This document shows positions 1 through 64,000 of a DNA stretch of 64,000 bases, piece by piece. Origin of the DNA: Longimicrobiales bacterium (GTDB lineage: Bacteria > Gemmatimonadota > Gemmatimonadetes > Longimicrobiales > Gaopeijiaceae). The stretch covers positions 896,001-960,000 of the forward strand of contig CAXXKM010000001.1 in assembly GCA_963664435.2 (NCBI GenBank), given 5' to 3'. Made by a program: the position numbers and the translations under genes. The notes under the pieces were generated by a model. That model worked only from the letters and a program-made list of their open reading frames with translations, was not told where the DNA came from and searched no databases. How positions within the stretch are numbered: the stretch's first letter is position 1; each line of letters opens with the position of its first letter.

Positions 1-1
1 C

Positions 2-712
2 GGCGGATGGTCGATGCGCGTGAGCCACGGGTGGGAGAGCTACGCCTTCAAGCCCGAGTGGTACGCCGACTACGGGGTGGTCCGGCCGGGGCCGGCGGGC
101 GCCGACACGGTGTTCTGGGACGCCCCGGACCGCATCACCGACGTGCGCGGGTGGATCACCAACGTGACCACGCCCGAGTTCTCCTCGTTCTCGGCCAGAG
201 TCGGCGTGAACGTGTGGCAGGACGTGGGCTTCGCCGAGGCGCGCGGCGTCTGGCTCTTCCGCCCCAACATGACGGTCAACTGGCGCCCCACGGACCAGTT
301 CCGCGTCAACTTCCTCTACAACCAGCTCACCCTCGACCGCCGCTCGGACGGGTCGAACATGTCGATCCAGCGGATTCCCCGGCTCTCGCTCGAGTACCAG
401 ATTTCGCGCTTCCTCTTCGTGCGCCTGGTGGGCCAGTACGACTCCCTCGAGCGGGACGCGCTCCGGGCCGGCGACACCGACGAGCCCATCTTCCTCCGGG
501 ACCCGGGCACGGGCGGATGGATGCCCTCGCGCGCTACCGAGGACAACCGGTTCACCGGGGATGTCCTGCTCTCGTACCGCCCGACCCCCGGAACCGTCGT
601 CTTTCTCGGCTACGGCGCGGCCGTGGATGACCCCGACGCCTTCCGGTTCCAGCGCATGGTGCGGGGCGAGGACCGGTTCTTCATGAAGCTGAGCTACCTC
701 TTCCGGCGGTAG
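2..712 (+). CDS. 5'-truncated outer-membrane beta-barrel protein (DUF5916-like C-terminus)
   Basis: The frame is open to the window edge. It has alternating amphipathic beta-strands and the C-terminus '...YRPTPGTVVFLGYG...RFFMKLSYLFRR' typical of DUF5916-type barrels. Confidence 0.65.
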   Translation, partial: GGWSMRVSHGWESYAFKPEWYADYGVVRPGPAGADTVFWDAPDRITDVRGWITNVTTPEFSSFSARVGVNVWQDVGFAEARGVWLFRPNMTVNWRPTDQFRVNFLYNQLTLDRRSDGSNMSIQRIPRLSLEYQISRFLFVRLVGQYDSLERDALRAGDTDEPIFLRDPGTGGWMPSRATEDNRFTGDVLLSYRPTPGTVVFLGYGAAVDDPDAFRFQRMVRGEDRFFMKLSYLFRR

Positions 713-796
713 CGAGGGTGGTTGAAGCATAAACGCCGGCCGCGCGTTGTGTGTCCCTGAGGTAGGAGCGCGCTCGCATCACGGCTGGAGGATTCG

Positions 797-2050
797 ATGA
801 ACTGGTTCCACTCCCCTCGGCTCTCTCGGCGCCGGCCGGGAACCCTCGTCGTCGCCTGTTTCCTCGGGATGGCGGCGGCCGCCGTCCTGACCACCGGCGC
901 AACACCCCGTTCGGCCGGCAACCCGCAGGAGGAGCTGGGGCGGCTGCTGTTCTGGGATCCGGTTCTGTCGGGTCCCATGGACGTATCCTGCGCCACCTGT
1001 CATCACCCCGACTTCGCATACGCCGACGGGCGCGCGCTGTCGCTGGGTCCGGGAGCGGTGGGCCTCGGTCCGGACCGGGTCGACCTCAGCGACGGCGCGA
1101 TTCCGGTCGCACAGCGCAACTCCCCCACCCTGCTCAACGTCGCGTACAACGGGCTCGACAGGCAGCGCAGGCGGCGGCGCGGCGGGCCGCGCTTTACGCC
1201 GCTGCCCGCGGACCTCGAGACGGTCAATTCCGAGCGGGCTCCCATGTTCTGGGACCGCCGGGCGCGGAGCCTGGAGACGCAGGCGCTGCTCCCGCTCACC
1301 ATCCGCGAGGAGATGCGGGGCGACGCCTACTCCGAGGAGGTCGCGGTCGACTCGGTCGTGGCCCGGCTGCGGGCGATCCCCGAGTACGCAAGCCTGTTCC
1401 GGGAGGTGTACGGCGAGGAGACTTCCATCGACGCCACGCAGATCGCGGGCGCCATCGCGGCCTTCGAGCGCACTCTGGTCGCGCGCAACAGCCCCTTCGA
1501 CCGGTTCCTGGCGGGGGATGAGGACGCGCTCACCGTCCAGCAGCGCCGCGGCCTCGACGAGTTCAACGAGGCCGACTGCTCGGACTGTCACCGGGGCCCG
1601 ATGCTTTCCGACTTCAACATGCACGCCGAGGGCGTGGCCGAGAACCCGCTCCTGGCCGAGCCGGACGCCGGCGACGGACGCTTCCGCTTCCGAACCCCGA
1701 CCCTCCGCAACGTCGCCGTCACCGCGCCCTACATGCACAACGGCATGCTGGGCACGCTGGAGGAGGTCCTCGCCTTCTACGACCGCGGGCGCTCCGAGAA
1801 CCCCAACGTCTCCAACCGGCGGCGGCGGCGCGGCGGCGACGACCGCGGGGACGACGCTCCTGCCACGCCCGGGAGGCTCTCCGGCCGCTTCCGCGGCGTG
1901 GACGACATGACCGTGCAGGAGCAGGAGGACATCATCGCCTTCCTGGAAGCGCTCACCGATCCCGACTTCGACCGCACGATCCCGGCGCGGGTGCCCAGCG
2001 GCCTGACGCCCGGGGGGAGCATTTCGATGGCGGAGGTCACGAATCGGTAG
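797..2050 (+). CDS. Di-heme cytochrome c peroxidase / MauG-family protein
   Basis: Two CxxCH motifs (CATCH, CSDCH), 'LGRLLFWDP', 'RNSPTLLN', 'FWDRRA' and 'FRTPTLRNVAVTAPYMHNG'. N-terminal hydrophobic signal; GGAGG RBS upstream. Confidence 0.92.
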   Translation: MNWFHSPRLSRRRPGTLVVACFLGMAAAAVLTTGATPRSAGNPQEELGRLLFWDPVLSGPMDVSCATCHHPDFAYADGRALSLGPGAVGLGPDRVDLSDGAIPVAQRNSPTLLNVAYNGLDRQRRRRRGGPRFTPLPADLETVNSERAPMFWDRRARSLETQALLPLTIREEMRGDAYSEEVAVDSVVARLRAIPEYASLFREVYGEETSIDATQIAGAIAAFERTLVARNSPFDRFLAGDEDALTVQQRRGLDEFNEADCSDCHRGPMLSDFNMHAEGVAENPLLAEPDAGDGRFRFRTPTLRNVAVTAPYMHNGMLGTLEEVLAFYDRGRSENPNVSNRRRRRGGDDRGDDAPATPGRLSGRFRGVDDMTVQEQEDIIAFLEALTDPDFDRTIPARVPSGLTPGGSISMAEVTNR

Positions 2051-2137
2051 CTGGAGGTAAGCCCGGGCGAAGCCCATCCCGGCGGCGACTTGCGCCCACG
2101 CTGGCCAGCTACTCGCTTCCCGGCTTATCCTCAACCC

Positions 2138-2743
2138 ATGTCCATCCGCGAATACGCGTTGCGAGCTCTGGTTCCGGTTGCGTTGCCCTTCCTGTCCCTC
2201 GCATGCGAGAGCTACGCTCCGTCCCCGGAGGCCCTTGCCGTCACCACCCGCGAGGCCCGGGCCGCCATTGAAGCTTACGTGGATGCGGTAAATGCCCTGG
2301 ACGTCGACTCGGCGGGCACCTTCTACTCGGCCGCAGGCGACTTTGTCTGGCTTGAAGAGGGCGTGTTCAGGTACCGGTCCGCCAGCGAGTCGCGCGAGTC
2401 GCTGGCCGGATTGGCACAGATGGCGTCGTCGGCGACCCTCACTTTGTCGGACCTCACCGTGACCGCGCTTGGCCCGGAGGCAGCGGTGGCGTCGTGCCAC
2501 TTCGTGCAGGAGATCGGGATGGACGGCGGGGCTGGCTTCTCCTTCTCGGGGGCGATGACGATCGTGCTCCGCAAGGAGGATGGCCGCTGGCTCTTCGTCT
2601 CCGGTCACACCTCGTCCCCACCGGCGCAGCCGGAAGCGAGCGCGACCCGGGGCGGCGGCCGGCTGAACGTCCGCGTCACCCCATGGACTCCGGCGGATGA
2701 TCGCCAGGATCTCAACACTGATTCGCCACTATATCAACAGTGA
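2138..2743 (+). CDS. SnoaL/NTF2-like (DUF4440) lipoprotein
   Basis: Lipobox-like 'LSLAC' and NTF2-fold ending 'MTIVLRKEDGRWLFVSGHTS'. Start placed at ATG 2138. Confidence 0.75.
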   Translation: MSIREYALRALVPVALPFLSLACESYAPSPEALAVTTREARAAIEAYVDAVNALDVDSAGTFYSAAGDFVWLEEGVFRYRSASESRESLAGLAQMASSATLTLSDLTVTALGPEAAVASCHFVQEIGMDGGAGFSFSGAMTIVLRKEDGRWLFVSGHTSSPPAQPEASATRGGGRLNVRVTPWTPADDRQDLNTDSPLYQQ

Positions 2744-2777
2744 AGTTGTCACCATGTCACCAGTAGACACCAGTAAC

Positions 2778-4370
2778 ATGAAGCCACACAACTCCCGCCG
2801 ACCGGACGACAAGACCCGCGACCCGGACCACCCCCGCAACCCGCACCACCTCACCCGCCGCGAGTGGCTCGCCGGCGCCGGAGCCGGCACGGCGGCGCTC
2901 CTGCTCGAGCGCGACCCTCTTCGGGCGGCGGTGCGGTCGGGTGGGACGCCGGTCCAGCAGGCGAGCACCGTGGTCTTCACGAACACCACCGTCGCGAACC
3001 CGGACACCGTCCAGGACGACGTGGCGCTCGCGGTCGAGGGCAACCTCATCGCGGCCATCGGTCCCACCGACGAGGTGCTCGAGCGGTATCCCGGGGCCGA
3101 GACCTACGACGGACGCGGCAAGGCGCTCTTCCCCGGCCTCATCAACTGTCACGCCCACATGCGGGCGGTCGTCGCGCGCGGATTCAACGAGGACTTCGGC
3201 TTCCCGAACACCGCCAACCTGGCCATCTCGCCCGCGAGCCTCCTCGAGGGTGAGGAGGGCAACCTCATGGTGCAGGTCGCCGCGCTCGAGGCCATTACCA
3301 CCGGGACGACGACCATCGTCGAGTACACGGGCAACGTCCAGCGCCACGCCGGGGTGCTGGCCGATTCGGGGCTCCGCTGCGTCCTCGCCGAGGGGATCCG
3401 GGACGCGGAGAACGTGCCCGGCCCGATGTCCACTCAGGCGATGGCGCGGACGGTCAGCGAAACGCCCTGGTTTTCGGAGAGGCTCCGGGACGAGGGCATG
3501 CAGCGCATCAACGACCTGTTCAGCAGCTGGCACGGCGCGCGAAACGGCCGCATCACGGTGTTTCCGGCGGCCTCGCTCGTCGAGACTTCGTCGCCCGAGC
3601 TGCTGCGGGCGGTGCGCGACTTCGCCGAGACGAACGATCTGGGCTACACGATCCACCTGAACCAGAGCCGCGCCGAGTACGAGTTCATGGTCATGCACCA
3701 CGGCCTGCGCCCGTCCGAGTACCTGGACCGGCACGACTTCCTCGGCCCCCGGCTGTTCGCCGCGCACGCGCGTTACGTCAACCACGAGGAAATCGCGCTG
3801 CTGGGGAGGTCCGGCACCATCATCTCGCACCAGGCGGGGATGGCGGCCAATCGCGGCATCAGCCCGCCGATTCCGGAGCTGCGCACGGCCGGCTGCCCCA
3901 TCGCGCTCGGCACCGACAACAACACCAACGACGTCTTCGAGGTGATGCGCACAGCTCTGCTGACCGAGCGGATCCGGCGCAATCGCGACGGGGACGAGGT
4001 GCCCGGCCTTCAGCCTCAGCCGGAGGACATCCTGGCGGATGCGACGCAGGGCGGAGCGCTGGCGGTGCAGCAGCCGGACGCCCTCGGGACGCTGGAAGTC
4101 GGGAAGATGGCCGACCTCATCGTGGTCGACACGCTGCGGCCCCACCTCGTGCCCGCAGGACGCATCATCTCCGCGCTGGTCCACTGCGGCCACCCGGGCG
4201 ACATCGAGTCGGTCATGGTGGACGGCCGCTTTGTCATGCGCGACCGCGAAGTCCTCACCATGGACGCGGACGCCATCCTCCGGGAAGCCGACGCGGTGGG
4301 CCGGAGGATCTGGGGCCGGGTGCTGGAGGCGAGCCCGCTCAACGTGCCGAGACTTACGCGCAACGGCTGA
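2778..4370 (+). CDS. Tat-exported metal-dependent amidohydrolase (MtaD/AtzA-like superfamily)
   Basis: Twin-arginine 'LTRREWL', 'PGLINCHAH', 'IHLNQ', 'ALGTD' and 'GTLEVGKMADL'. Start uncertain (2754 or 2778). Confidence 0.88.
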   Translation: MKPHNSRRPDDKTRDPDHPRNPHHLTRREWLAGAGAGTAALLLERDPLRAAVRSGGTPVQQASTVVFTNTTVANPDTVQDDVALAVEGNLIAAIGPTDEVLERYPGAETYDGRGKALFPGLINCHAHMRAVVARGFNEDFGFPNTANLAISPASLLEGEEGNLMVQVAALEAITTGTTTIVEYTGNVQRHAGVLADSGLRCVLAEGIRDAENVPGPMSTQAMARTVSETPWFSERLRDEGMQRINDLFSSWHGARNGRITVFPAASLVETSSPELLRAVRDFAETNDLGYTIHLNQSRAEYEFMVMHHGLRPSEYLDRHDFLGPRLFAAHARYVNHEEIALLGRSGTIISHQAGMAANRGISPPIPELRTAGCPIALGTDNNTNDVFEVMRTALLTERIRRNRDGDEVPGLQPQPEDILADATQGGALAVQQPDALGTLEVGKMADLIVVDTLRPHLVPAGRIISALVHCGHPGDIESVMVDGRFVMRDREVLTMDADAILREADAVGRRIWGRVLEASPLNVPRLTRNG

Positions 4371-4705
4371 CCCCGACGGGTCTCGACGGGATACAGCGGC
4401 TCCGACGTCCGGCGGAATCGGGCTCAGCCCCGAAGGTGCTGGCGCTCGCGGCGCCTGAGCTGGTGGAACCCGCGTAGCGGCAGTGTCTCTGGACAGGATC
4501 CCGGCGCACACGGCTGCCTGTGCGCCCGACACCGGCCCCGCGCGGGACCAGCTGCTGACCGCCCCTTGCCGCTTGTTATCCGGACACAATATTCTCATGC
4601 GCGTCAGCCGATGGCTCGCGCAATAGTCGCAATCATCAAGTGTCGCGCGACATATTGTCGTTTGGTCGCACACAACGCAACCGAAATGTGGAGGAGCGTC
4701 AGGTG

Positions 4706-7336
4706 ATGGCCCGAACGGTATCCGCTTCGACGAAAACGATTCACGGGGTCGGCCTGCTCGTCCTGGCCGGCGTCCTGTCCCTCGGGCGCCCCGCCCCGGC
4801 GCAGGCGCAGGAGACCTGTCCGCTTACCCCCGGCGTCCCTCCGCCGCCTGACCCGGCCGTGACCGCGCAGCAGGTGGAGAACGGAAGCGCCAGCCTGAAG
4901 GATTTCGCGGTGGGCGCTCGGGACTATTTCAAGAACCTTTCCCCGCAGGTCACCGTGGAACATGCGGCATACTTCGGATGTCTCCTCAGGCAGGAGGGGG
5001 GTCCTTGGCGTTCCGGCTCCACCTACCTGATACAATTGACGCCCGACGGACGGGTGTTCGTGCATGCGAAGGACATGTCAACGTCCGGCGGGCTGCTCAA
5101 CCCCCTGATCTATGCGGAAATCCTTGTCGCATTGGGGGTTTCCCCGGCCGATCTGGCCAACCTGGCCTCCCCCGATCCCGCGGCCGCCGCTGCCGCTCAG
5201 GCCGCCGTCTTCGGCACATTGTTGCAGGAACCGGACGGCGCATTCGACGCGACCGCCCCGGTCCCGGGTTTGCGACCGGGCATACCGGGCGCCTCCGGCC
5301 ATGCCGGCGTATATGTCTCCGCCACGCTTGGCATCCCGCTCCTGTTGCTCGCCGGATTCGAGCTCGACGCAACCCATCTGGCTCGAGAGGAAATCGATTA
5401 CGGCGATCCGACCGTTACCGCCAGGGACGTGGTGGATCGCGAGACCCTGAAGACCTTCGTCACGGAAGCGGGCGAGTACTTCATCGAGCTCCAGGAGACC
5501 GGAGGTGCAGCGGCTTCCTCGCAGGCCAGAATCGCCTTGCGGGATCCGAACGGGCCCTGGAGGCACGGTTCCGTGTACCTCTACGTACTGGAGCGCAACA
5601 GCAACGTCATCATGTTTCACGGAGCGTTCCCGGATCGGTTCGAACTCAAGCCCCTGATCCCGACTGTCCGGGATGTCGTCACCGGGGAGTTCGTTCTGAC
5701 GCAGGTGCTGGAAGCGGCGGCCAGCAGTCCGGAAGGAGGCTTCGTACAGTATTACTGGGACGATCCCACGGACGACTCGGACTCGGCCGACATCCCCAAG
5801 GTGGGCTACGCCCGCGAGTTCACCGGTCAAATCCAGACGCCGGACGGACGCACACTCCCGGTGGACGTCGTCGTCGGATCGGGCTTCTACATGAACTCGC
5901 CGGGGGTGACCGCGGCGCGCCAGAACACGGCCATCGAGTCCGTGCTGCCCCAGGTCATGCGAGCCATGACCGCCAACACGATCGATGCCATCTCGGCCCG
6001 CATCCGACAGGCAACCTCCGGGGCCCCGATGGCGATGGAGCTCAACCTCGGCGGCGCATCCACCCTCACGCCCCATGCGCTGCTGGCAAACGCGCGGGCG
6101 CTGGGGCACGGCACGCTCGATCTCGGCCGGCTCCTGGCGGAATCGTCCTTCAGCCTCCCGATCCACGCGGGCGGCGCCGTGCAGGACGACCCCGCCGGAG
6201 GTGGAGGTCTCACGCTCTGGGGAAGCGGGAGCTACCGCGACTTCGCGGGCGGCAACCCGGAAACCCTGGGCTACGATGGCACCGTGCTGAGCGCCAACTT
6301 CGGGATCGATACGCGGGTTACCGCACGGCTGCTGGCAGGGGTGTCGTTGTCACGGGCGCGCGGGGCGGCGAACTACACCGCCTCCGAGGTGGTGACGGGC
6401 GAATTGATGACTCCGCTCACGAGCATCAACCCCTACCTGGGCTGGCAGGCTCCGGGCGGATTCGACCTGTGGGCCACGGCCGGCCATGGTTGGGGCGAGG
6501 TCGAGGTCGACGATGTGGCGGCGGACGCGCAGGCGAGCGACCTGACGCAGCAGATGGTGGCGGCGGGGCTTGGCAAGTCGCTGGTGTCCAGCGAGCGACT
6601 GATCGAAGGCGGCAGGACGAGCCTCAGGTTCAAGGGTGAAACGGCTTTCACGCGGGCCGATGTCGAGGGGGCCGGAACCATCGAGAGCACGATGTTGAAT
6701 GCCAGCCGACACCGCTTGATGTTCGAGGTGCTCCACGCCCGGAGACTCGCGTCGGGAGCAACGCTCGCACCGTCGATCGAAGCCGGCATGCGGTATGACG
6801 GCGGGGATGGCGAGACCGGCGCGGGCGCGGACATCGCCGCCGGCCTAATGGTATCCGACCTGTTGGCCGGGCTGTCGGTTGACGCTCGGGTGCGGACGCT
6901 TCTGGTGCACGAGGCCGAGGGATACGAGGAACGGGGCGCTTCTCTGTCGCTGATCTACGACCCGACACCTTCGACCCCGCTGGGGTTCACGGCGCGCGTG
7001 TCGCCGTCGTGGGGCGGCCAGGCGATGAGCGGGGCCCAGGCGCTCTGGGGTCGGCAGACCATGACGGGGCTCGGGGCCGGGAGCCTGGAATCGGGCAGCC
7101 AGCTGAATGCCGAGGTGGGCTATGCGTTGCCCGTGGGGCGCGGGCTGGTGGGGACGCCGAGGTTCGGCGTTGCGACCTCCGAGTTCGGGCGGGACTACCG
7201 AGTAGGCTACAACCTGACTGTCCTGCGGGGCGGGCCCATGAACTTCCACTTCGGAATCGATGCTCGGCGGGGGCAGTACCTGATGCGCCAGGAGCCGGAC
7301 CACAGCCTGCTCGTTCGGCTCAACATGACCTGGTAA
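4706..7336 (+). CDS. Autotransporter-like protein with two Cache-type passenger domains
   Basis: Signal peptide ending AQA; GAGGAG RBS at 4691. Repeated 'GPWRxGSxYL' Cache_2-like segments, then 'GGFVQYYWDDP...PKVGYA...VVGSGFY'. C-terminal barrel with 'GMRYDGGDGETG', ending in W. Confidence 0.8.
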   Translation: MARTVSASTKTIHGVGLLVLAGVLSLGRPAPAQAQETCPLTPGVPPPPDPAVTAQQVENGSASLKDFAVGARDYFKNLSPQVTVEHAAYFGCLLRQEGGPWRSGSTYLIQLTPDGRVFVHAKDMSTSGGLLNPLIYAEILVALGVSPADLANLASPDPAAAAAAQAAVFGTLLQEPDGAFDATAPVPGLRPGIPGASGHAGVYVSATLGIPLLLLAGFELDATHLAREEIDYGDPTVTARDVVDRETLKTFVTEAGEYFIELQETGGAAASSQARIALRDPNGPWRHGSVYLYVLERNSNVIMFHGAFPDRFELKPLIPTVRDVVTGEFVLTQVLEAAASSPEGGFVQYYWDDPTDDSDSADIPKVGYAREFTGQIQTPDGRTLPVDVVVGSGFYMNSPGVTAARQNTAIESVLPQVMRAMTANTIDAISARIRQATSGAPMAMELNLGGASTLTPHALLANARALGHGTLDLGRLLAESSFSLPIHAGGAVQDDPAGGGGLTLWGSGSYRDFAGGNPETLGYDGTVLSANFGIDTRVTARLLAGVSLSRARGAANYTASEVVTGELMTPLTSINPYLGWQAPGGFDLWATAGHGWGEVEVDDVAADAQASDLTQQMVAAGLGKSLVSSERLIEGGRTSLRFKGETAFTRADVEGAGTIESTMLNASRHRLMFEVLHARRLASGATLAPSIEAGMRYDGGDGETGAGADIAAGLMVSDLLAGLSVDARVRTLLVHEAEGYEERGASLSLIYDPTPSTPLGFTARVSPSWGGQAMSGAQALWGRQTMTGLGAGSLESGSQLNAEVGYALPVGRGLVGTPRFGVATSEFGRDYRVGYNLTVLRGGPMNFHFGIDARRGQYLMRQEPDHSLLVRLNMTW

Positions 7337-7385
7337 CGGGGCGTCCCCCGGCAGAGGTACCGCGGACCGTGCCGGGGGGCGCAAC

Positions 7386-8279
7386 TCAGCCGCGCAGGTG
7401 CTCGTTGAAGAACGCGATGGTCCGCTCCTGCGCGAGGCTGGCCGCCTCCTGGTCGTAACGTGGCGTGGTGTCGTTGTGGAAGCCGTGGTTCGCGCCGTCA
7501 TAGACGTGGACCGCGAACTCCTTCCCGTTTGCCTCGAGCGCTTCCTGGTAGGCCGGGTAGGCGGCGTTGATGCGCTCGTCCAGGCCTGCGAGCTGGATCA
7601 TGAGGGGCGCCTGTATCGAGGGCACGTCCTCCAGCGCCGGCGCCGATCCGTAGAACGGCACGCCGGCGGCCAGATCGGGAAGCCGGACCGCAAGCTGATT
7701 CACCACTCCGCCGCCGTAGCAGAAGCCGACGGCCCCGACTCGCCCGGTGGTCGCGTCGTGGTCCCGCAGGAACCGGAACGCGGCCAACCAGTCCTCCATC
7801 ATCACGTCCCTGTCGAGTTGCCGCTGCATCTCCCGGCCCTCGTCGTCGTTGCCGGGATAGCCGCCCAGGGGGGTGAGCGCGTCCGGCCCCAGCGCCACGA
7901 AATCGGCCGCGGCGAACCTGCGGACGACGTCTTCGATGTAGGGGTTGAGGCCGCGATTCTCGTGGATGACGAGGACCGAGGGGAGGGGCTCCGTCGCGCC
8001 GGCGGGCACGGCCATGTAGCCACGCATGGTCCCCGAGCCGTCCGGTGAAGGGTAGGTGACGTACTCCTGCCGGATCCGGGCGTCGTCGGTCGCCACCTGC
8101 CGCGCCCACGCGTAGTTGGGACGAAGCGCCTCAAGGACCGCCAGGGCTGCCGCGCCGCCGCCCAGCACCTTGCCGGCCCCCTCCAGGAAGTCCCGGCGCT
8201 GAATGAACCCGTGGACGTAGCCATCGAAGAGGGCCAGCACCTCCTGGGGAAAATCGCTCGCCTGCTTTCGTGTGCTCAT
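7386..8279 (-). CDS. Dienelactone hydrolase family protein (YghX-like)
   Basis: 'IHENRGLNPYIEDV', nucleophile motif 'GFCYGG', 'HGFHNDTTPRY' and N-terminal 'YVHGFIQRRDFL'. GGAGG RBS before ATG 8279. Confidence 0.92.
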   Translation of the reverse strand: MSTRKQASDFPQEVLALFDGYVHGFIQRRDFLEGAGKVLGGGAAALAVLEALRPNYAWARQVATDDARIRQEYVTYPSPDGSGTMRGYMAVPAGATEPLPSVLVIHENRGLNPYIEDVVRRFAAADFVALGPDALTPLGGYPGNDDEGREMQRQLDRDVMMEDWLAAFRFLRDHDATTGRVGAVGFCYGGGVVNQLAVRLPDLAAGVPFYGSAPALEDVPSIQAPLMIQLAGLDERINAAYPAYQEALEANGKEFAVHVYDGANHGFHNDTTPRYDQEAASLAQERTIAFFNEHLRG

Positions 8280-8409
8280 GGGAGATCCTCCGCAAATCGT
8301 GTGACGATCGTTCATACCGGGTCTCACCCGCGACCATGGCCTCGGGAATGAACAGGATGCGGCCCGCGACCGAAGCACACAAGCACCGGGAGCGATGCAC
8401 CGGTCCCTC

Positions 8410-11400
8410 CTACCGCAACTTGATTCTTCCGCGGACGCGCACCGAATGTTGCGCCCCACTGAGCCCGCTCTCGCGCCGCGTGCCCTCGAGGCGCAGTCCG
8501 ACGCCCGAGCCCAGATCGTAGCGCACGCCGCTCGAGAAGGCGCGCACGCCGCTCTGGCCGAGGTGGAAGCCGCTGTAGGGCGTCCCCTTCAGGCCGACGA
8601 TGCCGTAGGCCACCTCGCCGTCCACGTTGGGACCCATGCCCGGGCCATGGCCGCCCATCGCGTCGGACACCCCGCGCTCCCACAGCTGGTTCACCCCGCT
8701 CATGTGGTCGCCGTACGAAGGCGCCACCCGGATCGAGAGTCCCTGGTCCCGAGCCGCCGGATCGAACATCAGCGTGCCGCCCAGGCCCCATTCCTCGTAG
8801 CCGTCGTGCCCCGAGATGACGAACCGTCCGCGGCCCTCCGCGGTCAGCCCCAGACTGGAGTTCGTGTAGCGGAGCCCACCGCCGACTTCCGCGCTCGCGC
8901 CGTTCACACCGTCGCCGTTGTCGTAGCGCATCCCGCCTTCGAGCAGGAACGCCATCTCGTGCCCGGTGTCGGAGCGGAAGCCCTGTGCCAACTCGAGAGC
9001 CAGCTTGCCGCGCTGCATATCGAGCGTCACCGCCTCGATCCGCTCGGAGCCGTCGACCTTGACTCGGCCGTACCAGCCCTCGGCCTTGACGCGGATGCCG
9101 CTCAGGCCGCTCGAGAACAACTGGTAGCCGGCACCCCCCGCTCCCGTCAGCATGCTGGCGGGGCTGGTGCGGAGCCCTTCCCGTACGTCGTCCACTTCGA
9201 TGTCGCCCCGGCCGAGCCCGGCCGAACCCCAAACCGAGGTGCCGCGCGCGCCGGAGAACCAGGCCAGGTAGGGATGCAGGCTGGTCATGGTGGCGCCGTA
9301 CGTGCCCTTCACCGCGCTGGCGCCGGTCCTGTCGGTGAAGTCGAAGCTGCCTGAGGAGTACGAGCCCGCGACGCCCGCCAGAATGTCCGGCCCCACGCGC
9401 ACGTCCACGCCGACGTGGCCGCTCACCATGTTGCCCTTCCAGTCGACGCCGCTCGCGCCGGGTTCGCCGAGGTGGTGGTACTCGCCCGCGCCCCAGCTCG
9501 CCAACCGGGTGCCCGTGGCGGACTGCTGCGGCGCATCCGTGGCGCCGAAGGGCATCGTAAAGGAGGTGCCGCCGAAGAGCGCGGCCAGACCGGCCTGGTC
9601 GCGCTGGCCGAGGCCGAGTCCGCCCGCGCCCGGCGCGGACAGGCTCGCGGCCATCGACGAGAGCCCGTGCGTCTCCACGCGCCGCTCCATGCCCATCCCG
9701 CTGGCCACAACGTCGACGCGGCTTGCGATCGCCGAAACCGTGCTCGACGTCATCGCTGCCGCCACGTGCGGCAGGACGCGGGTGTTCAGCCGTCCCGTGC
9801 GCTGCACGGGATCGTCGGTCGCGGCCGAAGCGCTCGCCGACGCCGCGCCGGTGCCGGCCCGGTTGATGGCCGACACCCGGTAGTGGCGCACGCTCCCCGG
9901 CAGCAGGCCGGTGTGCGAGAAAATGCTGCCCCTGGAATCGGTGTTGGTCACCAGATCCGTCCACGCGGCGGCGTTCTCCGAGACCTCGATGCGATAGCCC
10001 GTGATGGGGGCGCCGCCATTGTAGGCGGGCGCGACCCAGGCGAGGTCGATCTGCGTGGGCGTGACCGCGGTGGCGACCAGCCCCGTGGGCGCGTCGGGCA
10101 CGGTCGCGTCGGTGGTGGAGCCCGCAACCCGCGACGCATCGCCCGCGCCGATCCGGTTGATCGCCGAAACGCGGTAGTGGCGCGTCGAGGCCGGCGCGAG
10201 CCCGCTGTGCGTATGGACGGTGGCCGTGGTGCGCGTGTTGGCCACCAGATCCTCCCAACTCCTGCCCCCGTCTGCCGACACCTCGATGCGGTAGCCAGTG
10301 ATGCGCGCGCCCCCGTCGTCGGAGGGCGCCTGCCAGGAAAGGTTGATCTGGGAGGTCCCGGCCGCCTCGGCGCTGAGACGCCGCGGCACCCCCGGCAGGG
10401 TCGCGTCGGTGGTCGCACGCGCCGTATTCGAGTAAGGCCCCGGGCCCGCGAGGTTTCTCGCCGCGACCCGGTAGTGCCGCGTGGTCGCGGGCCGCAGGGT
10501 CACGTCGGAGAACGTCGTCGTCGTCGAGTTCGTGTTGCGGCGGATGATGTTCCAGGTCGCGCCCTCGTCGTCGGAAGCCTCGATACGGTAGCCGATGATC
10601 GAAACACCGCCCGTATAGCGGGGCGCGTTCCACGAGAGGTCGATGCGCGAGGTGCCCACCGCCCGCGCCGTCAGCCCGGTCGGGGCTCCGGCAGTATCGA
10701 CGTGCGTAACAGCCCACACCGGGGGCTCCGAGGTGCGCGGCGACCACTCTCCCTCGCCTTCGCGGTTGATGGCCCTGACCTGGTACTGGTACCGGGTCAC
10801 CGGCTGGAGTCCGGTGTGCCTGAACGTGGTCGTCGTCGTCCCGGTGTTTTGCTCGGCGATGGTCCAGTCGTCGTCGGGCGGCCCGAGCACCCGGATGCCG
10901 TAGCCGGTGATGCGCGCCCCTCCGTCGGCTTCCGGCGCATCCCAGGCGAGGAGGATGCCGCTCGGCCCGGTCGCGCGCGCACGCACGTTCTGCGGCCGCC
11001 CGGGAGGCGCTGCATCGGTGGTGCCTTCGGCCACGTTGGAGGGGGGTCCTGCCCTCGCCGGGCCGTTGATCGCGGACACGCGATAGAACCAGGTGGCGGC
11101 GGGACCAAGATTGCTGTCGGTGTGGATGGTGGCCGTGCTGCCGGTGCTGGCCACGTGGATAACCCAGCCGCCGACTCCGTTGGCGGACCTCTCGATGCGG
11201 TAGCCGGTAATCGGGCTGCCGCCGTCGTCTGCCGGGACCGACCAGGTAAGGAGAAGCTGGTCGGTTCTCGTCGCGCCCGGAACCACCCTGAGTCCTGTGG
11301 GCGCGCTCGGAGCGGAGGTTTCGGTGGTCTCCCGGGCGGTACTCGACCACGCGCCCAGGCCCGCCGCGCTCCTCGCCGCGACGCGGTAGTTGCGGGTGGT

Positions 11401-12717
11401 GTTGGGCCTGAGGCCACCGTGAAAGTAGGTCGTGGTCACGGCGTTGGTGTCGGCCAGGTGCCGCCAGTCGCCGGTTTCGGTGCGCGATTCGATGCGGTAG
11501 CCGGTGATCCGCCCCGAGCCGCTGGAGGAGGGGGCGCGCCAACTCAACCCGATGGCCGAGTCCCCGCGGGCCTGCGCCGTAAACGACCGGGGCGCGTCCG
11601 GCAGGACAGCCTCCGTGGTGGCGAAGGCGACGTTCGAGGGATCTCCCGTCCCGTTGAAATTGATCGCCGACACCCTGTAGTGGCGCGTGACGCCCCCGGT
11701 GAGGCGCGTGTGGCGGTAGACGGTGTCGGGATGCCGGCGCTCCAGAGGGTCCCAGGAATCACCGCCGTCCGCCGACACCTCGATCAGGTATCCGGTAATC
11801 TCGCGCCCGCGATTCGAACTCGGCTCATCCCACTCAAGCTCGATCGCGTCAGGGCCGTCGGCCACCGCAGCGAGGTTGCGCGGCTCTCCGGGAACGCCGG
11901 TGCGCGCCTCCCCGGTGACGTTTCTGACCTGCCTGTCGAAACCGAACGCGAGATTGCCGACCAGGTCCCGAAGCGCGTTGGTGCCGCGGTCGTCGTAGAA
12001 CACCCGAACCGCGTCGACCGTGTCGACGGGGCTGGCCAGAAGCAGGAACACATCGCGGGTGGCCACTTCAACCCCGGACACGGTCTTGACGTTGAACGCG
12101 TTGCCCCTGAGGAAGGATACCTGGAAGTCGCTGGCCGAGGGGACGAAACCTTCATCGAGGTCTTCGTCGAAGGCGATGACGACTTCGTCGCCGTTGACCT
12201 TCGCGTCGGAGACTTCGGGGCCCTTCGTGTCCACGGGAATGTCGAGGGAATTCGACGCAAGATTCCCATCCCCCGAGGCGCTGTCCTGCGCTACGTTCGC
12301 AGGGATGTGGACGAACACGCGACCACTATAGGCCTCCGGCATCCTCAGCGTGACGGAAAATCTTCTGCCGGAGTCGCTGCCCGGTGGAACGGCCTCCGCG
12401 CATCCCGTATTCGGATACGGGCAGGTGATGTTGAGGGCGTCGGCCGTGAAGCCTTTCACGGGCCGTGAGAAAAGGATGGTGATCTGCGCACTGTCCTGTC
12501 TGGGCGGGCTGATCCAGCTCCATGAAATCGAGGTCCTGGGGGGGACGGCCACGTCGCTCGCCGCCGCCGGCGGTTCCGCGGCCGATCGGACCACCTCGCG
12601 CGACCCGCCCGGCGTTGGCTCCTCAGCCCGCGCGCCCGCGGAAGGAAGCAGGAAGGCGCAGACCACTGCGGCGGCCCGGAGGGAACGGGCAGGAAGGCCA
12701 GGCTGGTTCGGAATCAT
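8410..12717 (-). CDS. Fibronectin type III repeat autotransporter/adhesin (Ig-like + SwmB-like repeat + 7 FN3 + barrel)
   Basis: Seven 'PxxPxxL...LxWxxP...GG.ITGYRIE...YRVSAIN..G' repeats and a C-terminal barrel 'GMRYDNGDG'. Start at ATG 12717 with a GGAG RBS and signal peptide. Confidence 0.88.
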   Translation of the reverse strand: MIPNQPGLPARSLRAAAVVCAFLLPSAGARAEEPTPGGSREVVRSAAEPPAAASDVAVPPRTSISWSWISPPRQDSAQITILFSRPVKGFTADALNITCPYPNTGCAEAVPPGSDSGRRFSVTLRMPEAYSGRVFVHIPANVAQDSASGDGNLASNSLDIPVDTKGPEVSDAKVNGDEVVIAFDEDLDEGFVPSASDFQVSFLRGNAFNVKTVSGVEVATRDVFLLLASPVDTVDAVRVFYDDRGTNALRDLVGNLAFGFDRQVRNVTGEARTGVPGEPRNLAAVADGPDAIELEWDEPSSNRGREITGYLIEVSADGGDSWDPLERRHPDTVYRHTRLTGGVTRHYRVSAINFNGTGDPSNVAFATTEAVLPDAPRSFTAQARGDSAIGLSWRAPSSSGSGRITGYRIESRTETGDWRHLADTNAVTTTYFHGGLRPNTTRNYRVAARSAAGLGAWSSTARETTETSAPSAPTGLRVVPGATRTDQLLLTWSVPADDGGSPITGYRIERSANGVGGWVIHVASTGSTATIHTDSNLGPAATWFYRVSAINGPARAGPPSNVAEGTTDAAPPGRPQNVRARATGPSGILLAWDAPEADGGARITGYGIRVLGPPDDDWTIAEQNTGTTTTTFRHTGLQPVTRYQYQVRAINREGEGEWSPRTSEPPVWAVTHVDTAGAPTGLTARAVGTSRIDLSWNAPRYTGGVSIIGYRIEASDDEGATWNIIRRNTNSTTTTFSDVTLRPATTRHYRVAARNLAGPGPYSNTARATTDATLPGVPRRLSAEAAGTSQINLSWQAPSDDGGARITGYRIEVSADGGRSWEDLVANTRTTATVHTHSGLAPASTRHYRVSAINRIGAGDASRVAGSTTDATVPDAPTGLVATAVTPTQIDLAWVAPAYNGGAPITGYRIEVSENAAAWTDLVTNTDSRGSIFSHTGLLPGSVRHYRVSAINRAGTGAASASASAATDDPVQRTGRLNTRVLPHVAAAMTSSTVSAIASRVDVVASGMGMERRVETHGLSSMAASLSAPGAGGLGLGQRDQAGLAALFGGTSFTMPFGATDAPQQSATGTRLASWGAGEYHHLGEPGASGVDWKGNMVSGHVGVDVRVGPDILAGVAGSYSSGSFDFTDRTGASAVKGTYGATMTSLHPYLAWFSGARGTSVWGSAGLGRGDIEVDDVREGLRTSPASMLTGAGGAGYQLFSSGLSGIRVKAEGWYGRVKVDGSERIEAVTLDMQRGKLALELAQGFRSDTGHEMAFLLEGGMRYDNGDGVNGASAEVGGGLRYTNSSLGLTAEGRGRFVISGHDGYEEWGLGGTLMFDPAARDQGLSIRVAPSYGDHMSGVNQLWERGVSDAMGGHGPGMGPNVDGEVAYGIVGLKGTPYSGFHLGQSGVRAFSSGVRYDLGSGVGLRLEGTRRESGLSGAQHSVRVRGRIKLR

Positions 12718-12746
12718 CGTGTCGTCTCCGCGTTGGTAAACGAGCG

Positions 12747-12780
12747 TCACCCCCCGCCCGGAATCCCGAACGGGGGGTGA
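12747..12780 (-). terminator. GC-rich hairpin with a 10-bp stem (terminator or mRNA-stabilising element)
   Basis: TCACCCCCCG (12747-12756) pairs with CGGGGGGTGA (12771-12780). There is no strong U-tract. Confidence 0.5.
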
Positions 12781-12791
12781 GCCGTCCTGCG

Positions 12792-12832
12792 ACCATCGGC
12801 CTGGCTGGTGGCGAGTCAGCCAGGCCGATGGT
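12792..12832 (-). terminator. Perfect 16-bp hairpin just downstream of the large lipoprotein gene
   Basis: ACCATCGGCCTGGCTG (12792-12807) pairs with CAGCCAGGCCGATGGT (12817-12832), 9-nt loop. Confidence 0.6.
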
Positions 12833-12844
12833 GTTGAAGGGTTG

Positions 12845-15800
12845 TTAGCTCGATGGCTTGGCATCGACGGATACCACGGTACCCTGGCGCTCCTCGGTCC
12901 AGGTGTCGGTGCTGCCGTCCTCGCCCTCGTCAACACCCTCCTGCCGCGCGTCGACGCGTACCTTGATGGCCTTGTTGAGGTCGGCTTCAGTGATCGGAAC
13001 CGGTACCCCACCGAGCGTGCTCCAGGTTGCGGTGAAGCCGTCAGCGACCGGGAGGGTCCACGCCCTGGTTTCGCTGCCGAGAGTGGCAGGTGTTCCACCA
13101 GCGGCGACGAGCCATAAGGTGTTGCCTGCGGACGCGGCGTCGACCTCTACCAGAATCCGGAACTGCGAGTTGCCATTCGTCACAGCGTTCCAGCTGACCT
13201 CGATGTCGTCGTCGTCCCGTACGGCGGCCACACCGCTGGCCGACGGATCGATTTCGTCAACCGTGACCGCAGCCGAGGTGTCGGCGTACGGGACAGCCGG
13301 GGTCGAAGGCGTGATCTCTTCAGCGTTGGCAATGACCCGAACCATGAACTCGCCATCGCTCGGATTCGGGATCGTGAAGCTGCCCGGCACGTCCTCGAGT
13401 GGAGTACCAGCCTGCACCTGGGTTGGCGAGGTGACATCCGTCCAGGTATCACCATCATCCACGGAGGTCTGGATCGTGTACGTGGCGTCGTTATACCCAT
13501 CGGGCGTGTGCTCGGCGTTGGCCGTGTACATGACCGAGATGGTGGTAGCCCAGGCCCTCGTGGACTCATCGACATCGTCGGTGGCGTCGTCGTCGTCAAC
13601 GCGCATCCGCGCCGCTCTGACGTTCCGGGCGCCAGCAGTCATCGCCCTGATCGTACCGAAGTCATAAGCCTGACCCGGAGCGACGCTCACCCTCTGGTTG
13701 TCGTTCGGGTAGCCGAAGACGTGGTTCGCCGCCGACGCTTCGATGTCATAGGTGCCGAACGGTACGCTGAGCACGAAGGTGCCTCTGGCAGTGCTGGTGC
13801 TGGAGACATCGTCCCCGGCTGCGCCCGGAACCACGTTCGTGGCCGTGACCGTAACGCCACCCATTGCGGTGTTGTCCGGACCGCGCACCCTGCCCGAAAT
13901 CGTCGCGTGCAGGAAGCCGGTGAAGTTGATACCCGAGACCGCCGATCCGGCGTGGGCCGGCACGGACAGCTCCGCAGGCGCGAAGCTCATGCCGTCCTTC
14001 GACACGGTCACCGCAGCACTCTCGCCCAGGTCTTTGGCGGTGATGGTCGCGGTGTAGGTGCCGTCGGCGCCCGTCACGAGCTTGCCTGCGTTCGCACCGG
14101 TCGTGGCTGCGTTGGTCGGGGCCGCGCCGTCCACCATGATCTCGGCACCGGCGATCGGCGCGCCGCTGCCGGATGCGGTGACCGTACCGCTGATCGAGGC
14201 GGTCGCGCCTACGCCCGAAAGATCGACGTCTGCGTTGATACGGTCGTTCGCAGCGAATGGCACGATCTCCCGCGTCTTCCCGCTTCCTTCATGGGCGGTC
14301 TCAACGAAGACGCTGTTCGTGTGCGTCACGTTGCCAATCTTGCGGCTCGCCACGTTGGGCACGTACTCCGCGATGTAGCGGCCGTGCGCGTCGGTCATCG
14401 CCTCAACCCCGTTCACGTTCACGGTCACGTCGGGAACGGGGAATTCCTCCGCGTCCCTCACGTAGCCGTAGACGGTGGTCGTCGCCGGCGTGATGTCGAG
14501 TTCAACATCCCCTGCGAGCGGGCTGAAGGCGCTGCCGACCATGGCGGTGGCGCCCTTCGGACCCATCCTCGCCCGCCAGCCGTCCGTCACGCTGGCTTCG
14601 TAGACGCCGGCAGCGATGTTGTTGAAGGCGAACTGGTGGGTCTCGTCGAGCACTTCATTGCCCTTGGAGGTCTCACCCGGCCCCCGGACCGGCTTCTCCG
14701 TGGTGGTGGCGGACTCCTCGTCACCCGCGAGATTCTTGCCCTCGACGGGGCTCAGGCTGACCGAAATGCCGGGTACGAACGTGGGTCCACCATCATCCTC
14801 CGGACCCATCTTGAAGCCGTCATCGTTGGCGCTCTCGCTGCTCCTGAGGACCTGGTTCTTCCAGATCAGGCCCGTCACCGAGTGCGTGCTCACGTAGGCG
14901 AACGACGAGCAATCGCCGTGGTCCTGCGGCTTGGTGGCCTGTAGCGGGCATAGCGAAACCGTGTGGCTGTAGCCGCCCTGCGCTCCGAAGTGGCCGCCAG
15001 TGATTCCGTTGGTTTCCGTGCCGGCGTAGGCGGCCAGCTCATCGGCATGCCCGCCCTCATCGAGGAGCATGATGCTCTGGTCGCTGTTGTCGGCCTTCGA
15101 CGCCTGGGCAATCACGTTCATGTCGGCCGGCACGTTGTTGAAGACCCATGCACCGCCGTCACCATTGTTGCGCGGCTCGCTGATGCTGTCCGCAGCCGTG
15201 AACGGGCGCGAGCGCCCGCTGTCGTCGATATAGCGGACCTCGACGTCGACCTTGCGATCGGCACCCTTTCCGTCCATCTCGTCGCCGCCGATGATGTTTC
15301 CGGTGTAGCCTTCGACCTGGTCGAGCTCGTGGTGGACGTAGACCTTGAGCGTCTGGGTCGTGAACGCCGCCTCGAGCATGCCGGCGTCCTGCGTGCCGGC
15401 CAGCATGAGGCCGGTGTGCGTGTACTCGACCGGCTGAGCCGAGTAGTTCTCGCCCCCGTCCAGCGCGTTGTCCTGGTCGTCGGCGAGCGCGACGGTGAAG
15501 GTCGCCGGCAGGTCGTCGGCTCCGACGGTAGTCATGAACGCCGCGTTGCCCATGTCGTCCAGCATCTCCGGCGCGCCGTCGACCGCTTCGTCGCCGGACA
15601 TGACGCTGATCGCCCAGCCGGCGAGCGCCTCGCCGCCACCGTACTCGGTGGTGACAGTGGCGCCGCTGACGGATGCGTCGACGTTCAGGTTGACGATGTC
15701 GTTGGAGTTTCCGGCCGCGGTCGCAAACATCTGCGGATCCCAGGACACTGCGGTCCTGGCGTCCTCACCGTAATCGTAGCCTTCGGCCGATACGCCCGCT

Positions 15801-17503
15801 GTCACCATGTTCCCGTCGGTGCGTGCGCGCGCGACCTTGATCGTGACGGAGCCGTCGTCGTCGGTGGTGCCGCTGCCGACCATGCCGTCGCCCGTCCCGT
15901 AGAGCGTGACTGTGGCGCCGGGAACCGCGTCGCCCATGTCGTCGCCGTTCCTCAGCGAGACCGTGAAGTTGACCGTTGTGTGCGTGATGTCGAACGGAAT
16001 GGCCTGCGAAGCCGGCTCGCCGACACCGAGGTCGACGGAGTAGCCTTCGCCCGGTCCGCCGTACGCGAGGTCGGCGGCCGCGAGCGCCGCGGCGACATCG
16101 GCGTTGATGAGCACGACCAGCTGGTAGGGGCCGGCGCGCAGACCCGTGAAGGAGAACGCACCGGTCTCGTCCGTGGCGCCAAGCCGCTGCTCGTTGACGC
16201 CCGGGCCCACCAGCGCCACCGGAATGCCGGCGTGCGCCACCGAATGCTCGCCCTCGTCGTACATGTCGTTCTTGGTCGCCTCGTCGATGAACACCATGCC
16301 CGAGACGCTCGCGGTGCGCGCGTGCGCGCCCTCGAAATTCACGATCGCCGACTCGTCGTCGCCCAGCGTCACGTCCGTGCTCATCGACTCGAACACGTAG
16401 GCGTCGCTCTCGACCGCGATCGAGACCGTGTAGTCGCCGGCCGCCAGGCCCGCGAAGGCGTACTGGCCGCCCGCGTCGGTCATCGTCGTGCGGCTCTCGT
16501 CGCCGCCCGCCAGCGTCACCGCGATGTCGCCGAGTCCCATGCCCTCGACGCTCACTCCGCCCGCGATGCCGGAGGTGCGGAGCAGGACGCCGGTGAACGA
16601 CACCGTGCCGGTCTCGTCGAGATCCACGCTCACGTCCTGCGACGTGGCCGCGAACTCGTAGTCGCGCGGGTCGAAGTCCGCGATCTCGACCCTGTAGTCG
16701 CCGGGGCGAAGTTCCTCGAACCGGAACATGCCATCGCCGTCGGTCATCATCGTGTAGCTCTCGTCGGCCGGACCGCCGCTCAGGGTGACCGTAATGCCGG
16801 CAAGCCCTTCGCCTTCGATGATCACCTGCCCCTCGACCGCGGAGGTGCGGATGAAGTGGCCCGTGAAGTCGGCCTGGCCGACATCGCCCACGTCGACCTG
16901 GATCTCGAGGCTCACCGTCTCGAAGGACACGTCCTCGGGGAAGTCGCTGATGGTGACCGTGTAGGTGCCCGCGCGGAGCCCGGTGAAGGCGAAGCCGCCG
17001 CTCATGTCGGTCTCCATGGTCTCGCCCATGGCGTGCTCGCCGCCGAGCGTGACCGTCACGCCAGCCAGCGTCTCGGGCTGGCCGTCGCCGCCGCTCATCA
17101 TGGCGTCGGCCGCAACCACGTTGCCGACCACCGCGGAGGAGCGGATGTACTCGCCGGCGAAGTTGAGTTGGACGTTCTGACCATCGGTCGCGATGGTCGC
17201 GGACTGCGTCACCTGGGCGAACGTCGCATCCTCGGGGAAGCCGCTGATGGTGACCGTGTAGGTCCCGGCTTCCACGCCCGAGAAGGCGAAGCTGCCACCC
17301 GACCCGGTCGTCGTGGTCGCACCCGACGACAGGGTGGCGGCGATGCCGCTGGCGGCCGTGCCTTCAATCGTCACCGTCCCGGAGATGGTTCCCACGGGAG
17401 TGGGCGGCGGGGGCGGCTCCACGGGCGGCGGAGTGCCCTCGTCGCAGGCGGTGAAGGTCAGGGCCATCAGCGTTGCTGCGGCGAAGAGTTTGAGTCGGTT
17501 CAT
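12845..17503 (-). CDS. Large acidic surface lipoprotein with carboxypeptidase-regulatory-like/Cna-B beta-sandwich repeats
   Basis: Lipobox 'LTFTAC' and Pro-rich linker. Multiple 'G.I.VTL.G....T.TD..G.F.F.GL.AG.Y.V' repeats. AGGAGG RBS; 1552 aa. Confidence 0.85.
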   Translation of the reverse strand: MNRLKLFAAATLMALTFTACDEGTPPPVEPPPPPTPVGTISGTVTIEGTAASGIAATLSSGATTTTGSGGSFAFSGVEAGTYTVTISGFPEDATFAQVTQSATIATDGQNVQLNFAGEYIRSSAVVGNVVAADAMMSGGDGQPETLAGVTVTLGGEHAMGETMETDMSGGFAFTGLRAGTYTVTISDFPEDVSFETVSLEIQVDVGDVGQADFTGHFIRTSAVEGQVIIEGEGLAGITVTLSGGPADESYTMMTDGDGMFRFEELRPGDYRVEIADFDPRDYEFAATSQDVSVDLDETGTVSFTGVLLRTSGIAGGVSVEGMGLGDIAVTLAGGDESRTTMTDAGGQYAFAGLAAGDYTVSIAVESDAYVFESMSTDVTLGDDESAIVNFEGAHARTASVSGMVFIDEATKNDMYDEGEHSVAHAGIPVALVGPGVNEQRLGATDETGAFSFTGLRAGPYQLVVLINADVAAALAAADLAYGGPGEGYSVDLGVGEPASQAIPFDITHTTVNFTVSLRNGDDMGDAVPGATVTLYGTGDGMVGSGTTDDDGSVTIKVARARTDGNMVTAGVSAEGYDYGEDARTAVSWDPQMFATAAGNSNDIVNLNVDASVSGATVTTEYGGGEALAGWAISVMSGDEAVDGAPEMLDDMGNAAFMTTVGADDLPATFTVALADDQDNALDGGENYSAQPVEYTHTGLMLAGTQDAGMLEAAFTTQTLKVYVHHELDQVEGYTGNIIGGDEMDGKGADRKVDVEVRYIDDSGRSRPFTAADSISEPRNNGDGGAWVFNNVPADMNVIAQASKADNSDQSIMLLDEGGHADELAAYAGTETNGITGGHFGAQGGYSHTVSLCPLQATKPQDHGDCSSFAYVSTHSVTGLIWKNQVLRSSESANDDGFKMGPEDDGGPTFVPGISVSLSPVEGKNLAGDEESATTTEKPVRGPGETSKGNEVLDETHQFAFNNIAAGVYEASVTDGWRARMGPKGATAMVGSAFSPLAGDVELDITPATTTVYGYVRDAEEFPVPDVTVNVNGVEAMTDAHGRYIAEYVPNVASRKIGNVTHTNSVFVETAHEGSGKTREIVPFAANDRINADVDLSGVGATASISGTVTASGSGAPIAGAEIMVDGAAPTNAATTGANAGKLVTGADGTYTATITAKDLGESAAVTVSKDGMSFAPAELSVPAHAGSAVSGINFTGFLHATISGRVRGPDNTAMGGVTVTATNVVPGAAGDDVSSTSTARGTFVLSVPFGTYDIEASAANHVFGYPNDNQRVSVAPGQAYDFGTIRAMTAGARNVRAARMRVDDDDATDDVDESTRAWATTISVMYTANAEHTPDGYNDATYTIQTSVDDGDTWTDVTSPTQVQAGTPLEDVPGSFTIPNPSDGEFMVRVIANAEEITPSTPAVPYADTSAAVTVDEIDPSASGVAAVRDDDDIEVSWNAVTNGNSQFRILVEVDAASAGNTLWLVAAGGTPATLGSETRAWTLPVADGFTATWSTLGGVPVPITEADLNKAIKVRVDARQEGVDEGEDGSTDTWTEERQGTVVSVDAKPSS

Positions 17504-17573
17504 GGAACCTCCTGAGTGGTGGAAAGGAAAACCGGCCTGGAGGGGCTGGAGAGAGTCGCGTGCCTTTGGATAG

Positions 17574-17589
17574 GCAAAGGCGGTGCCAA
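17574..17589 (-). promoter_or_regulatory. Sigma-54 (-24/-12) promoter for the surface lipoprotein gene
   Basis: The minus strand reads TTGGCACCGCCTTTGC, an exact TGGCAC-N5-TTGC match about 70 nt upstream of ATG 17503. Confidence 0.8.
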
Positions 17590-17852
17590 TTTCAGAACCT
17601 TCATAATTGGCAACCGGTTACGCACTATCGCCCCGCTCTGTGGCATCCGGCGGACCCCACGGATTCTCGGATTATCGGCGACGGCCACTGTTTTCTGAAT
17701 GCGACTAAAACGATAAGATTGTTGGCGATATCGCCCGTTTATCAGAAATGTGTCTCAAATATCACTCCGATCGCCCCTGTCTCGTCGTATACGACGTTAT
17801 CGATATCCGCAATGCCAGAAGCGACTGTAGGACGATCCGTCACGGCCCTAAA

Positions 17853-17879
17853 TTGACAAGATCGCTGATCGTACATACT
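17853..17879 (+). promoter_or_regulatory. Possible sigma-70 promoter for the AraC-like/dTnpB operon
   Basis: Perfect TTGACA at 17853-17858. The best -10 (CATACT) has a non-canonical 15-nt spacer. Confidence 0.35.
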
Positions 17880-17962
17880 GGTATATACGAAGACTCACCA
17901 TGGGGGCAAAGGAATGGGGCGCCACGGTTGGCAGCGCGCCTCTTCACGGCGGGATCGCAGGG

Positions 17963-18826
17963 ATGGAGTCGAAACAACTGGTCTGCATGCTGTATTGCAG
18001 CGACGGCGAACTGAGGGACCGACTGGAGCGCGTGCTCGCCGGCGTCGCAGTTCAGCGAGTGCGTTCGAGAGAGGCACTCCTGGCGCCGCCCGCGATCGTT
18101 TGCGCGACGGTATACGGAACCACCACCTGCTCCGATGACGAAGTCGAGTGGTTGCGGTCGGCCTTCAGGCCTCTGAGCCCGCCATGCGTCGTGGTGGCTG
18201 ACCTCTCCGTAGACTGCCTGCGACGACTGGACCCACTCCGCTCCTGCAGGCTGAAGGTCGTGTGGACCGCCGAGGCCGAGGACCGCCTCGGTGAAGTCCT
18301 CGGGGAGTTCGGCAGGGTGAGTTGGGGTCCGATGTGGCGTCTCGGCCTGGGGCTGGTGTCGGAGCCTTCCCTGAAGCCTTTCGTAAAGGAGACGATCCGC
18401 CGGGCGTGCGGCCTGCGCAACGATCCCGCCGGCACTCCGTTCGTCCCCGAGAAGTCCGTCGGAAAGCTGGCGCGCGAGGTCGGCGTCGCCACGTCGACGC
18501 TTCGGCTTTGCTGGAGGGAGGAAGTTCCGCTCCGGTGCAGCCTCAAGGAATTCCTGAGCTGGGCGGTCACCCTCTGGGGCACGCGCGCGCGTGCACTTGA
18601 GGAATGGACTCCCCTCGCCAAACGGCTGGGACTCCAGCGCCGCTCGCTCGAGAGAAACTTCCTTCGGACGGCCGGATGTACCCTCGCCGAGGCGGCCGAG
18701 GACTCGGAGCGGGTGGTCGGGCGATTCAATGAGTGGGTCGATTCCGTGTGGGAGCCCCACTCCGGCGACGGGTCCGGGGCGTATGATCGGGTTCCGACGC
18801 AGGCGCCCCGCGAGGAGATGCCTTGA
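17963..18826 (+). CDS. Divergent AraC-like double-HTH regulator with a degenerate receiver-like N-terminus
   Basis: HTH1 'SVGKLAREVGVATSTLRLCW' and HTH2 'WTPLAKRLGLQRRSLERNFLRTAGCT' with an AraC-like F-x-R-x-x-G-x-T ending. Start 17963 or 17900. Confidence 0.65.
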   Translation: MESKQLVCMLYCSDGELRDRLERVLAGVAVQRVRSREALLAPPAIVCATVYGTTTCSDDEVEWLRSAFRPLSPPCVVVADLSVDCLRRLDPLRSCRLKVVWTAEAEDRLGEVLGEFGRVSWGPMWRLGLGLVSEPSLKPFVKETIRRACGLRNDPAGTPFVPEKSVGKLAREVGVATSTLRLCWREEVPLRCSLKEFLSWAVTLWGTRARALEEWTPLAKRLGLQRRSLERNFLRTAGCTLAEAAEDSERVVGRFNEWVDSVWEPHSGDGSGAYDRVPTQAPREEMP

Positions 18827-19869
18827 CGGTGGCCGGATCGACCGCCCGGCGTTACGTCGGGTGGCGGTGCAGGCTCTACCCGAGCCCCGCGCAGGATGAA
18901 GCGCTGCTCCGGTGCAGGAACGGCCTGCGCGAACTCGCCAACGCCCTGCTCGCCACCTCCCAGCTCAGGTACGGGGAGACCGGACGGCGCCTGTCCCTGA
19001 TCGAGATGCGCGCCTTCGCGCGGGACTGGAAGCGGCAGCCGAAGCACCGGGAATTCCCCGCCAGCGCCAGCTACCGCGTCGCCGCCGATCTCGACCGGAC
19101 CTTCCGCACCTGGTTCAGCAGGCCGGGAAAACGCGGGCGCAGAGGATTTCCCCGGATCAAGAGCATCGGACGGGAGCCCGGCATCTACTTCAGCAACCAG
19201 GGGATCCGCTTCGACGGCAGCCGGGTGTGGCTGCCCAGGTTCGGGTCCGTGCGCTGGAAGGGCGGAAAGCTGCCCTCGGGGAGGCTGCCGGGTCCGTCCG
19301 GACGCAAGACCCTCGGTCTGCTCTCGGGGCGGGCCTGGCTCGATGCGGGAAACCGGTGGATGCTGTCGTGCCTGTTCGAGTGCGCGCCGCTCACCCCCGT
19401 CGAACCGAGAACGGAGAAGGCGGCAGTCCGTCAGAACGGCCGCGAAATCAGTGTGTCGGTGGACGGGGAGGCCCTCCACGTGATCCGCGAGAGCAGGACG
19501 CTCAGGAACGCGAGGCGCCGCCTGGCAAGGCTCGAGCGGCGGCTGGAGCGATGCGAATTCGGGTCAGAAGGCCGAAAGCGCACCCTTGCCCTCATGCGCA
19601 ACCAGGCACGCAGGGTTCGGAACCACCAGGCGGATCTGCAGCACAAGGCCACGACCGGCGTCGTGCATGAGGCCCGCGAGATCGAAGTGGAAGGCGCGAG
19701 CAGCGAACTGCTGCGTCAGCTCGAATACAAGGCGGAGTGGCACCGCCGCCGACTGAAGGTACGGCGAGGCCCGCCGGAACCGGGGACTGGCAAGCCCCGA
19801 CGCGCGCGGAGACCGGGGAGCCGGTCGCAGAAACGCGAATCGCGGACGCGAAGGCCGAAAGCTCTGTAG
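18823..19869 (+). CDS. tnpB: Nuclease-dead, C-terminally truncated TnpB (IS200/IS605 OrfB) derivative, TldR-like
   Basis: TnpB hallmarks: 'RLYPSPAQ', 'GFPRIKS', 'VWLPRFGSVRW', 'RWMLS', 'RLARLERRL', 'DLQHKATT' and 'LLRQLEYKAEW'. RuvC-I 'GIDLG' is replaced by 'AVRQNG'; no CxxC Zn finger or 'DRDxNAA'. TTG start with GAGGAG RBS overlaps the upstream TGA. Confidence 0.85.
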   Translation: MTVAGSTARRYVGWRCRLYPSPAQDEALLRCRNGLRELANALLATSQLRYGETGRRLSLIEMRAFARDWKRQPKHREFPASASYRVAADLDRTFRTWFSRPGKRGRRGFPRIKSIGREPGIYFSNQGIRFDGSRVWLPRFGSVRWKGGKLPSGRLPGPSGRKTLGLLSGRAWLDAGNRWMLSCLFECAPLTPVEPRTEKAAVRQNGREISVSVDGEALHVIRESRTLRNARRRLARLERRLERCEFGSEGRKRTLALMRNQARRVRNHQADLQHKATTGVVHEAREIEVEGASSELLRQLEYKAEWHRRRLKVRRGPPEPGTGKPRRARRPGSRSQKRESRTRRPKAL

Positions 19870-19890
19870 CCGTCTGCGAAGGCCGGAACG
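19760..19890 (+). ncRNA. Putative TnpB omega-RNA (reRNA) scaffold overlapping the 3' end of the dTnpB ORF; guide expected just downstream
   Basis: Paired elements: CGGCG/CGCCG (19762-76), CGGGG/CCCCG (19781-99), ACG-CGCG-C-GGAGA...GAAA-CGCG-AA (19800-39) enclosing GACCGG/CCGGTC, and terminal stem TCGCGGACG/CGTCTGCGA (19840-79). The layout matches IS605-type omega-RNAs as I recall them. Boundaries are approximate. Confidence 0.65.
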
Positions 19891-20312
19891 AATCAGGGAG
19901 CAGGACCTCGCCAGGTACGGGACAGCAGGTGATATCTGATCCGTGAGCGATAATATCGGCAACTATGATGATATCATGGAGACAGAGAGAGTCGAGGCAA
20001 CACCGGCCCCCACGCAAGAGGTAGCCGATTGCACTGCGATCTATCAGTTATATTTCAAGGTAGTATGCTGATATTGGGATGATAACGCGGATGCATGCAC
20101 CCTGAAGCTCCATCCGCAGTCCCCAGGCCGCTTTGTACGCTCAATCCACACTTCCACCGCGAACCCTGCCGAGACTAGGGGAGGTGCCCTTGAATCCCGG
20201 TCGACAATTTATGACGTTTGGATGATAGTTCGGGTGCATTTGCGATGTTTTGGCGATCACTGGTTGTGCCCGAGGACGCGACGCCGGGCGAGGATCCGGG
20301 GAGGACGGGCCG

Positions 20313-22676
20313 GTGACTAAGCACCCGGACGCGTTGAGAATAGAGGCGCTGCAGGAGCGCGTCTCGAGGCTGTGCGGCGCAATCCTGCGCATCAACGCGA
20401 GCCTGGATCTTGAGACGGTCCTGCAGGAAGTCGTAGACAGCGCCCGGGCCCTGACCGGCGCCCGCTATGGCCTGATTGCGACCGTCGACGACGCGGGCGA
20501 ACCCGGGCCGTACCTCGTCTCCGGCCTGACGCCGGAGCAGCTGCGGCAGCTTCAGGAGTGGGAGGACGGGCTCCGGGTCTTCGAGCACTTCCGGGACCTT
20601 CCGGGTGCGGTGCGGATCGGAGACCTGTCGACCTGGCTCCGTTCGCTCGGTTTCTCGCCGGTCGCGCTTCCATCGAAGACGCTGCAGGGCACGCCGATCC
20701 GTCATCGGGGCATCTACGCCGGAAGTTTCTTTATCGGCGGAAAGGACGGGGAAGGCGAGTTCACCCGCGAGGACGAAGAGGTTCTCGTCCTGCTGGCGTC
20801 GCAGGCAGCGACGGCGATCGCCAATGCCCGCAACTTCCGGGACGAACAGCGGGCGCGGGCGAAGGTGGAGACCCTCGTCGACACGTCGCCGGTCGGCGTG
20901 GTGGTCCTGGACGCCAGAACCGGAAGTCTGGTGTCGATCAACCGGGAGGCGAAGCGGATCGTCCGAGGCCTGCGGATGCCGGACGGGTCAACGATGGAGC
21001 TTCTGGAATTGGTTACGTGCCGGCGCGGCGACGGGCGCGAGTTCGCCTTGAAGGAATACCCGCTGGCGCGCGAGCTGAGCAGCGCCGAGACGCTGCGTGC
21101 CGAGGAGATCGAACTTTCGGTCCCCGATGGACGCAGCGTTAAGACGCTGATAAACGTGACGCCGATCCATGAGCCCGACGGTCGCGTCGAGTCCGTTGTG
21201 GTCACCATGCAGGATATGGCGCCGTTTGAGGAGCTCGAGCGAATGCGGACCGAGTTCCTCGGGATCGTGAGTCACGAGTTGCGCGCGCCGCTTGCCGCCA
21301 TCAAGGGCTCGGCGGCCACAGTGCTCGCCGGCTCCGGGCGCGTCGCTCGTGCCGAGATGCTGCAGTTCTTCCGCATCATCGACGAGCACGCCGACAACAT
21401 GAGCGTTTTGATGGGCGACCTGCTCGATGCGGGACGCATCGCGACGGGCACATTGTCCATCTCGCCCGAGCCCTCGGATGTCGGGGCGCTGATCGACCAG
21501 GCGCGGACCACCTTCCTGAACGCCGGCGGCCGACACAGCGTGCGGGTCGACCTGCCTCCGGACCTGCCGAAGGTGATGGTCGACCGGCAGCGCATCGTAC
21601 AGGTCCTCAACAACCTCCTCTCCAACGCGGCGAGATACTCCCGGACGTCGTCGCCCATAGAGGTCAACGCGCGGCTCGATGGCGTCCATGTCTCGATCAC
21701 GGTATCCGACCATGGCAGAGGCATCGCGCCCGAGCGGCTGGCGCACTTGTTCGCCAAGCGGGCCGGCGCGGGCGAGGGCACGCGCGGTCTGGCGACGGGC
21801 CTGGGCCTCGCCATCTGCAAGGGACTGGTAGAGGCGCACGGGGGCCGCATCCGGGCTCGGAGCGAAGGAGAGGGTCGAGGGGCGCGATTCACGTTCACCG
21901 TCCCTACCGCCGAAGAGGTCGGCGGCGACATCGCGGCTTCGGATTCCTCCTCGCAGGAACGCTCCCGTCCAGGTCCGGACGCGACGCGCATCCTGGTGGT
22001 GGACGACGACCCGCGGACGCTGCTCTACATCCGCGATACGCTCACCACGGCGGGGTATACCGTACTCGAGACGGGCGAGCCTCCGGAACTGGCGCGGGTC
22101 ATTCGCGCGGAGAAGCCCCACCTGGTCCTGCTCGACCTGATGTTGCCCGGGACCGACGGCATCAAGCTGATGCAACAGGTTCCCGACCTGGCCGACATGC
22201 CGGTCATCTTCATCTCCGCCTACGGGCGGGACGAGACGATCGCAAAGGCCCTCGACGCCGGGGCCGCCGATTACATCGTCAAGCCGTTTTCGGCGACGGA
22301 GTTGACGGCGAGGATCCGGGCGGCGCTGCGCAGGCACGCCGAGCCCGCATCCTTCATGCTGAGTGGGCTGGCCATCGACTACGATCGCCGCCAGGTGACG
22401 CTCGGCGGCCAGCCGCTGGAGCTCACCGCCACCGAATACGAGCTGCTGCGGGTGCTCTCGGCCAACGCCGGGCGCGTGCTGACGTACCGCGCGCTGCTGC
22501 GCAAGGCCTGGGACACCCGCTACCGGAGCTCCGTCGACCCGAAGCTGGTGCATGCCGTTGTGAGGAGGCTCCGCCACAAACTGGGCGAGGACGGCGCTCG
22601 GCCGACCTACATTCTCAACGAGCGAAGGGTAGGCTACCGGATGCCCGCGCCGGACGACCGCGCGAGCGAGCCGTGA
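20313..22676 (+). CDS. Soluble hybrid sensor kinase/response regulator (GAF-PAS-HisKA-HATPase-REC-OmpR winged helix)
   Basis: H-box 'SHELRAPL', N-box 'NNLLSNAARYS', G2 'GLGLAICK', REC 'VVDDD...LLDLMLPG...KPF' and wHTH 'LTATEYELL...RVGY'. GTG start with a GGAGG RBS. Confidence 0.9.
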   Translation: MTKHPDALRIEALQERVSRLCGAILRINASLDLETVLQEVVDSARALTGARYGLIATVDDAGEPGPYLVSGLTPEQLRQLQEWEDGLRVFEHFRDLPGAVRIGDLSTWLRSLGFSPVALPSKTLQGTPIRHRGIYAGSFFIGGKDGEGEFTREDEEVLVLLASQAATAIANARNFRDEQRARAKVETLVDTSPVGVVVLDARTGSLVSINREAKRIVRGLRMPDGSTMELLELVTCRRGDGREFALKEYPLARELSSAETLRAEEIELSVPDGRSVKTLINVTPIHEPDGRVESVVVTMQDMAPFEELERMRTEFLGIVSHELRAPLAAIKGSAATVLAGSGRVARAEMLQFFRIIDEHADNMSVLMGDLLDAGRIATGTLSISPEPSDVGALIDQARTTFLNAGGRHSVRVDLPPDLPKVMVDRQRIVQVLNNLLSNAARYSRTSSPIEVNARLDGVHVSITVSDHGRGIAPERLAHLFAKRAGAGEGTRGLATGLGLAICKGLVEAHGGRIRARSEGEGRGARFTFTVPTAEEVGGDIAASDSSSQERSRPGPDATRILVVDDDPRTLLYIRDTLTTAGYTVLETGEPPELARVIRAEKPHLVLLDLMLPGTDGIKLMQQVPDLADMPVIFISAYGRDETIAKALDAGAADYIVKPFSATELTARIRAALRRHAEPASFMLSGLAIDYDRRQVTLGGQPLELTATEYELLRVLSANAGRVLTYRALLRKAWDTRYRSSVDPKLVHAVVRRLRHKLGEDGARPTYILNERRVGYRMPAPDDRASEP

Positions 22677-22749
22677 TCCGCCGGCACCGGCCATCTCCCC
22701 TCGCACAGTCCACCCGGCCCCGCCGTGTGCCGTGTGCCGCGAGCATCAT

Positions 22750-25632
22750 CTACCAGCTGTAGCCCAGCCGCGTGTAGTAGAAGCCGCCGTTGAAGCCGAA
22801 CGGCGTGAACTGGCCGAAGCGGTTACCGACCCCGGCCGCGGCGCCCGGATACTCCTCCGGATAGGTGTTGAGCACGTTCTGGGCGCCGGCCGTGAGCGTC
22901 CAGCGGTGGGCGAGCTTCCGGGACGCCTCCACATCGAAGAGGACTCGGGACGGGTAGTCGATGGTGTCGGAGGGATCCGATTCGTAGTAGGGCTGCTCGC
23001 CGTCGAAGTAGCCGCCCCAGTAGCTGGCGCGCGCCAGGAAGCGGGATCCGCCGGCGAAGACGTGATTCATCGCGAGGTTGCCGCGCACGCCGGGGAGCCC
23101 TTCCTCGAGAATCCGGATCCGGTGCGCGGTGAGGGTCTCTTCGTTGAAATCCGTCACGGCGGTCCGGGTCCAGTTCCACGCGCTGCTGAAGGTTGTCGTG
23201 GAACCGCCCCCTCCGCGCACATCATACGCGCCGACCAGGTCGACGCCGTCCGTCCGGGTCGCGAAGTCGTTGATGAAGAACCGGAAGCGTGCGAGTACCC
23301 CGCCGGGCCGAATGATGTCCTGGGCGATGAGCTGCTCGATCTCCGCCGAGGTGAGCTCCCGGTCGGCGCTGGTCGTCAGGCGGTCCGAAACCCGGATCTG
23401 GAAGAAGTCCAGCGAAAGCCGGAAGGGACCATCGTCGTACACCGTCCCCAGGGCCAGGTTGACGGACTTCTCCGGCTTGAGCGGCTCGCCCCCGAATCTC
23501 TCCGCCAGCGGTGACGTCGACGGGATCGTGCCGTTGTTGGTCAGGTCCATGATCGCGGGATCGTAGATCGTCGAGATGTTGAACGCGTTCTGCTGTCCCG
23601 GCGAGGGGGCTCGGAAGCCGGTGCTGAGGCTGCCGCGCAGCCCCAGGGTCTCCGACGCGCTCACGCGTCCCGCGACCTTCCCGTTGACCGTCGTCCCGAA
23701 GTCCGAGAAGCGCTCGACGCGCCCCGCCGCGCCGAACGTCCAGGCGCCCTCGGGCTCACGGAGCTCCATGTCGCCATAGGCGGCGAAGTTGCTCCGGTTC
23801 CAGACGCCCTCGGTAAGGGGTCCGAACCCGGTGAACCCGTTGGAGCCGGGGGTGAAGCCCTGCGTCGCCAGCGGACCCTCGATCGACGACTCCGTGCTGC
23901 CCTGGACGATCTCGAAGCGCTCGTTGCGCCACTCGGCGCCGCCGGCGAGGCTGGTCCGCTCGTTGAACGCGTAGGACAGGTCCACGTTGAAGTTGATCTC
24001 CTGCTGGTCGTAGATGCCCGGGTTGAACCAGGGGGTGCAGGGTTGATCCGGCACGACGAACGAGATCTCTCGGCCCGCGTCGGCGCAGGGCTGGTCCGGT
24101 CCCAGGGACGCGTTCACCGTGTTGTACATGTAGAAGTCGAGGTTGGATCTGCCCCAGGACGCGCTCGCGTCCCAGTTCAGGTCGCCGCCGGCGCCCTTCA
24201 GCCCGGCCACCGCGGATGCGTCCAGGAGGTAGGAGCCGAACTGCGGCGTGAATCCCCCGGGGAAGAGCTCGCGGAAGGTGAAGCAGTCGGGATCGGCCAT
24301 GACTTGGTTGAACGCGCCCTGGTCGAGCACGACTCCGTCATCGTCGACCCGCACTTCCGGGCAGCCCGCCGAGCCGTCGAGCACGCCGTCCCGCGCATCG
24401 AGCATGTCGCCGATCAGGAGGACCTGCTGGTCGTCGGCGTTCCTCGTTCCGAACACCCCGCTGCGCGTGCCCGGGTTGCGGTAGTAGAAGCCGCCCTCCA
24501 CCTGCTTGCTCACGTAATTGCCGTGGGAATAGAGTTGCATGTCGTCGTTGAACAGGTACCCCATGTTCGCCCACAGCTTGAGCTCGTTGGAGACCTGCGG
24601 CGCGCCCCAGATCTGCGCCGGCGCCCGGACGCTCGAGTTGCCGGACGCGAGCAACGCCAGGGCGTCGGTGCGCTGCGTGCTGCGATCGGTGGGATTGGCG
24701 TTGCCGTACTCGCCGGTCAGGTTCAGGAAGCCCGTCTCTCCGAGCGGCAGGCCCACGTTGCCGGACAGGGTGTACGCCTCCCCATCTCCGGGGAACGTGC
24801 CGTCCTCGAACGGCTCGCTGGTCTTCCCCAGGGCGTACCCGCCGGTCTTGAAGTCGATGGAGCCGCCGGAGCGATCGTTCCTGAGGACGAAGTTGACGAC
24901 GCCCGCGATCGCGTCGGAGCCGTACTGGGCGGAGGCGCCGTCGCGCAGGACCTCTGCCTGCTGCAGCACCAGCCCCGGGATGAGGGCGATATCCGGTCCC
25001 TGGGAGCCGTCGGAGAGGCCGTTGCCGTACCAGGTGATGACCGCGGCGCGGTGGCGCCGCTTGCCGTTGACGAGGACCAGCGTGTGGTCCGGGGCCAGGC
25101 CGCGGAGGTTCGCGGGCCGCACGAAGGTGGCCGCATCGCTGATCGGCTGAATGTTCACGTTGAAGGACGGCACCACGTTGCGCAGCAGGTTGGCGAAGTC
25201 GGTATCGCCCTGCTGCAGGATCTCGGGGGCCGGAATCACGTCGACGGGCACCGGAGACTCCGTGATGGTGCGGGGGCGCGCGCGGCTGCCGACCGCGACC
25301 ACGCCCTCGAGCACGAGCACCGTCTCGGTGAGCACCACGTTCAGCGTGGTGGGCTGGCCGTCCGCGATGGTCACCTGCCGCCGTTCGGTCTCGTAGCCGA
25401 TCAGCACCACCACCACTTCATGGACGCCCGGCGGGATGGGCTCGATCCGATAGCTGCCGTCGGAACCGGTCAGCGCGCCGATGCCCAGGCCTCCCAGGCT
25501 GACCTGTGCTCCCGCGATGACGCCACCCTCGGCCGCCAGGGTGACCGTTCCCCGCAGGGTGCCCTGCGCGGCGGCCGGACCCGCGTGCGCGAGGGCCAGG
25601 AACAGAGCGGCGGCGGCGGCTCTTCTCACCAT
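22750..25632 (-). CDS. TonB-dependent receptor with an N-terminal carboxypeptidase-regulatory-like domain
   Basis: Plug motifs 'LRGLAPDHTLVLVNGKRRH' and 'EVLRDGASAQYGSDAIAGVVN'. C-terminus 'PFGFNGGFYYTRLGYSW'. Confidence 0.93.
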   Translation of the reverse strand: MVRRAAAAALFLALAHAGPAAAQGTLRGTVTLAAEGGVIAGAQVSLGGLGIGALTGSDGSYRIEPIPPGVHEVVVVLIGYETERRQVTIADGQPTTLNVVLTETVLVLEGVVAVGSRARPRTITESPVPVDVIPAPEILQQGDTDFANLLRNVVPSFNVNIQPISDAATFVRPANLRGLAPDHTLVLVNGKRRHRAAVITWYGNGLSDGSQGPDIALIPGLVLQQAEVLRDGASAQYGSDAIAGVVNFVLRNDRSGGSIDFKTGGYALGKTSEPFEDGTFPGDGEAYTLSGNVGLPLGETGFLNLTGEYGNANPTDRSTQRTDALALLASGNSSVRAPAQIWGAPQVSNELKLWANMGYLFNDDMQLYSHGNYVSKQVEGGFYYRNPGTRSGVFGTRNADDQQVLLIGDMLDARDGVLDGSAGCPEVRVDDDGVVLDQGAFNQVMADPDCFTFRELFPGGFTPQFGSYLLDASAVAGLKGAGGDLNWDASASWGRSNLDFYMYNTVNASLGPDQPCADAGREISFVVPDQPCTPWFNPGIYDQQEINFNVDLSYAFNERTSLAGGAEWRNERFEIVQGSTESSIEGPLATQGFTPGSNGFTGFGPLTEGVWNRSNFAAYGDMELREPEGAWTFGAAGRVERFSDFGTTVNGKVAGRVSASETLGLRGSLSTGFRAPSPGQQNAFNISTIYDPAIMDLTNNGTIPSTSPLAERFGGEPLKPEKSVNLALGTVYDDGPFRLSLDFFQIRVSDRLTTSADRELTSAEIEQLIAQDIIRPGGVLARFRFFINDFATRTDGVDLVGAYDVRGGGGSTTTFSSAWNWTRTAVTDFNEETLTAHRIRILEEGLPGVRGNLAMNHVFAGGSRFLARASYWGGYFDGEQPYYESDPSDTIDYPSRVLFDVEASRKLAHRWTLTAGAQNVLNTYPEEYPGAAAGVGNRFGQFTPFGFNGGFYYTRLGYSW

Positions 25633-26963
25633 TGGAACCTGGCCTCCCAGTCGTCGAGGAGCGCGAAGTGGTCACCGTCGGCAACCGTGTAATAGACTCT
25701 CTGCATCCCCTGCCGGCGGGTGGGCTCGAAGGACACGGATTCGCCGATTCCCAGCGGGAAGTTGCGCACGCTGAAGATCGTCTCTTCCAGCCGGGACCTG
25801 TCTGGACGTCCTCCCAGGCGCCGGAGGATTTCGGTCATCAGCTTCGCGTTGAGAAACCCCTCCAGGCTGACGAAGCCGCGGGCGAGGGGTTGATACGATT
25901 CACCCTCGGTGATTCTCTCCAGATCGTCCGGCAGCCGAGGGTCGTACTGGAACATCAGCCGATGGTACTCGTTCACGGACGGGAACGTGGCGTCGTCGAA
26001 CGCGGGCACGACCTGCGAATTCACCAGGAACCGGGTGTAGGAATCCGGGTCGGAGCGTCTCTCGCGCAGGACTCGCTGCAGGTTCTCGCTCCCCACGAAC
26101 GACAGGTTGGCCACCGGCACGTGCAGCCCCAGATCGACGGCGTCGCGGGCGAAGGCCGCGCACGCGGCGTAGGCGCCGATACAGATCACGGCGTCGGGCG
26201 AGCCGGCCTTCAGGATCTCCACCTGGCGCCTCATGCTCGCGCCGAACGGCGTGCCTCGCCGGTAGGTGGCCTCCCCCGCGATGGTCTCTCCGTGCCGGGC
26301 CAACGCCTCTCGCACCCCCGCCCAGCCGCTGCGTCCATACGCGTCGATCTGGTAGAAGACCGCCACGCGCCGCCGTCCGATGCGGACGAAGTTGTCGACC
26401 AGCCCGGCGGTCTCCTGCCGATAGGAGGCCCGCAGGTTGAAGGCGAACTCGCCGTAGGGAGGTTCGCGCTGCGGCTCCGCTCCCGTGAAGGGGAAGAAGA
26501 GGTAGAACTGCTGGTCGCGAAATCGCTTCAGCAGAGGCAACACCCGGGTGACGGTAGGGGTGCCCACGTATCCGAAGAGCAGGAACACACCGTCGTCCTG
26601 CATGAGCCGGAGGGTGTTCGCGACGCAGGTTTCGGGCTGATAGCCGTCGTCGTAGAGCTTGAGGACGATCCGGCGGCCGTTGACTCCCCCGTTGTCGTTG
26701 ACGTGGCTGAAGTAGGCCATCGCGCCGCGATACAGCTCCGTGCCCAGGCCGCGAGAGGGGCCCGAGAACGCGGCCGACACGCCGAGTACGATGTCATCGG
26801 CCTGCGTACCCGCGGTGCGGCGGCTCCGGTGCGTCGACGGGGAGGAAGCGGCGAGCGCCTTCGCCCAGGGAGCGGCGGCCAGCGCGGCGAGCCCGGATCG
26901 CAGGAGCGATCGGCGGGTCAGCAGGTTCGCGTTGCACACCCTCCTGTCTCGCCCTCCAATCAT
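25626..26963 (-). CDS. Periplasmic ligand-binding protein (branched-chain amino acid ABC/LivJ-like, type I fold)
   Basis: Tat-like 'LTRRSLL', 'GGVNGRRIVLKLYDDGYQP', 'GYVGTPT', 'RASYRQE' and 'FYQIDAYG'. Start approximate. Stop overlaps the receptor start. Confidence 0.88.
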   Translation of the reverse strand: MIGGRDRRVCNANLLTRRSLLRSGLAALAAAPWAKALAASSPSTHRSRRTAGTQADDIVLGVSAAFSGPSRGLGTELYRGAMAYFSHVNDNGGVNGRRIVLKLYDDGYQPETCVANTLRLMQDDGVFLLFGYVGTPTVTRVLPLLKRFRDQQFYLFFPFTGAEPQREPPYGEFAFNLRASYRQETAGLVDNFVRIGRRRVAVFYQIDAYGRSGWAGVREALARHGETIAGEATYRRGTPFGASMRRQVEILKAGSPDAVICIGAYAACAAFARDAVDLGLHVPVANLSFVGSENLQRVLRERRSDPDSYTRFLVNSQVVPAFDDATFPSVNEYHRLMFQYDPRLPDDLERITEGESYQPLARGFVSLEGFLNAKLMTEILRRLGGRPDRSRLEETIFSVRNFPLGIGESVSFEPTRRQGMQRVYYTVADGDHFALLDDWEARFQW

Positions 26964-27144
26964 GCGAGATGCCGCCCCCCTGGTCGGTTGCAAAACGAGC
27001 CTGACGGGGTCGCCTCCGAACCCATCCCCGCTGGCCTGCCTCCAGCGTACTCGCTGGTTTTGAGTTCCGCAACCGACGGACGAGCACAGTGTCCACACCC
27101 TCTATTGTCTGACAGAATCGCCTCTTATGGCGATAAATGCCCGA

Positions 27145-27164
27145 TTTTCCACGAGTTATCCACA
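27145..27164 (+). promoter_or_regulatory. DnaA-box pair
   Basis: Perfect TTATCCACA at 27156-27164 and a one-mismatch TTTTCCACG at 27145-27153, in an intergenic region. Confidence 0.45.
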
Positions 27165-27368
27165 GCGGAACGGCGCGCGGGCGGGCGTTCGGGGTTCCCA
27201 GGCAGGGATCTGAAACAGGGGCTCGCGCGCCGCGACGGCAGCCGGCAGCCGGGGCGGCGCCCTGCCTGATTCAGCGCATCAGCGAGTCACGCGCAGCGCG
27301 GTAAGGCTGAGGAGGAAGCCGGCAACCGGGGTCCACGGGATGATCGCGCTCCACATCCGATCCCGCCC

Positions 27369-28460
27369 TCAGTCGCGGCCGTCGTCCGCGAGATGTCGTG
27401 CGATGCGGTCCAGCTTCGGGCCGATAGAGGACATTACCGCCGCGAACAGCACGAGCGCCCAGCCCGCCGAGAGGATGAGGTGGGCGCCGACGAGCACGCG
27501 CGCGCTGAGCGAAACCGGGGTGAGGGCCGTGAAGTCGTGCCCCAACGCGGTGAAGAACGCGAAGGACAGCCAGTCGGTGATGCCTGCGCCGGCTCCGGCG
27601 AACGAGCCCGGCCCGAGGCGCTCCAGCGCCCCATAGAAGCCCGCAAAGAGGAAGATGATCGTCAGATAGCCGACCGCGAATCCGCCGATCGGGACCCACA
27701 TGACCCGCAGGTAGGCTGCAAGCTGGCCGTACACTTCCAGCCGTGGGCGGAGCCAGACGGCGGCGGCGCGCCCCAGAAGAAACGCGACCGCGGGAATCAC
27801 CAAGATCGAAAGGATGATGGTCAGGACGATCCACACGGTTGCAATAGCCCCCGAAAACCCGTCGTCTTCCCGGATCACTCCGAACCCGAACAGCAGACCC
27901 AGCAGGATGGGAAGGGCAACCGCGCCGAGGACCAGCAGCCAGGGAGGACGGGCGTCGACCCATCCCTCGCGGCGCCGGCTGAGGAGGCCGATCAGCAGCG
28001 CGGTCCAGGGCATGGCGAGGAGGGGGAATATCGCCAGTAATGGTACCAGGTCGAAGTCGCCTGCGGCCAGCGCGGGGATGAACCCCAGGCTCAGCAGGAC
28101 GGCGAGAATGAACGTCTCCCGGATCACGTCCCGATATCCGGAGAGAGACGACCGGCCGAGCCCGGCGATCAAGCCGACCGCCAGGGGGAGCAGGGGCGGC
28201 AGGATGACGCCCCAGCCGACATCCATTGCTCCGCTCAGAAACGCCGTGACGACTCCGACCACCGAGCCGATCAGGATGCCGCTCCAGGGATGATTCCCCG
28301 ATCCGCCGCGGAGACCGACGCCGACTCCGACGGCGACCGCAAACCCCGTCCCCAGCAGAACGTCGGTGTGGTTCCCGGTAATGGCGTAGCCGAAGGTCAC
28401 GACCACGAGAGCGATCGTGGCCGCGATCCGGACCGTCAGCCAGATCAGCCGGCTCGCCAT
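27369..28460 (-). CDS. Multi-pass membrane protein with a C-terminal two-TM ion-channel (Ion_trans_2)-like domain
   Basis: Many hydrophobic helices. C-terminal 'YLTIIFLFAGFY...WLSFAFFTALGHDFTALTPVSLSARVL' resembles a pore helix/filter/P-x-S-x-x-A-R motif. Confidence 0.65.
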   Translation of the reverse strand: MASRLIWLTVRIAATIALVVVTFGYAITGNHTDVLLGTGFAVAVGVGVGLRGGSGNHPWSGILIGSVVGVVTAFLSGAMDVGWGVILPPLLPLAVGLIAGLGRSSLSGYRDVIRETFILAVLLSLGFIPALAAGDFDLVPLLAIFPLLAMPWTALLIGLLSRRREGWVDARPPWLLVLGAVALPILLGLLFGFGVIREDDGFSGAIATVWIVLTIILSILVIPAVAFLLGRAAAVWLRPRLEVYGQLAAYLRVMWVPIGGFAVGYLTIIFLFAGFYGALERLGPGSFAGAGAGITDWLSFAFFTALGHDFTALTPVSLSARVLVGAHLILSAGWALVLFAAVMSSIGPKLDRIARHLADDGRD

Positions 28461-28505
28461 TCTCCTCCCAGGAGTGTCATGAAGTCCTGGAATCCGCGGA
28501 TGCAG

Positions 28506-30746
28506 CTAGCGCTGCGGTTCCGACACCACCGTCGGTCCCTCTCCCTCCTCCAGCGTCTCCAGCACCTGCCGCCACTCGAACTTCTCGCCGAGGCCGCGCA
28601 CGTAGTAGTCCATCCAGGCCATCTCGCTTACGGCTTTGACGAGGCGATTGCGGGGGTCCGGGATGCCGTGGCTGCGGCCGGGATACATGAAGAGTTCCGT
28701 CGGCACGTCCAGCTTCTTCAGCGCCATGTGCAGCTCGACCGACTGCGGGCTCGGCACGCGCGGGTCGCCCTCCACCACGTGGATCATGGTCGGGGTGACC
28801 GCGTTCCTGATGTACTTGAGCGGTGACTGGTCGAAGTAGGTGTCGAAGTCCTCGTACAGAAAGCCGTCGCCGACGTAGAACTGGCGGTTCCGCTGCACGT
28901 CGCTCTGCGCGTACATGCTGATCCAGTTCATGGTCCCGGCACCGGAGCTGATGGCCTTGAAGCGGTCGGTCTGGGTGAGGATCCAGTTGGACCAGTGGCC
29001 GCCCGCGCTCCAGCCCAGCGCGCCCATGCGGTCGCCGTCCACGATGCCCTCGGCGATCAGATGGTCCACGCCGGTGATGATGTCTTCATAGCCCATCGTG
29101 AAGTAGTCGCCCACGATGTCGGTGCGGTGCGCGTTGCCGTAGTTGCGCGAGCCGCGGTAGTTGGGCTTGAGCACCGCGTAGCCCGCGCCCGCGTACACCT
29201 GCGCATTGTAGCCGCCGTTGAAGCGCAGGACATCCGCCGACGCCGGCCCCCCGTGGATGGCGACGATGAGCGGATAGCGCGTCCCCTCCTCGTAGCCGAC
29301 CGGGTAGACTAGCACCCCGCCGACCATCTTCCCGTCCGACGAGCGCCAGTTGACCTCGACTTCCTCGCCGAGGGCGATGTCGCGCACGTGCGGGTTCACG
29401 TCCACGAGCTGCGTCCACTCGGAGCGGTCCGCAACTTCGTCCACGTTCGCCACGGTGAACACGGTGGGCGGGGTCATCGGGTCGCTGTAGCCGATGAGGA
29501 GGGTGCCGGTGTTGTCGTCCCGGGACACCGAGAGCGCCGCCCGCTCCTCGGTGAGCTGGCGCACCGCACCCGTCTCCACATCGAGCGCATGCAGCTGCGT
29601 CGTCACGGTCACGCCGGCGTTGAAGTAGATCGTCTCCGAGTCCTCGGACCAGAAGCCGACGCTCGAGCTCTGGTCGAAGTCCGCGCCCAGCTTCCGGAAC
29701 GCGCCCCCGCGATCCTCGACTTCGCGGATGTAGACGCGGTTCTCGGTCATGGAGTAACGCTCCATGTCGTCCGGCGCCGAGAAGGCGATCCAGCGGCCGT
29801 CGGGGGAGAAGCTCATCCCGCCCTCGCCGATCTCGTAGTTGTCGGTGAGGCGCTCGATCTCGCCGGTCGCAACCTCCTTCAGATAGAGGTCCGCATAGAG
29901 CCGCTGCGCGGTGATGTTGCGCTCGTAGCGCTCGGGCGAGCCGCCCGTGATGCCGATCCAGCGGCCATCTTCGGAGAGGACGAAGCTGTTGACGCTGTAC
30001 GATGCGTCGCTGGTCTCGCGCCGCTCGGCTGCCGACGCGACATCCATGCTCCACAGGCTCGACAGCGGGGTGACGGCGTTGCGCACGTCGACCGTGAAGC
30101 CCATCTCGACCCGCTTCACCTCGTCCTCGTCGAACGAGTCGAGGCGCGTGAAGTAGATGCGGCTCCCGTCCTGCGTGAAGTCCCACTGGTCGACCCCGGC
30201 CTCGCCGTCCGTGAGTTGCTCAGGCTCGCCGCCCGTGAGGTCATCGGCCGGCAGCCGGTAGAGCTGCTCCCGGTCGCTCTCGCCGGAGCGGTACACGAGC
30301 CAGCCGCCATCGGGGCTGAACTCGAAGCCCGACACCCCCTCGGCCGCGTCTGTGATCTTCCGGGCCTCGCCGCCGTCGTGGCGCATCATGTAGAGCTGGT
30401 TGGCGTCGCCGTCGCGATTGGACGAGAAGACGAAGAACGACCCGTCCGGCGCCCAGGCCGGGCTGGTCTCGTTCTTGTCGTCGGTATAGGTGAGCTGCCG
30501 GCTCGACGAGACGCCGTCGCTCAGCGACACGAGGTGGATGTCGGTCTGGGATTCGGCCGCATCCCAGTCCGGGGTCGTGACGGTGTAGAGCATCCGCGCG
30601 CCGTCCGGGCTCGGGGTCCACGATCCGGCACGCCTGAGCTCCTGGACATCCATGAACGTGAGTGGACGCTGCTGCGCGGCCAGCGGCGAGGCGAATGCCG
30701 CGAGGGCGGCGACGGAGACGGTGAGGGCAACGGAAAGGAAGCGCAT
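28506..30746 (-). CDS. S9 family (prolyl oligopeptidase/acylaminoacyl) peptidase with a beta-propeller
   Basis: 'IHGGP', 'PNYRGS', nucleophile 'GWSAGG', 'DPRVP' and 'SHG'; signal peptide. Confidence 0.93.
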   Translation of the reverse strand: MRFLSVALTVSVAALAAFASPLAAQQRPLTFMDVQELRRAGSWTPSPDGARMLYTVTTPDWDAAESQTDIHLVSLSDGVSSSRQLTYTDDKNETSPAWAPDGSFFVFSSNRDGDANQLYMMRHDGGEARKITDAAEGVSGFEFSPDGGWLVYRSGESDREQLYRLPADDLTGGEPEQLTDGEAGVDQWDFTQDGSRIYFTRLDSFDEDEVKRVEMGFTVDVRNAVTPLSSLWSMDVASAAERRETSDASYSVNSFVLSEDGRWIGITGGSPERYERNITAQRLYADLYLKEVATGEIERLTDNYEIGEGGMSFSPDGRWIAFSAPDDMERYSMTENRVYIREVEDRGGAFRKLGADFDQSSSVGFWSEDSETIYFNAGVTVTTQLHALDVETGAVRQLTEERAALSVSRDDNTGTLLIGYSDPMTPPTVFTVANVDEVADRSEWTQLVDVNPHVRDIALGEEVEVNWRSSDGKMVGGVLVYPVGYEEGTRYPLIVAIHGGPASADVLRFNGGYNAQVYAGAGYAVLKPNYRGSRNYGNAHRTDIVGDYFTMGYEDIITGVDHLIAEGIVDGDRMGALGWSAGGHWSNWILTQTDRFKAISSGAGTMNWISMYAQSDVQRNRQFYVGDGFLYEDFDTYFDQSPLKYIRNAVTPTMIHVVEGDPRVPSPQSVELHMALKKLDVPTELFMYPGRSHGIPDPRNRLVKAVSEMAWMDYYVRGLGEKFEWRQVLETLEEGEGPTVVSEPQR

Positions 30747-30943
30747 CTGAACCTCGCGTGCGAGGGTGAACTGGAGCCGGGGCGATGTTATTCCGGGTCG
30801 GACCGCATCATTCGGGGCCGGATGTACGATTCGCCGGACCCTTCATGATACGAACAGAGACCGAGGTCGGCGAGAACGGAAGGGGCTCTGCACGCGGCTA
30901 CGGGGGTATATCCCGTACCTTCGCTGCAAGCCGGGAGGTCTTC

Positions 30944-31423
30944 ATGCCAACAGCTGTCGGCAGACACACCTTGTCCGCGTTGGCCCTGGCCGTGCTCGTC
31001 ACCGGCTGCGGGGCATCCCTCGCCCGCCAGAACCGGGCCGACATCGGCCGCGCAACGCTCAGGGACATCCAGCTGCACGTGCCGGAGGTCTTGGCTGACC
31101 ACGGCTATTCGATCAACCAGACCAGGCAGACGGTCGGCCGCATCTACTACGAGACCCGCTGGCTCTACCGGGCCCCGTTCGACGACGAGATCGAGCGGGG
31201 CGTGCAGGAAGTGCGGACGAGGTTCATCGTCCAGGGGCGAAGGGGCGGATCGGACTTCTACGACGTCGAGATCCGGGTCGAGAACGCAGTCCGGGGCATC
31301 CTGCCCAGCGGAGATTGGTCCCCGCTCGCCACCCCCGATTTCGAGGATCACATGAGAAGCGTCTCCGACGAACTCATGATGAACATCAACGCGGGCGTGC
31401 GGATTCGCGGTCCGGGCTACTAG
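30944..31423 (+). CDS. Hypothetical lipoprotein
   Basis: GGAGG RBS and lipobox 'LVTGC'; high-GC codon pattern. Confidence 0.7.
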   Translation: MPTAVGRHTLSALALAVLVTGCGASLARQNRADIGRATLRDIQLHVPEVLADHGYSINQTRQTVGRIYYETRWLYRAPFDDEIERGVQEVRTRFIVQGRRGGSDFYDVEIRVENAVRGILPSGDWSPLATPDFEDHMRSVSDELMMNINAGVRIRGPGY

Positions 31424-31424
31424 C

Positions 31425-32972
31425 CTACCTCAGGCTCCACCCCGCAGCGGTTCCCGGGTTGCCCTCTCCGCCGAACGAGTACACCTCCAGGCTGAGCGCC
31501 TCCAGCTCCTCGGCGATCACCGGCATGTGCAGCGGCGTTCCCATGCGAAGCGTCCCGAAGCCGCGCTGATCGAAGTAGTCGAGCCCGCCGGACTCGAAGA
31601 GGAGTTCCATGCTCTTCTCGTACCACATGGCGAAGAGCACGCTGCCGCACGCGCCCGTGATGGTCCGGGGCACACACCGGTCGCCCGACACTCCGTCCGC
31701 CGTCGCGGGCGGAAGCCCCGCAGCCTCGCGGCTCGGGTTGATGTATTGGAGCGCCGCCTCCGGCTGACCCATCCTGATGTGGGCCTCCGCCATGAGGAAC
31801 TCCATCTCGCGCACCGTCAGCTCGGGGATGAACCCGAAGCCTGTATCGGCCTTGTCGCGCCACTTCCAGGTCCGGTACGGCGTGACGAACCAGATGCCGC
31901 GCTGCGCGTCACCGAAGAGCGTGCCCGGAATCTCGACGAGCGTGCCAGAGGCCTCCGGATCACCCGGGGCGTGGACCCGCTGGTCGTCCGTCTCCACGTG
32001 GATGGCGAACCTCTCTCTCGGGTTGGCCGCCTCGTAGGCCTGCCAGCCGCCGGACTGGTCCGCCGGGCCGACGAAGCGGATGCCGAGGAGGTGCGGCGAA
32101 TTGTATGAGTCGTCCCACACGTCCCCCGGCGAGGTGCTGATGCCGTAGTCGGACGTGACGCCGGCCTGTGCGAGACTCATCACTTCGGCCCAGTTGACTG
32201 CGGCGCGCTCCTCGGGAGTGCGGGCGACGGTTGTCATCAGCCGGGCCTCCCAGGAGTTGATCATCCGGACGAGCTCGTCGCTCGAGACGCTGGTGCCCAT
32301 CCAGCCTGCGGGGATCGTGAAGGCATTCTGGCTCGCGATCTGCCGGGCCGCCTGCAGATAGCCCCTTGCGGCCTGGGCGACTTCGCCATAAGGGCGCAAG
32401 TCCGCGTTCTCCACCACCGCTTCGACGTCGACTGTCTCGTCGATGATGAACCCCTGGTTGAAGATGTTCGCGATATGGCCGTGGATCAGCCCCTGCATCA
32501 GCTTTGCAAATGCCAGGGTCCGCGGAGTGTCCTGACCGTTCGCTCCGATCTGGAGGTCGCTCTCCTCGACCACCTGCACCCCGTCGCGGATCGCGGCCAG
32601 GGCCTGGTTCAGCTCCATCCACGGAGCCCGCAGCGAACGTCCCCACTGGTAACCGATGGCGTTCGTGAGGGTGATCCGGGGCTGCTGGTTGTTGTCGGAG
32701 GCGAAGTGGTTTGCGGCCGCGGAGGAAAGAACCTCGGCCGCGCTGCTGAGGGCCTGCACCATGGCGAGCTCGTCGCCGGCCCCATGCACCTGGTCCCACC
32801 AAGTCGAGTAGGTGCCCGCGATCAGGGACTCGATGTCTCCCGGTTCGGAGAGCGCACGGTCACGATCGGGCTCGTTGGGATTTACCACTTCCAGGTCGCA
32901 GGCCGCCGCCGCTATCAGGATCAGAGCCGTGGCAGCTATCTGGTTCCGCAGTCTTGATGGTAGGAATCTCAC
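31425..32972 (-). CDS. susD: SusD/RagB-family outer-membrane lipoprotein
   Basis: Lipobox 'AAAC-DLEVVNPN', 'EFLMAEA...INPSR' and 'YEKSMELLFE...YFDQRGFG'. Lies directly downstream of SusC. Confidence 0.85.
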   Translation of the reverse strand: MRFLPSRLRNQIAATALILIAAAACDLEVVNPNEPDRDRALSEPGDIESLIAGTYSTWWDQVHGAGDELAMVQALSSAAEVLSSAAANHFASDNNQQPRITLTNAIGYQWGRSLRAPWMELNQALAAIRDGVQVVEESDLQIGANGQDTPRTLAFAKLMQGLIHGHIANIFNQGFIIDETVDVEAVVENADLRPYGEVAQAARGYLQAARQIASQNAFTIPAGWMGTSVSSDELVRMINSWEARLMTTVARTPEERAAVNWAEVMSLAQAGVTSDYGISTSPGDVWDDSYNSPHLLGIRFVGPADQSGGWQAYEAANPRERFAIHVETDDQRVHAPGDPEASGTLVEIPGTLFGDAQRGIWFVTPYRTWKWRDKADTGFGFIPELTVREMEFLMAEAHIRMGQPEAALQYINPSREAAGLPPATADGVSGDRCVPRTITGACGSVLFAMWYEKSMELLFESGGLDYFDQRGFGTLRMGTPLHMPVIAEELEALSLEVYSFGGEGNPGTAAGWSLR

Positions 32973-33008
32973 GTCTCACGCTCCTGCTCTACGAGTCCGC
33001 GTGTCGAA

Positions 33009-36000
33009 TTAGAATACGAGTTCGACATCGATGCCGAGCTGCCGGTAGTTCGGGTAGAAGTACTCGTCGATCCGGCCGATGGCCGCCGAACCTCCGAACG
33101 TCGTCTTGCCCACTTCCGGATCGTGACCGAGGTAGCCGGTGAACGTGATCAGGTTGCGACCGGCCAGGTTGACCGTGGCACGATCGAAGCCCGCCTGCGA
33201 CAGGAACCCCGGCAGGCTGTTCTGGTCGAACGTGTACCGTACCGACAGCTCCCGCAGCTTTACGAAGTCTCCATCCTCCACGAACCAGTTGTTCCGGTTG
33301 TTCCGGTCGTAGAGGAACGCGGCCCCGTAGTAGGGAAGCGGCTTCTTGAGTTCCTCGGGCTTGCCGCGCTGATCGATTGCTCCGACGGCGCTCCTGGAAC
33401 CCCACTGGCGGGTCTGGTTCATGACCTGCGCCCCGAACTCACCCTCGAAGAGGAGCGAGACCCCCAGGTTCCGATACTGGAAGTCCTGCAGGAAGCCGAC
33501 GTTCAGATCCGGCTGGGACGAGCCCAACCTCCGCGGCTCGGCGTCGAACCTGTTGTGCTTGATGGGCATGCCCCAATCGAAGGTCATGCCGTCAACCTCC
33601 CCCACGGTGCCCCAGAGAGACTTCGACACTCCATCTCTGTAGCCGTTGCCCGCGCCGACATAGACGAGCAGCCCGTCGTCGTTTACCTCGAACTGGTTGC
33701 AATCCATTCCCGACGGCAGATCGCCACAGGCGCTGAGCCAGTGGGAGCCGTAGAACGCTCCCAACTCCTCGCCCTCTCGCACCAGCATCCGCGCGCGCAG
33801 GTCTCGGAACTCGAACGGCGGAATGTTGAGCTCGGTGATCTCCTGGCGCGTGCGATCCATGGTGAGGCGAGCCGTCCAGAGGAGGTCGGGACGCTCCACC
33901 AGGGCTGCCTCGATCGAAGCCTCCCAGGTGGTGGAGGCCACAGTACCGGCGTTCCGCCACTGGGACTCGAAACCCAGGGCCGAGCTGAGAGGCACCAGCA
34001 GCAACTGGTCCTTCACCTCGAGATCGACGTAGTTCAACTGGACGCGATAACGGTCGGCAACCATCATGTCGACCCCGTATTCCTGCTCCGTCGCCAACTC
34101 GGGCTTCAGCGCGTTGTTTCCGAGAAGCTTGGGGATGATGCGTCCGCGGTCGACCGCGTAACTCTGGTACTGGTACGAGAACCCCGGGCGTCCGCCTGCT
34201 GTCCCCCTCGAGTAGCGGGGCCTGAACTCGGTGAAGAAGTCGAACGGCCACCAGTCCTCCTCCGCCAACCTCCACGCAGCGGAGACCCGGTAGTAGTTCT
34301 GCCAGCGCTCGTCCGGCCCGAACAGCGAACTGCCGTCACGCCGGGCGAGGAGATCGAGGATGTAGCGGCTCCTGTACGTCAGGGCGGTAATGGCGAACAG
34401 TCCCTGCGAACGAACCGTCTCCGCGTTGGAGCGCGTGTACAGACCCGTCGTGAGGAGCCCCATCTGTGGAACGCCCACGACCGAGAAGGTAGAACCTCCG
34501 GCAACGAAGTTGTCCGAAGTCGATTGCTCCGCCAGCCAGCGGAAGCGCGTCCGCGTCGTGAGATCTCCGAAGCTGTGCTGGATCGACGCCGTGAGGTTGC
34601 CGTTCAGCTCCTCCCGGAGATCCTCGAGCCTGAACATCGCGCCGTCCCGCGGAGGATTGGGGTAGGTTCGCTTCCACGGGCTCGGCGTGATGTTCACTTC
34701 CTTCAGATTCGTGCGATCGTAGGACACGTTGCCCTGGAACGACAACCACGAAAACGGAGAGTACTGTGCGTCAAAGGCGCCCATGACCCGCAGGCGGTCA
34801 CGGGTCCAGTCCTGATTCTCCAACTGATACAGCGGGTTGGTGCTCCTGCGGATCAGGTCACCGATCAGCTCGAGGTCGCCGTCAGCGTCACGCGCGAAGA
34901 GGTCGGTGGAAGCGCGGTAGTGATCGGTGCCGCGGAAGAGCCCGCGACTGGCTGCGCCGCCGGAGGCTGTGGGGTCCCTCGGCTCCACGCCCACAAGGTC
35001 CGTCAAGTCGCTCAGCCCGGCCCTTTCGTGCTGGAAAATCACATCCTGCTCCCGCAGCGTGACGTATGAACTCAACGAGAACTGCAGGTTATCACCGATT
35101 GCCTGATCGAGGTTGAGCCGGACGTTCGTCTGGCTCGACCCGTCGTGGAACACCAGGGCTCCCTCGTCGCGCTGATACGCGGCCGACGCGCGGTACTGGG
35201 TGCTGCCCTCGTTCCCCGAGGCCGACAGGTACGTGCTGTAGGAGTTGCCGGAAGACAGCATCTGAGGCCAGATCTGGCCTCCGTAGAGGTTCGGCGGGAC
35301 CGGCTGGTCCTGGAACGTGGTCCACTGATCGCGGCCGGCTCCGCCGGGCTGGCCGAAGTTGTCGTTCAGCGCGTACTGCCCGACGCTGAACTCCCTCTGC
35401 CGGTTCGTCAGGTCCAGCTCGTTGCCGCTTCGATCGAGGATGGCCGTGCCGGCCGCGTTCATGCGGTACTCGTGCGACTCGGTCATCCCCATGAGGTATT
35501 CGATGTCGTTGAACAGGTACTGGGTGCGGACCGTGAACTCGTGGGTGCCCTCCCTGAGCGAAGCGCCCCTGCGGGTGGTCACCTCCATCACCCCGGCCTG
35601 CGCGCGCGAGCCGTAGAGCGAGGCCGCCGCGGCTCCTCTCACGACCTCGATGCTCGCGATGTCGTTCGGGTCGATATCCGCCAGGGATCCCGTGGAGATC
35701 ACGCCGTCAACGATCAGAAGGGGCGCCTGACTTTGCATGATGCTGGTCGGGCCCCGGAACTGGATGGACGGCTCGTCCCCGGGCTGGCCGGTTCCCTGAA
35801 TCACCCGCGTTCCCGCCGTTCGCCCCTGCAGCAGGCTGGCCACGTTGAGGGCCGAAGCGATCTGGGCGTCCTGCACCTGCACCTGGTCCACCGTGAAGGC
35901 AAGCTCGGTCTCGGGGGTCGCGCCTGCTACTCCGGTCACCACCACGGCATCCAGCGCCAGCACGCGCGATTGCAGCACGAAGTTCGCTACGACGCTTCCC

Positions 36001-36299
36001 CCTGCAGTGACGTCGACGACCTGGGCGTCGGTCTGCCGACCGATGAGTTCCGCCCTGATCTCGTACTGGCCGACGGGCACGTTCGGGAGCGCGTAGGCCC
36101 CGTCGACGTTCGTCAGCATTCCGATCTGGAGTTCGGGGATGTGGACCTGAACCGTGGCGATCGGTTCGCCGGTGTTCGAATCCGTCACCGTGCCGGTGAC
36201 AACCCCCGTCTGCGCCGCGAGGCTGCCCGTGACCATGGCCAGGGCGGCCGTAACAGCAACCGCCGATGACCAGATCCTTCTCGCGCACGTTCCATCCAT
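33009..36299 (-). CDS. susC: SusC/RagA-family TonB-linked outer-membrane protein
   Basis: 'GQPG...FRG', 'PLLIVDGV', 'DIASIEVVRGAAAASLYGSRAQAGV', 'RRDGSSLFG', 'LKPE', 'FVEDGDFVKLRE' and 'YPNYR'; terminal F. Confidence 0.93.
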   Translation of the reverse strand: MDGTCARRIWSSAVAVTAALAMVTGSLAAQTGVVTGTVTDSNTGEPIATVQVHIPELQIGMLTNVDGAYALPNVPVGQYEIRAELIGRQTDAQVVDVTAGGSVVANFVLQSRVLALDAVVVTGVAGATPETELAFTVDQVQVQDAQIASALNVASLLQGRTAGTRVIQGTGQPGDEPSIQFRGPTSIMQSQAPLLIVDGVISTGSLADIDPNDIASIEVVRGAAAASLYGSRAQAGVMEVTTRRGASLREGTHEFTVRTQYLFNDIEYLMGMTESHEYRMNAAGTAILDRSGNELDLTNRQREFSVGQYALNDNFGQPGGAGRDQWTTFQDQPVPPNLYGGQIWPQMLSSGNSYSTYLSASGNEGSTQYRASAAYQRDEGALVFHDGSSQTNVRLNLDQAIGDNLQFSLSSYVTLREQDVIFQHERAGLSDLTDLVGVEPRDPTASGGAASRGLFRGTDHYRASTDLFARDADGDLELIGDLIRRSTNPLYQLENQDWTRDRLRVMGAFDAQYSPFSWLSFQGNVSYDRTNLKEVNITPSPWKRTYPNPPRDGAMFRLEDLREELNGNLTASIQHSFGDLTTRTRFRWLAEQSTSDNFVAGGSTFSVVGVPQMGLLTTGLYTRSNAETVRSQGLFAITALTYRSRYILDLLARRDGSSLFGPDERWQNYYRVSAAWRLAEEDWWPFDFFTEFRPRYSRGTAGGRPGFSYQYQSYAVDRGRIIPKLLGNNALKPELATEQEYGVDMMVADRYRVQLNYVDLEVKDQLLLVPLSSALGFESQWRNAGTVASTTWEASIEAALVERPDLLWTARLTMDRTRQEITELNIPPFEFRDLRARMLVREGEELGAFYGSHWLSACGDLPSGMDCNQFEVNDDGLLVYVGAGNGYRDGVSKSLWGTVGEVDGMTFDWGMPIKHNRFDAEPRRLGSSQPDLNVGFLQDFQYRNLGVSLLFEGEFGAQVMNQTRQWGSRSAVGAIDQRGKPEELKKPLPYYGAAFLYDRNNRNNWFVEDGDFVKLRELSVRYTFDQNSLPGFLSQAGFDRATVNLAGRNLITFTGYLGHDPEVGKTTFGGSAAIGRIDEYFYPNYRQLGIDVELVF

Positions 36300-36489
36300 A
36301 ATGAGCCCCCACCCGCAAGCTTCCAGACTATGCAGAACGTCCAGATAAACGCGCCAATGTCCGGAAAAAAACAAAATGCCGCGCAGACCCCTCGGAGCAA
36401 CTGGTCCCGCTCCGGGCCGACGCGGCATGAAGTACCGCCATGTTCCTGCGTCCCATCTGTGCGCCTGAGGCGCTTATGTACTATCCACC

Positions 36490-36519
36490 AGACTACGCCG
36501 CGCCACGACCCGCTGTCAA
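36490..36519 (-). promoter_or_regulatory. Sigma-70-type promoter upstream of susC
   Basis: Minus strand TTGACA-N18-TAGTCT. Confidence 0.6.
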
Positions 36520-36542
36520 GCAAAGAGGACGCCCAGGGGTGT

Positions 36543-37553
36543 TCAACGGCGCAGGTCCGCCGGGCATTGCGCGATGTTGCTGAAGTCTCGAACCGTAGTC
36601 ACGCGTATGATCCCCGCGGCCCCGCGCGAACCGGCCACCAAGGTGGCGGCAGGGCCCCGAAGCACGCGGATGTCGACGATTTCACGGGTATCGAGATCCC
36701 CCAGCCCCCTGTCCGAAATCAATCCGTCGACGACCAGCAACGGCTGCGCTTCCATCGGCTCGGGCGCCGCCGGACGCCGCTTGGTGGTGATCTCGATAAC
36801 GCCGCCCTGGGCCCGCGAGCCGTAGTGGGCCGCGGCGGCCGCGCCCTTGAGGACTTCGATGCGCTCGACGTCCATGGGATCGATTCCGGCCGTGCTGTGG
36901 CCCGCGATGATCCCGTCCACCACGACCAGCGGTTGCTGCTGCGCCCCGCCCAGACTCGCAGGACCTCGAAGGAGAATATCCGCCTCCTGGCCAGGAAGAC
37001 CGCTTCCCCGCACCACCCTTCCGCCAGCCATGCCCCGCAGGAGGTTTGCGATGCTGCCGGCCGCTGTCCCGGTCCTCAGTTCGGACCCACTCAGCTCCTC
37101 CACCGTGAAGGGAAGCTGGGCGCGGGGGCGCTCGGACGGCGTGCCCGTGACGACGAGCTCGTCCAAGGCAAAGGCACGAGGACCCACCTCTACGGTGACC
37201 TGAGCGGTCTGTCCGGGTTCGACCTCGACCGTCCGGGTGGCGAGTTCGCACCCCAGCGCGTAGACCGACAGCCGGTGCTCACCCGGACGCACCACGGCCA
37301 GCTGGAACCGCCCCTCGGAGTCGGTGTCCGCGCGAAGTCCCAGCTCGGGGAAGAGGACCTGAACACCGGGAAGTGCGGGACCGCCTCCGCTGTAGACCAC
37401 CTGGCCGGTGAGGCTTCCCATGGACTGCGCAGGAACGCCCCGGGGAAGGAGCGCGAGGAGCGCAACGCCCGCAAGGCAGGCGCCGACCCGGCGTCCGCGA
37501 CGAGATCGTTGTGCGAGCCGCCGGGTGTCCACCGGCTTCTGGACGCCGATCAT
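36543..37553 (-). CDS. Barrel-less SusC-like protein (carboxypeptidase-regulatory-like domain + two TonB plug domains)
   Basis: Plug 1 'PLVVVDG...DVERIEVLKGAAAAAHYGSRAQGGVIEITTK'; plug 2 'PLLVVDG...EIVDIRVLRGPAAT...GSRGAAGIIRVTT'. Stop follows soon after; GGAGG RBS. Confidence 0.8.
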   Translation of the reverse strand: MIGVQKPVDTRRLAQRSRRGRRVGACLAGVALLALLPRGVPAQSMGSLTGQVVYSGGGPALPGVQVLFPELGLRADTDSEGRFQLAVVRPGEHRLSVYALGCELATRTVEVEPGQTAQVTVEVGPRAFALDELVVTGTPSERPRAQLPFTVEELSGSELRTGTAAGSIANLLRGMAGGRVVRGSGLPGQEADILLRGPASLGGAQQQPLVVVDGIIAGHSTAGIDPMDVERIEVLKGAAAAAHYGSRAQGGVIEITTKRRPAAPEPMEAQPLLVVDGLISDRGLGDLDTREIVDIRVLRGPAATLVAGSRGAAGIIRVTTVRDFSNIAQCPADLRR

Positions 37554-37618
37554 CGAACCTCCATCGTCAACGGCGGAAGCGGTGCTGTCCGCGGCGCTGG
37601 GCAATGTCCCCCGGCGCC

Positions 37619-38263
37619 TCAGAAGTTGATCAGCAGCGTGCCGGTGAGGATCCGGTCCTTGTGGGTGAGGTCCTCGCCGAAGCGGGCGAAGGATGTCTGC
37701 AACTGCCGGAATTCGCCACGAAGCCCGAACCGGTTTTCCGCTCCGAACCGGGCTTCAACCCCGCCTGCAAGACTCCAGGCGGTGTCGAATCCCCTCGCAT
37801 CCGGCCCGCCTTGCGGGTCGAAGACCCACTTGTACGACTTCCATCCCGCGCCGACGGCCCCGTAGGGCGAAAACGTCATCGCTCCCGCCGCGAGCGGAAG
37901 GCGGACCACGAAGTCACCCTGAATGGTCCAGATCCGGGGATCACGCCCCGACACGATCGACGAGCGGCCGTCGGAAGCCCCCAGGGTCCCGTGCTCGGTC
38001 GACAGGGCGTTGACCTGTACGCCCATGTGCCGATGGAACCAGAAGTTGAGGGTGCCCCCGAGCAAACTGGCGGTGTCGAACCCCCCGCCGTCCCGGAACC
38101 GGGTCGTCGGGTTCATCTGCCCGAAGATCAAACCCACCGACACGACATCCTCGCCGGGTTCGGCGTCCCCAAGCGAACCGAACATCTGTCCGGACAGATC
38201 GGTGGCCGCATGGCCAAAGAACAGGAGCAGCGCACTAAACGTCAGAGTCAAAACCCGTTTCAT
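37619..38263 (-). CDS. Small outer-membrane beta-barrel protein (OmpA-TM/porin-like)
   Basis: Signal peptide, 'SPYGAVGAG', 'AGGVEARF...GLRGEFR' and terminal F; AGGAGG RBS. Confidence 0.8.
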   Translation of the reverse strand: MKRVLTLTFSALLLFFGHAATDLSGQMFGSLGDAEPGEDVVSVGLIFGQMNPTTRFRDGGGFDTASLLGGTLNFWFHRHMGVQVNALSTEHGTLGASDGRSSIVSGRDPRIWTIQGDFVVRLPLAAGAMTFSPYGAVGAGWKSYKWVFDPQGGPDARGFDTAWSLAGGVEARFGAENRFGLRGEFRQLQTSFARFGEDLTHKDRILTGTLLINF

Positions 38264-38307
38264 ACCGACCTCCTATGGCCTTGAATGCGCCGTGACTCCA
38301 CCATGGC

Positions 38308-38337
38308 AGACTACGCCCCGCCAATGGGAGTTGTCAA
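38308..38337 (-). promoter_or_regulatory. Sigma-70-type promoter upstream of the beta-barrel gene
   Basis: Minus strand TTGACA-N18-TAGTCT, with the same boxes as 36490-36519. Confidence 0.6.
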
Positions 38338-38494
38338 AGAGGGCCTGTCGGCTCGATCGCCATACGACGGTCACGCCGTCGACAGGCCGGATGCGCTGCG
38401 GGGTAGCGTCAGACCATTGTGAAGGGCCCCGGGGAAGGTCACACCGGACCCTCCACCCGGGGCCGAAACATGTCAGCGGCGCGAGCCGACGGGC

Positions 38495-39928
38495 TCAGCC
38501 GCCCGGGCCGGACCTCCCACCGTCCGTGGCGACCGCCGGGAGGCGCACGAAGCCGATTCCGCGGCCTTCGTCCCACTCCACCGTGGTGCCGTGCGGCTCC
38601 GACGCGTCGATCAGATCCTGAATGATCTTCCTGCCCAGCTCGCGGTCCGCGAACATCGGCCGGCCGCGCACGGTCGCGGGCTGCCCGAACCCCAGGGAAA
38701 TGGGGTGCAGCTCGAGGCTGACCAGCTCCTCGCCCCGGAATGTGGGCATCGCGACGACCGACTCCCAGATCTGGGCCCGCGTCGGGAAGCCGGTGGTCTC
38801 GTTCTGGTAGCGCACCATGTTGAAGTCCGCGACCCAGGCATCGGGCTCTCCCTCGAGTCCCTGGCCGGCGTAGTTGTCGTAGGGCAGCCGCAAAAGCGTC
38901 TCGTTCTGGAAGATGAAGTCCCCCAGCGAGTACATGATGGGCTTGCCCTTGTAGATGTCGATGCCGGTGAGGTAGTGGGGGCCGTGCCCCACGAACACGT
39001 CCGCTCCGGCGTCGATCATCGCGTGCGCGAACTTCTTCAGGTACGGGCCCTGGTTGTGCGCGTGGATCGTCACGACCACGTACTCGGCCAGCCGGGAAGC
39101 GTTGTTCACGACCGCCGCGATCTCCGCCATGTCCTGGGGATCCGGGTCGCTGTCGATGCCGGACTCGTCCCCCGGATGGAGCACCGTGCCGAACAGGTTG
39201 AGCGGCTCGCCGGGCGCCCCGAGGTCGCCCCGCTGCCCGAGTGCCTCCAGGTCCATGCCCTGGACTGACTGGCGCAGTTGCTCCAGCTGGCTCCGCTCCA
39301 CGTAACGCGTGGTGATCACGCGTAGCGGGTTGAGGCCGGGACGCCCCCGAACCGCGCCCTTGGCCGGACCGGCGATCGAATGTTCGGTGAACGCCGACGA
39401 CACCGAGATCAGTGCGACGCGGCCGTCGTGCGTCTCCAGGAAGCGAGCCTCGCGCGCCTCGGCCAGGTTCTCACCGGTCCCCGCGGTGAGCAGCCCGGCC
39501 GCTTCCGAGTGCCTGCGCGTGATCCGGTGCCCGTCCGCGGAGTAGTCGCCCGTGTGGTTGTTCGCCATCGACACCATGTCGAATCCGGCCCAGACGAGCT
39601 CGTTCGCCAGGTTCGGGTCCGCGCGCATCCAGGTGCCGCCGCTCGATGCGGCCGGATAGGGCTCGTAGTCGTGGAAGAGCACCTCCAGGTTGACGAACGA
39701 GGCGTCCGCGCTCCGCACGAGCTCGATCATGTCGAGGTATTGGGGCTCCTTGTAGGGAGAAAGCCGCCGGGTGATGATGGCGTCTCCGGTGAGCGCCACG
39801 GTGAACATACCGTCGGCGGACAGGCTTCCGGACGGATCCTGGGCGGTGGCCTCGCTGGGGCCCGCGACGGCCAGGACGGTCATCGCGCCGAAGATCGCGG
39901 CGCCGAAGAACACGGATCGCTTGAGCAT
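38495..39928 (-). CDS. CapA (PGA_cap) family metallophosphoesterase-fold protein
   Basis: 'TGD', 'NLE', 'SMANNHTGDY', 'TIHAH', 'GHGPH' and 'YSLGDF'; signal peptide; AGGAG RBS. Confidence 0.9.
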   Translation of the reverse strand: MLKRSVFFGAAIFGAMTVLAVAGPSEATAQDPSGSLSADGMFTVALTGDAIITRRLSPYKEPQYLDMIELVRSADASFVNLEVLFHDYEPYPAASSGGTWMRADPNLANELVWAGFDMVSMANNHTGDYSADGHRITRRHSEAAGLLTAGTGENLAEAREARFLETHDGRVALISVSSAFTEHSIAGPAKGAVRGRPGLNPLRVITTRYVERSQLEQLRQSVQGMDLEALGQRGDLGAPGEPLNLFGTVLHPGDESGIDSDPDPQDMAEIAAVVNNASRLAEYVVVTIHAHNQGPYLKKFAHAMIDAGADVFVGHGPHYLTGIDIYKGKPIMYSLGDFIFQNETLLRLPYDNYAGQGLEGEPDAWVADFNMVRYQNETTGFPTRAQIWESVVAMPTFRGEELVSLELHPISLGFGQPATVRGRPMFADRELGRKIIQDLIDASEPHGTTVEWDEGRGIGFVRLPAVATDGGRSGPGG

Positions 39929-40059
39929 GCCACTCCTCCTGAAAACTGGGTCGATGCTCGGGCACCGGTTGGCCCGGCTGCCTCAGACGGGCATAGTAAA
40001 GGAGTAGTGGGTGTCGTGTCGAATCCGGGAAGGTGCCGACGGCATCCTGGAGAAGGAAC

Positions 40060-40404
40060 ATGCTTGCACTGACAATCCTCTCGGGAGTTGCGTGGCTCTG
40101 GCTGCTGCTGGTCGCGCGTCACCGGCTCGAGTCCGGCAAGCCGCCGAGCCATCCCGAGGCCCGCGAGTCGCGGGGATGGGTTCGGGCGGCGCAGGCCGCG
40201 AGCGGGTTCTTCGGGGGAATGCTCGGTGCGTCGTTCGGAGGGATGCTGGAGGTGATCGGCGTGGCCGTCGCCACGGCGATCCTGTCGGCCGGAATCATCC
40301 CGCACCAGAAGCGACTGCGATCGGGCGCGGTCCGGGATCGCCGGATCCGGGCACCCGTTGACGACGAGACGGAACAGGCGTGGGACGCTGATTCCGGACC
40401 GTAG
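40060..40404 (+). CDS. Small hypothetical membrane protein
   Basis: AAGGA RBS and two or three hydrophobic segments. Confidence 0.5.
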   Translation: MLALTILSGVAWLWLLLVARHRLESGKPPSHPEARESRGWVRAAQAASGFFGGMLGASFGGMLEVIGVAVATAILSAGIIPHQKRLRSGAVRDRRIRAPVDDETEQAWDADSGP

Positions 40405-40413
40405 CCGACAGCC
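40401..40413 (+). repeat. 13-bp direct repeat, left copy (GTAGCCGACAGCC), flanking the TA module
   Basis: Identical to 41517-41529. Confidence 0.7.
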
Positions 40414-40470
40414 TGAGATTCTCCGCCGGAGCACATCCTCGGCGGCCTTGTTCGATCGGAGCGGGAGCGC

Positions 40471-40503
40471 GTAGTATCATTCCGACATGTTGAGTGATAC
40501 TAC
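40471..40503. promoter_or_regulatory. Inverted-repeat operator over the -10 box and start codon of the antitoxin
   Basis: GTAGTATCA-N15-TGATACTAC. It contains TATCAT (40475-80) and ATG 40487. Confidence 0.65.
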
Positions 40504-41110
40504 TTTCGCATCCGGCGACTCCGGCGCATCCCCCGAAGCCCCCGAATCCCGCGAATCCCGCGCTCCTTCGGGTCGTTTCGTCCTCCGAATCGATCCCGGA
40601 CTGCATGGCACCCTGCGGGAGGGCGCGCGTGCGGCGGGTGTCTCCCTTAATGAATACTGTGCGCGCAAGCTGGCATCGCCCGGCGTCTGGCTGGACGAGG
40701 AAGCCGCCGCAATCGTCGAGCGCGCCGCATCCATCCTCGGTGAATCGCTGGTGGGCGTCATGGCCTTCGGCTCGTGGGTGCGCGGCGAACACGATGCGAC
40801 CTCGGATTTCGACGTCCTCCTGATCGCGGCGGATGATGTGCCGGTTGCGCGGCAGCTGTACCGGCGCTGGGACGATGCCCCCGGGCTCTCCTGGCAAGGC
40901 CTCGAGGTGCAGCCCCATTTCGTCCATCTCCTGCCCGAAGGGGAGGTGCCTTCCGGTCTGTGGGGGGAGGTCGCCACGGATGGCGTGATCCTGCTTGAGC
41001 GCGGCTTCGAGGTGTCCCGGCGACTCGCCGAAGTCCGAAGGCGGATCGCCGACGGGGACATCGTCCGCCGCTTCGCTCAGGGGCAGCCCTACTGGGTCCG
41101 GTCGGGCTGA
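40487..41110 (+). CDS. HicB-like RHH domain fused to a minimal nucleotidyltransferase (MNT antitoxin)
   Basis: 'SGRFVLRIDPGLH...A...GVSLNEYC' (HicB-like RHH) and 'FGSWVRGEHDATSDFDVL' (GS-x10-DxD, MNT). Confidence 0.85.
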   Translation: MLSDTTFASGDSGASPEAPESRESRAPSGRFVLRIDPGLHGTLREGARAAGVSLNEYCARKLASPGVWLDEEAAAIVERAASILGESLVGVMAFGSWVRGEHDATSDFDVLLIAADDVPVARQLYRRWDDAPGLSWQGLEVQPHFVHLLPEGEVPSGLWGEVATDGVILLERGFEVSRRLAEVRRRIADGDIVRRFAQGQPYWVRSG

Positions 41111-41520
41111 TGCGAAACCCGGGGCTGGCCCTCGACTATCTCCGGCGGGCGAAGATCCGGCTTGCGGCCCTGGAGGTGCTGTTCGAGGGGGAGAGCTGGG
41201 CGGACGTGGTCCGAGAGTCGCAGGAGATCGTCGAGCTCGCCCTGAAGGGGCTGCTGCGCTTCTGCGGCATCGACCCGCCCCGGATGCACGACGTCTCGGA
41301 GGTATTGCTCGCGGAGCGGGAGCGCCTGCCGGCCAGGATCGAGCGCGACGTCGAATCGCTGGCGGAATGGTCCCGGCACCTGCGGCGTGACCGGGAGCTC
41401 GCGTTCTACGGGGCCGAGGATCTGACTCCGTCCGGGTTCTACTCGCGGGAGGACGCGGTCCATGCTCGCGCCAGCGCGCGCGACACGGTCGAGCTGGTGT
41501 ATCCGACCGTGATGGGGTAG
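41110..41520 (+). CDS. HEPN-domain protein (toxin partner of MNT)
   Basis: 'SQEIVELALKGLL...PPRMHDV...RELAFYG' (R-x4-Y type). TGATG coupling to the MNT gene. Confidence 0.88.
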   Translation: MRNPGLALDYLRRAKIRLAALEVLFEGESWADVVRESQEIVELALKGLLRFCGIDPPRMHDVSEVLLAERERLPARIERDVESLAEWSRHLRRDRELAFYGAEDLTPSGFYSREDAVHARASARDTVELVYPTVMG

Positions 41521-41529
41521 CCGACAGCC
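41517..41529 (+). repeat. 13-bp direct repeat, right copy (GTAGCCGACAGCC)
   Basis: Identical to 40401-40413. Confidence 0.7.
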
Positions 41530-41537
41530 GCCTCCGC

Positions 41538-41605
41538 GGCCACCACCTCGCGGCCACGACCTCGCAGGCGCCATCTCGCGGGCGCCATCTCGCGGGCGCC
41601 ATCTC
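41538..41605 (+). repeat. 14-bp tandem repeat, about 5 degenerate units
   Basis: GGCCACCACCTCGC, GGCCACGACCTCGC, AGGCGCCATCTCGC, GGGCGCCATCTCGC, GGGCGCCATCTC. Confidence 0.8.
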
Positions 41606-41738
41606 CGTTCGTCCTCCGCGCTCGTGTTAACCAGGCGGGTTGGCCGAACGTTCTACTTGTGAGGCACGGAGTTCCGGGCATTCGGGCGTGGCCGCCGGAG
41701 GAGCTCGGTCCGTTGGACGCGAGACACGGAGGTGATCG

Positions 41739-42149
41739 TTGTTCTGGGAAGCTGTTGAGGAGTTAGGGCCCCTTCTTCTGATATTCGGCGCCATCGTGGC
41801 CATCGTCTGGCTCAGGGGCAGAGAGAGACAGGTTCGGCTGGCCAAACAGGCGGAGACGCAACAGCAGTTGCTGGCCAAGTTCCAGTCGGGCCAGGAACTG
41901 GGCGAGTTCATCGAGACGGAGGGTGGACGCGAGTTCCTCAGCCAGTTCGAGTCCAACCCGCATGGGACCATCCTGGCCGTGCTCGGTGCCGGCATCGTCG
42001 CCTTCGTCCTGGGCCTGGGGATCCTCGTAATGGTGATCTGGGAAGGTGGCCTTCTCATCCCCGGCGTGGGCATCATGGCGCTCGGGGTCGGTCTCATTCT
42101 CGCGGCCGTCATCTCCCGGAGGCTGTCGCAGGAATGGCAGCCGGACTAA
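41739..42149 (+). CDS. ECF-associated membrane protein (DUF6249-like)
   Basis: N-terminal TM, 'QQLLAKFQSGQELGEFIETEGGREFL', then two more TMs. Lies upstream of the ECF sigma gene. Confidence 0.65.
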   Translation: MFWEAVEELGPLLLIFGAIVAIVWLRGRERQVRLAKQAETQQQLLAKFQSGQELGEFIETEGGREFLSQFESNPHGTILAVLGAGIVAFVLGLGILVMVIWEGGLLIPGVGIMALGVGLILAAVISRRLSQEWQPD

Positions 42150-42188
42150 CAGGCGAGGCAGCCGGGCGCGGGCCGCGAATGGCACGAT

Positions 42189-42689
42189 ATGGACGAAGCC
42201 GCCTTCCGTGACATCCATGAGCGAACGGCACCGCAGCTTCGAGCCTACCTGTACCTGGCGGTGAAGGATGCCGCTCTGGCGGACGATCTGCTTCAGGAGG
42301 CGTACTGCCGTCTCCTGCGCGCGAGACTGCGCGACGCAAACATCCATCAGGTGCGGTCATACCTGTACAAGACCGCGCTGAGCCTCATCTCGGATCACGG
42401 GCGCGAAGTCGTTCGCGAGCGAAGACGGCGGGAGGGGTGGAGCGCGCCGGCGGAGTCCGAAGGCCCCAGGCATGAACTGACTCTCGATATGGAACGTCTT
42501 TTCGCCCGATTGCCGCGGAAGCAGCAGACACTTCTCTGGCTGGCATACGTAGAGGGCGCCAGTCATCGCGAAATCGCAGCCTCCCTGGGGATGGCGGAAG
42601 GGAGCGTTCGGGTGGTGCTCTACCGGGCGCGCAAGAAGTTGGCGGGGATGCTCCAGGAACATGGCTGGGGCCCCAGGGAGGTGCGATGA
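42189..42689 (+). CDS. ECF RNA polymerase sigma factor
   Basis: Region 2 'ADDLLQEAY'; region 4 'LAYVEGASHREIA..LGMAEGSVRVVLYRARKKL'. Confidence 0.93.
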   Translation: MDEAAFRDIHERTAPQLRAYLYLAVKDAALADDLLQEAYCRLLRARLRDANIHQVRSYLYKTALSLISDHGREVVRERRRREGWSAPAESEGPRHELTLDMERLFARLPRKQQTLLWLAYVEGASHREIAASLGMAEGSVRVVLYRARKKLAGMLQEHGWGPREVR

Positions 42690-43156
42690 TGGCGGAGTCC
42701 TGTCCTCACGAGCGATCGGCGGCCGAAGCCGCGCGTGGCGGAAGATGGAATGACGAGCTTGCCGCGCACCTGGCGGAGTGCGTCCCGTGCCGGGAATCCC
42801 GCCGGGTGGCTCGATGGATGACGGCGTTGGCCGAGGAGTTGGACTCCCGGTTGCCTGCGGTGCCGGACCCCGACCTGATCTGGCTGAAGGCGCGGCTCCT
42901 CGGGCGAGCGCGGCGCGCCGACCGCGCGCTGCTTCCGATCAGGATCGCGGGCGCGTTGGCGGCCATCGGCTCGGGCGCGGTTCTGGCGAGCCTCCCCGAA
43001 GTGAGCTGGAACCTGAACCTGGAATGGCTGACGAACGCAGCCGCGGGGTGGCCCGGTCTGTCGGATCTCCTGCCGTCCCTTCCGCTCACGGCCCTGTGGA
43101 TTCCGACCGCGATCGCAGCGGGCTTCCTGCTGCTGTTCACCTGGAACGACGCGTAG
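42686..43156 (+). CDS. Zinc-binding (ZAS) transmembrane anti-sigma factor
   Basis: HxxxCxxC 'HLAECVPC' plus TM segments; ATGA overlap with the sigma gene. Confidence 0.8.
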   Translation: MMAESCPHERSAAEAARGGRWNDELAAHLAECVPCRESRRVARWMTALAEELDSRLPAVPDPDLIWLKARLLGRARRADRALLPIRIAGALAAIGSGAVLASLPEVSWNLNLEWLTNAAAGWPGLSDLLPSLPLTALWIPTAIAAGFLLLFTWNDA

Positions 43157-43230
43157 CCGGGCAGGGGGATGCAGCGAGCACCGACCAGACCAGGAATCCG
43201 AGGTGCTGCGCCGGGCTGCGCGGGCGGACG

Positions 43231-44649
43231 CTACCGAAGCAGCGCCTCCAGCTCCTCGGGCGAGCGCGGCAGCGAGGCGGTCAGCACCTCGGCGCCGTCC
43301 TCGGTCACCAGGATCACGTCCTCCACGAAGACGGCAACGCCGATCTCGTGGTTGTAGTACCAGGGCTCGACGGTGAAGACCATGCCGGGCGCGAGGGGCT
43401 CGTCCAGGAGCGCCGGGTCGCCCGCGGACAGGCCGATGTGGTGGCCGAAGAACGAGCCCGTCTGCATGTGGGGCTCCTCGTCGTCCGGGATCGCCTCATA
43501 GGCCACTGACGTGAGCTCGCGCAGGGTGACGCCGGGCCGGACGGCGGCGATGATCGCGTCGGCGGCCCGCGTGCTTACCAGCAGCTTCTCCCGCTGGATG
43601 TCCGTGAAGGTCCCGTTTACCGGGAACGTGCGCCCGACGTCGCTGATGTAGCCGTCCACCTCGCAGCCGACGTCCAGGATGACCAGGTCGCCGTCCTCCA
43701 TGCTGCGGTTGCGGCGGTCGTAGTGGGCCGCCAGCACGCGCCAGGGCCAGAGGCTGTTGCGACCCGACTTGATGATGGGCGTAAACGGCATCGATTGGGA
43801 TCCGAAGGTGCGGCAGGTATTCTCGAACTCGCCCTGAAGCGTGCGCTCGTCGACCCCGGGACGGATGCGCCAGGCGACCGACTGGATGCCCGCCATGGTG
43901 GCATCGGCGGCGACGCGCATGTGATCGATCTCGGCAGGGGTCTTGATCATGCGCAGACGTGCGACGACGTCGAAGGCGTTGGCGATTTCGGCGTCGGGAT
44001 GGTCGGTGCTCAGCCGGAGGATGAGCGATGCCGTCGCATCCAGGCTTCCGATCAGCGGGACGGTCGGGGGCGTGATCTCGCCGGTCGAGCCCGCGTTCAC
44101 CCGCAGCACCGCTCCTCCGCCCAGCCGCGTCCGCAGGAAGGCGTCGAGGTCGTCGATGTCCCGGTACTCGTCGATGCCGGCGATGCTGCGCAGCTGATAG
44201 TCGCCGAGCAGCGGGCGCCCGGGGAAGTCGTTGGGCCGCCCCGGATTCTCGAAACGCGGGTCCCGCCGGGGCATGAAGAGGATGGAGCGGTCCCGGCCGG
44301 CGTCGAGGACCAGCATCGACTGCACGACTTCGAGGCCGGTCAGGTACCAGAAGTCCTCCAGCTGGCGGAAGGTATCGCCGTGGGTGAGCCCGTCGGAGGA
44401 CGGCGTGAGCAGGAGTCCGCCCCCGCTGGCGCGCAGGCCGTCCAGGATGCGCGCGCGGCGGTACGCGTATTCCTGAGCCCGGAATTCCAGCCGGGTCCAG
44501 TCGCGGTACCGCTGCTCGGGGGTCTGGGCGGCCAGGGGTGACGCCGGGACCGGGACGCCTCCCCCCGGACTGGTGGCGACGGACAGGGCGGGGCTCGCGC
44601 ATGCGAGAACGAGCACGATGACACCGCGGCGAAGCAAGCTGGCCGACAT
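43231..44649 (-). CDS. Secreted Xaa-Pro aminopeptidase (M24 family)
   Basis: 'FRQLEDFWYLTG', 'RMIKTPAEI', 'LDVGCEVDGYISDVGRTFP', 'GHHIGL', 'TVEP' and 'VED'. Confidence 0.9.
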   Translation of the reverse strand: MSASLLRRGVIVLVLACASPALSVATSPGGGVPVPASPLAAQTPEQRYRDWTRLEFRAQEYAYRRARILDGLRASGGGLLLTPSSDGLTHGDTFRQLEDFWYLTGLEVVQSMLVLDAGRDRSILFMPRRDPRFENPGRPNDFPGRPLLGDYQLRSIAGIDEYRDIDDLDAFLRTRLGGGAVLRVNAGSTGEITPPTVPLIGSLDATASLILRLSTDHPDAEIANAFDVVARLRMIKTPAEIDHMRVAADATMAGIQSVAWRIRPGVDERTLQGEFENTCRTFGSQSMPFTPIIKSGRNSLWPWRVLAAHYDRRNRSMEDGDLVILDVGCEVDGYISDVGRTFPVNGTFTDIQREKLLVSTRAADAIIAAVRPGVTLRELTSVAYEAIPDDEEPHMQTGSFFGHHIGLSAGDPALLDEPLAPGMVFTVEPWYYNHEIGVAVFVEDVILVTEDGAEVLTASLPRSPEELEALLR

Positions 44650-44871
44650 GATTCCGATCCCTTGCAGAAGACGGATACCGTTCCGGCAACCTGGCGGTCG
44701 GGAAGTCCCCCGTCCATGGCGCGGAATCGCAGAGGCGAGCGCGGACGAGGCCGTGCGTGTCCATGAGGGGTGCGGGGCGTCCGGATTGAGCATGGTGTCG
44801 CCCCTACTCCCCGGCCTGCAAAAACCCTACACTTTCCCGTCCCTAAACACCATCGCCCGAGGATCACTACG

Positions 44872-47800
44872 ATGTACGACCTCCCTCTCCGACCCGGCCT
44901 GCCGTTCGCGCGCTCCGGCCGCACATTCTCCCGCCGCATCCGCGCGCTGTCAGCCTTCGTCGCGCTCGCCGCGCTGCTTCCGCTTCTTGCCGTTGGGCCC
45001 GATGCGCTCCACGCCCAGGAGGCCGACGAGGACGCCGACGGCCCGGCCGAGCTCAACTCCGGCCTGCTGTCGTCGTTCAGTTGGCGCAGCATCGGGCCCG
45101 CCGTCGCATCGGGCCGCATCGCGGATATCGCCATCGACCCGACGGACCGCAGCACCTGGTACGTCGCGGCCTCTTCGGGGAACGTGTGGAAGACGACCAA
45201 TGCCGGCACCACCTGGACGCCCATCTTCGACGACTACGGGTCGTATTCCATCGGGGCCATCGCGCTCGATCCCAACGACCATCTCACCCTCTGGGTGGGC
45301 AGCGGCGAGAACAACGGGCAGCGCTCGGTGGGATACGGCGACGGCGTCTACAAGTCGGTCGACGGGGGGCGCTCGTTCACGAACATGGGACTTGAGACCT
45401 CCGCGCACATCGGCATGATCGCGGTGCATCCGGACGACTCGCGCACCGTCTTCGTGGCGGCGCAGGGGCCGCTCTGGAACGCGGGCGGGGAGCGCGGGCT
45501 CTACCGGACGCGCGACGGCGGTGAGAGCTGGGAGCTGGTGCTCGAGATCGACGAACACACGGGGGTGAACGAGGTCTACTTCGACCCGCGCAACCCCGAG
45601 GTGATGTACGCGTCCTCGTGGCAGCGGCGCCGGCACCAGTGGACGATGATCGACGGGGGCCCGGGCTCGGGCATCCACAAGTCCACGGACGGGGGCGAGA
45701 CGTGGCGGGCCATCAACCGCGGACTTCCCTCCGGGGACAAGGGCCGCATCGGGATGGCGATTTCGCCGATCAACCCGGACGTGCTCTACGCCATCGTCGA
45801 GGCGTCGGGTAACGAGGGCGGGACCTTCCGTTCGGAGAACATGGGCGAGAACTGGAGCCGCACGTCGCGCTACCAGTCGTCCGCGCCCATGTACTATCAC
45901 GAACTCTATGCGGACCCGCACCGGTTCGACCGCATCTATTCCCTGGACACCTTCCTGGAGATGTCCGACGACGGGGGCGAGAACTGGAGCCGGCTGCCCA
46001 CGCAGAGCGTGCACGTCGACCATCACGCCCTCGCATTCGACCCGGACGATCCCGAGCATCTGATTCTGGGGAATGACGGCGGACTGTACGAGACTTTCGA
46101 TTTCGGGGAGAACTGGAGCCACTTCGCCAATCTTCCCCTGACCCAGTACTACAAGGTCGCGACCTCCAACGACGAGCCCTTCTATTACGTCTATGGCGGG
46201 ACGCAGGACAACAATACCATGGGCGGACCGTCGCAGACCCTGGGGGGCGGCATCCGCAACTCGGACTGGTATGTGACGCTGGGGGGCGACGGCTTCGATC
46301 CCGTGGTCGATCCCGAGAACCCCGACATCATCTATTCGCAGCTGCAGCACGGGGTGCTGTCGCGCTTCGACCGGGGAAGCAAGGAGCGGCTGGACATCCA
46401 GCCCCAGGCGGATCCCGGCGGGCCGCCGCTGCGCTGGTACTGGGACGCGGGGCTGATCATGTCGCCGCACGACAATCACCGGCTCTATTTCGGGGCCCAG
46501 ATCCTCTTCCGGAGCGACGACCAGGGCTCGAGCTGGCGCGCGATCTCCGGGGATCTGTCGCGCAACATCGACCGCAACCAGCTGGAGGTGATGGGACGCG
46601 TGTGGAGCGTCGACGCCGTGGGCAAGAACCGGTCGACGTCGGTGTTCGGGCACATCGTGGCCATCTCGGAGAGCCCGCTGGTCGAGGGGCTCATCTATGT
46701 GGGCACGGACGACGGGCTGGTGCAGGTCACCGAGGACGGGGGCGAGACCTGGCGCGAGATCGCGAGCCTGCCGGGCGTGCCGGACACGAGCTTCGTGCAC
46801 GACGTGGAGGCCTCCCTGCACGATCCCGACGCCGTCTTTGCCGTGGTGAACAACTTCAAGCGCGGGGACTTCCGGCCCTATGTCCTGAAGTCGGAGGACC
46901 GCGGGCGCAGCTGGACCGCGATTACCGGCGGCCTCCCGGACAACAGCCCGTCCTTCTCCATCGTGCAGGACCACGTCGAGCCCGACCTGCTCTTTCTGGG
47001 AGCCGAATTCGGGGCCTTCGTGTCGGTGGACGGGGGCGAGTCGTGGATGGAGTTCGACAGCGGGCTGCCCACGATTCCCGTGCGCGACCTGGAGATCCAG
47101 CAACGGGAGGGCGACCTGGTGGCGGCGACCTTCGGGCGCAGCTTCTACGTGGTCGACGACTACACGCCGCTGCGCGAGCTGGCGCGGGGATCGGAACCCA
47201 TCCTCGCCTCCGCGGGACACCTGTTCGAGGTGGCCGATGGCGAAATGTACGTGCCCTGGAACCCGGGCGGGGCGAACGGCGCGGACTTCTACGCGGCCGA
47301 CAATCCGGAGCTGGGCGTGACCTTCACCTATTGGGTCGGCGAGACGATGCGGACCCGCCAGGCCGAGCGGCGGGCGGCGGAGCGACGTGCGGCGGGCCGG
47401 GGTGAGGACACCCCCTACCCTTCCTGGGAGGAGCTGCGCGAAGAGGACCGCGAGGAGGCCCCCCGGGTGTTCCTGACCGTGCGCGACGAGGGCGGAGAGG
47501 TGGTGAACGTGGTCAACGGGTCGACGTCACGGGGCGTCCACCGGGCGGTGTGGAACTACCGCTACCCCGCGTTCACGCCGGTCACCGGCGGGGGTGGCGG
47601 GGGCGGTTTCGGCGGCTTCGGCGGCGGGAACGGGCCGATGGCGCTGCCGGGCAGCTACACGGTGTCCCTGGCGCAGCGGGTGGACGGCGAGGTGACCGAG
47701 CTGGCCGGTCCCGTCTCCTTCGAGATCGCCCCGATCACCACGCCGGTCATCGCCGCCCAGGACCGGGCGACCGTGCTCGCCTTCCAGCGCGAGACCGGCG

Positions 47801-48243
47801 AGCTGCTGCGCGCCGTTACCGGTTCGCAGCGCGCCGCCGCGGGGGCCGCCCAGCGGATCGGCGCCGTCAAGCAGGCGCTCGAGCGCTGGCCGGCCGCGCC
47901 GGACGGCCTCATGGGGGAGGCGCGCGCCCTGGAGCTCCGCCTGCTCGACCTGCGCGAGGCACTCGATGGTTCACGCACGCGGGCATCGCGCGCCGAGCCC
48001 GACCTGCCGGGGATCGCCGGTCGGGTCAACCAGGTCGTGCGCGGGCACTGGAACGGCACCCACGGCCCCACCGGCACCCACCGGGAGCAGTACCGCGTCG
48101 CGCGCGAGGCGTTCAGCGCCATGTACCCCGAGCTGCAGCGGCTGGTGGAGACCGACCTGCCCGCGCTGGAGGGGCGGCTGGAGGAGGCGGGGGTGCCGTG
48201 GACGACGGGGCGCGCGCTCCCGAGCTGGCCGCCGGGGGGTTAG
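44872..48243 (+). CDS. VPS10/sortilin-like BNR-repeat beta-propeller protein (often annotated as a glycosyl hydrolase)
   Basis: 'WRSIGPAVASGRIAD', many 'SxDGGxTW' Asp-box repeats and 'GGTQDN'; signal peptide. Confidence 0.88.
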   Translation: MYDLPLRPGLPFARSGRTFSRRIRALSAFVALAALLPLLAVGPDALHAQEADEDADGPAELNSGLLSSFSWRSIGPAVASGRIADIAIDPTDRSTWYVAASSGNVWKTTNAGTTWTPIFDDYGSYSIGAIALDPNDHLTLWVGSGENNGQRSVGYGDGVYKSVDGGRSFTNMGLETSAHIGMIAVHPDDSRTVFVAAQGPLWNAGGERGLYRTRDGGESWELVLEIDEHTGVNEVYFDPRNPEVMYASSWQRRRHQWTMIDGGPGSGIHKSTDGGETWRAINRGLPSGDKGRIGMAISPINPDVLYAIVEASGNEGGTFRSENMGENWSRTSRYQSSAPMYYHELYADPHRFDRIYSLDTFLEMSDDGGENWSRLPTQSVHVDHHALAFDPDDPEHLILGNDGGLYETFDFGENWSHFANLPLTQYYKVATSNDEPFYYVYGGTQDNNTMGGPSQTLGGGIRNSDWYVTLGGDGFDPVVDPENPDIIYSQLQHGVLSRFDRGSKERLDIQPQADPGGPPLRWYWDAGLIMSPHDNHRLYFGAQILFRSDDQGSSWRAISGDLSRNIDRNQLEVMGRVWSVDAVGKNRSTSVFGHIVAISESPLVEGLIYVGTDDGLVQVTEDGGETWREIASLPGVPDTSFVHDVEASLHDPDAVFAVVNNFKRGDFRPYVLKSEDRGRSWTAITGGLPDNSPSFSIVQDHVEPDLLFLGAEFGAFVSVDGGESWMEFDSGLPTIPVRDLEIQQREGDLVAATFGRSFYVVDDYTPLRELARGSEPILASAGHLFEVADGEMYVPWNPGGANGADFYAADNPELGVTFTYWVGETMRTRQAERRAAERRAAGRGEDTPYPSWEELREEDREEAPRVFLTVRDEGGEVVNVVNGSTSRGVHRAVWNYRYPAFTPVTGGGGGGGFGGFGGGNGPMALPGSYTVSLAQRVDGEVTELAGPVSFEIAPITTPVIAAQDRATVLAFQRETGELLRAVTGSQRAAAGAAQRIGAVKQALERWPAAPDGLMGEARALELRLLDLREALDGSRTRASRAEPDLPGIAGRVNQVVRGHWNGTHGPTGTHREQYRVAREAFSAMYPELQRLVETDLPALEGRLEEAGVPWTTGRALPSWPPGG

Positions 48244-48369
48244 CCCCAACTCACGGGCTCGAGGCTCCCGGCCGTCAGGTGCGCTCCGCCGAGGGTCGGG
48301 GGCCTCTCCAGCCTGCAGGCCGGGGGCCGGGGGCTTCGGCGATCCGGCGAGCGGGACGGCCGGCGGCGG

Positions 48370-50016
48370 TCAGCCGATCAGCTGCCGGCTGCCCGAACCG
48401 CGCTTCTTGAGGAGTTGAACCGCGACCTCGCGTGCGTCGTCGAGCGTCCTCACGACCTGCTTCCTGGGCACACCGTGCAGGATGTCCAGCGTCCTGAGCG
48501 TCTCCGCCGGCGTGCCCGAGAGACCCATCACGATGACCTCGGTCTCCTCGCGCTCGGCGACATCGAGGAGCTGCAGGATGAGCATGGCGGCGCTGTCGTC
48601 GAGGTAGGACACGTTCGTGAAGTCGAAGATGGTGACTTCGTGCTCCTTGATGTCTCCGCCGATCACCGCGACCAGCTTGTGCGCGGACGCGACGGTGAAG
48701 CTTCCCTTCAGGGCGACCAGGCCGACCCGGGCCGAGTACCAGTCCATGACCGTCGGATCCTCGTGTTCGGCGAAGAACATCTTGTCGAGCAGGGGCACGG
48801 ACACCACGCTGTCCAGCTCGAGGCTCTCCAGCTGCTGCGAATGGGCCATTCCGGCCACGATGAGCCCGATCGCGACGCCGGTCATCAGGTCCACGAACAC
48901 CGTCAGCCCCAGCGTGACCAGCATGACGATCATGTGTTCGCGCCGGAGGTGTTGGACGCGCGCGAGCATGCGCCAGTCGATGATGTCCCATCCCACCTTG
49001 ATCAGGATGGCGGCGAGGACGGCGTGGGGAATCGGCTCCACGTACTGCCCGAGTCCCAGAAGAAGGCCCAGCACCAGCGCCGCCCGCAGGGCCCCGGAAA
49101 CCGGTGTGCTGCCCCCGGCCCGGATGTTGACCACCGTGCCCATGGTCGCTCCGGCGCCGGGCAGCCCGCCGATGAGCCCGGAGGCGATGTTGCCGATGCC
49201 CTGCCCGACCAGTTCCCGGTTGGCCTCGTGGCGGGTTCCGGTGATGGAATCGGCCACCAGCGATGTGAGGAGGCTGTCCACCGAGCCCAGGATCGCGAGA
49301 ATGAGCGCCGGCTGAACCGCGCTCACCAGGAAGCCCAGGGACGGCGTGGTGAATTGAAGGGACGGCAGGCCCGTCGGGATCTCGCCGATGACCGGAATGC
49401 CTCCAAGCCACAGGACGGCGACCGTGGTTCCGACGACCAGCGCGACCAGGGGGGGCGGAATCAGCCTCGCGTAGCGCTTCGGCCACAGCAGGCTGGCCGC
49501 GAGCGTGATGACGCCGATCGCAACCGCGGTCGGGTTCGCGGTGGTGAGCGCCTCCGGCATCGCCCGCAACGCGCCCATCGGCCCGCCGGCAGCCGGGGGC
49601 AGTCCGAGGAACGGCATGCTCTGGATCAGCATGATGATGATGCCGATCCCGGACATGAAGCCGGACACCACCACCGCCGGCGTATAGGCCACGAAGCGTC
49701 CGATCCTGAGCACGCCCATGGCGATCTGCAGCAGCCCCGCCATGATCACCACGATCATGGCCTCCGCGAGCGTGGCCGAGTGCGTGGTGAGGATCGCCGC
49801 CATGGCGACGGTCATGGGCGCCGTGGGACCCGAGATCTGCGAGCGCGTGCCGCCGAACACCGCCGCGAAGAACCCCACCGCGATCGCGCTGTAGAGGCCC
49901 GCGGCCGCGCCCAGCCCCGACGCCACGCCGAAGGCCAGCGCCACCGGAAGCGCCACGATGGCGGAGGTGACCCCGCCGAAGAAGTCCCCGCGCAGCCTGT
50001 GATAGTCGTATTTCAT
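48370..50016 (-). CDS. SulP-family inorganic anion transporter (BicA-like) with STAS domain
   Basis: 'GVTSAIVALPVALAFGVASG', 'QISGPTAPM', 'NRELVGQGIGN' and STAS 'FDFTNVSYLDDS'. Confidence 0.93.
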   Translation of the reverse strand: MKYDYHRLRGDFFGGVTSAIVALPVALAFGVASGLGAAAGLYSAIAVGFFAAVFGGTRSQISGPTAPMTVAMAAILTTHSATLAEAMIVVIMAGLLQIAMGVLRIGRFVAYTPAVVVSGFMSGIGIIIMLIQSMPFLGLPPAAGGPMGALRAMPEALTTANPTAVAIGVITLAASLLWPKRYARLIPPPLVALVVGTTVAVLWLGGIPVIGEIPTGLPSLQFTTPSLGFLVSAVQPALILAILGSVDSLLTSLVADSITGTRHEANRELVGQGIGNIASGLIGGLPGAGATMGTVVNIRAGGSTPVSGALRAALVLGLLLGLGQYVEPIPHAVLAAILIKVGWDIIDWRMLARVQHLRREHMIVMLVTLGLTVFVDLMTGVAIGLIVAGMAHSQQLESLELDSVVSVPLLDKMFFAEHEDPTVMDWYSARVGLVALKGSFTVASAHKLVAVIGGDIKEHEVTIFDFTNVSYLDDSAAMLILQLLDVAEREETEVIVMGLSGTPAETLRTLDILHGVPRKQVVRTLDDAREVAVQLLKKRGSGSRQLIG

Positions 50017-51827
50017 GCCATCCCTCGCTCCGCCCTCGCGATCACCGCCAGGAAGTCCTCACCGTAACGCTCCAGTTTGGTCTCGCCCACCCCGGTAATG
50101 CCAGCCAGCTCCTCCGGCGTGCCCGGACGGAGTTCGACCATCTCGCGCAGGGTGGCGTCGTGGAAGATGACGTACGGCGGCACGCCCTGCGCCCGCGCAA
50201 GCTCCAGTCGATGCGCGCGGAGCGCCTCCCACAGCCCTTCATCCCACGTCTCGGGATCGGGCGGCGGGCGCTCCCCGCGGGGTTTGCGCTTTCGCGCGGA
50301 GGCCGGCGCGCGCACGTCCCGGCGCATGCGCACCGGCGTCTCGCCCCTCAGCACGGCCCAGCTCTCGTCCGTGAGCCGGATCGAGCCGAATCCCTCCATG
50401 TCGACCCACAGCAGGCCGCGGGCGACCAGCTGGCGGAACACCGAGCGCCACTCCCAGGGACCCATATCGGCGCCCACCCCCCAGGTCGGAATGCGGTCGT
50501 GCCCGAAGCGCTTGACGCGGTCGGTCTCCCTGCCGCGCAGGACATCCGTGAGATACGCGGCGCCGAAGCGCTGCCCGGTGCGATACACGCAGGACATCGC
50601 CTTCTGCGACGCCTCGGTCGCATCCCAGGTATCGACGGGCGTCAGGCAGTTGTCGCAGTTGCCGCAGGGCTCGGGCAGAGTTTCGCCGAAATAGGCCAGC
50701 AGAGTCTGACGGCGGCAGGTGGTGAGCTCGCAGTAGCCCAGCATCGCATCGAGCTTGCGCACCTCCAGCCGCTTGCGCGCCTCCCCCGCGTCCGACCCCT
50801 CCACCATGTTGCGCAGGGTCACGACCTCCTGCAGCCCGTACACCATCCAGGCGCTGGCGTGGAGCCCGTCGCGTCCGGCGCGCCCCGTCTCCTGGTAATA
50901 GGCTTCGATGCTTTTCGGCAGATCGAGATGGGCCACGAAGCGGACGTTGGACTTGTCGATGCCCATGCCGAAGGCGATGGTCGCGACCATGACGACGCCT
51001 TCCTCCTGCTGGAAGCGGTCCTGGTTGCGCCGGCGTTCGGCGGCCCCGAGCCCCGCGTGGTACGGGAGGGCGTTCACTCCCTCGTCCCGGAGCCATTCGG
51101 CGGTTGCGTCCACCTTCTTGCGCGACAGGCAGTAGACAATGCCCGCGTCGCCCCTGTGGTTCTGTTGCAGAAAGCGACGGAACTGGGCGCGCGCATTGTT
51201 CTTCGGGACGACGCTGTAGCGGATGTTCGGGCGGTCGAAGCCGCTCACGAAGACGGGGGCGCCCCGGAGTCCGAGGCGGTCGACGATCTCGCGCCGGGTC
51301 AGCTCGTCGGCGGTGGCGGTGAGCGCGATGCGGGGCACGTCGGGAAAGTGCTCGCGCAGTGCGGAGAGCTGGAGGTATTCGGGGCGAAAATCGTGCCCCC
51401 ATTGGGACACGCAGTGCGCCTCGTCGATGGCGAAAAGGGACAGGCGGGCCTGGGTCAGAAGGCTCAGCGTGCGCTCCCCGAGAAGGCGTTCGGGCGCAAC
51501 GTAGAGCAGATCCAGCCGCCCGGCCCGCACGGCAGCTTCGGTGTCCAGTACCTCCCGGTAGGAGATGGAGGAGTTGAGGCAGGCGGCGCGAACGCCCAGC
51601 TGGCGAAGCGCCTCCACCTGGTCGCGCATCAGGGCGATCAGCGGCGAGACCACGACACCGGTTCCCTCGCGCACGATGCCCGGAATCTGGTAACAGAGGG
51701 ACTTGCCGCCGCCCGTGGGCATGAGCACCAGGCAGTCGCCCCCGTCCACCATGTGGCGGATGACCTCCTCCTGCTGCCCCCGGAACCCGGAGTAGCCGAA
51801 GGTGCGCTCGAGGACGCGGCGGATCAT
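50013..51827 (-). CDS. recQ: ATP-dependent DNA helicase RecQ
   Basis: 'MPTGGGKSLCYQ', 'DEAHCVSQWGHDFRPEY', 'ATIAFGMGIDK', 'YYQETGRAGRDG', RQC Zn cysteines and an HRDC domain. Confidence 0.97.
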   Translation of the reverse strand: MIRRVLERTFGYSGFRGQQEEVIRHMVDGGDCLVLMPTGGGKSLCYQIPGIVREGTGVVVSPLIALMRDQVEALRQLGVRAACLNSSISYREVLDTEAAVRAGRLDLLYVAPERLLGERTLSLLTQARLSLFAIDEAHCVSQWGHDFRPEYLQLSALREHFPDVPRIALTATADELTRREIVDRLGLRGAPVFVSGFDRPNIRYSVVPKNNARAQFRRFLQQNHRGDAGIVYCLSRKKVDATAEWLRDEGVNALPYHAGLGAAERRRNQDRFQQEEGVVMVATIAFGMGIDKSNVRFVAHLDLPKSIEAYYQETGRAGRDGLHASAWMVYGLQEVVTLRNMVEGSDAGEARKRLEVRKLDAMLGYCELTTCRRQTLLAYFGETLPEPCGNCDNCLTPVDTWDATEASQKAMSCVYRTGQRFGAAYLTDVLRGRETDRVKRFGHDRIPTWGVGADMGPWEWRSVFRQLVARGLLWVDMEGFGSIRLTDESWAVLRGETPVRMRRDVRAPASARKRKPRGERPPPDPETWDEGLWEALRAHRLELARAQGVPPYVIFHDATLREMVELRPGTPEELAGITGVGETKLERYGEDFLAVIARAERGMA

Positions 51828-51954
51828 CCTGCGCTCACCTCAACACCTCCACACCGCAGTGGGGTGGCGAGGAGAATACGCAAGGGTCCGCAGGACTACC
51901 ACGACGCCAACGAGCCTGGCCACCGGCTTGCCGTTGCTGCCGATCCAGCCCGGG

Positions 51955-53577
51955 TCAAGGAGGGCCGAGCTCCGGGAACCCCGGCGGCGGGCGCCGATGC
52001 CGCGTCCCCTGCTCGTACGCGTAGGCGAGGCGGAAGAGCAGACCCTCGTCGTAGGGGCGCGCCAGGAGCTGCAGTCCCGCCGGATGCGTGCCCTCTGTGA
52101 ACCCCATGGGCACCGTGATGGCGGGCATCCCGGTGGCGGGCGCCACCCGCTGGCTGTTGTCGCCGCTGTACTCCTCGTTGCCGCGGTCGATGTGCGCGGG
52201 CGGGCTCAGCCAGGTGGGATAGACGACGGCGTCCACCCCGGCGGCGTCCATGGCGCCCGTCAGGTCGGCCAGGTAGCCCTGCCGCTGCTCGTTGTCGAGG
52301 TAGTCCGGACAGGGCGGGTCCCACTCGGCCGGGGGGACGTCCAGCGGCATCCCCTCCGAGCGGCGCAGCCCGCTCTCCGCGTCGCCGCCGAACTCGCCGG
52401 TTTCGAGCACCGCCAGCACGTCGGTGAACGGGGCCGCGTCTCCCAGCGACTGCAGGTAGACGTACATGTCGTAGCGGAAGCGGCGGCACGACATGCCCTC
52501 GCGCTCCAGCTGCGCCTGCACGTCGAAGTCGAAGGGATCGACGATCTCGGCACCGAGCCCCGCCAGTTCCCCGAGCGCGTTCTCGAAGACGGCGACCACC
52601 CCGGCGTCGGCGTCCTCGGTGTCGACCAGGGCGCGAAGGACCCCGATGCGCGCGCCCTCAAGGCCGTTCGCGTCGAGGAAGCTGGTGTAGTCGTCCTCCT
52701 TGCGCCCCCGCCCGGCCTCGGTGTAGGGATCGGCCGGGTCGTAGCCCGCCACCACGTTGAAGAGCCGGGCCACATCCTCCACGGTGCGCCCCATGGGGCC
52801 GGCGATGTCGCGGTCGAAGGCGAGCGGCACGACGCCGTCCCGGCTGGTGAGACCGATGGTCGAGCGGATGCCCACAAGCGCCAGGCGCGAGGAGGGGCCG
52901 CGGATGGAGTTGCCGGTATCGCTCCCGAGCCCGATCAGGCCGAAGCTGGCCGCGACCCCCGAGGCAGTGCCCCCGCTCGACCCGGCCGGAACGCGGTCCA
53001 GCGCGTAGGCGTTGCGGGTGGTGTCGAACGACGAGCTCACCGACTGGCGCGGGCTGAACGCCCACTCGGCCATGTTGGTCTTGGCCACCACGATGGCGCC
53101 TTCCTCGCGGATGCGGCGCACCATGAAGGCGTCGTCGGGCGGCACGCTCCCGGCGAGCCCGATCGAGCCGGCCGTGGTCACCATGTCGTGGGTGTCGAAG
53201 TTGTCCTTCACCAGGACGGGCACGCAGAAGAGGGGGCCCGGCTCCTCGCCGGCGGCCAGCGCCCCGTCCAGCTCGTCGGCGCGGTCGAGGGCGGCGCGGT
53301 TCACCACCGTGACTGCGTTGATGCGGTCCTCGTAGGCTTCGATGCGGTCGAGGTAGGCCTCGACCACCAGGCGGCAGGTCGTCTCGCCGGAGAAGATGGC
53401 CTCCTGCACCCCCGCGATCGTGGCCTCCGCCACGTCGATGGGCGCGGGGGCGGGGGCGTCGCAGGCCGCGGCGAAAGCGGCCAGGGCGGCGGCCACAGGG
53501 CCGAGGGGCCTCAGGTTCGCGTGCGTTACGCCCCTCGCCTGCACGCGCGGTCGGGCTGGTCCGGTCTTCCCTGCCAT
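51955..53577 (-). CDS. Amidase-signature family lipoprotein
   Basis: 'VKDNFDT', 'GSSGGT' and 'GSDTGNSIRGPS'; lipobox 'AAAC'. Confidence 0.92.
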   Translation of the reverse strand: MAGKTGPARPRVQARGVTHANLRPLGPVAAALAAFAAACDAPAPAPIDVAEATIAGVQEAIFSGETTCRLVVEAYLDRIEAYEDRINAVTVVNRAALDRADELDGALAAGEEPGPLFCVPVLVKDNFDTHDMVTTAGSIGLAGSVPPDDAFMVRRIREEGAIVVAKTNMAEWAFSPRQSVSSSFDTTRNAYALDRVPAGSSGGTASGVAASFGLIGLGSDTGNSIRGPSSRLALVGIRSTIGLTSRDGVVPLAFDRDIAGPMGRTVEDVARLFNVVAGYDPADPYTEAGRGRKEDDYTSFLDANGLEGARIGVLRALVDTEDADAGVVAVFENALGELAGLGAEIVDPFDFDVQAQLEREGMSCRRFRYDMYVYLQSLGDAAPFTDVLAVLETGEFGGDAESGLRRSEGMPLDVPPAEWDPPCPDYLDNEQRQGYLADLTGAMDAAGVDAVVYPTWLSPPAHIDRGNEEYSGDNSQRVAPATGMPAITVPMGFTEGTHPAGLQLLARPYDEGLLFRLAYAYEQGTRHRRPPPGFPELGPP

Positions 53578-54551
53578 CAGTTCATCTCCTCAAGCAACTC
53601 CACGTTGCGCAAACCCTCGCGCGCGTCCACCGCCGGGCGGCGCCCGTTGCGTACCGCGGCGGCGAAGTCCGCCAGCTCGCCCACGTAGGGGTTCTGGACG
53701 ACGTAGGGCACCATTCCCGCCTTGGTAAAGACCGTGCCGGCGCCCCGCGGCCCCAGGGTGTGGTTGGCGATGACGTATCCCTGGTCGCCGTAGACCTCCA
53801 CGCGCGAGGGCGACTCGAACTGCACCGAGGAGCAGAACTCCGCGGTGGCTCCCGACTCGAAGGTCACCGCCACCAGGGCGGTCTCGTCACGCGGCCCGCC
53901 CCACACCGCGTTGCTGGTAACAGCCCGCACCTCCACGACCTCGCCGCAGCCCGGCACCATGAACCACCGGATCATGTCGAGGCAGTGGGTGCCCACCCCG
54001 GCCAGGCTCCACCAGCGCCCCACATCCGACCCGGCGCGCCAGTTTGAGTCGTCGGGGGCCGGCCAGGTCCACTGCACCCGCATGTGCCGGAGCGCCCCGA
54101 GCGCCCCGCCGCGGATGAGCCGCTCCATGGCGCGGTGGCCTCCGTGCCAGCGCAGGTGGTACGCGACCCCCACGGTGACGCCGGCGGCCTCGGCGGCCTC
54201 CACCACGCGCCGCCCATCGGCCGAAGAGGTCACCATCGGCTTCTCCACGAAGACGTGCTTCCCCGCCGCGATGGCCGCGAGCGCCTGCTCGGCGTGAAGC
54301 GCGTCCGGCGTGGCGATCAGCACGGCGTCGAGCCCCGGATCGGCCAGCATTTCGTCCAGGCGGTCGTAGCCCGGCCGCGGCGCCCTCGCCCGATGGCGTC
54401 GCGCGAAGCCGCTCGCCCGCCCGCGGTTCCGGCTCAGCACGCTCCACAGTCGAAGCCCCGAGGCCGAGGCAAGGGCCGGGGCCAGCTGGGTCTCGGAGAT
54501 GCGTCCGGTCCCCAGCAGCGCCACGCTGAGGGGCTTCGGCTTCATGCCCAC
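53577..54551 (-). CDS. Gfo/Idh/MocA family oxidoreductase
   Basis: 'GTGRIS', 'IATPDALH', 'GKHVFVEKP' and 'GTHCLD'. Confidence 0.9.
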   Translation of the reverse strand: MGMKPKPLSVALLGTGRISETQLAPALASASGLRLWSVLSRNRGRASGFARRHRARAPRPGYDRLDEMLADPGLDAVLIATPDALHAEQALAAIAAGKHVFVEKPMVTSSADGRRVVEAAEAAGVTVGVAYHLRWHGGHRAMERLIRGGALGALRHMRVQWTWPAPDDSNWRAGSDVGRWWSLAGVGTHCLDMIRWFMVPGCGEVVEVRAVTSNAVWGGPRDETALVAVTFESGATAEFCSSVQFESPSRVEVYGDQGYVIANHTLGPRGAGTVFTKAGMVPYVVQNPYVGELADFAAAVRNGRRPAVDAREGLRNVELLEEMN

Positions 54552-54552
54552 G

Positions 54553-55731
54553 TCAGCGGACCGCCATCATCTGAATCTCCACGCCCAGGCGCCCCACCAG
54601 CGGCAGGCCCGCCACGGTCGGCTCCGGAGCCCCCTCGGGCATCACTTCGCCCAGCACCTCCAGCACCGCTTCCGCGTCGCGCACGTCCGTGAGGTACACC
54701 CAGACGTTGGCCACGTTGGAAAAATCCAGCTCGGCAGCTGCCAATGTCGCATTCAACCTGTCCAGTGTGTTGCGTGTCTCCGCCGGAATGTCCTCCCCCG
54801 CCGCCAGCATCCCCGACAGCCACAGCCGCTCGCCCGTATCGATCGCCGGCGAAAGCGGCGCGCGCCCCGGACCCTGACCCGCGGGACGGACCACCGCACG
54901 GGCATCGGAACTCTCGGCAACGCACTGGATTTCGACGAGGAAGTCGGAATTCATGAGCCCGCCGCGCACCGCTGCCCGCGCCGGCGGATCGTCCGCGGTG
55001 ACGAACTCGCGGTAGGCCTCGTTCATGTCGCCCCACAGGCGCACGTCGTCGAGGAAAACCTGACAGCTGACGAGATCCCCGTAGTCCATGCCCGCCGACT
55101 CGAGGATCATCCCGATGTTGCCGAACACGCGACGGGTCTGCGTCTGCACGTCGCCCCGCACCGGCTGGTAGGTGTCGGGGTCGCGGCTCGTCGCGCCCGC
55201 CACGAAGAGAACGTCGCCCGCCCGGATCCCCCACGAGTAGGGCAGCGCCGGGGACTGCAGCCCGGAGGGAGAAATCACCTCGGTGTCGTCCGGCGTAGCC
55301 ACCGCCGAGATCTGAATCAGCGCGTCCACGTCGGGCAGGTCGGCCTCCACGGTGGCGCGCGTGGGCGCATTCTCCGCGAAATAGGTGCGATAGACGCCGT
55401 TCATCCCCTGGAAATGACGGGTGTCCCGGAGGAACACGTTGACGGCGACGACGTCCTCGTAACCGAGCCCGTGCCCGGCGAGTTCCGCCCCCAGCGCATC
55501 CAGCGTGGCCGTGGTCTGCTCCTCGATCGTGGTGAGCGCGCCGGCTCCGTCCGAGGTCCCGGTGATGTTGGACAGGAACACCAGCTCCGGCGCCTGCGCG
55601 GAGGCTGCAGGCGCGCACGAGAGCGCGAGCGGAAGGGCCAGCATGACGAGTGCGGGGGTGGCGGCGCGTCCGGCGCGGCCATGCCGTCCCGCACTCCGGA
55701 CATCGAGGAAACGCGAAGGGAGCAAGTTCAT
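54553..55731 (-). CDS. Exported protein with three tandem RidA/YjgF domains
   Basis: Three YjgF units ending 'LIQISAVA', 'LVEIQCVA' and 'GVEIQMMA'; lipobox-like 'LALSC'; GGAGG RBS. Confidence 0.85.
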   Translation of the reverse strand: MNLLPSRFLDVRSAGRHGRAGRAATPALVMLALPLALSCAPAASAQAPELVFLSNITGTSDGAGALTTIEEQTTATLDALGAELAGHGLGYEDVVAVNVFLRDTRHFQGMNGVYRTYFAENAPTRATVEADLPDVDALIQISAVATPDDTEVISPSGLQSPALPYSWGIRAGDVLFVAGATSRDPDTYQPVRGDVQTQTRRVFGNIGMILESAGMDYGDLVSCQVFLDDVRLWGDMNEAYREFVTADDPPARAAVRGGLMNSDFLVEIQCVAESSDARAVVRPAGQGPGRAPLSPAIDTGERLWLSGMLAAGEDIPAETRNTLDRLNATLAAAELDFSNVANVWVYLTDVRDAEAVLEVLGEVMPEGAPEPTVAGLPLVGRLGVEIQMMAVR

Positions 55732-56002
55732 GAGGTGACCTCCGGATGGGCGATGGAAGGCTCGCAATCCTGATGGTAGCCGCGCCGGGCGCGCGCGCAA
55801 AGGGAACCGGATGAAGTCGTCGCAATCGCCCATGAATGCGCCCATCGGCCCGTCGGCTTGACTTGATCCGGCCCGCCCCCTACATCCAACCCACATCACC
55901 GCCGGGACCTTCCGGGATGGCCATCCACGCCCCCCGGCACGCCTTCGTTTTCCCGACGAGGCACGGTGCCAGGCGGCACTGTCGCGGAGGATCGGCGCGC
56001 GC

Positions 56003-57373
56003 ATGGCAGACTCGACGACGCAGGATCAGGGCATCGCGGCACGCCTCCTCAACATGGAGCGCGGCGAACTCCCGCTCGCCGTGCTCTCCGCGATCTTCTT
56101 CTTCTTCGTGCTCTGCGGGTACTTCTTCCTGCGGCCCGTGCGCGAAGCCATGGGTGTCGCCCGCGGAATGGACGAGCTGCGCTGGCTCTTCGCAGTCACC
56201 TCGGTGATCTCGCTGTTCGCCGTGCTGGCCTTCGGCGGGGTGGTGGCGCGCATGAACCGGCGCCGCTTCATCCCCGTGGCCTTCCTCTTCGTGATCGCCT
56301 GCCTGTTCGTCTTCTCCGGGCTGATCATCCAGGATGTGCGGGCCGGCGGCGGGCTCATCGGCACCGATGCCGAAACCGCCCTCGCGCGCGGCGTGGGCTA
56401 CACCTTCTACGTGTGGCTGACGGTGATCAACCTCTTCACCACAAGCCTCTTCTGGTCCTTCATGGTCGATATCTTCGACGTGGACCAGGGGAAGAGGATG
56501 TTCGCCTTCATCGGGATCGGCGGCACCCTCGGGGCGCTGGCCGGGGCCGAGGCCACGAGCATCATCAGCGGCATGACCGAGTCGTCGTACCTGCCCGCCG
56601 GGCTCATGCTGATCGCGTGCGGATGCTACGCCGTGGCGATCGCGACGGTGCTCTCGCTGGATCGGATGGCCCTGCGCTCGCGCGCGTCCCGCCTGGAGGC
56701 GCTGCCGAAGGGGCGCCGCGACGCCGCCGGGGCCGACGGAAGCAGCAGGATCGGGGGCACCTTCTGGGAGGGCGCCAAGGCGGTGGTGGCTTCACCGTAC
56801 CTGCTGGGGGTCGGGCTCTGGGTGGTCCTCATGGCCATCTCGAGCACCATGATCTACTTCACCCAGGCCAACATCATCCAGCAGGCCACCGACACCTTCA
56901 GCCAGCGGGTGGAGAGCTTCGCCAACTTCGACTTCCTGGCCCAGTTCGCGACCCTCCTGACCCAGATCTTCATCACGACGCGCATCATCAGGAAGCTGGG
57001 CGTGGGATGGACGCTCGCGATCCTGCCGCTGGTGACCGTCGCCGGGTTCGCGGTGCTGGCGGTGTGGCCCCTCTATGGGGTGATGCTGATCTTCCAGGCG
57101 GTGCACCGGGCGACCCGCTACGCCATCTCGCGGCCCTCGCGGGAGACGCTCTTCAGCGTCGTCACGCCCTCCGAAAAGTACAAGGCGAAGCCCGTGGTCG
57201 ACGTGTTCCTGTACCGCGCCGGGGATGCCACCGGGGCCGGGATCGACGCCACCTTCGCCGCCCTCGGCATGACGCTGGCGCTGGTGGCCGCGTCGACGGT
57301 GCCGCTGGCGGGCATCTGGATCGCGCTCTCGATCGGGCTCGGACGCGCGCAGGCCAAACGGGTCGCCGAGTAG
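56003..57373 (+). CDS. MFS transporter of the Npt/TLC (ATP:ADP antiporter-like) group
   Basis: 'YFFLRPVRE', 'FWSFMVDIF..QGKRMF' and 'RPSRETLF...EKYKAKPVVD'. Confidence 0.85.
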   Translation: MADSTTQDQGIAARLLNMERGELPLAVLSAIFFFFVLCGYFFLRPVREAMGVARGMDELRWLFAVTSVISLFAVLAFGGVVARMNRRRFIPVAFLFVIACLFVFSGLIIQDVRAGGGLIGTDAETALARGVGYTFYVWLTVINLFTTSLFWSFMVDIFDVDQGKRMFAFIGIGGTLGALAGAEATSIISGMTESSYLPAGLMLIACGCYAVAIATVLSLDRMALRSRASRLEALPKGRRDAAGADGSSRIGGTFWEGAKAVVASPYLLGVGLWVVLMAISSTMIYFTQANIIQQATDTFSQRVESFANFDFLAQFATLLTQIFITTRIIRKLGVGWTLAILPLVTVAGFAVLAVWPLYGVMLIFQAVHRATRYAISRPSRETLFSVVTPSEKYKAKPVVDVFLYRAGDATGAGIDATFAALGMTLALVAASTVPLAGIWIALSIGLGRAQAKRVAE

Positions 57374-57408
57374 ACGAGGTCGGGCCGAAGAGCCGACGCG
57401 TACGGGTA

Positions 57409-57457
57409 GGAGACGCGGAGAGCCGGCGAGGAGACGGATCGGAGACGCGGAGAGCCG
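57409..57457 (+). repeat. 17-bp direct repeat in a convergent intergenic region
   Basis: GGAGACGCGGAGAGCCG at 57409-57425 and 57441-57457. Confidence 0.7.
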
Positions 57458-57490
57458 CGAGGATCCGGGCCGATCGCCCGGGGCCCTCGG

Positions 57491-58549
57491 CTACCGATGC
57501 AGGCCGAAGAAGACCTTGCCCGCGACCTTTCGGAACAGGCTCCGGGTGAGGAGGCCTGCTTCCAGGGCACGCGCCACCGGCAGGCGGTCGTAACCCCAGC
57601 GCGCGGCGTGCTTCCAGGTCAGCCGGGGATACGCGCGCCGGACCACCGGACCGGGATGTGCGCCGCCCGCCAAGTGGTCCGCGATGGCGTCCCCGGCGAT
57701 CTTGCCGAACCGCCAGGCGTGGTGGATGCCCCCGGCCGTGAGCGGTGATACCATGCCGGCGGAGTCCCCGATGAGCATCACTCGTTCCCCGTAGAAGTTG
57801 CGAAGCAGACCGCCGAAGGGAATCACACCGCCCCGCTTCTCCACCACCCTTCGCCCGGACAGCGCGAAGAGGGGATCGAGCTTCGCGACGAACCCGGGCA
57901 GGTCGGCCTGCCGGTCGCGGTGCAGCGCCAGCCCGACCTGCGTCGTCGCCACCCCCGGCACCACCCAGCCGATGTAGCCGGGGGCGTACTCGGGATCGAT
58001 GAAGCAGTGCAGGCAGTCGGCAACGCCGTCCAGAGGTTCGAATTCCCATTCGACCCCCTTCAGGAGACGGCGGTTGCGGTCGAGGCCGAAGCTCTCGGCC
58101 ACTCCGGAGCGCGCGCCATCGGCGCCCACGAGGAAGCGACAGGTGACGTCGGAGCCCTGAAGCAGCAGGGAGGATCTCTCCGGAACCGCGCCCCGATACC
58201 TCTCGCCGAACCGGATCTCAACGCCCGCACTGTGCGCCTCGCGCGCCAGGTGGCGCATGAGCCGGGCGGTATCGGTGGCCATGAAGAAGTAGCCGTCCCG
58301 CTCCAGGTCGATGTAGTCGTGGGCGGGCGTGTAGACCCTGACGCGGTCGATTCTGCGAACCAGCCGGGCCGGCACCCTCCACTCGACCCACGCTTCGTGC
58401 ACGAGGATGCCGGTGGTGTGGATGCGCCTGCCGGGTTCGGACTGCCGTTCCAGAACCAGGACGGAGAGGCCGCGCCGGGCCGCCTGGCGCGCACAGGCGA
58501 GACCGGCAAAGCCGGCCCCGGCCACCACCACATCGTATTTCTCCGGCAA
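57491..58549 (-). CDS. FAD-dependent oxidoreductase, geranylgeranyl-reductase-like
   Basis: 'DVVVAGAGFAG', 'VGADG' and 'IGDSAGMVSPLTAGGI'. TTG start inferred from the GGAGAGG RBS. Confidence 0.85.
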   Translation of the reverse strand: MPEKYDVVVAGAGFAGLACARQAARRGLSVLVLERQSEPGRRIHTTGILVHEAWVEWRVPARLVRRIDRVRVYTPAHDYIDLERDGYFFMATDTARLMRHLAREAHSAGVEIRFGERYRGAVPERSSLLLQGSDVTCRFLVGADGARSGVAESFGLDRNRRLLKGVEWEFEPLDGVADCLHCFIDPEYAPGYIGWVVPGVATTQVGLALHRDRQADLPGFVAKLDPLFALSGRRVVEKRGGVIPFGGLLRNFYGERVMLIGDSAGMVSPLTAGGIHHAWRFGKIAGDAIADHLAGGAHPGPVVRRAYPRLTWKHAARWGYDRLPVARALEAGLLTRSLFRKVAGKVFFGLHR

Positions 58550-58763
58550 GCCACCTCTCCCCTTGCGTGGAACGCTGACCGAACACCGCATCCCGGCGCC
58601 CGGCGCGACCCCGATCCTGGAGGGCCGTCGCGACACCGCCACAGAAGATATGTCACGGAGGGTGCGGGGTTCCTGAAACGGCTTGCGGGGACCTCGCCGC
58701 GTGAGCCACCTTCACGCGCATCCGTCCTCCCGCCTCCCCGGCGCTCGTTCCCAGGAGCCAGCC

Positions 58764-61301
58764 ATGAACGCGCACAGCCGCTCTCGATCATCGACTTCGA
58801 CACTGGTGGCCGGTCTGATTCTGACGCCCATCTGTCTGATATCGCCGCTCATCGCCCAGGATGCCGGCGACGCCCTCGACATCGACCGGGGATACATCCT
58901 CCCCGACCAGGTCATCCAGGACCTCTTCGCCACCGATCCGAACTTCGCCACCCTGGACCACGTCAGCCCCGACGGCGACCACTTCGTCGTTCCGCTCTCG
59001 ACCGAGCTGTCGACGCTGGAGGAGGTGGGGGAGGAAACCCTGCGTCTGGCCATGCTCGAACTCCGGGCTGCCACCGACCGGCCCTGGCACCTCGACATCT
59101 ACGGCCTCTACGGGTTCCGCTTCTATTCGCTGAGCGAGCGGTCGTTCACGGATGTGGAGCTGCCCGACGGGATCTACGTGAGCGACCTGATGTGGTCTCC
59201 CGACGGCGCGCGGCTGGCCTTCCTGGCGCACCTGGAGGAACGGACCGAAGTCTGGATCGCGTCGGCCGGGGACGGCAGCGTGACCGTGGCGGGCGACGCG
59301 CGCGTGATCGCCACCCTGGCCACCTCGTCGCGCGGGCAGGGATCGGCGCCGTCCCGGATGCTGCAGTGGACGCCCGCGGGCTCGGTCATCACCCTGGCGG
59401 AGCCGGCCGATCGTGGCAGCCGGCCGCCCGCGCCCGTCCTCCCCGCCGGGCCCACCATCCGGCACACGCGCGCGTCCGCCACGCCGACGCGCACGATGCC
59501 CTTCCTGCTCGAGGGCGACCACGACTCCGACCTGTTCGAGTACTACACGCGCAGCCAGATCGTCGAGCTGGCGCCCGGCCGGCCTCCCCGCCCCATCGGG
59601 GACGCCGGGATGTACGAATCGGTCTCGCTCAGCCCCGACGGACGCCACCTGATCGCAACCCGCATCGAGCGGCCCTTCTCCTTCATCGCCAGCTACACCG
59701 GCTTCCCGCGCGTGACGGAGGTGCTGGACGCGGAGAGCGGCGACGTGCTGGCGACCCTCGAGGAGCGCGAGTTGCGGGAGGGCCGGGGCGGCGGGACAGG
59801 CAGCGGCCCGCGCGACTGGCAGTGGCGCCCGGACGGGAGCGGTGTCGCGTATCTGCATCGCGCCGCCCCCGGCGATGAGGACGACTCGGACGCGCCGCGC
59901 CCCGACCGCATCATGCTGCTGCGCGCGCCCTTCGGCGACGGCGACGAGGTAGAGGTGGCCTCGAGCGACGATCCCATCAGCGAGGTGACCTACTCGCTGG
60001 ACGGCAGCCACGCCTTCGCCGCCGTGCGGCGGGACGGAGAGAATGCGCTCGCCCACTTCGCGCTGGACGATGGTGCCCAACGCAACATCATCGTGCCCTT
60101 CCACGACCCCGCCGACCTGGTCTCGCTCCCCGGCGACCTGCTCACCGCCCGCACCGCCAACGGGCTCGACCATGCATGGGTCTCCTCCGACGGCGAGAGC
60201 GCGTATCTGCGCGGCGGGGGACTCAAGGAGGACTTCCGCCCGCAACCCTTCGTCGACCGCGTCTCCCTCTCCGACGGATCCACCGAGCGGCTCTTCGAGG
60301 GCTCGCGCGACAGCTTCGACCAGCCCCTGGTACCGCTGGACCCCGACCTCGAGCGCATGGTCGTGAGCCGCGAGGGCAGGAACACCTTCCCGGACAGCCA
60401 TCTCTGGACGGCGGGCGGGGAGATGGAGAATCTGACCCGCAACGTGGACCCCTTCCCCCAGCTCACCGCCGCGCGCCGCATCGACTTCGAGTTCACGCGC
60501 CGGGACGGACTCGAAGTCCAGGGGCGGGTCTCGCTCCCCATCGACTATGTCGAGGGCGCGAGGGTGCCGGCCATCTTCTGGACCTATCCCCGCGAATACA
60601 GGAGCGAACAGGCCTTCACCAACGCCACCATCCGCTCACGCAATCACAACGCGTACACCCGCCTGACCTGGCTCCGCTGGTCGGACATCTGGCTGACGCA
60701 GGGATACGCGCTCGTCTATCCGGACATTCCCATCGTCGGCGCGAACTATAACGACTACTATATTTCAAATATGGTCGACGGGATGTACGCCGCAATTCGC
60801 GCGGTCGATGGCCTCGGCGTGATCGACATGGACCGAATCGGGCACGGAGGCCACAGCTACGGCGCCTTCGCGACCGCCAACTTCCTGGCCCACACCCCCT
60901 TCTTCAAGGCGGGCATCGCGGGGGACGGCGCCTACAACCGCTCGCTCACGCCCATGGGCTTCCAGGCGGAGCCGCGCGACATTTGGGAGGCGCCCCATGT
61001 CTACATGGAGATGTCCCCCTTCTTCAAGGCGGACCAGATCAACACGCCGCTGCTCCTCTACCACGGGGCCGACGACAACAACTCGGGCACCTATCCCATC
61101 CAGTCGAGGCGGATGATCCAGGCGCTCACCGGGCTGGGGAAGACGGCCGCGCTCTTCGAGTACCCCTTCGAGTCGCACACGCCGCGCGCGATCGAAAACA
61201 ACCTTGACATGTGGGCGCGCTGGGTAGGCTGGTTCGACATGTACGTGAAGGGCGAAGGAGCGGATACGCGGCCAGTGTCGGAGGGGGGCTCGAGCCGCTA
61301 G
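58764..61301 (+). CDS. S9 family peptidase (glutamyl endopeptidase-like)
   Basis: 'WTYPREY', 'GGHSYGAF', 'GAYNRSLTP.GFQ.E', 'DDNNSGT' and 'ESH'; AGGAG RBS. Confidence 0.9.
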   Translation: MNAHSRSRSSTSTLVAGLILTPICLISPLIAQDAGDALDIDRGYILPDQVIQDLFATDPNFATLDHVSPDGDHFVVPLSTELSTLEEVGEETLRLAMLELRAATDRPWHLDIYGLYGFRFYSLSERSFTDVELPDGIYVSDLMWSPDGARLAFLAHLEERTEVWIASAGDGSVTVAGDARVIATLATSSRGQGSAPSRMLQWTPAGSVITLAEPADRGSRPPAPVLPAGPTIRHTRASATPTRTMPFLLEGDHDSDLFEYYTRSQIVELAPGRPPRPIGDAGMYESVSLSPDGRHLIATRIERPFSFIASYTGFPRVTEVLDAESGDVLATLEERELREGRGGGTGSGPRDWQWRPDGSGVAYLHRAAPGDEDDSDAPRPDRIMLLRAPFGDGDEVEVASSDDPISEVTYSLDGSHAFAAVRRDGENALAHFALDDGAQRNIIVPFHDPADLVSLPGDLLTARTANGLDHAWVSSDGESAYLRGGGLKEDFRPQPFVDRVSLSDGSTERLFEGSRDSFDQPLVPLDPDLERMVVSREGRNTFPDSHLWTAGGEMENLTRNVDPFPQLTAARRIDFEFTRRDGLEVQGRVSLPIDYVEGARVPAIFWTYPREYRSEQAFTNATIRSRNHNAYTRLTWLRWSDIWLTQGYALVYPDIPIVGANYNDYYISNMVDGMYAAIRAVDGLGVIDMDRIGHGGHSYGAFATANFLAHTPFFKAGIAGDGAYNRSLTPMGFQAEPRDIWEAPHVYMEMSPFFKADQINTPLLLYHGADDNNSGTYPIQSRRMIQALTGLGKTAALFEYPFESHTPRAIENNLDMWARWVGWFDMYVKGEGADTRPVSEGGSSR

Positions 61302-61328
61302 GGGCTTCAGGGGAGGAGGAGAAACGGC

Positions 61329-63080
61329 ATGGCATCGCACGAAGGCGGGTCCGCGTCGACGGTTCGCTACGAGCCCGACGAGAGGCCGCCCTGGCCGTTG
61401 GCGGTCGGGCTCGCGCTCCAGTACAGCGTCCTCGCCCTCGGAGGGGTCGTCCTGACCGTCGCCATCGTGCTTCGGAGCGCCCAGAGCAGCGACGCCTACC
61501 TCGCCTGGGGCGCGTTCGGAGCGCTCATGGTAAGCGGGCTGACCAGCATCGTCCAGGTGGTCCGGATGGGGCGCCTGGGGTCGGGTTACGTGCTCATCAT
61601 GGGCACCTCCGGCGCCTTCATCGCCGTATCCGTGGCCGCGCTCGTCCAGGGGGGCCCTGCCCTGCTCACGACGCTTGTGATCGCGTCGTCGATCTTCCAG
61701 TTCCTGCTCGCGGGGCGTCTGTCGATTCTGCGCCGGATCATTACGCCGACGGTCGCCGGAACCGTGATCATGCTGATCGCGGTCAACGTGATGCCCTTCC
61801 TCTTCGATTTTCAGGACAACGCGCCGCCCGGCGCCTCGCCGTTCGCTGCACCCGTCACCGTTCTCACCACGCTCGGCGTGACCCTGGCGGTGATGCTCAA
61901 GTTCACGGGACCAGTACGCCTCTGGGGCCCGATCATCGGCATTGCGGCCGGGTGCGCGGCCGCCTCCTGGTTCGATCTGATCGATACCACCAGCCTCGCG
62001 CAAGCCGCATGGGTCGGCGTGCCGGCGGCCGGCTGGCCGGGCCTGGGCTTCGATTTCGGCGCCGCCTTCTGGGCAATCCTGCCCGCCTATACCTTCGTCA
62101 CCCTCGTGGGCGCGATCGAGACCGTGGGCGACGCTGTGGCGATCCAGCGGGTCTCGTGGCGGGAACCGCAGGCCACGGACTACCGCGCGGTCCAGGGAGC
62201 GGTCGCCGCCGACGGCCTCGGCAACCTGCTCTCGGGACTCTTCGCCACGGTCCCCAACACGACCTATTCGAGCAGCGTCTCCATCGTCGAGATCACGGGC
62301 ATCGCCGCGCGCCGGGTCGGCCTCTGCATCGGCCTGGCCTTCTGCGCGCTGGCCTTTCTTCCGAAGCTGACGGCTCTGCTGCTCATCATTCCCGATCCCG
62401 TGATCGGCGCCTACGCCATGGTGATCATCGCCGTGCTCTTCGTGCTCGGGACACGGATCGTCATCCAGGACGGCATGGACTATCGCAAGGCCACGATCGT
62501 GGGCGTCTCGTTCTGGATCGGGGTCGGATGTCAGAGCGGCGAGATCTCGACGGCGGCGCTGAACCCCTTCCTGCAGCAACTGCTCGGCAACGGCATGACG
62601 TCCGGAGGCCTGACGGCGCTCGTGCTGACGGCGTTCATGGAGCTGACCGGGCCGAGGCGGGTGCGCATGCAGACGACGCTCGATGTGCAGTCGCTGCCGA
62701 AGATCCAGGAGTTCCTGGAGAGCTTCGCCAGCCGCAAGCGACTGGGGGCCGGGACCGGGCTGCGGCTGGGGCTCGCCGCCGAGGAGACGCTGCTGCTGCT
62801 CATCGAGCAAGGCGAGGGCGAGGCGTCGGGGCAACGCCGACTGCGCCTGACCGCGCGCACCGATTCGGGTGGTGTGGAGATGGAGTTCCTGGCCGCCAGC
62901 GGCGAGGGCAACATCGAGGATCGCATGGCCGTGCTCGGCGGGCGCGCCGCCGAGGAGCCCGGGGAACACGAGATCTCGCTCCGACTCCTGCGCCACCTCG
63001 CCACATCGGTCCATCACCACAAGTACCAGGACGCCGACATCGTGACGGTGCGGGTCGATCCGGCCCCGGCCGGAGCGTAG
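61329..63080 (+). CDS. NCS2 (xanthine/uracil) permease with a C-terminal degenerate HATPase_c/RsbW-like domain
   Basis: 'YEPDERPP...ALQ', 'IETVGD', 'ADGLGN' and 'PNTTYSSS..EITG.AAR', followed by a soluble tail of about 140 aa. Confidence 0.85.
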   Translation: MASHEGGSASTVRYEPDERPPWPLAVGLALQYSVLALGGVVLTVAIVLRSAQSSDAYLAWGAFGALMVSGLTSIVQVVRMGRLGSGYVLIMGTSGAFIAVSVAALVQGGPALLTTLVIASSIFQFLLAGRLSILRRIITPTVAGTVIMLIAVNVMPFLFDFQDNAPPGASPFAAPVTVLTTLGVTLAVMLKFTGPVRLWGPIIGIAAGCAAASWFDLIDTTSLAQAAWVGVPAAGWPGLGFDFGAAFWAILPAYTFVTLVGAIETVGDAVAIQRVSWREPQATDYRAVQGAVAADGLGNLLSGLFATVPNTTYSSSVSIVEITGIAARRVGLCIGLAFCALAFLPKLTALLLIIPDPVIGAYAMVIIAVLFVLGTRIVIQDGMDYRKATIVGVSFWIGVGCQSGEISTAALNPFLQQLLGNGMTSGGLTALVLTAFMELTGPRRVRMQTTLDVQSLPKIQEFLESFASRKRLGAGTGLRLGLAAEETLLLLIEQGEGEASGQRRLRLTARTDSGGVEMEFLAASGEGNIEDRMAVLGGRAAEEPGEHEISLRLLRHLATSVHHHKYQDADIVTVRVDPAPAGA

Positions 63081-63113
63081 TCCGACCTCGGGGCGGGTGG
63101 GGACGGTGCCCCC

Positions 63114-63953
63114 TCAGCGCATCCTGATGGCCGCCCCGACGCCCGCGAAGAGGTCCTCGGCGGCATCGTTCAGGCCGACGCCGATCCGGAAATCCCATTG
63201 CGCATCGTCGGTCGTGAGCCAGGTGACGCCCGCGTTGAAGTAGTGCTCTCCGGGGGCATCCGCGCCGCCGGGCAGAAACGCGTACCATTCGCCGTACACG
63301 CCGCCGCGCGCTCCCAGGCCGGCTCCCGCGACCGCGGACTGCGCCCACTCGGCGTAGCTGTCGTCGCCCTCCGCGACGGCCAGGTTGACCTGCGTGCTCC
63401 CCCCCAGGGAGAGTCCGCCAGCCACATCCCAGCCGTAGATCAGGTTCACACCCGGCAGCGCGCGTCCGCCGGAGAACAGCGTGCTGCCCGTGGGGAGGGT
63501 CATTTGCGGCAGGAGCGCGAGCGCCGGACGCCGACCCGCCTGCCGGGTGAGCTCGAGCTTGGCACCCAGGTAGAGGTCCTCGATCCCGGTTTCGCTGGCT
63601 CCGCTCCCGTCGGAGTCGACGCGGGTCACCGGGGTGGCCGCCAGCCGGAGTTCCAGCCAGTCCGCGGCAAAACCGACGCGCACCAGCAGTTCGCCCAGCG
63701 TATGCGTCTGCACCGAATTGCCGCCGGACCAGTCTCCGCCGAACGTGTACCCGAACTCGATCTGAAGAACCCCGTGGCCCACGGTGGATGCCGCTTCCGT
63801 GAAGTCCGGCCGGTCGGCGGCCAGGGAACGGAGCGCCGGGGTGGGAGCCGGCGCCCGGGCCGGCTCCTGTGCGCATCCGTCCGCCGGATGCCCGAGCATC
63901 GCACCAACCGCCAGGGCGGCGGGCAGTACAACGGGAACCAGTCGAGTCGTCAT
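63114..63953 (-). CDS. Outer-membrane beta-barrel transporter (Phenol_MetA_deg-like)
   Basis: 'DRPDFTE..STVG.GVLQIE.GY', 'GIEDLYLGAK' and 'LPTG'; signal peptide. Confidence 0.85.
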   Translation of the reverse strand: MTTRLVPVVLPAALAVGAMLGHPADGCAQEPARAPAPTPALRSLAADRPDFTEAASTVGHGVLQIEFGYTFGGDWSGGNSVQTHTLGELLVRVGFAADWLELRLAATPVTRVDSDGSGASETGIEDLYLGAKLELTRQAGRRPALALLPQMTLPTGSTLFSGGRALPGVNLIYGWDVAGGLSLGGSTQVNLAVAEGDDSYAEWAQSAVAGAGLGARGGVYGEWYAFLPGGADAPGEHYFNAGVTWLTTDDAQWDFRIGVGLNDAAEDLFAGVGAAIRMR

Positions 63954-64000
63954 CGCTTACCATCGCACTCAATCCGATGGCAACACAAACAGGGTAACGG

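Follow-up and report, generated by a model that had tools for sequence, protein, structure and literature searches.

The two-gene unit described here appears, as judged from its sequence and that of its relatives, to belong to a real, selected and previously unreported lineage of TldR type, in which nuclease-dead TnpB proteins are directed at a new target family and are accompanied by cross-targeting relatives. It is probably part of an accessory cassette whose effect is to exchange one surface lipoprotein variant of the cell for another, through silencing of the resident copy of the lipoprotein gene (S) by a TnpB–RNA complex. Within the window, by which we mean the whole 64,000-nucleotide stretch of DNA that was analysed, the cassette and its surroundings are laid out as follows.

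8410..13098, minus strand: gene for an FN3 protein downstream of S, with fn3 repeats (Pfam fn3, E 1e-81); the coordinates are those of the open reading frame from its first GTG, and the real start is probably more internal.
12845..17503, minus strand: S gene, encoding a surface lipoprotein of 1552 aa whose Ig repeats are of CarboxypepD_reg/SdrD type, with a lipobox read off the sequence; the cassette's own variant.
17490..17500, minus strand: codons 2-5 of S, predicted target of a clade 2 (sister) dead TnpB encoded on contig C3.
17574..17589, minus strand: sigma-54 promoter (-24/-12) of S, a consensus match.
17607..17698, minus strand: conserved elements upstream of S, putatively an IHF-like site and a probable activator site, kept among cassettes.
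17963..18826, plus strand: gene A, 287 aa (alternative longer start at 17900), with a pseudo-receiver (residues 4-120) and a seven-helix double-HTH (166-262).
18812..18826, plus strand: ribosome-binding site GAGGAG (18812-17) and stop/start overlap TTGA (18823-26).
18823..19869, plus strand: gene B, 348 aa, nuclease-dead TnpB of clade 1.
19758..19886, plus strand: guide-RNA scaffold overlapping the 3′ end of B, its 5′ boundary approximate; inner parts are the 5′ stem (19762-19776), the pseudoknot (19768-19771 with 19881-19884) and two terminal bases (19885-19886).
19887..19898, plus strand: predicted guide AACGAATCAGGG, its first 10 nt invariant.
20250..22676, plus strand: hybrid GAF-PAS-histidine kinase-receiver-OmpR HTH gene, a common island neighbour that is not in every cassette.

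In the window the neighbours of the cassette are S, the FN3 gene, the hybrid kinase, a TonB receptor and a binding protein, and the open reading frame lists of other loci hold similar kinds of genes. The FN3 protein probably ends in a C-terminal outer-membrane barrel, and an FN3-type gene comes after S paralogs at other places in the genome too. The sigma-54 -24/-12 and IHF-like motifs upstream of S, and the GAFTGA motif of activators, were assigned by their consensus forms; the promoter was seen in 18 of 22 cassettes, and five GAFTGA-type activators are encoded in the genome. Hybrid GAF-PAS-kinase-receiver-HTH genes are multi-copy and lie beside surface-protein genes and A paralogs (20250-22676, C1:886125-888488, L011, L329, L330). 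Between S and A, no repeat was common to the four regions compared. The overlap of the A stop with the TTG start of B behind a ribosome-binding site, described in the initial annotation of this DNA, is reproduced at the same coordinates. A adjoins B, stop to start, at 22 of 22 loci examined (one locus per place, drawn from a longer list of B homologs), so that the synteny with the HTH gene is indeed conserved; the choice of start codon for B differs between loci.

First, gene B is a TnpB that seems to have lost its catalytic centre. It is recognized as a TnpB homolog by profile (NF040570, E 6e-21), and its best fold match is ISDra2 TnpB (8h1j, E 1.6e-19), the dCas12f fold matching more weakly (1.1e-12). 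The RuvC-I aspartate position (B residue 203) holds Asp in none of the 46 family rows, and the lid, the zinc finger and RuvC-III have all been deleted, which agrees with the earlier call of a catalytically dead enzyme; the RuvC-II glutamate is retained in 42 of the 46 rows, and the TAM-region residues are conserved. In the accessible text of Wiegand et al. (bioRxiv 10.1101/2023.11.30.569447), TldRs are defined by the loss of at least two RuvC DED residues. The absence of a transposase, likewise part of the initial annotation, extends to the genus: a search for the Y1 transposase TnpA (PF01797) found it in 0 of 19 genus genomes, with positive results in 6 of 14 control rings. The viral contigs searched for B homologs contained none that was close (best 26%). 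B thus shares with ISDra2 TnpB the REC/WED/bridge-helix fold, an omega-RNA lying over the gene end and a terminal pseudoknot, whereas in the present lineage catalysis is lost, the guide is fixed, TnpA is missing and CCGG stands instead of TCAA/TCAC/TCAG.

Second, the dead enzyme appears to be maintained by selection. Close B homologs occur in 16 of the 19 genomes of the window's genus; the other genera of the 61-genome sample yielded no close homolog, only ordinary TnpB at 27-29%, and a 251-genome sample added three further genomes, from a second genus. Named records that carry the A–B pair are labelled as Longimicrobiales, Gemmatimonadetes or Gammaproteobacteria MAGs. Over the 22 loci, pairwise dN/dS has a median of 0.28 in B and of 0.39 in residues 106-262 of A, values that speak for the purifying selection which the initial annotation had named as a check. 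Broken copies occur, with fragments mainly in one genome (G005) and a frameshifted A at L081. The window's genome also has a second A–B cassette, two stand-alone scaffolds and a clade 2 TnpB (53%, sister) in two identical copies within a duplicated segment. In a quick midpoint-rooted tree, built from the sequences of this analysis, dead clades 1-3 cluster together (SH-aLRT 100), separate from 22 further TnpBs. Clade 3 proteins are full-length and keep the zinc finger intact, but both catalytic Asp residues are replaced by Ala (L179:5947-7242; L333); they likely represent an earlier stage of the same domestication. A divergent, dead-looking TnpB (L183:2022-3338; 33%) with an internal Cys/His insertion also groups with the family in the tree, and no scaffold was found behind it.

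Public sequencing runs and the assemblies themselves add some context. The contigs of RNA run X1, which is labelled as a sponge metagenome (share 0.06), include cassette-like pieces that are about 90% alike and hence come from relatives, being no record of expression, of RNA ends or of this strain's habitat; in DNA runs X2, X4 and X6, near-identical pieces cover the cassette, and the sample behind the assembly is perhaps among these runs. Large near-identical inverted duplications surround S loci (G000:C2:1-14255 with 53717-67971; C3:1129957-1145985 with 1778193-1794204), one of them where a contig begins and the other where a contig ends, and may be either real rearrangements or assembly overlaps.

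Third, a guide RNA seems to have been retained at the end of B. The structured omega-RNA-like scaffold noticed earlier is real, the evidence for it being comparative: the fold of a single sequence does not rise above shuffles (z 0.40) and an Rfam search of the window returned 0 matches, whereas across 21 aligned scaffolds 96% of cells are paired under a six-helix model, compared with 28-45% in slid controls. Its pseudoknot joins the loop of the 5′ stem to a 4-nt strand near the scaffold 3′ end, and the two strands co-vary through compensatory and wobble variants (loop/3′ strand GGCC/GGCC, GGCC/GGTC, GGCA/TGCC, GGCG/TGCC); in one degraded scaffold it is disrupted. Where does the guide begin? 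In active IS605 relatives at different insertion sites, identity stops 2 nt past the equivalent pseudoknot strand, and the ISDra2 pseudoknot occupies positions -5 to -3 (accessible text of PMC10097598); this geometry sets the guide start at 19887. From there, the first 10 nt are identical in 32 of 32 guide rows, and the next positions fall to 0.81, 0.91, 0.81, 0.66 and 0.53. The rows were chosen by their first four letters, yet every scaffold behind a 74-88% B copy reads identically, and ten invariant bases followed by decay remain a sign of selection on the guide. The initial annotation closed the feature at 19890; the omega-RNA is indeed there, but that end is spanned by the guide (19887-19898) and does not lead into variable flank.

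A competing reading places an IS605 right end at TCAG (19893-96) and takes the tail for that of a cargo-bearing or decaying non-autonomous element whose flank serves as guide. It draws on the drop in conservation just past TCAG, on flanks that differ at almost all loci, on the status of TCAG and TCAA as ordinary right ends in active relatives, where the scaffold described here terminates in the tetranucleotide CCGG, and on the existence of broken copies. However, the pseudoknot geometry sets the end 10 nt earlier, flank-derived guides have no common target, none of the 19 genomes has TnpA, the dead enzyme is under purifying selection, guide and target co-vary at base 2 in G195 (below), and an empty-site search revealed no sharp or clean junction at the guide. 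This reading is largely refuted, and we give it scarcely any chance. The features of active IS200/IS605 elements, namely an intact RuvC, TnpA or its supply in trans, a TCAN right end after the pseudoknot and a variable guide, were not found. Two other guide starts were considered: one after TCAG was ruled out for want of a common or S-linked target, and one after CCGGAA, with a shared TGAA TAM, was dropped on the ends of active relatives, the G195 co-variation and the ISDra2 pseudoknot.

Fourth, the guide so placed matches the leader of a resident S paralog. The S family comprises several paralogs per genome, with a conserved N terminus and a variable remainder; the first 300 aa of the cassette S are 87-97% identical to four paralogs, and after residue 750 identity is mostly 13-47% to three of those. 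The 12-mer TGAACGAATCAG, in which two bases of flank are joined to ten of the guide, occurs at 15 sites in 14 of 19 genomes, and all 15 lie in the leader of one type of S paralog, antisense and behind GGTTG (14 of 14 leaders), at about +53 to +64 and 24-35 bp before the ATG; in G000 the predicted targets are C2:12969-12980 and C2:54992-55003. The site is invariant over 16 nt, with varying sequence on either side, and in G010 the 12th base is A in one guide and likewise in the leader. It is present in 14 of 16 genomes with a cassette and 0 of 3 without, genomes that are kin and therefore not independent; the two exceptions, G017 and G018, are fragmented assemblies in which the site was not found, and two of the three cassette-free genomes are single-contig with many S paralogs. 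Of the cassettes' own divergent S leaders, 0 of the 16 seen (16 of 22 loci show the divergent S start) have the site. Match, specificity and escape of the own copy can all be read at the level of sequence. The initial annotation had suggested surface-protein loci such as the divergent sigma-54 operon as targets; the protein family was right, and the predicted target is a resident paralog elsewhere rather than that operon. Two genomes, G006 and G008, each a single contig and rich in S paralogs (in G006 about 20 were listed), yielded no dead TnpB, A or leader site, and perhaps have another route to varying the same surface protein.

The naive chance of the guide–target match is 0.003, a figure that overstates its significance because the leader site repeats the S start, imperfectly and in inverted orientation, and is predicted to pair with the ribosome-binding site and AUG in 12 of the 14 leaders that were folded. 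The site may be conserved for its own sake, via this hairpin, and owing to the same repeat a start-codon guide could drift onto it by few changes. The orientation also matters: the TAM-proximal end of the clade 1 site faces the ATG, away from the promoter, and the accessible text of Wiegand et al. (bioRxiv 10.1101/2023.11.30.569447) has TldRs repressing efficiently from the 5′ UTR only in the opposite orientation. An orientation unfavourable for a DNA roadblock leaves room for action at the RNA level, in which the guide would pair with the host mRNA leader, open the RBS/AUG hairpin and alter translation or stability, possibly upward; the guide–leader duplex reaches -18.8 kcal/mol, and the mean pairing probability between the target and the RBS/start is 0.67-0.81 in 12 of 14 leaders. 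The sister guides, however, are sense to the mRNA and so can act only on DNA, the TAM-like flank is invariant, the TAM-region residues of the protein are conserved, and the leader hairpin shows no compensatory changes. We know of no TnpB that acts on RNA in such a way, and consider this quite unlikely. Alternatively, binding to DNA could, instead of stalling polymerase, keep a sigma-54 activator or some other factor from a site of its own downstream of the transcription start. A site at that distance, invariant amid varying flanks, would suit such a factor, orientation would be irrelevant, and sigma-54 flagellar promoters can have downstream activator sites; still, no candidate factor was found and the hairpin accounts for the conservation equally well, and we deem this very unlikely.

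Fifth, related guides point to the same gene family from a different position. Clade 2 guides match the bases right after the ATG of S genes at 37 sites in 15 of 19 genomes (three codon-3 variants pooled), all 37 being S starts and the window's S gene among them, and the S genes within clade-2/3 loci have recoded starts. In G195, the clade 2 guide AGCAGACTCAAA, with G at base 2, corresponds to the S start ATG-AGCAGACTCAAA of the same genome over 12 matching bases, a co-variation that provides an independent check on the guide start; in G009, guide AACAGACT fits the AGA-codon S start of that genome. The G198 guide has a mismatch to its S starts at base 3, and G306 yielded no S start. Unlike the clade 1 sites, those of clade 2 lie in the efficient-repression orientation, and the TAMs required would differ as well, GGTTG for clade 1 and CATG for clade 2. 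A TGA stop occupies codon 3 in 8 of the 37 S starts, in host-type and cassette-type copies alike and with a long open frame behind it (G000:C2:13002, C2:54970; G002:C34, G003:C374, G004:C2, G007:C29, G010:C1, G011:C25); the change sits in the clade 2 seed, and escape, a reversible switch and recurrent deamination are all possible explanations.

Stand-alone and tandem scaffolds with distinct guides occur upstream of clade-2/3 S genes (L009:18922 and 18707, which are G000:C3:1146921 and 1146706; L073, L061, L078, L179). Among the stand-alone guides of G000, one has no target that we could find, and for another the match, 13 bases long, is to the beginning of a TonB-receptor-like gene (C1:893432). 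At L336 (G195:C22), L337 (G306:C160) and L182, the terminal 9-12 nt of the scaffold recur in tandem just after it, each copy being followed by a different 12-nt guide variant, which amounts to a two-unit repeat-spacer array from a TnpB RNA end. A more elaborate scheme would make of all this an RNA-programmed, multi-tier surface-antigen switch, derived from a single domesticated TnpB lineage, with mutual silencing, escape by recoding, guides that track their targets and form minimal arrays, and a clade 1 that, on moving to a site poorly suited to a roadblock, gained a signal-dependent pseudo-receiver/HTH co-effector; taken whole, it strikes us as rather improbable.

Sixth comes gene A. In its predicted model (pLDDT 84), receiver folds match the N-terminal half (Z 11-12.5), which lacks the phospho-acceptor Asp: Gly52-Thr/Ile/Leu/Val53 and Trp101 stand where a phosphorylatable receiver has Asp (end of beta-3) and Lys (after beta-5), as placed from the model. 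The C-terminal half has seven helices at 166-262, and AraC double-HTH domains have seven as well. The HTH_18 profile matches A at E 0.06, short of the cut-off; with E values as high as 0.1 allowed, it is found in 19 of 59 family members, 0.0012 being the lowest value, and 22% and 92% of Atlas neighbours carry it. A comparison with PDB sequences gave nothing useful, Foldseek no match with E below 0.001, and no sigma-family profile matched. For the AraC-like double-HTH originally proposed, the sequence match is weak, the model shows a seven-helix half, and the N-terminal half is receiver-like. Residues 12 and 56 (17996-17998, 18128-18130) are cysteines conserved in 57 and 58 of 59 rows; they lie with Asp14 at the receiver active-site place, and a metal or redox sensor is possible.

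Does A work with the TnpB complex or beside it? In the initial annotation, the TnpB–RNA complex marks a site on which A docks as a co-repressor or activator. Docking would explain why clade 1 alone took a partner on moving to the weak-roadblock orientation, and it accords with the constant adjacency of A and B, with retention of the HTH half at the 5 of 22 loci that have lost the receiver domain, with a Mantel p of 0.009, and with the failure to find A in G006 or G008, both without a cassette. Nevertheless, sigma-54 promoters require an AAA+ activator, and A is none. An intact cassette (L176/L177) has no A within 6 kb, no adjacent A was found in sister clades 2 and 3, and A paralogs without TnpB, from a family of 486 representatives, have hybrid-kinase genes and further Ig-type lipoprotein genes nearby. 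Moreover, the identities of A and B barely correlate (R2 0.08; 0.01 without near-identical pairs), nearer to the 0.19 of the dispensable operonic HTH protein of dCas12f loci, which binds upstream of its own gene, than to the 0.78 of sigmaE (accessible text of PMC13472631). Together with the receiver truncations, these data do not support a TnpB complex that recruits or requires the HTH protein, and we think docking unlikely. Weak co-divergence, receiver deletions, the A-less cassette, the TnpB-free paralogs and the dCas12f precedent instead favour a local-regulator role.

In the cassette model that we prefer, a variant S under its sigma-54 promoter would travel with the divergent A, the dead TnpB and the guide RNA. 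This RNA, once produced, would lead TnpB to DNA beside GGTTG in the 5′ leader of the resident S and lower its expression, and the cassette's S, without the leader site, would escape repression. Clades 2 and 3 and the stand-alone guides would target the first codons of S, their own S being recoded, which would establish a mutual-exclusion hierarchy among cassettes. Gene A most likely acts as a local regulator, co-transcribed and timing cassette activity, rather than as a subunit.

Four features of TldRs that can be judged from sequence appear in the B lineage: DED loss, a switch of neighbours, a scaffold with a conserved guide, and a TAM-flanked site in a host gene. The neighbour switch takes the form of a lost transposase link, with A adjacent at every one of the 22 loci and a divergent S start visible at 16. 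Linkage to fliC, oppF or csrA, which define the named TldR clades, was not found. Flagellin TldRs, including cross-targeting loci, are described in the accessible text of Walker et al. (PMC13418256), and the fliC_P-associated kind is similar in that an accessory locus carries a surface-protein variant with a conserved base and a variable exposed part, and in that the guide of the dead TnpB fits the paralog resident in the host but not the copy carried by the locus itself. There, however, a flagellin under sigma-28 is controlled from a promoter site; here it is a 1,500-1,800-aa Ig-repeat lipoprotein under sigma-54, with a leader site, a coupled HTH gene and no close viral homolog. The csrA-associated TldRs in the same text also have several chromosomal loci per genome that cross-target paralogs, intra-ORF sites, a second regulator beside the TldR and guides possibly acting in trans, whereas the present partner is a pseudo-receiver/HTH protein rather than CsrA, three protein clades address at least two target positions, and clade 2 has tandem guide mini-arrays. 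The oppF-associated TldR, with a 9-bp duplex in the accessible part of Xiao et al. (bioRxiv 10.64898/2026.09.22.753285), is alike in its short 9-12 nt pairing, a target downstream of the start site, a dispensable lid and paralog tuning; it represses a gene in its own operon with TAM TTTAA, and in our lineage the lid and C-terminal domain are deleted outright. The dCas12f-sigmaE systems (Hoffmann et al., accessible text of PMC13472631) likewise join a dead effector to an HTH gene in an operon and have tandem guide copies, but here there is no operonic ECF sigma factor and the fold is nearer TnpB. In the supplementary files of Wiegand et al., as far as they were searchable, no match was found for the phylum, the order, three accessions of the B family or AraC, and the open literature searched contained no report of this dead-TnpB clade.

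Finally, these loci would take the remodelling of cell surfaces by RNA guides beyond flagella, to a family of large non-flagellar lipoproteins that depend on sigma-54 and belong to an uncultured phylum, with guide, TAM and target predicted to the base level. The folded core of B, about 315 residues, together with a 130-nt scaffold would make a very small programmable DNA binder. Steps of domestication appear to be preserved side by side in the genomes, from a full-length double mutant through truncated forms, guide retargeting and stand-alone guides to two-unit arrays, and they bear on the origin of CRISPR-like arrays from transposon ends. For the organisms themselves, switching of the surface lipoprotein could matter for the recognition of hosts or for escape from phages.

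Follow-up and report, generated by a model that had tools for sequence, protein, structure and literature searches.

The question raised by this locus is whether the 3' end of a shortened tnpB gene encodes a guide-bearing omega-RNA and, if so, what that RNA is aimed at. The window (the whole stretch of DNA that was analysed, 64,000 nucleotides) holds the gene next to a surface-protein cassette, as follows.

8410 to 12740 (start approximate), minus strand: fibronectin-III repeat outer-membrane protein, 3' of the S gene and part of the cassette
12845 to 17503, minus strand: S gene, 1552-aa surface lipoprotein-like protein with CarboxypepD_reg repeats (Pfam; lipobox by eye)
17574 to 17588, minus strand: sigma-54-type -24/-12 motif of the S gene, 85 nt 5' of the ATG, also present before paralogs
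17900 to 18826, plus strand: HTH gene of AraC-like type, N-terminal fold receiver-like (Pfam HTH_18 match weak, E 0.069)
18823 to 19869, plus strand: truncated nuclease-dead TnpB, clade A, 348 aa (NCBIfam guided_TnpB, E 5.8e-21; structure match)

We consider it likely that the omega-RNA is the guide RNA of a new clade of TldR, an RNA-guided repressor, aimed at surface-protein paralogs, and that one surface-protein cassette probably uses it to silence rival cassettes. Comparison at the sequence level demonstrates a dead enzyme under selection, a scaffold, a fixed guide, a matching site and the escape of the linked paralogs. An assembly artefact is ruled out by a single sequenced DNA contig that covers 17276-22023 with 34 differences.

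The structural model of the TnpB (pLDDT 81) has ISDra2 TnpB as its best match (E 7.8e-20, TM 0.67); its folded part ends near residue 316, and the low-confidence residues 318-348 are read through the RNA. Compared with intact relatives, the RuvC-I Asp has become Arg203, the lid region has lost about 19 residues, and there is neither a zinc finger nor RuvC-III; RuvC-II Glu290 is retained, yet it is not invariant. The protein is thus a TnpB homolog with loss of at least two RuvC catalytic residues, as TldRs are, and lacks the intact DED triad and zinc finger of an active IS200/IS605 TnpB. Codon comparison demonstrates purifying selection on the dead TnpB, with a median dN/dS of 0.25 (range 0.17-0.45; 120 pairs, 16 genes). 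No tnpA accompanies it, again as in TldRs: the genome that holds the locus, G000 (96% complete), gave 0 Y1_Tnp matches, the control search responding in 6/14 genomes.

The same truncation was found in close homologs and in 15 of the 18 other genus genomes; outside the genus, the search for a dead TnpB gave matches, distant and of intact type, in 1/18 other family members and none in 24 further members of the order. Records of relatives belong to Gemmatimonadota, Longimicrobiales, Candidatus Palauibacter and some Gammaproteobacteria, and the lineage may live in sponges (compare PMC10469786). Fragments and frameshifted copies also occur. A further dead TnpB group (L212, L214; 33% identity), from other Gemmatimonadota, carries a cysteine-rich insertion, and its RNA was detected weakly, in L214 only.

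The RNA elements at the end of the gene are:

19757 to 19888 (5' end approximate), plus strand: omega-RNA scaffold (alignment A2, pair counts, covariance model R1)
19762 to 19776, plus strand: 5' hairpin (19762-19766 / 19772-19776), 98.7% of cells paired, covariation absent
19780 to 19783, plus strand: 5' strand of a proposed pseudoknot, putative partner 19883-19886 (-6 to -3 before the guide)
19803 to 19837, plus strand: core helix CGCG/CGCG around a GACCG/CGGTC hairpin, 100% paired, G-C to A-U in 6/30 rows
19840 to 19879, plus strand: terminal stem-loop with the stop codon inside, outer 5 pairs 95.3% paired, inner part clade-dependent
19889 to 19898, plus strand: guide CGAATCAGGG, 8 nt invariant, 10 nt matching the target

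The scaffold overlaps the last 37 codons of the dead tnpB and lies, as expected of a TldR, 3' of the gene. The motifs and helices described in the original prediction were all found where it had placed them: ACG-CGCG-C-GGAGA at 19800-19812, the hairpin arms GACCG (19811-19815) and CGGTC (19822-19826), the CGCG arms (19803-19806 / 19834-19837), and the terminal stem, whose arms (19840-19848 / 19871-19879) enclose the TAG stop (19867-19869). These helices alone prove little because the DNA has 68% G+C, the region folds no better than its shuffles (z 0.57; 143 of 200 shuffles fold equally well) and Rfam gave 0 matches to it at gathering score.

It is the homologs that settle the matter in favour of a real omega-RNA at this locus. 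In an alignment of 30 RNAs from three protein clades, picked among distinct copies, 98.4% of 669 cells are paired, compared with 25.7-37.2% in slid controls. One pair of the CGCG helix is altered on both sides, from G-C to A-U, in 6/30 rows, and since all six belong to clade C this is probably one event; single-sided changes have turned three further pairs into G-U and one G-U pair into G-C. The proposed pseudoknot (19780-19783/19883-19886) is 97.5% paired, with G-C to G-U in 6/30 rows and 3 cells broken. Covariation is real but thin, most pairs never varying, and the support that pairing and covariation give to the scaffold is modest, there being one event and a structure derived from these same sequences; the compensatory helix claimed earlier holds for the double-changed CGCG pair and for no other. 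Moreover, the median dS falls from 0.43 in the body of tnpB to 0.06 in the tail overlapping the RNA.

A covariance model made from the aligned RNAs matches the 3' end of a catalytically intact TnpB outside its training set (L210; 49 bits, E 1.4e-10), and L211 gave the same result; the covariance-model check suggested with the prediction was thus empty with Rfam and positive with the home-built model, and the IS605-type assignment is supported, the RNA being of IS200/IS605 type. L210 is the nearest intact TnpB found, a single copy directly 3' of a lexA-like gene in a Steroidobacteraceae record.

The guide was placed at 19889-19898 because the clades diverge after GGAA, conservation decays and the spacing of the proposed pseudoknot would then be ISDra2-like; in ISDra2, according to part of PMC10097598, positions -5 to -3 pair with -103 to -105. 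GGAA is kept in clades B and C, which differ directly after it, and the 28 distinct RNA ends of clade A, which were gathered with an anchor placed upstream, read GGAA-CGAATCAG and then decay, with the first 8 guide letters kept in 28/28 (19882-19894 being fixed by the search anchor in the per-position table). Conservation stops at 19896-19899, the AGCAGGACC part is not conserved, and 3' of the guide identity drops to 30-60%. The start falls inside the range 19886-19892 foreseen for it, and the check then proposed, by loss of conservation, leaves about 10 nt that would act as guide; the true boundary may be as much as 3 nt further 5', the scaffold ending in GAA and the target matching GAA too. 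Guide positions 9-10 are mismatched in 5/28 RNAs with no matching target change, and the target reads GGA in G010. A guide differing with each insertion, the habit of active IS200/IS605 elements, is not what these 28 RNAs with a common first 8 nt present.

Two other placements were rejected: a boundary after TCAG (guide from 19897), TCAG being within the target-matching part and clades B and C diverging right after GGAA, and a long guide of 16-20 nt, the genomic match never going beyond 10 nt after TGAA. Seeds of 9 nt from 19893-19899 gave scattered matches only against the genome.

The candidate target lies outside the window and 3' of a promoter, in agreement with the expectation that it would be elsewhere in the genome: TTGAA followed by the guide is found on the antisense strand within the 5' leader of a surface-lipoprotein (S) gene of sigma-54 type. 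Among 313 seven-letter seed matches in G000, 2 follow TGAA, and both reach 10 nt; they belong to a locus that is duplicated on contig C2, one match in each copy, before a paralog of the window's S gene (12845-17503). The 12-mer is present in 14/19 genus genomes, its reversed control in 0/19, with a chance expectation per genome of about 0.2 (0.02 for the 14-mer); these genomes are kin, so the counts are of non-independent samples. All 15 matches sit in S leaders, which amount to about 0.02% of the genome, at 21-34 nt 5' of the S start, and in 14 of the 15 an exact sigma-54-type motif stands about 65-80 nt upstream of the site, by the -24/-12 consensus. The conserved guide therefore matches a leader, as TldR guides match promoters or leaders.

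The targeted S is one conserved core gene, with an upstream flank common to 13/14 loci; clade-A loci fall into 8 unrelated flank groups among 26. When 71 S loci were examined, the site was found in 15, and in 0/20 leaders of the window's S type; the leader of the window's own S gene is without it. Between S paralogs, identity is 87-97% at the N-terminus and 11-55% in the C-terminal, distal part; an Atlas search of S had a best score of 0.87, which serves as a lead only. Five genomes have no match: G006, G008 and G015 (67% completeness) are without dead TnpB, and G017 and G018 carry clade A, no core-type S gene being found in the assemblies of these two; G065 also has clade A without the site, and there one S match and no core-type S gene were found. 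The targeted core S gene of G000 has a stop at codon 3, which, like the clade-A genomes without the site, counts against the repressor reading.

The putative TAM, TGAA, is common to the targets of two clades and was read off those targets; the nearest intact relative is single-copy, and the intact relatives, single copies with one site between lexA and the next gene, were uninformative for it. In the TldR properties that were compared by sequence, the locus agrees throughout, an independent TAM excepted.

We propose that the dead TnpB would bind the omega-RNA, recognise TGAA and open a short R-loop in the core S leader, presenting a roadblock to RNA polymerase; the core S-F operon would be turned down, and the cassette's own S paralog, with its different outer part, would be made. 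The system may have originated when an IS605-like element inserted into an S leader and the flank was captured as guide, an origin suggested because the divergent layout of S and tnpB fits it. That same layout, together with the existence of fragments and frameshifted copies and with the rule that each IS200/IS605 guide starts as an insertion-site flank (in part of 10.64898/2026.09.22.753285), would also suit a fossil flank, the match being an old insertion site of an IS605-like element in the S leader and the protein and RNA now doing something else or nothing. We regard this as improbable: just 8-10 matching letters are kept and the adjoining letters of the former flank have been lost, dN/dS is 0.25, and cassette-linked S genes are consistently without sites.

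A second guide bears on the repressor reading. G000 also has a clade-B dead TnpB (53% identical) at the end of another S-F operon, and the only match to its guide CCGACTCAA that follows ATGAA (1 found, 0.03 expected) lies at the start codon of the S gene in the window:

17490 to 17503, minus strand: predicted clade-B target, ATGAA plus CCGACTCAA, at the S start codon

Clade B would use the same TGAA on the other strand and hit core and A-type S genes at their start codon, its own S being recoded: the site is intact in 8/14 core and 11/20 A-type S genes, and the S genes of clade-B cassettes are recoded and without the B site in 6/6. DNA is favoured over mRNA as the target because TGAA precedes the matches of both guides even though these are on opposite strands. 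Alternatively, the RNA 3' end could act on mRNA and not on DNA, as an antisense small RNA that is complementary to the S leader over 13 nt and has the dead TnpB for a chaperone; in its favour, the clade-A guide is complementary to the mRNA directly upstream of the Shine-Dalgarno region. We give this very little credence, for the clade-B guide runs in the sense of the mRNA and is unable to pair with it, yet has the 5' TGAA, and the fold is that of a DNA-binding TnpB.

At position 2, guides and S starts of clade B may have changed together, which is suggestive only. G009 has an orphan RNA with the guide CAGACTTAA and a core S start reading ATGAA-CAGACTCAA; three guides of more distant genomes read CAGACTCAA, as does one S start, in a genome whose guide has C there. 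The guide of G061 begins CC and the S start CA; those of G062-G064 begin CA, and no S target was found for them.

A CGA-to-TGA stop at S codon 3, the rest of the frame being open, is found in the core S of 5/14 genomes and in 2/20 A-type S genes. The loci are C2:13008 and C2:54964 in G000 and the S genes in L133, L134, L137, L143, L150 and L160. The change falls on clade-B protospacer position 2, on the strand that an R-loop would displace; core stops were seen in 4/5 genomes with a CC-type clade-B guide and 1/9 without, these being kin and not independent. A silent C-to-T at protospacer position 1 occurs in 6 A-type S genes. Separately, 3' of the clade-B gene in L205 and L206 the last scaffold letters and the guide are doubled in tandem, short and repeat-like.

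Clade C keeps the zinc finger and has lost the RuvC-I and RuvC-III Asp; tandem whole omega-RNAs stand before S genes, as orphans in G000, G002 and G017. The orphan pair of G000, 215 nt apart (L032:16538-16961; C3:1146540-1146960, minus strand), is just upstream of an S promoter, and in G005 three omega-RNA units surround the clade-C gene (L088:13550-15420). Clade-C guides had no consistent target in their own genomes, and one array guide had no TGAA-flanked match in G000. A degenerate pattern gave 9 matches, of which 3 are S starts in genomes without clade-C RNA and 5 are chance-like; the ninth, of one G000 guide, extends over 9 nt behind ATGAA where a TonB-receptor-like gene begins (G000 C1:893428). 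A protein tree was built from 25 proteins, 2/27 rows having been left out for shortness. It groups A with B (100/100) and unites all dead forms (99/99), with the intact pair, which includes L211, outside; one domestication with stepwise loss would fit this.

More speculatively, and with doubts that outweigh our confidence, one could picture layered RNA-guided dominance among cassettes, in which at least three dead-TnpB clades of one domestication share TGAA, A silencing core S, B silencing core and A-type S, and C carrying further guides in tandem orphan omega-RNAs. Each cassette's own S would be recoded to escape, guides and targets would pursue one another over protospacer positions 1-2, and recurrent C-to-T knockouts at codon 3 would be driven by the R-loop; all this would amount to RNA-programmed surface variation in an uncultured marine lineage.

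The stop of the HTH gene overlaps the tnpB start, so that the two are translationally coupled, and an HTH gene stands 5' of clade-A genes in 23/23 loci with a match; this stable link to non-transposon genes (HTH and S) is a further property of TldRs. In the Atlas, the HTH protein clusters with hypothetical proteins from Gemmatimonadota, of which some have HTH_18, its fold search gave nothing at E<=0.001, and its predicted complex with the dead TnpB scored 0.09; the HTH gene probably regulates the cassette. The coupling to clade A invites the alternative that the complex on its DNA site activates or loops rather than represses, perhaps together with the AraC-like protein, and RNA-guided activation is known for dead Cas12f with sigma-E (in part of PMC13472631). 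Such a role seems to us unlikely: the sites lie 3' of the promoter, either within the transcribed leader or at the start codon, there are HTH paralogs without dead TnpB, clades B and C are without HTH, and no sigma-factor family was found among the neighbour genes of the locus, so the adjacent ECF sigma factor gene typical of a dead Cas12f/TnpB-sigmaE activator is missing.

Repression would fit what is described, in the parts of the papers bearing on them, for known TldRs. Clades linked to fliC, oppF and csrA have been reported, with more expected, and known guides of 9-11 nt and a block of elongation 3' of the start site are given (10.1101/2023.11.30.569447; 10.64898/2026.09.22.753285). The fliC_P-associated TldR (10.1101/2023.11.30.569447) shares with the present locus a dead, C-terminally truncated TnpB, a downstream gRNA, a fixed guide and the lack of tnpA, and is likewise tied to one surface-protein paralog while targeting another with a variable outer part. 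Its target is a sigma-28 -10 box with the TAM GTTAT, whereas here a sigma-54-type lipoprotein leader and the putative TAM TGAA are involved; moreover, the present lineage is another (Gemmatimonadota relatives), there are several repressor clades and guides per genome, and no phage or integrase gene was found among the 38 window ORFs scanned. The oppF-associated TldR (10.64898/2026.09.22.753285) has an equally short guide (9 nt, compared with 8-10 here), a roadblock position 3' of the start site, tuning among paralogs and a degraded lid; in our case the target is a surface lipoprotein, the lid is deleted outright, an HTH gene is coupled and cassettes would target each other.

With ISDra2 TnpB and its omega-RNA (parts of PMC10097598; PDB 8h1j) the locus shares the fold (TM 0.67), the position of the RNA over the gene end, the core stem and the pseudoknot spacing, and it differs by Arg203 in place of the RuvC-I Asp and by the absence of zinc finger, RuvC-III and tnpA. 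RpoE-associated dead TnpB/Cas12f with omega-RNA arrays, as far as described in parts of PMC10691335 and PMC13472631, resembles it in the inactive effector and a nearby HTH gene, and resembles clade C in duplicated whole omega-RNAs with different guides; unlike those systems, the present locus has no sigma factor, an IS605-type TnpB origin and targets 3' of promoters. Full-text searches of the literature found no account of this TldR clade, whose proteins may sit unnamed in published TldR lists; the taxon words had 0 matches in 5 supplementary files of PMC10705468 and 1 of PMC10691335, in which accessions may stand without taxon names.

This would be a new case of natural RNA-guided gene repression and, next to the three TldR clades characterised so far with one guide each, a further, independent domestication. 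It would be among the most reduced TldR forms, with about 310 folded residues, no lid, no zinc finger and a guide of 8-10 nt. If true, mutual targeting of sister repressors would turn TldR from a one-to-one switch into a dominance hierarchy among paralogs, and the natural series, from zinc finger kept to lost and from one guide to tandem guides, would illustrate guide repertoires arising without CRISPR spacer acquisition.

Several further observations concern the surroundings. AT-rich stretches with repeated GATATC/ATATCG words flank the HTH-tnpB unit on both sides (window 17720-17810 and 19930-19980) and are possibly regulator sites. A GAF-PAS histidine kinase fused to receiver and OmpR-type DNA-binding domains is encoded 3' of the guide (window 20250-22676), and its paralogs stand 3' of several other clade-A loci. 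G006 and G008, complete and without dead TnpB, have the most S paralogs, with 21 and 9 matches as compared with 1-5 elsewhere at a different cut-off. Inverted near-identical duplicates occur at contig ends of G000 (C2:1-14255 / C2:53717-67971 and C3:1130000-1145000 / C3:1779179-1794162), and the S genes of the C2 duplicates have the promoter and first 1.25 kb in common and then differ; these could be invertible S cassettes or an assembly artefact, and G010 has a similar inverted pair. Finally, 17 tRNA genes are arranged in an array at C2:689401-692178 of G000.

Follow-up and report, generated by a model that had tools for sequence, protein, structure and literature searches.

The window analysed here, a stretch of 64,000 nucleotides from a Longimicrobiales genome, carries a surface-protein operon, a regulator-like gene, the gene of a nuclease-dead, truncated TnpB and an omega-RNA with its guide. 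The first gene of the surface operon (12845-17503, reverse strand) codes for a giant protein of 1552 amino acids with CarboxypepD_reg/SdrD_B repeats and a lipoprotein-like N-terminus, called type A in the following. The second gene (8410-12717, reverse strand) was identified by domain scan as coding for a fibronectin-III repeat protein, a putative autotransporter judging by its C-terminus, which is like that of a neighbour with a weak autotransporter match. The type-A gene is preceded by a -24/-12 promoter motif of the sigma54 type (17574-17588, reverse strand), which is conserved in 11 of 11 aligned loci and fits the published consensus (PMC3224663); rpoN is present in the genome. Upstream of this promoter, at 17611-17700, an IHF-like site and two conserved motifs are candidate enhancer sites, and a conserved inverted repeat, also found in the loci L006 and L016, lies between the two surface-operon genes (12747-12780). 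The labels lipoprotein signal, IHF-like and, below, SusC-like were read from the sequence, and the IHF consensus was checked in the literature.

Divergent from the type-A surface gene, a regulator-like protein of 287 amino acids is encoded at 17963-18826 (forward strand; longest ORF from 17900). Its receiver-like N-terminal fold and AraC-like double helix-turn-helix were assigned from weak matches only. Neither sequence comparison nor Foldseek revealed a significant solved relative (best E-value 2.2e-3, response regulators), and no sigma-factor family in Pfam or NCBIfam was matched, so that the ECF sigma factor neighbour of the dCas12f-sigmaE systems is not found here. The stop codon of the regulator gene overlaps the start of the dead TnpB gene (18823-19869, forward strand). 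A complex prediction for the two proteins resulted in a score of 0.21 (mark 0.32), which weighs neither way on binding.

The neighbourhood was compared in 20 closely related loci from GTDB genomes. The regulator gene is located upstream of the dead TnpB gene in 19 of these, and a divergent giant surface-repeat gene upstream in 12; several of the other loci are at a contig edge or have the surface operon downstream. Such a conserved association with non-transposase genes, together with the lack of a Y1 TnpA, is characteristic of TldRs; no Y1_Tnp match was detected in the genome, which is 96% complete (Y1 class only). Located 3′ of the RNA is a gene for a hybrid GAF-PAS histidine kinase/response regulator (20250-22676, forward strand), with a homolog downstream in 11 of the 20 loci. 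Adjacent HicB-like and HEPN-domain genes at 40487-41520 possibly form a toxin-antitoxin module. No tRNA was found in the window, and no prophage or integrase gene among the 30 window proteins scanned.

The truncated TnpB protein and its family

The protein of 348 amino acids was assigned by ORF call, profile and structure model. Residues 16-290 match the NCBIfam model guided_TnpB with 75 bits, which is below the cut-off of 100. A phmmer search matched ISDra2 TnpB with an E-value of 2.5e-13 at 22-24% identity, and the structure model (mean pLDDT 77.8) superimposes on PDB 8h1j with a TM-score of 0.70. A sequence-only reading of the locus had described a TnpB nuclease inactivated at several sites and had called for an alignment to ISDra2 TnpB among others; no intact D-E-D triad was found by it. 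The RuvC-I remnant (19417-19470, forward strand) reads KAAVRQNGREISVSVDGE, with K199 at 19417, and lacks the catalytic Asp, as was concluded from its alignment to AAGVDVG/VGVDVG of intact relatives and to ISDra2 TnpB. The second stretch of lesions is located at 19681-19740 (forward strand). The RuvC-II Glu is retained as E290 in IEVEG, which starts at 19681 and is followed by a 19-residue in-frame gap relative to the intact relatives, corresponding to the lid, and then by ELLRQLEYKAEW. Both observations agree with the earlier reading, as does the retention of WED/REC and the bridge helix seen in the alignment; the YKAEW helix is retained as well. Y302 and W306 are invariant and equal Y309 and W313 of ISDra2 TnpB, which stack on the first guide-target pair (PMC10097598).

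The CxxC-CxxC zinc finger and the RDxNAA motif of RuvC-III are absent from the 348-residue ORF, and the RNA start TACGGCG is indeed located at 19760, inside the ORF. The earlier description of the deletions as in-frame holds for the lid and fails for the zinc finger and RuvC-III: the ancestral frame across the RNA start is YGEARRN, as in the relatives P0062 (YGEARRN) and P0064 (YGEERR), and the reading frame of the ORF is displaced from it by one base. Residues 313-348 are therefore regarded as a read-through of RNA-coding DNA, a by-product; in the model, pLDDT is below 50 from residue 319 on. The protein is thus TnpB-derived with a degenerate RuvC active site, as TldRs are, and has neither the intact D-E-D triad nor the CxxC-CxxC zinc finger of an active IS200/IS605 TnpB. 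The half that binds TAM and seed is retained, and the cutting half has been deleted. From the loss of two of three catalytic motifs it is predicted not to cleave DNA in cells. An 11-residue insertion in WED, at about residues 156-165, is a family trait that is absent from intact relatives.

A protein search, in which the best 8000 candidates were scored, resulted in 60 matches, of which 58 are near homologs with 52-98% identity. By pattern search, none of these 58 carries the RuvC-I Asp motif, the zinc finger or RDxNA. The lid-deleted pattern was found in 49 of the 58, the other nine having been assessed by pattern search only. Since the lesions are common to the whole family, chance is excluded as the source of the inactivation. 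The 20 close GTDB loci belong to MAGs titled Ca. Palauibacter, Longimicrobiales, Gemmatimonadetes or Gammaproteobacteria, and among sequence sets the best holder of the omega-RNA is a sponge metagenome. Among 251 genomes sampled from the order, more than 50% identity over most of the protein was reached by matches in at least 10 of the 12 genomes of the own genus and in at least 3 of a second genus; a stricter first look preceded, and these figures are a floor. In the own genome, eight queries detected four dead copies and no further or intact TnpB.

For the analysis of selection, 12 intact gap-free genes were compared in 66 non-independent pairs, and frameshifted or gapped loci were left out. 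The dN/dS ratio is 0.29 for residues 10-195 and 0.22 for residues 196-311 at a dS of about 0.4. In the RNA-coding tail (residues 313-348), dS drops to as low as 0.06 and dN/dS is 0.78. The ratios support purifying selection on the dead TnpB and not decay, and together with the family-wide lesions and the low dS across the tail they bear out the earlier suggestion of selection. Some members of the family are frameshifted or partial.

In a tree of 27 proteins, type A is joined with a second class, type C (support 99/96). A third class, type D, belongs to a larger, weakly supported group with A and C, adjoining relatives with an intact triad. The type-D dead TnpBs (L202:4685-5850, L204:4887-6020) have kept the lid and the zinc finger and have lost the Asp residues of RuvC-I and RuvC-III; they are likely intermediates, and a stepwise loss from the intact triad via type D to types A and C would fit these data. 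Another group of dead TnpBs from the same bacterial family (P0066, P0071, L097-L099, L103, L110) has a Cys-bearing insertion and no zinc finger; P0071 carries in addition a long N-terminal part.

The omega-RNA and its guide

Between loci, hardly any variation is seen in the DNA from about 19759 to 19898. Based on this conservation and on pseudoknot pairing, the omega-RNA scaffold was assigned to 19759-19888 (forward strand), its 5′ end being approximate. It contains a 5′ hairpin (19762-19776), the loop of which (19768-19771) can pair with 19881-19884 as a pseudoknot. In the pairing check of 20 RNA rows, in which helices 1, 2 and 4 are valid, the four pairs of the pseudoknot helix are paired in 20 of 20 rows (3 G-U), and array-type RNAs carry changes on both sides (loop GGCA with TGCC). 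Covariation by RNAalifold is near zero because the RNA hardly varies; the single-sequence fold was not better than that of shuffled sequences (z -0.71), and no relevant Rfam family was found at 17000-21000. Within the genus, the omega-RNA was detected in 16 of 19 genomes.

An alignment of 12 rows (one uninformative) revealed that the RNAs of types A, C and D and of the arrays have GCCGGAA in common and diverge directly after it. For this reason, and due to the pseudoknot helix that holds just upstream, the guide start was set to 19889. The guide (19889-19898, forward strand), about 8-10 nt long with the sequence CGAATCAGGG, was delimited by the alignment of RNA types, conservation and its target match. 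Among 30 distinct type-A RNAs, its positions 1-8 never vary, conservation at positions 9-10 is 87-90%, and little is conserved past position 11; some of these loci were fetched by queries containing the guide, and all 20 loci fetched by protein agree on it. At the sequence level, an adjacent, conserved guide RNA with a short guide is thus present, as in TldRs. A scaffold end at GAATCA with a G-rich guide following it was also considered. This gave no consistent target within the loci or the genome and was rejected once the boundary was moved 7 nt upstream, by which the ATA-GGGG candidate sites near the regulator promoter were dropped as well.

In one sponge metatranscriptome run, a share of 0.06 of the stretch is covered, with no cover in the bins over the regulator gene. 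A contig piece of 122 nt in that run lies over 19778-19898 with two differences; it tells neither strand nor transcript end nor level, could stem from DNA, and stops at the point at which paralogs diverge. Since active TnpB processes its own RNA (PMC10278001), the omega-RNA of the dead TnpB would have to mature in another way. Tandem repeats occur near some RNA ends: in G076 (L092/L218), short repeats of scaffold end and guide follow the RNA end, and in L017, L019 and L020 partial repeats of the 5′ hairpin are located downstream of the guide. These resemble incipient arrays.

Guide matches in surface-gene leaders

The own genome (G000) contains several paralogous surface operons, two of type A on contig C1, a duplicated type B on C2 and type C on C3. 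The type-C (16 kb, 99.9% identity) and type-B (14.3 kb, 99.5%) operons are near-identical inverted duplicates, one type-C duplicate being without promoter and 5′ end; this may be due to misassembly or to a switch that works by inversion. Surface-gene paralogs are also numerous in the single-contig genomes G001 and G046 of the same genus (31 and 9 matches, with repeats counted), in which neither a dead TnpB nor the omega-RNA was found.

A comparison of the 5′ regions of surface paralogs revealed that the type-B leader contains the reverse complement of the last 13 bases of the type-A RNA. Of 20000 random genomic 40-mers, 0.2% share as many as 13 identical nt with the four surface-gene 5′ regions. 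In the type-B leader the match reads TTGAA followed by CGAATCAGGG (C2:12967-12981, duplicate copy near C2:54992) and is located 21-35 nt upstream of the start codon. In total, 15 matches to the guide 10-mer were found in the genome, of which two are guides and two are flanked by TGAA. Both of the latter lie in type-B leaders, within one duplication of 99.5% identity, and about 0.03 TGAA-flanked matches are expected by chance (13 sites at a TGAA frequency of 0.0023). The candidate TAM and the guide boundary were derived after the fact from the same data they explain. The GAA of the flank equals the last three scaffold bases and could reflect microhomology with the scaffold end, which the T cannot.

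Across the genus, the corresponding 12-mer was found in 14 of 19 genomes, and all 15 sites are at the same position of the type-B leader. A search for the type-B promoter that omitted the site returned these 14 genomes and no others; the site is thus intact in every genome in which type B was found. Of the site's 15 columns, 14 are invariant, compared with 44 of 83 for the remaining leader; the leader is conserved in general and stems from related, non-independent genomes. Three genomes without the omega-RNA (one 67% complete, two single-contig) are also without site and type-B promoter; G157 and G255 have the omega-RNA and no detected type-B promoter in fragmented assemblies of 60 and 140 contigs. 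Outside the genus, the 12-mer occurs somewhere in 28 of 146 genomes of the family. Its presence alone is therefore weak evidence and its position carries the weight; due to this real background, the zero count of a reversed-pattern control understates chance. A match of at least 10 nt to the type-B site is present in 24 of the 30 distinct type-A RNAs, and one case of covariation was seen, in which position 10 has changed alike in one G031 guide and its type-B site. None of 23 dead-TnpB loci contains a self-site. The leader of the type-A surface gene has no site for its own guide; it resembles type B at the place of the site, but flank and seed differ. As in TldRs, a guide-matching site flanked by a TAM, here assigned post hoc, is thus found in a host-gene leader.

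The TGAA flank is common to the targets of types A, C and D and of the matching array guide. The guide of type C, the dead TnpB of which is located on contig C3, reads CCGACTCAAT in five genomes. Its sole TGAA-flanked match of 8-9 nt in the own genome is the start codon of the type-A surface gene in the window, ATGAA followed by CCGACTCAA (17490-17503, reverse strand). Covariation of type-C-like guides is mixed: G067 and G079 agree in part, and the fragmented assembly of G076 contains no matching start site. Tandem orphan omega-RNAs were observed upstream of type-C surface genes (G000:C3:1146550-1146925, reverse strand; also L204, L165, L166). One of the two array guides of the own genome has a 9-nt match after ATGAA at the start codon of a SusC-like gene; for the other, no TGAA-flanked match was found in the genome. 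Array guides begin with TCGCTT in four genomes, a seed that also fits the starts of another surface-gene subtype (ATGAATCGCTTC in G031, G252 and G253). The type-D guide sequence matches within the same SusC-like gene in two genomes, four of the six type-D pattern matches being unrelated sites. A SusC/RagA-like TonB-dependent transporter gene (G000:C1:890227-893433, reverse strand; also L226, L227), 2.6 kb left of the window, is matched by two guide types, at its start codon and inside its coding region. The genes adjoining the type-C, type-D or array RNAs start with a different sequence.

These matches point to the dead TnpB as a domesticated, TldR-like RNA-guided DNA-binding regulator of rival surface-coat operons, which we consider the likely reading, as far as sequence data allow; a role of this kind was implied by the sequence-only reading, and it is supported by the site that matches the guide, flanked by TGAA, in a rival paralog's leader. 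The orientation of the type-B site counts against it. The TAM is on the ATG side and the TAM-distal end faces the promoter, whereas targets in 5′UTRs are repressed efficiently only if the TAM-proximal end points towards the promoter (Wiegand et al., bioRxiv 10.1101/2023.11.30.569447); it is the orientation that is poor at blocking elongation in published TldR assays. The site is located at about +53 from the putative transcription start and would therefore be too far downstream for promoter occlusion. Partial damping, an action at the mRNA level or help from another factor is conceivable.

Pairing of the RNA 3′ end, within the RNP or as RNA alone, with the type-B mRNA leader shortly before the ribosome-binding site, lowering translation or stability while the protein only protects the RNA, would explain such an orientation, and the type-A RNA is indeed antisense to the type-B mRNA over 13 nt, 21-35 nt before the ATG. 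The guide of type C is sense to its target mRNA and can therefore act only on DNA; as the array guide is sense as well and both share the TGAA flank, DNA targeting would explain all classes at once. Furthermore, the flank's T, which is unable to pair with the RNA, is retained by all 14 type-B leaders, and the DNA-contacting WED/REC half is under purifying selection. All three points argue against mRNA pairing, and we regard this post-transcriptional explanation as unlikely.

The coding regions behind the target sites hold a second point against regulation of rival operons by the dead TnpB. Both type-B copies of the own genome have a TGA at codon 3 (C2:13002, C2:54970) in an otherwise open long frame, and 5 of the 14 type-B genes have such a stop, distributed over three positions of a small tree; beyond it, the frames are open where the assembly shows them. 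The underlying C-to-T change affects the second position of the target of the type-C guide and recurs in L128, L130, L132, L135, L018/L175 and L011, with some type-A genes among those affected. As explanations for the stop, an escape allele relying on read-through or restart, a scar of R-loop deamination or a CpG hotspot come into question.

The stop also fits a relic, in which the dead TnpB is an inert passenger of a duplicated or transferred surface-gene cassette and the guide match dates from an old insertion beside a B-like gene: guides of IS200/IS605 elements derive from flanking DNA (Xiao et al., bioRxiv 10.64898/2026.09.22.753285), and the frameshifted or partial family members are in line with this. 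A dN/dS of 0.22-0.29 at a dS of about 0.4 does not suit an inert gene, nor does the invariance of guide positions 1-8 next to scrambled DNA after position 11, nor do several different guides that each match surface-gene 5′ ends with one flank. A relic is thus considered very unlikely.

A putative RNA-guided regulator of surface coats

Under the favoured reading of RNA-guided regulation, the dead TnpB would be co-expressed with the upstream helix-turn-helix regulator and would form an RNP with the omega-RNA. This RNP would bind the type-B leader via the TAM and an R-loop of 8-10 bp and lower transcription from the sigma54-type promoter, by which an active type-A locus would damp the rival type-B coat. 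Type C would likewise be directed at the start codons of A and B, with the type-C genes differing at the site. Extended to all classes, this would give an RNA-programmed, ranked exclusion network over the surface-coat operons, in which each accessory operon would carry a dead TnpB or an orphan omega-RNA array of its own directed at its rivals and would have changed at its own site to escape, type C silencing both A and B, and A in turn silencing B; we put this network forward tentatively, as a possibility that falls short of being probable.

Binding to the type-B leader DNA might instead tune or activate the sigma54-type promoter or recruit a partner such as the helix-turn-helix protein. The regulator gene overlapping the dead TnpB start and found upstream in 19 of 20 GTDB loci would suit a partner, as would the family-wide WED insertion that intact relatives lack; dead Cas12f proteins drive transcription with sigmaE (PMC13472631), and the type-B site is unfavourable for a roadblock. 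Types C and D share the insertion with no adjacent regulator gene seen in the fetched regions, two regulator homologs in the own genome have no dead TnpB, and the escape of the operon in cis would fit repression of a rival better than activation. Tuning or recruitment therefore appears improbable to us.

Several features are shared with characterised TldRs. The fliC_P-TldR of enterobacterial prophages is also a dead TnpB whose gene adjoins an alternative surface-gene copy, with a guide against the 5′ region of the resident copy and escape of the cis copy via changes in TAM and seed (bioRxiv 10.1101/2023.11.30.569447). It differs in its flank, GTTAT instead of TGAA, and in its host; here, the genes are giant surface lipoproteins with sigma54-type promoters, the site lies within the leader and its TAM points away from the promoter, the 30 window proteins include no prophage or integrase, and several dead-TnpB classes target one another's operons. 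The oppF-TldR of Enterococcus has a similarly short guide of about 9 nt, has lost the first RuvC acidic residue, is truncated at the C-terminus and conserves the Tyr/Trp pair; its target may also be downstream of the start site and is in a paralog family (Xiao et al., bioRxiv 10.64898/2026.09.22.753285). Its lid is present but disordered and dispensable for repression, and its C-terminal domain is needed for solubility, whereas lid, zinc finger and RuvC-III are deleted outright here, and the 11-residue WED insertion and the coupling to a helix-turn-helix regulator are added. By analogy to these published data, the anatomy of the dead TnpB, with a short guide, a truncated RuvC and no lid, is plausible.

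ISDra2 TnpB (PDB 8h1j, 8bf8) has the same fold, domain order and overlapping omega-RNA with pseudoknot but differs from type A in being the active nuclease of a transposon, in which D-E-D and a TNB zinc finger are present and the heteroduplex is about 12 bp long (PMC10097598). In the RpoE-associated inactivated TnpB/dCas12f systems, RuvC is likewise inactivated, RuvC-III is lost, and regulators and omega-RNA arrays are nearby; dCas12f is derived from Cas12f and activates with an ECF sigma factor, whereas the partner here is no sigma factor (PMC10691335, PMC13472631). The nearest relatives of type A are TnpBs of the IS605 type, unlike those of dCas12f.

In summary, the four sequence-level hallmarks of a TldR are found at the locus and an association with fliC_P, oppF or csrA is not; the clade is set apart from the fliC_P-, oppF- and csrA-TldR clades by its gene neighbours, a helix-turn-helix regulator and surface-repeat genes. 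It was not found in the searched literature, which included few subscription papers, and the supplements of Xiao et al. or the journal version of Wiegand et al. could list it. The main text and the five supplementary files of the Wiegand preprint, the long ones perhaps incomplete, contain no match to Gemmatimonad. What the present analysis adds is the guide of type A with its target site, the putative TAM and the predicted targeting across dead-TnpB classes.

For this clade, guide, TAM and target are all predicted. With it, the domestication of TnpB would reach the sigma54-type surface-protein genes of sponge-associated Gemmatimonadota and would go beyond a single guide with a single target, to several dead-TnpB classes aimed at each other's operons. 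The intact triad, type D with point-mutated RuvC-I/III and a kept zinc finger, and types A and C with deleted lid and zinc finger represent a natural deletion series, which would mark the minimal size of an RNA-guided DNA binder and bears on compact CRISPRi-like tools. For this sponge-associated bacterium, the dead TnpB probably helps in the choice of the surface coat; the exclusion network, if true, would amount to a switch for dominance or antigenic variation that is based on a binder of about 310 residues, stripped of lid, zinc finger and RuvC-III.
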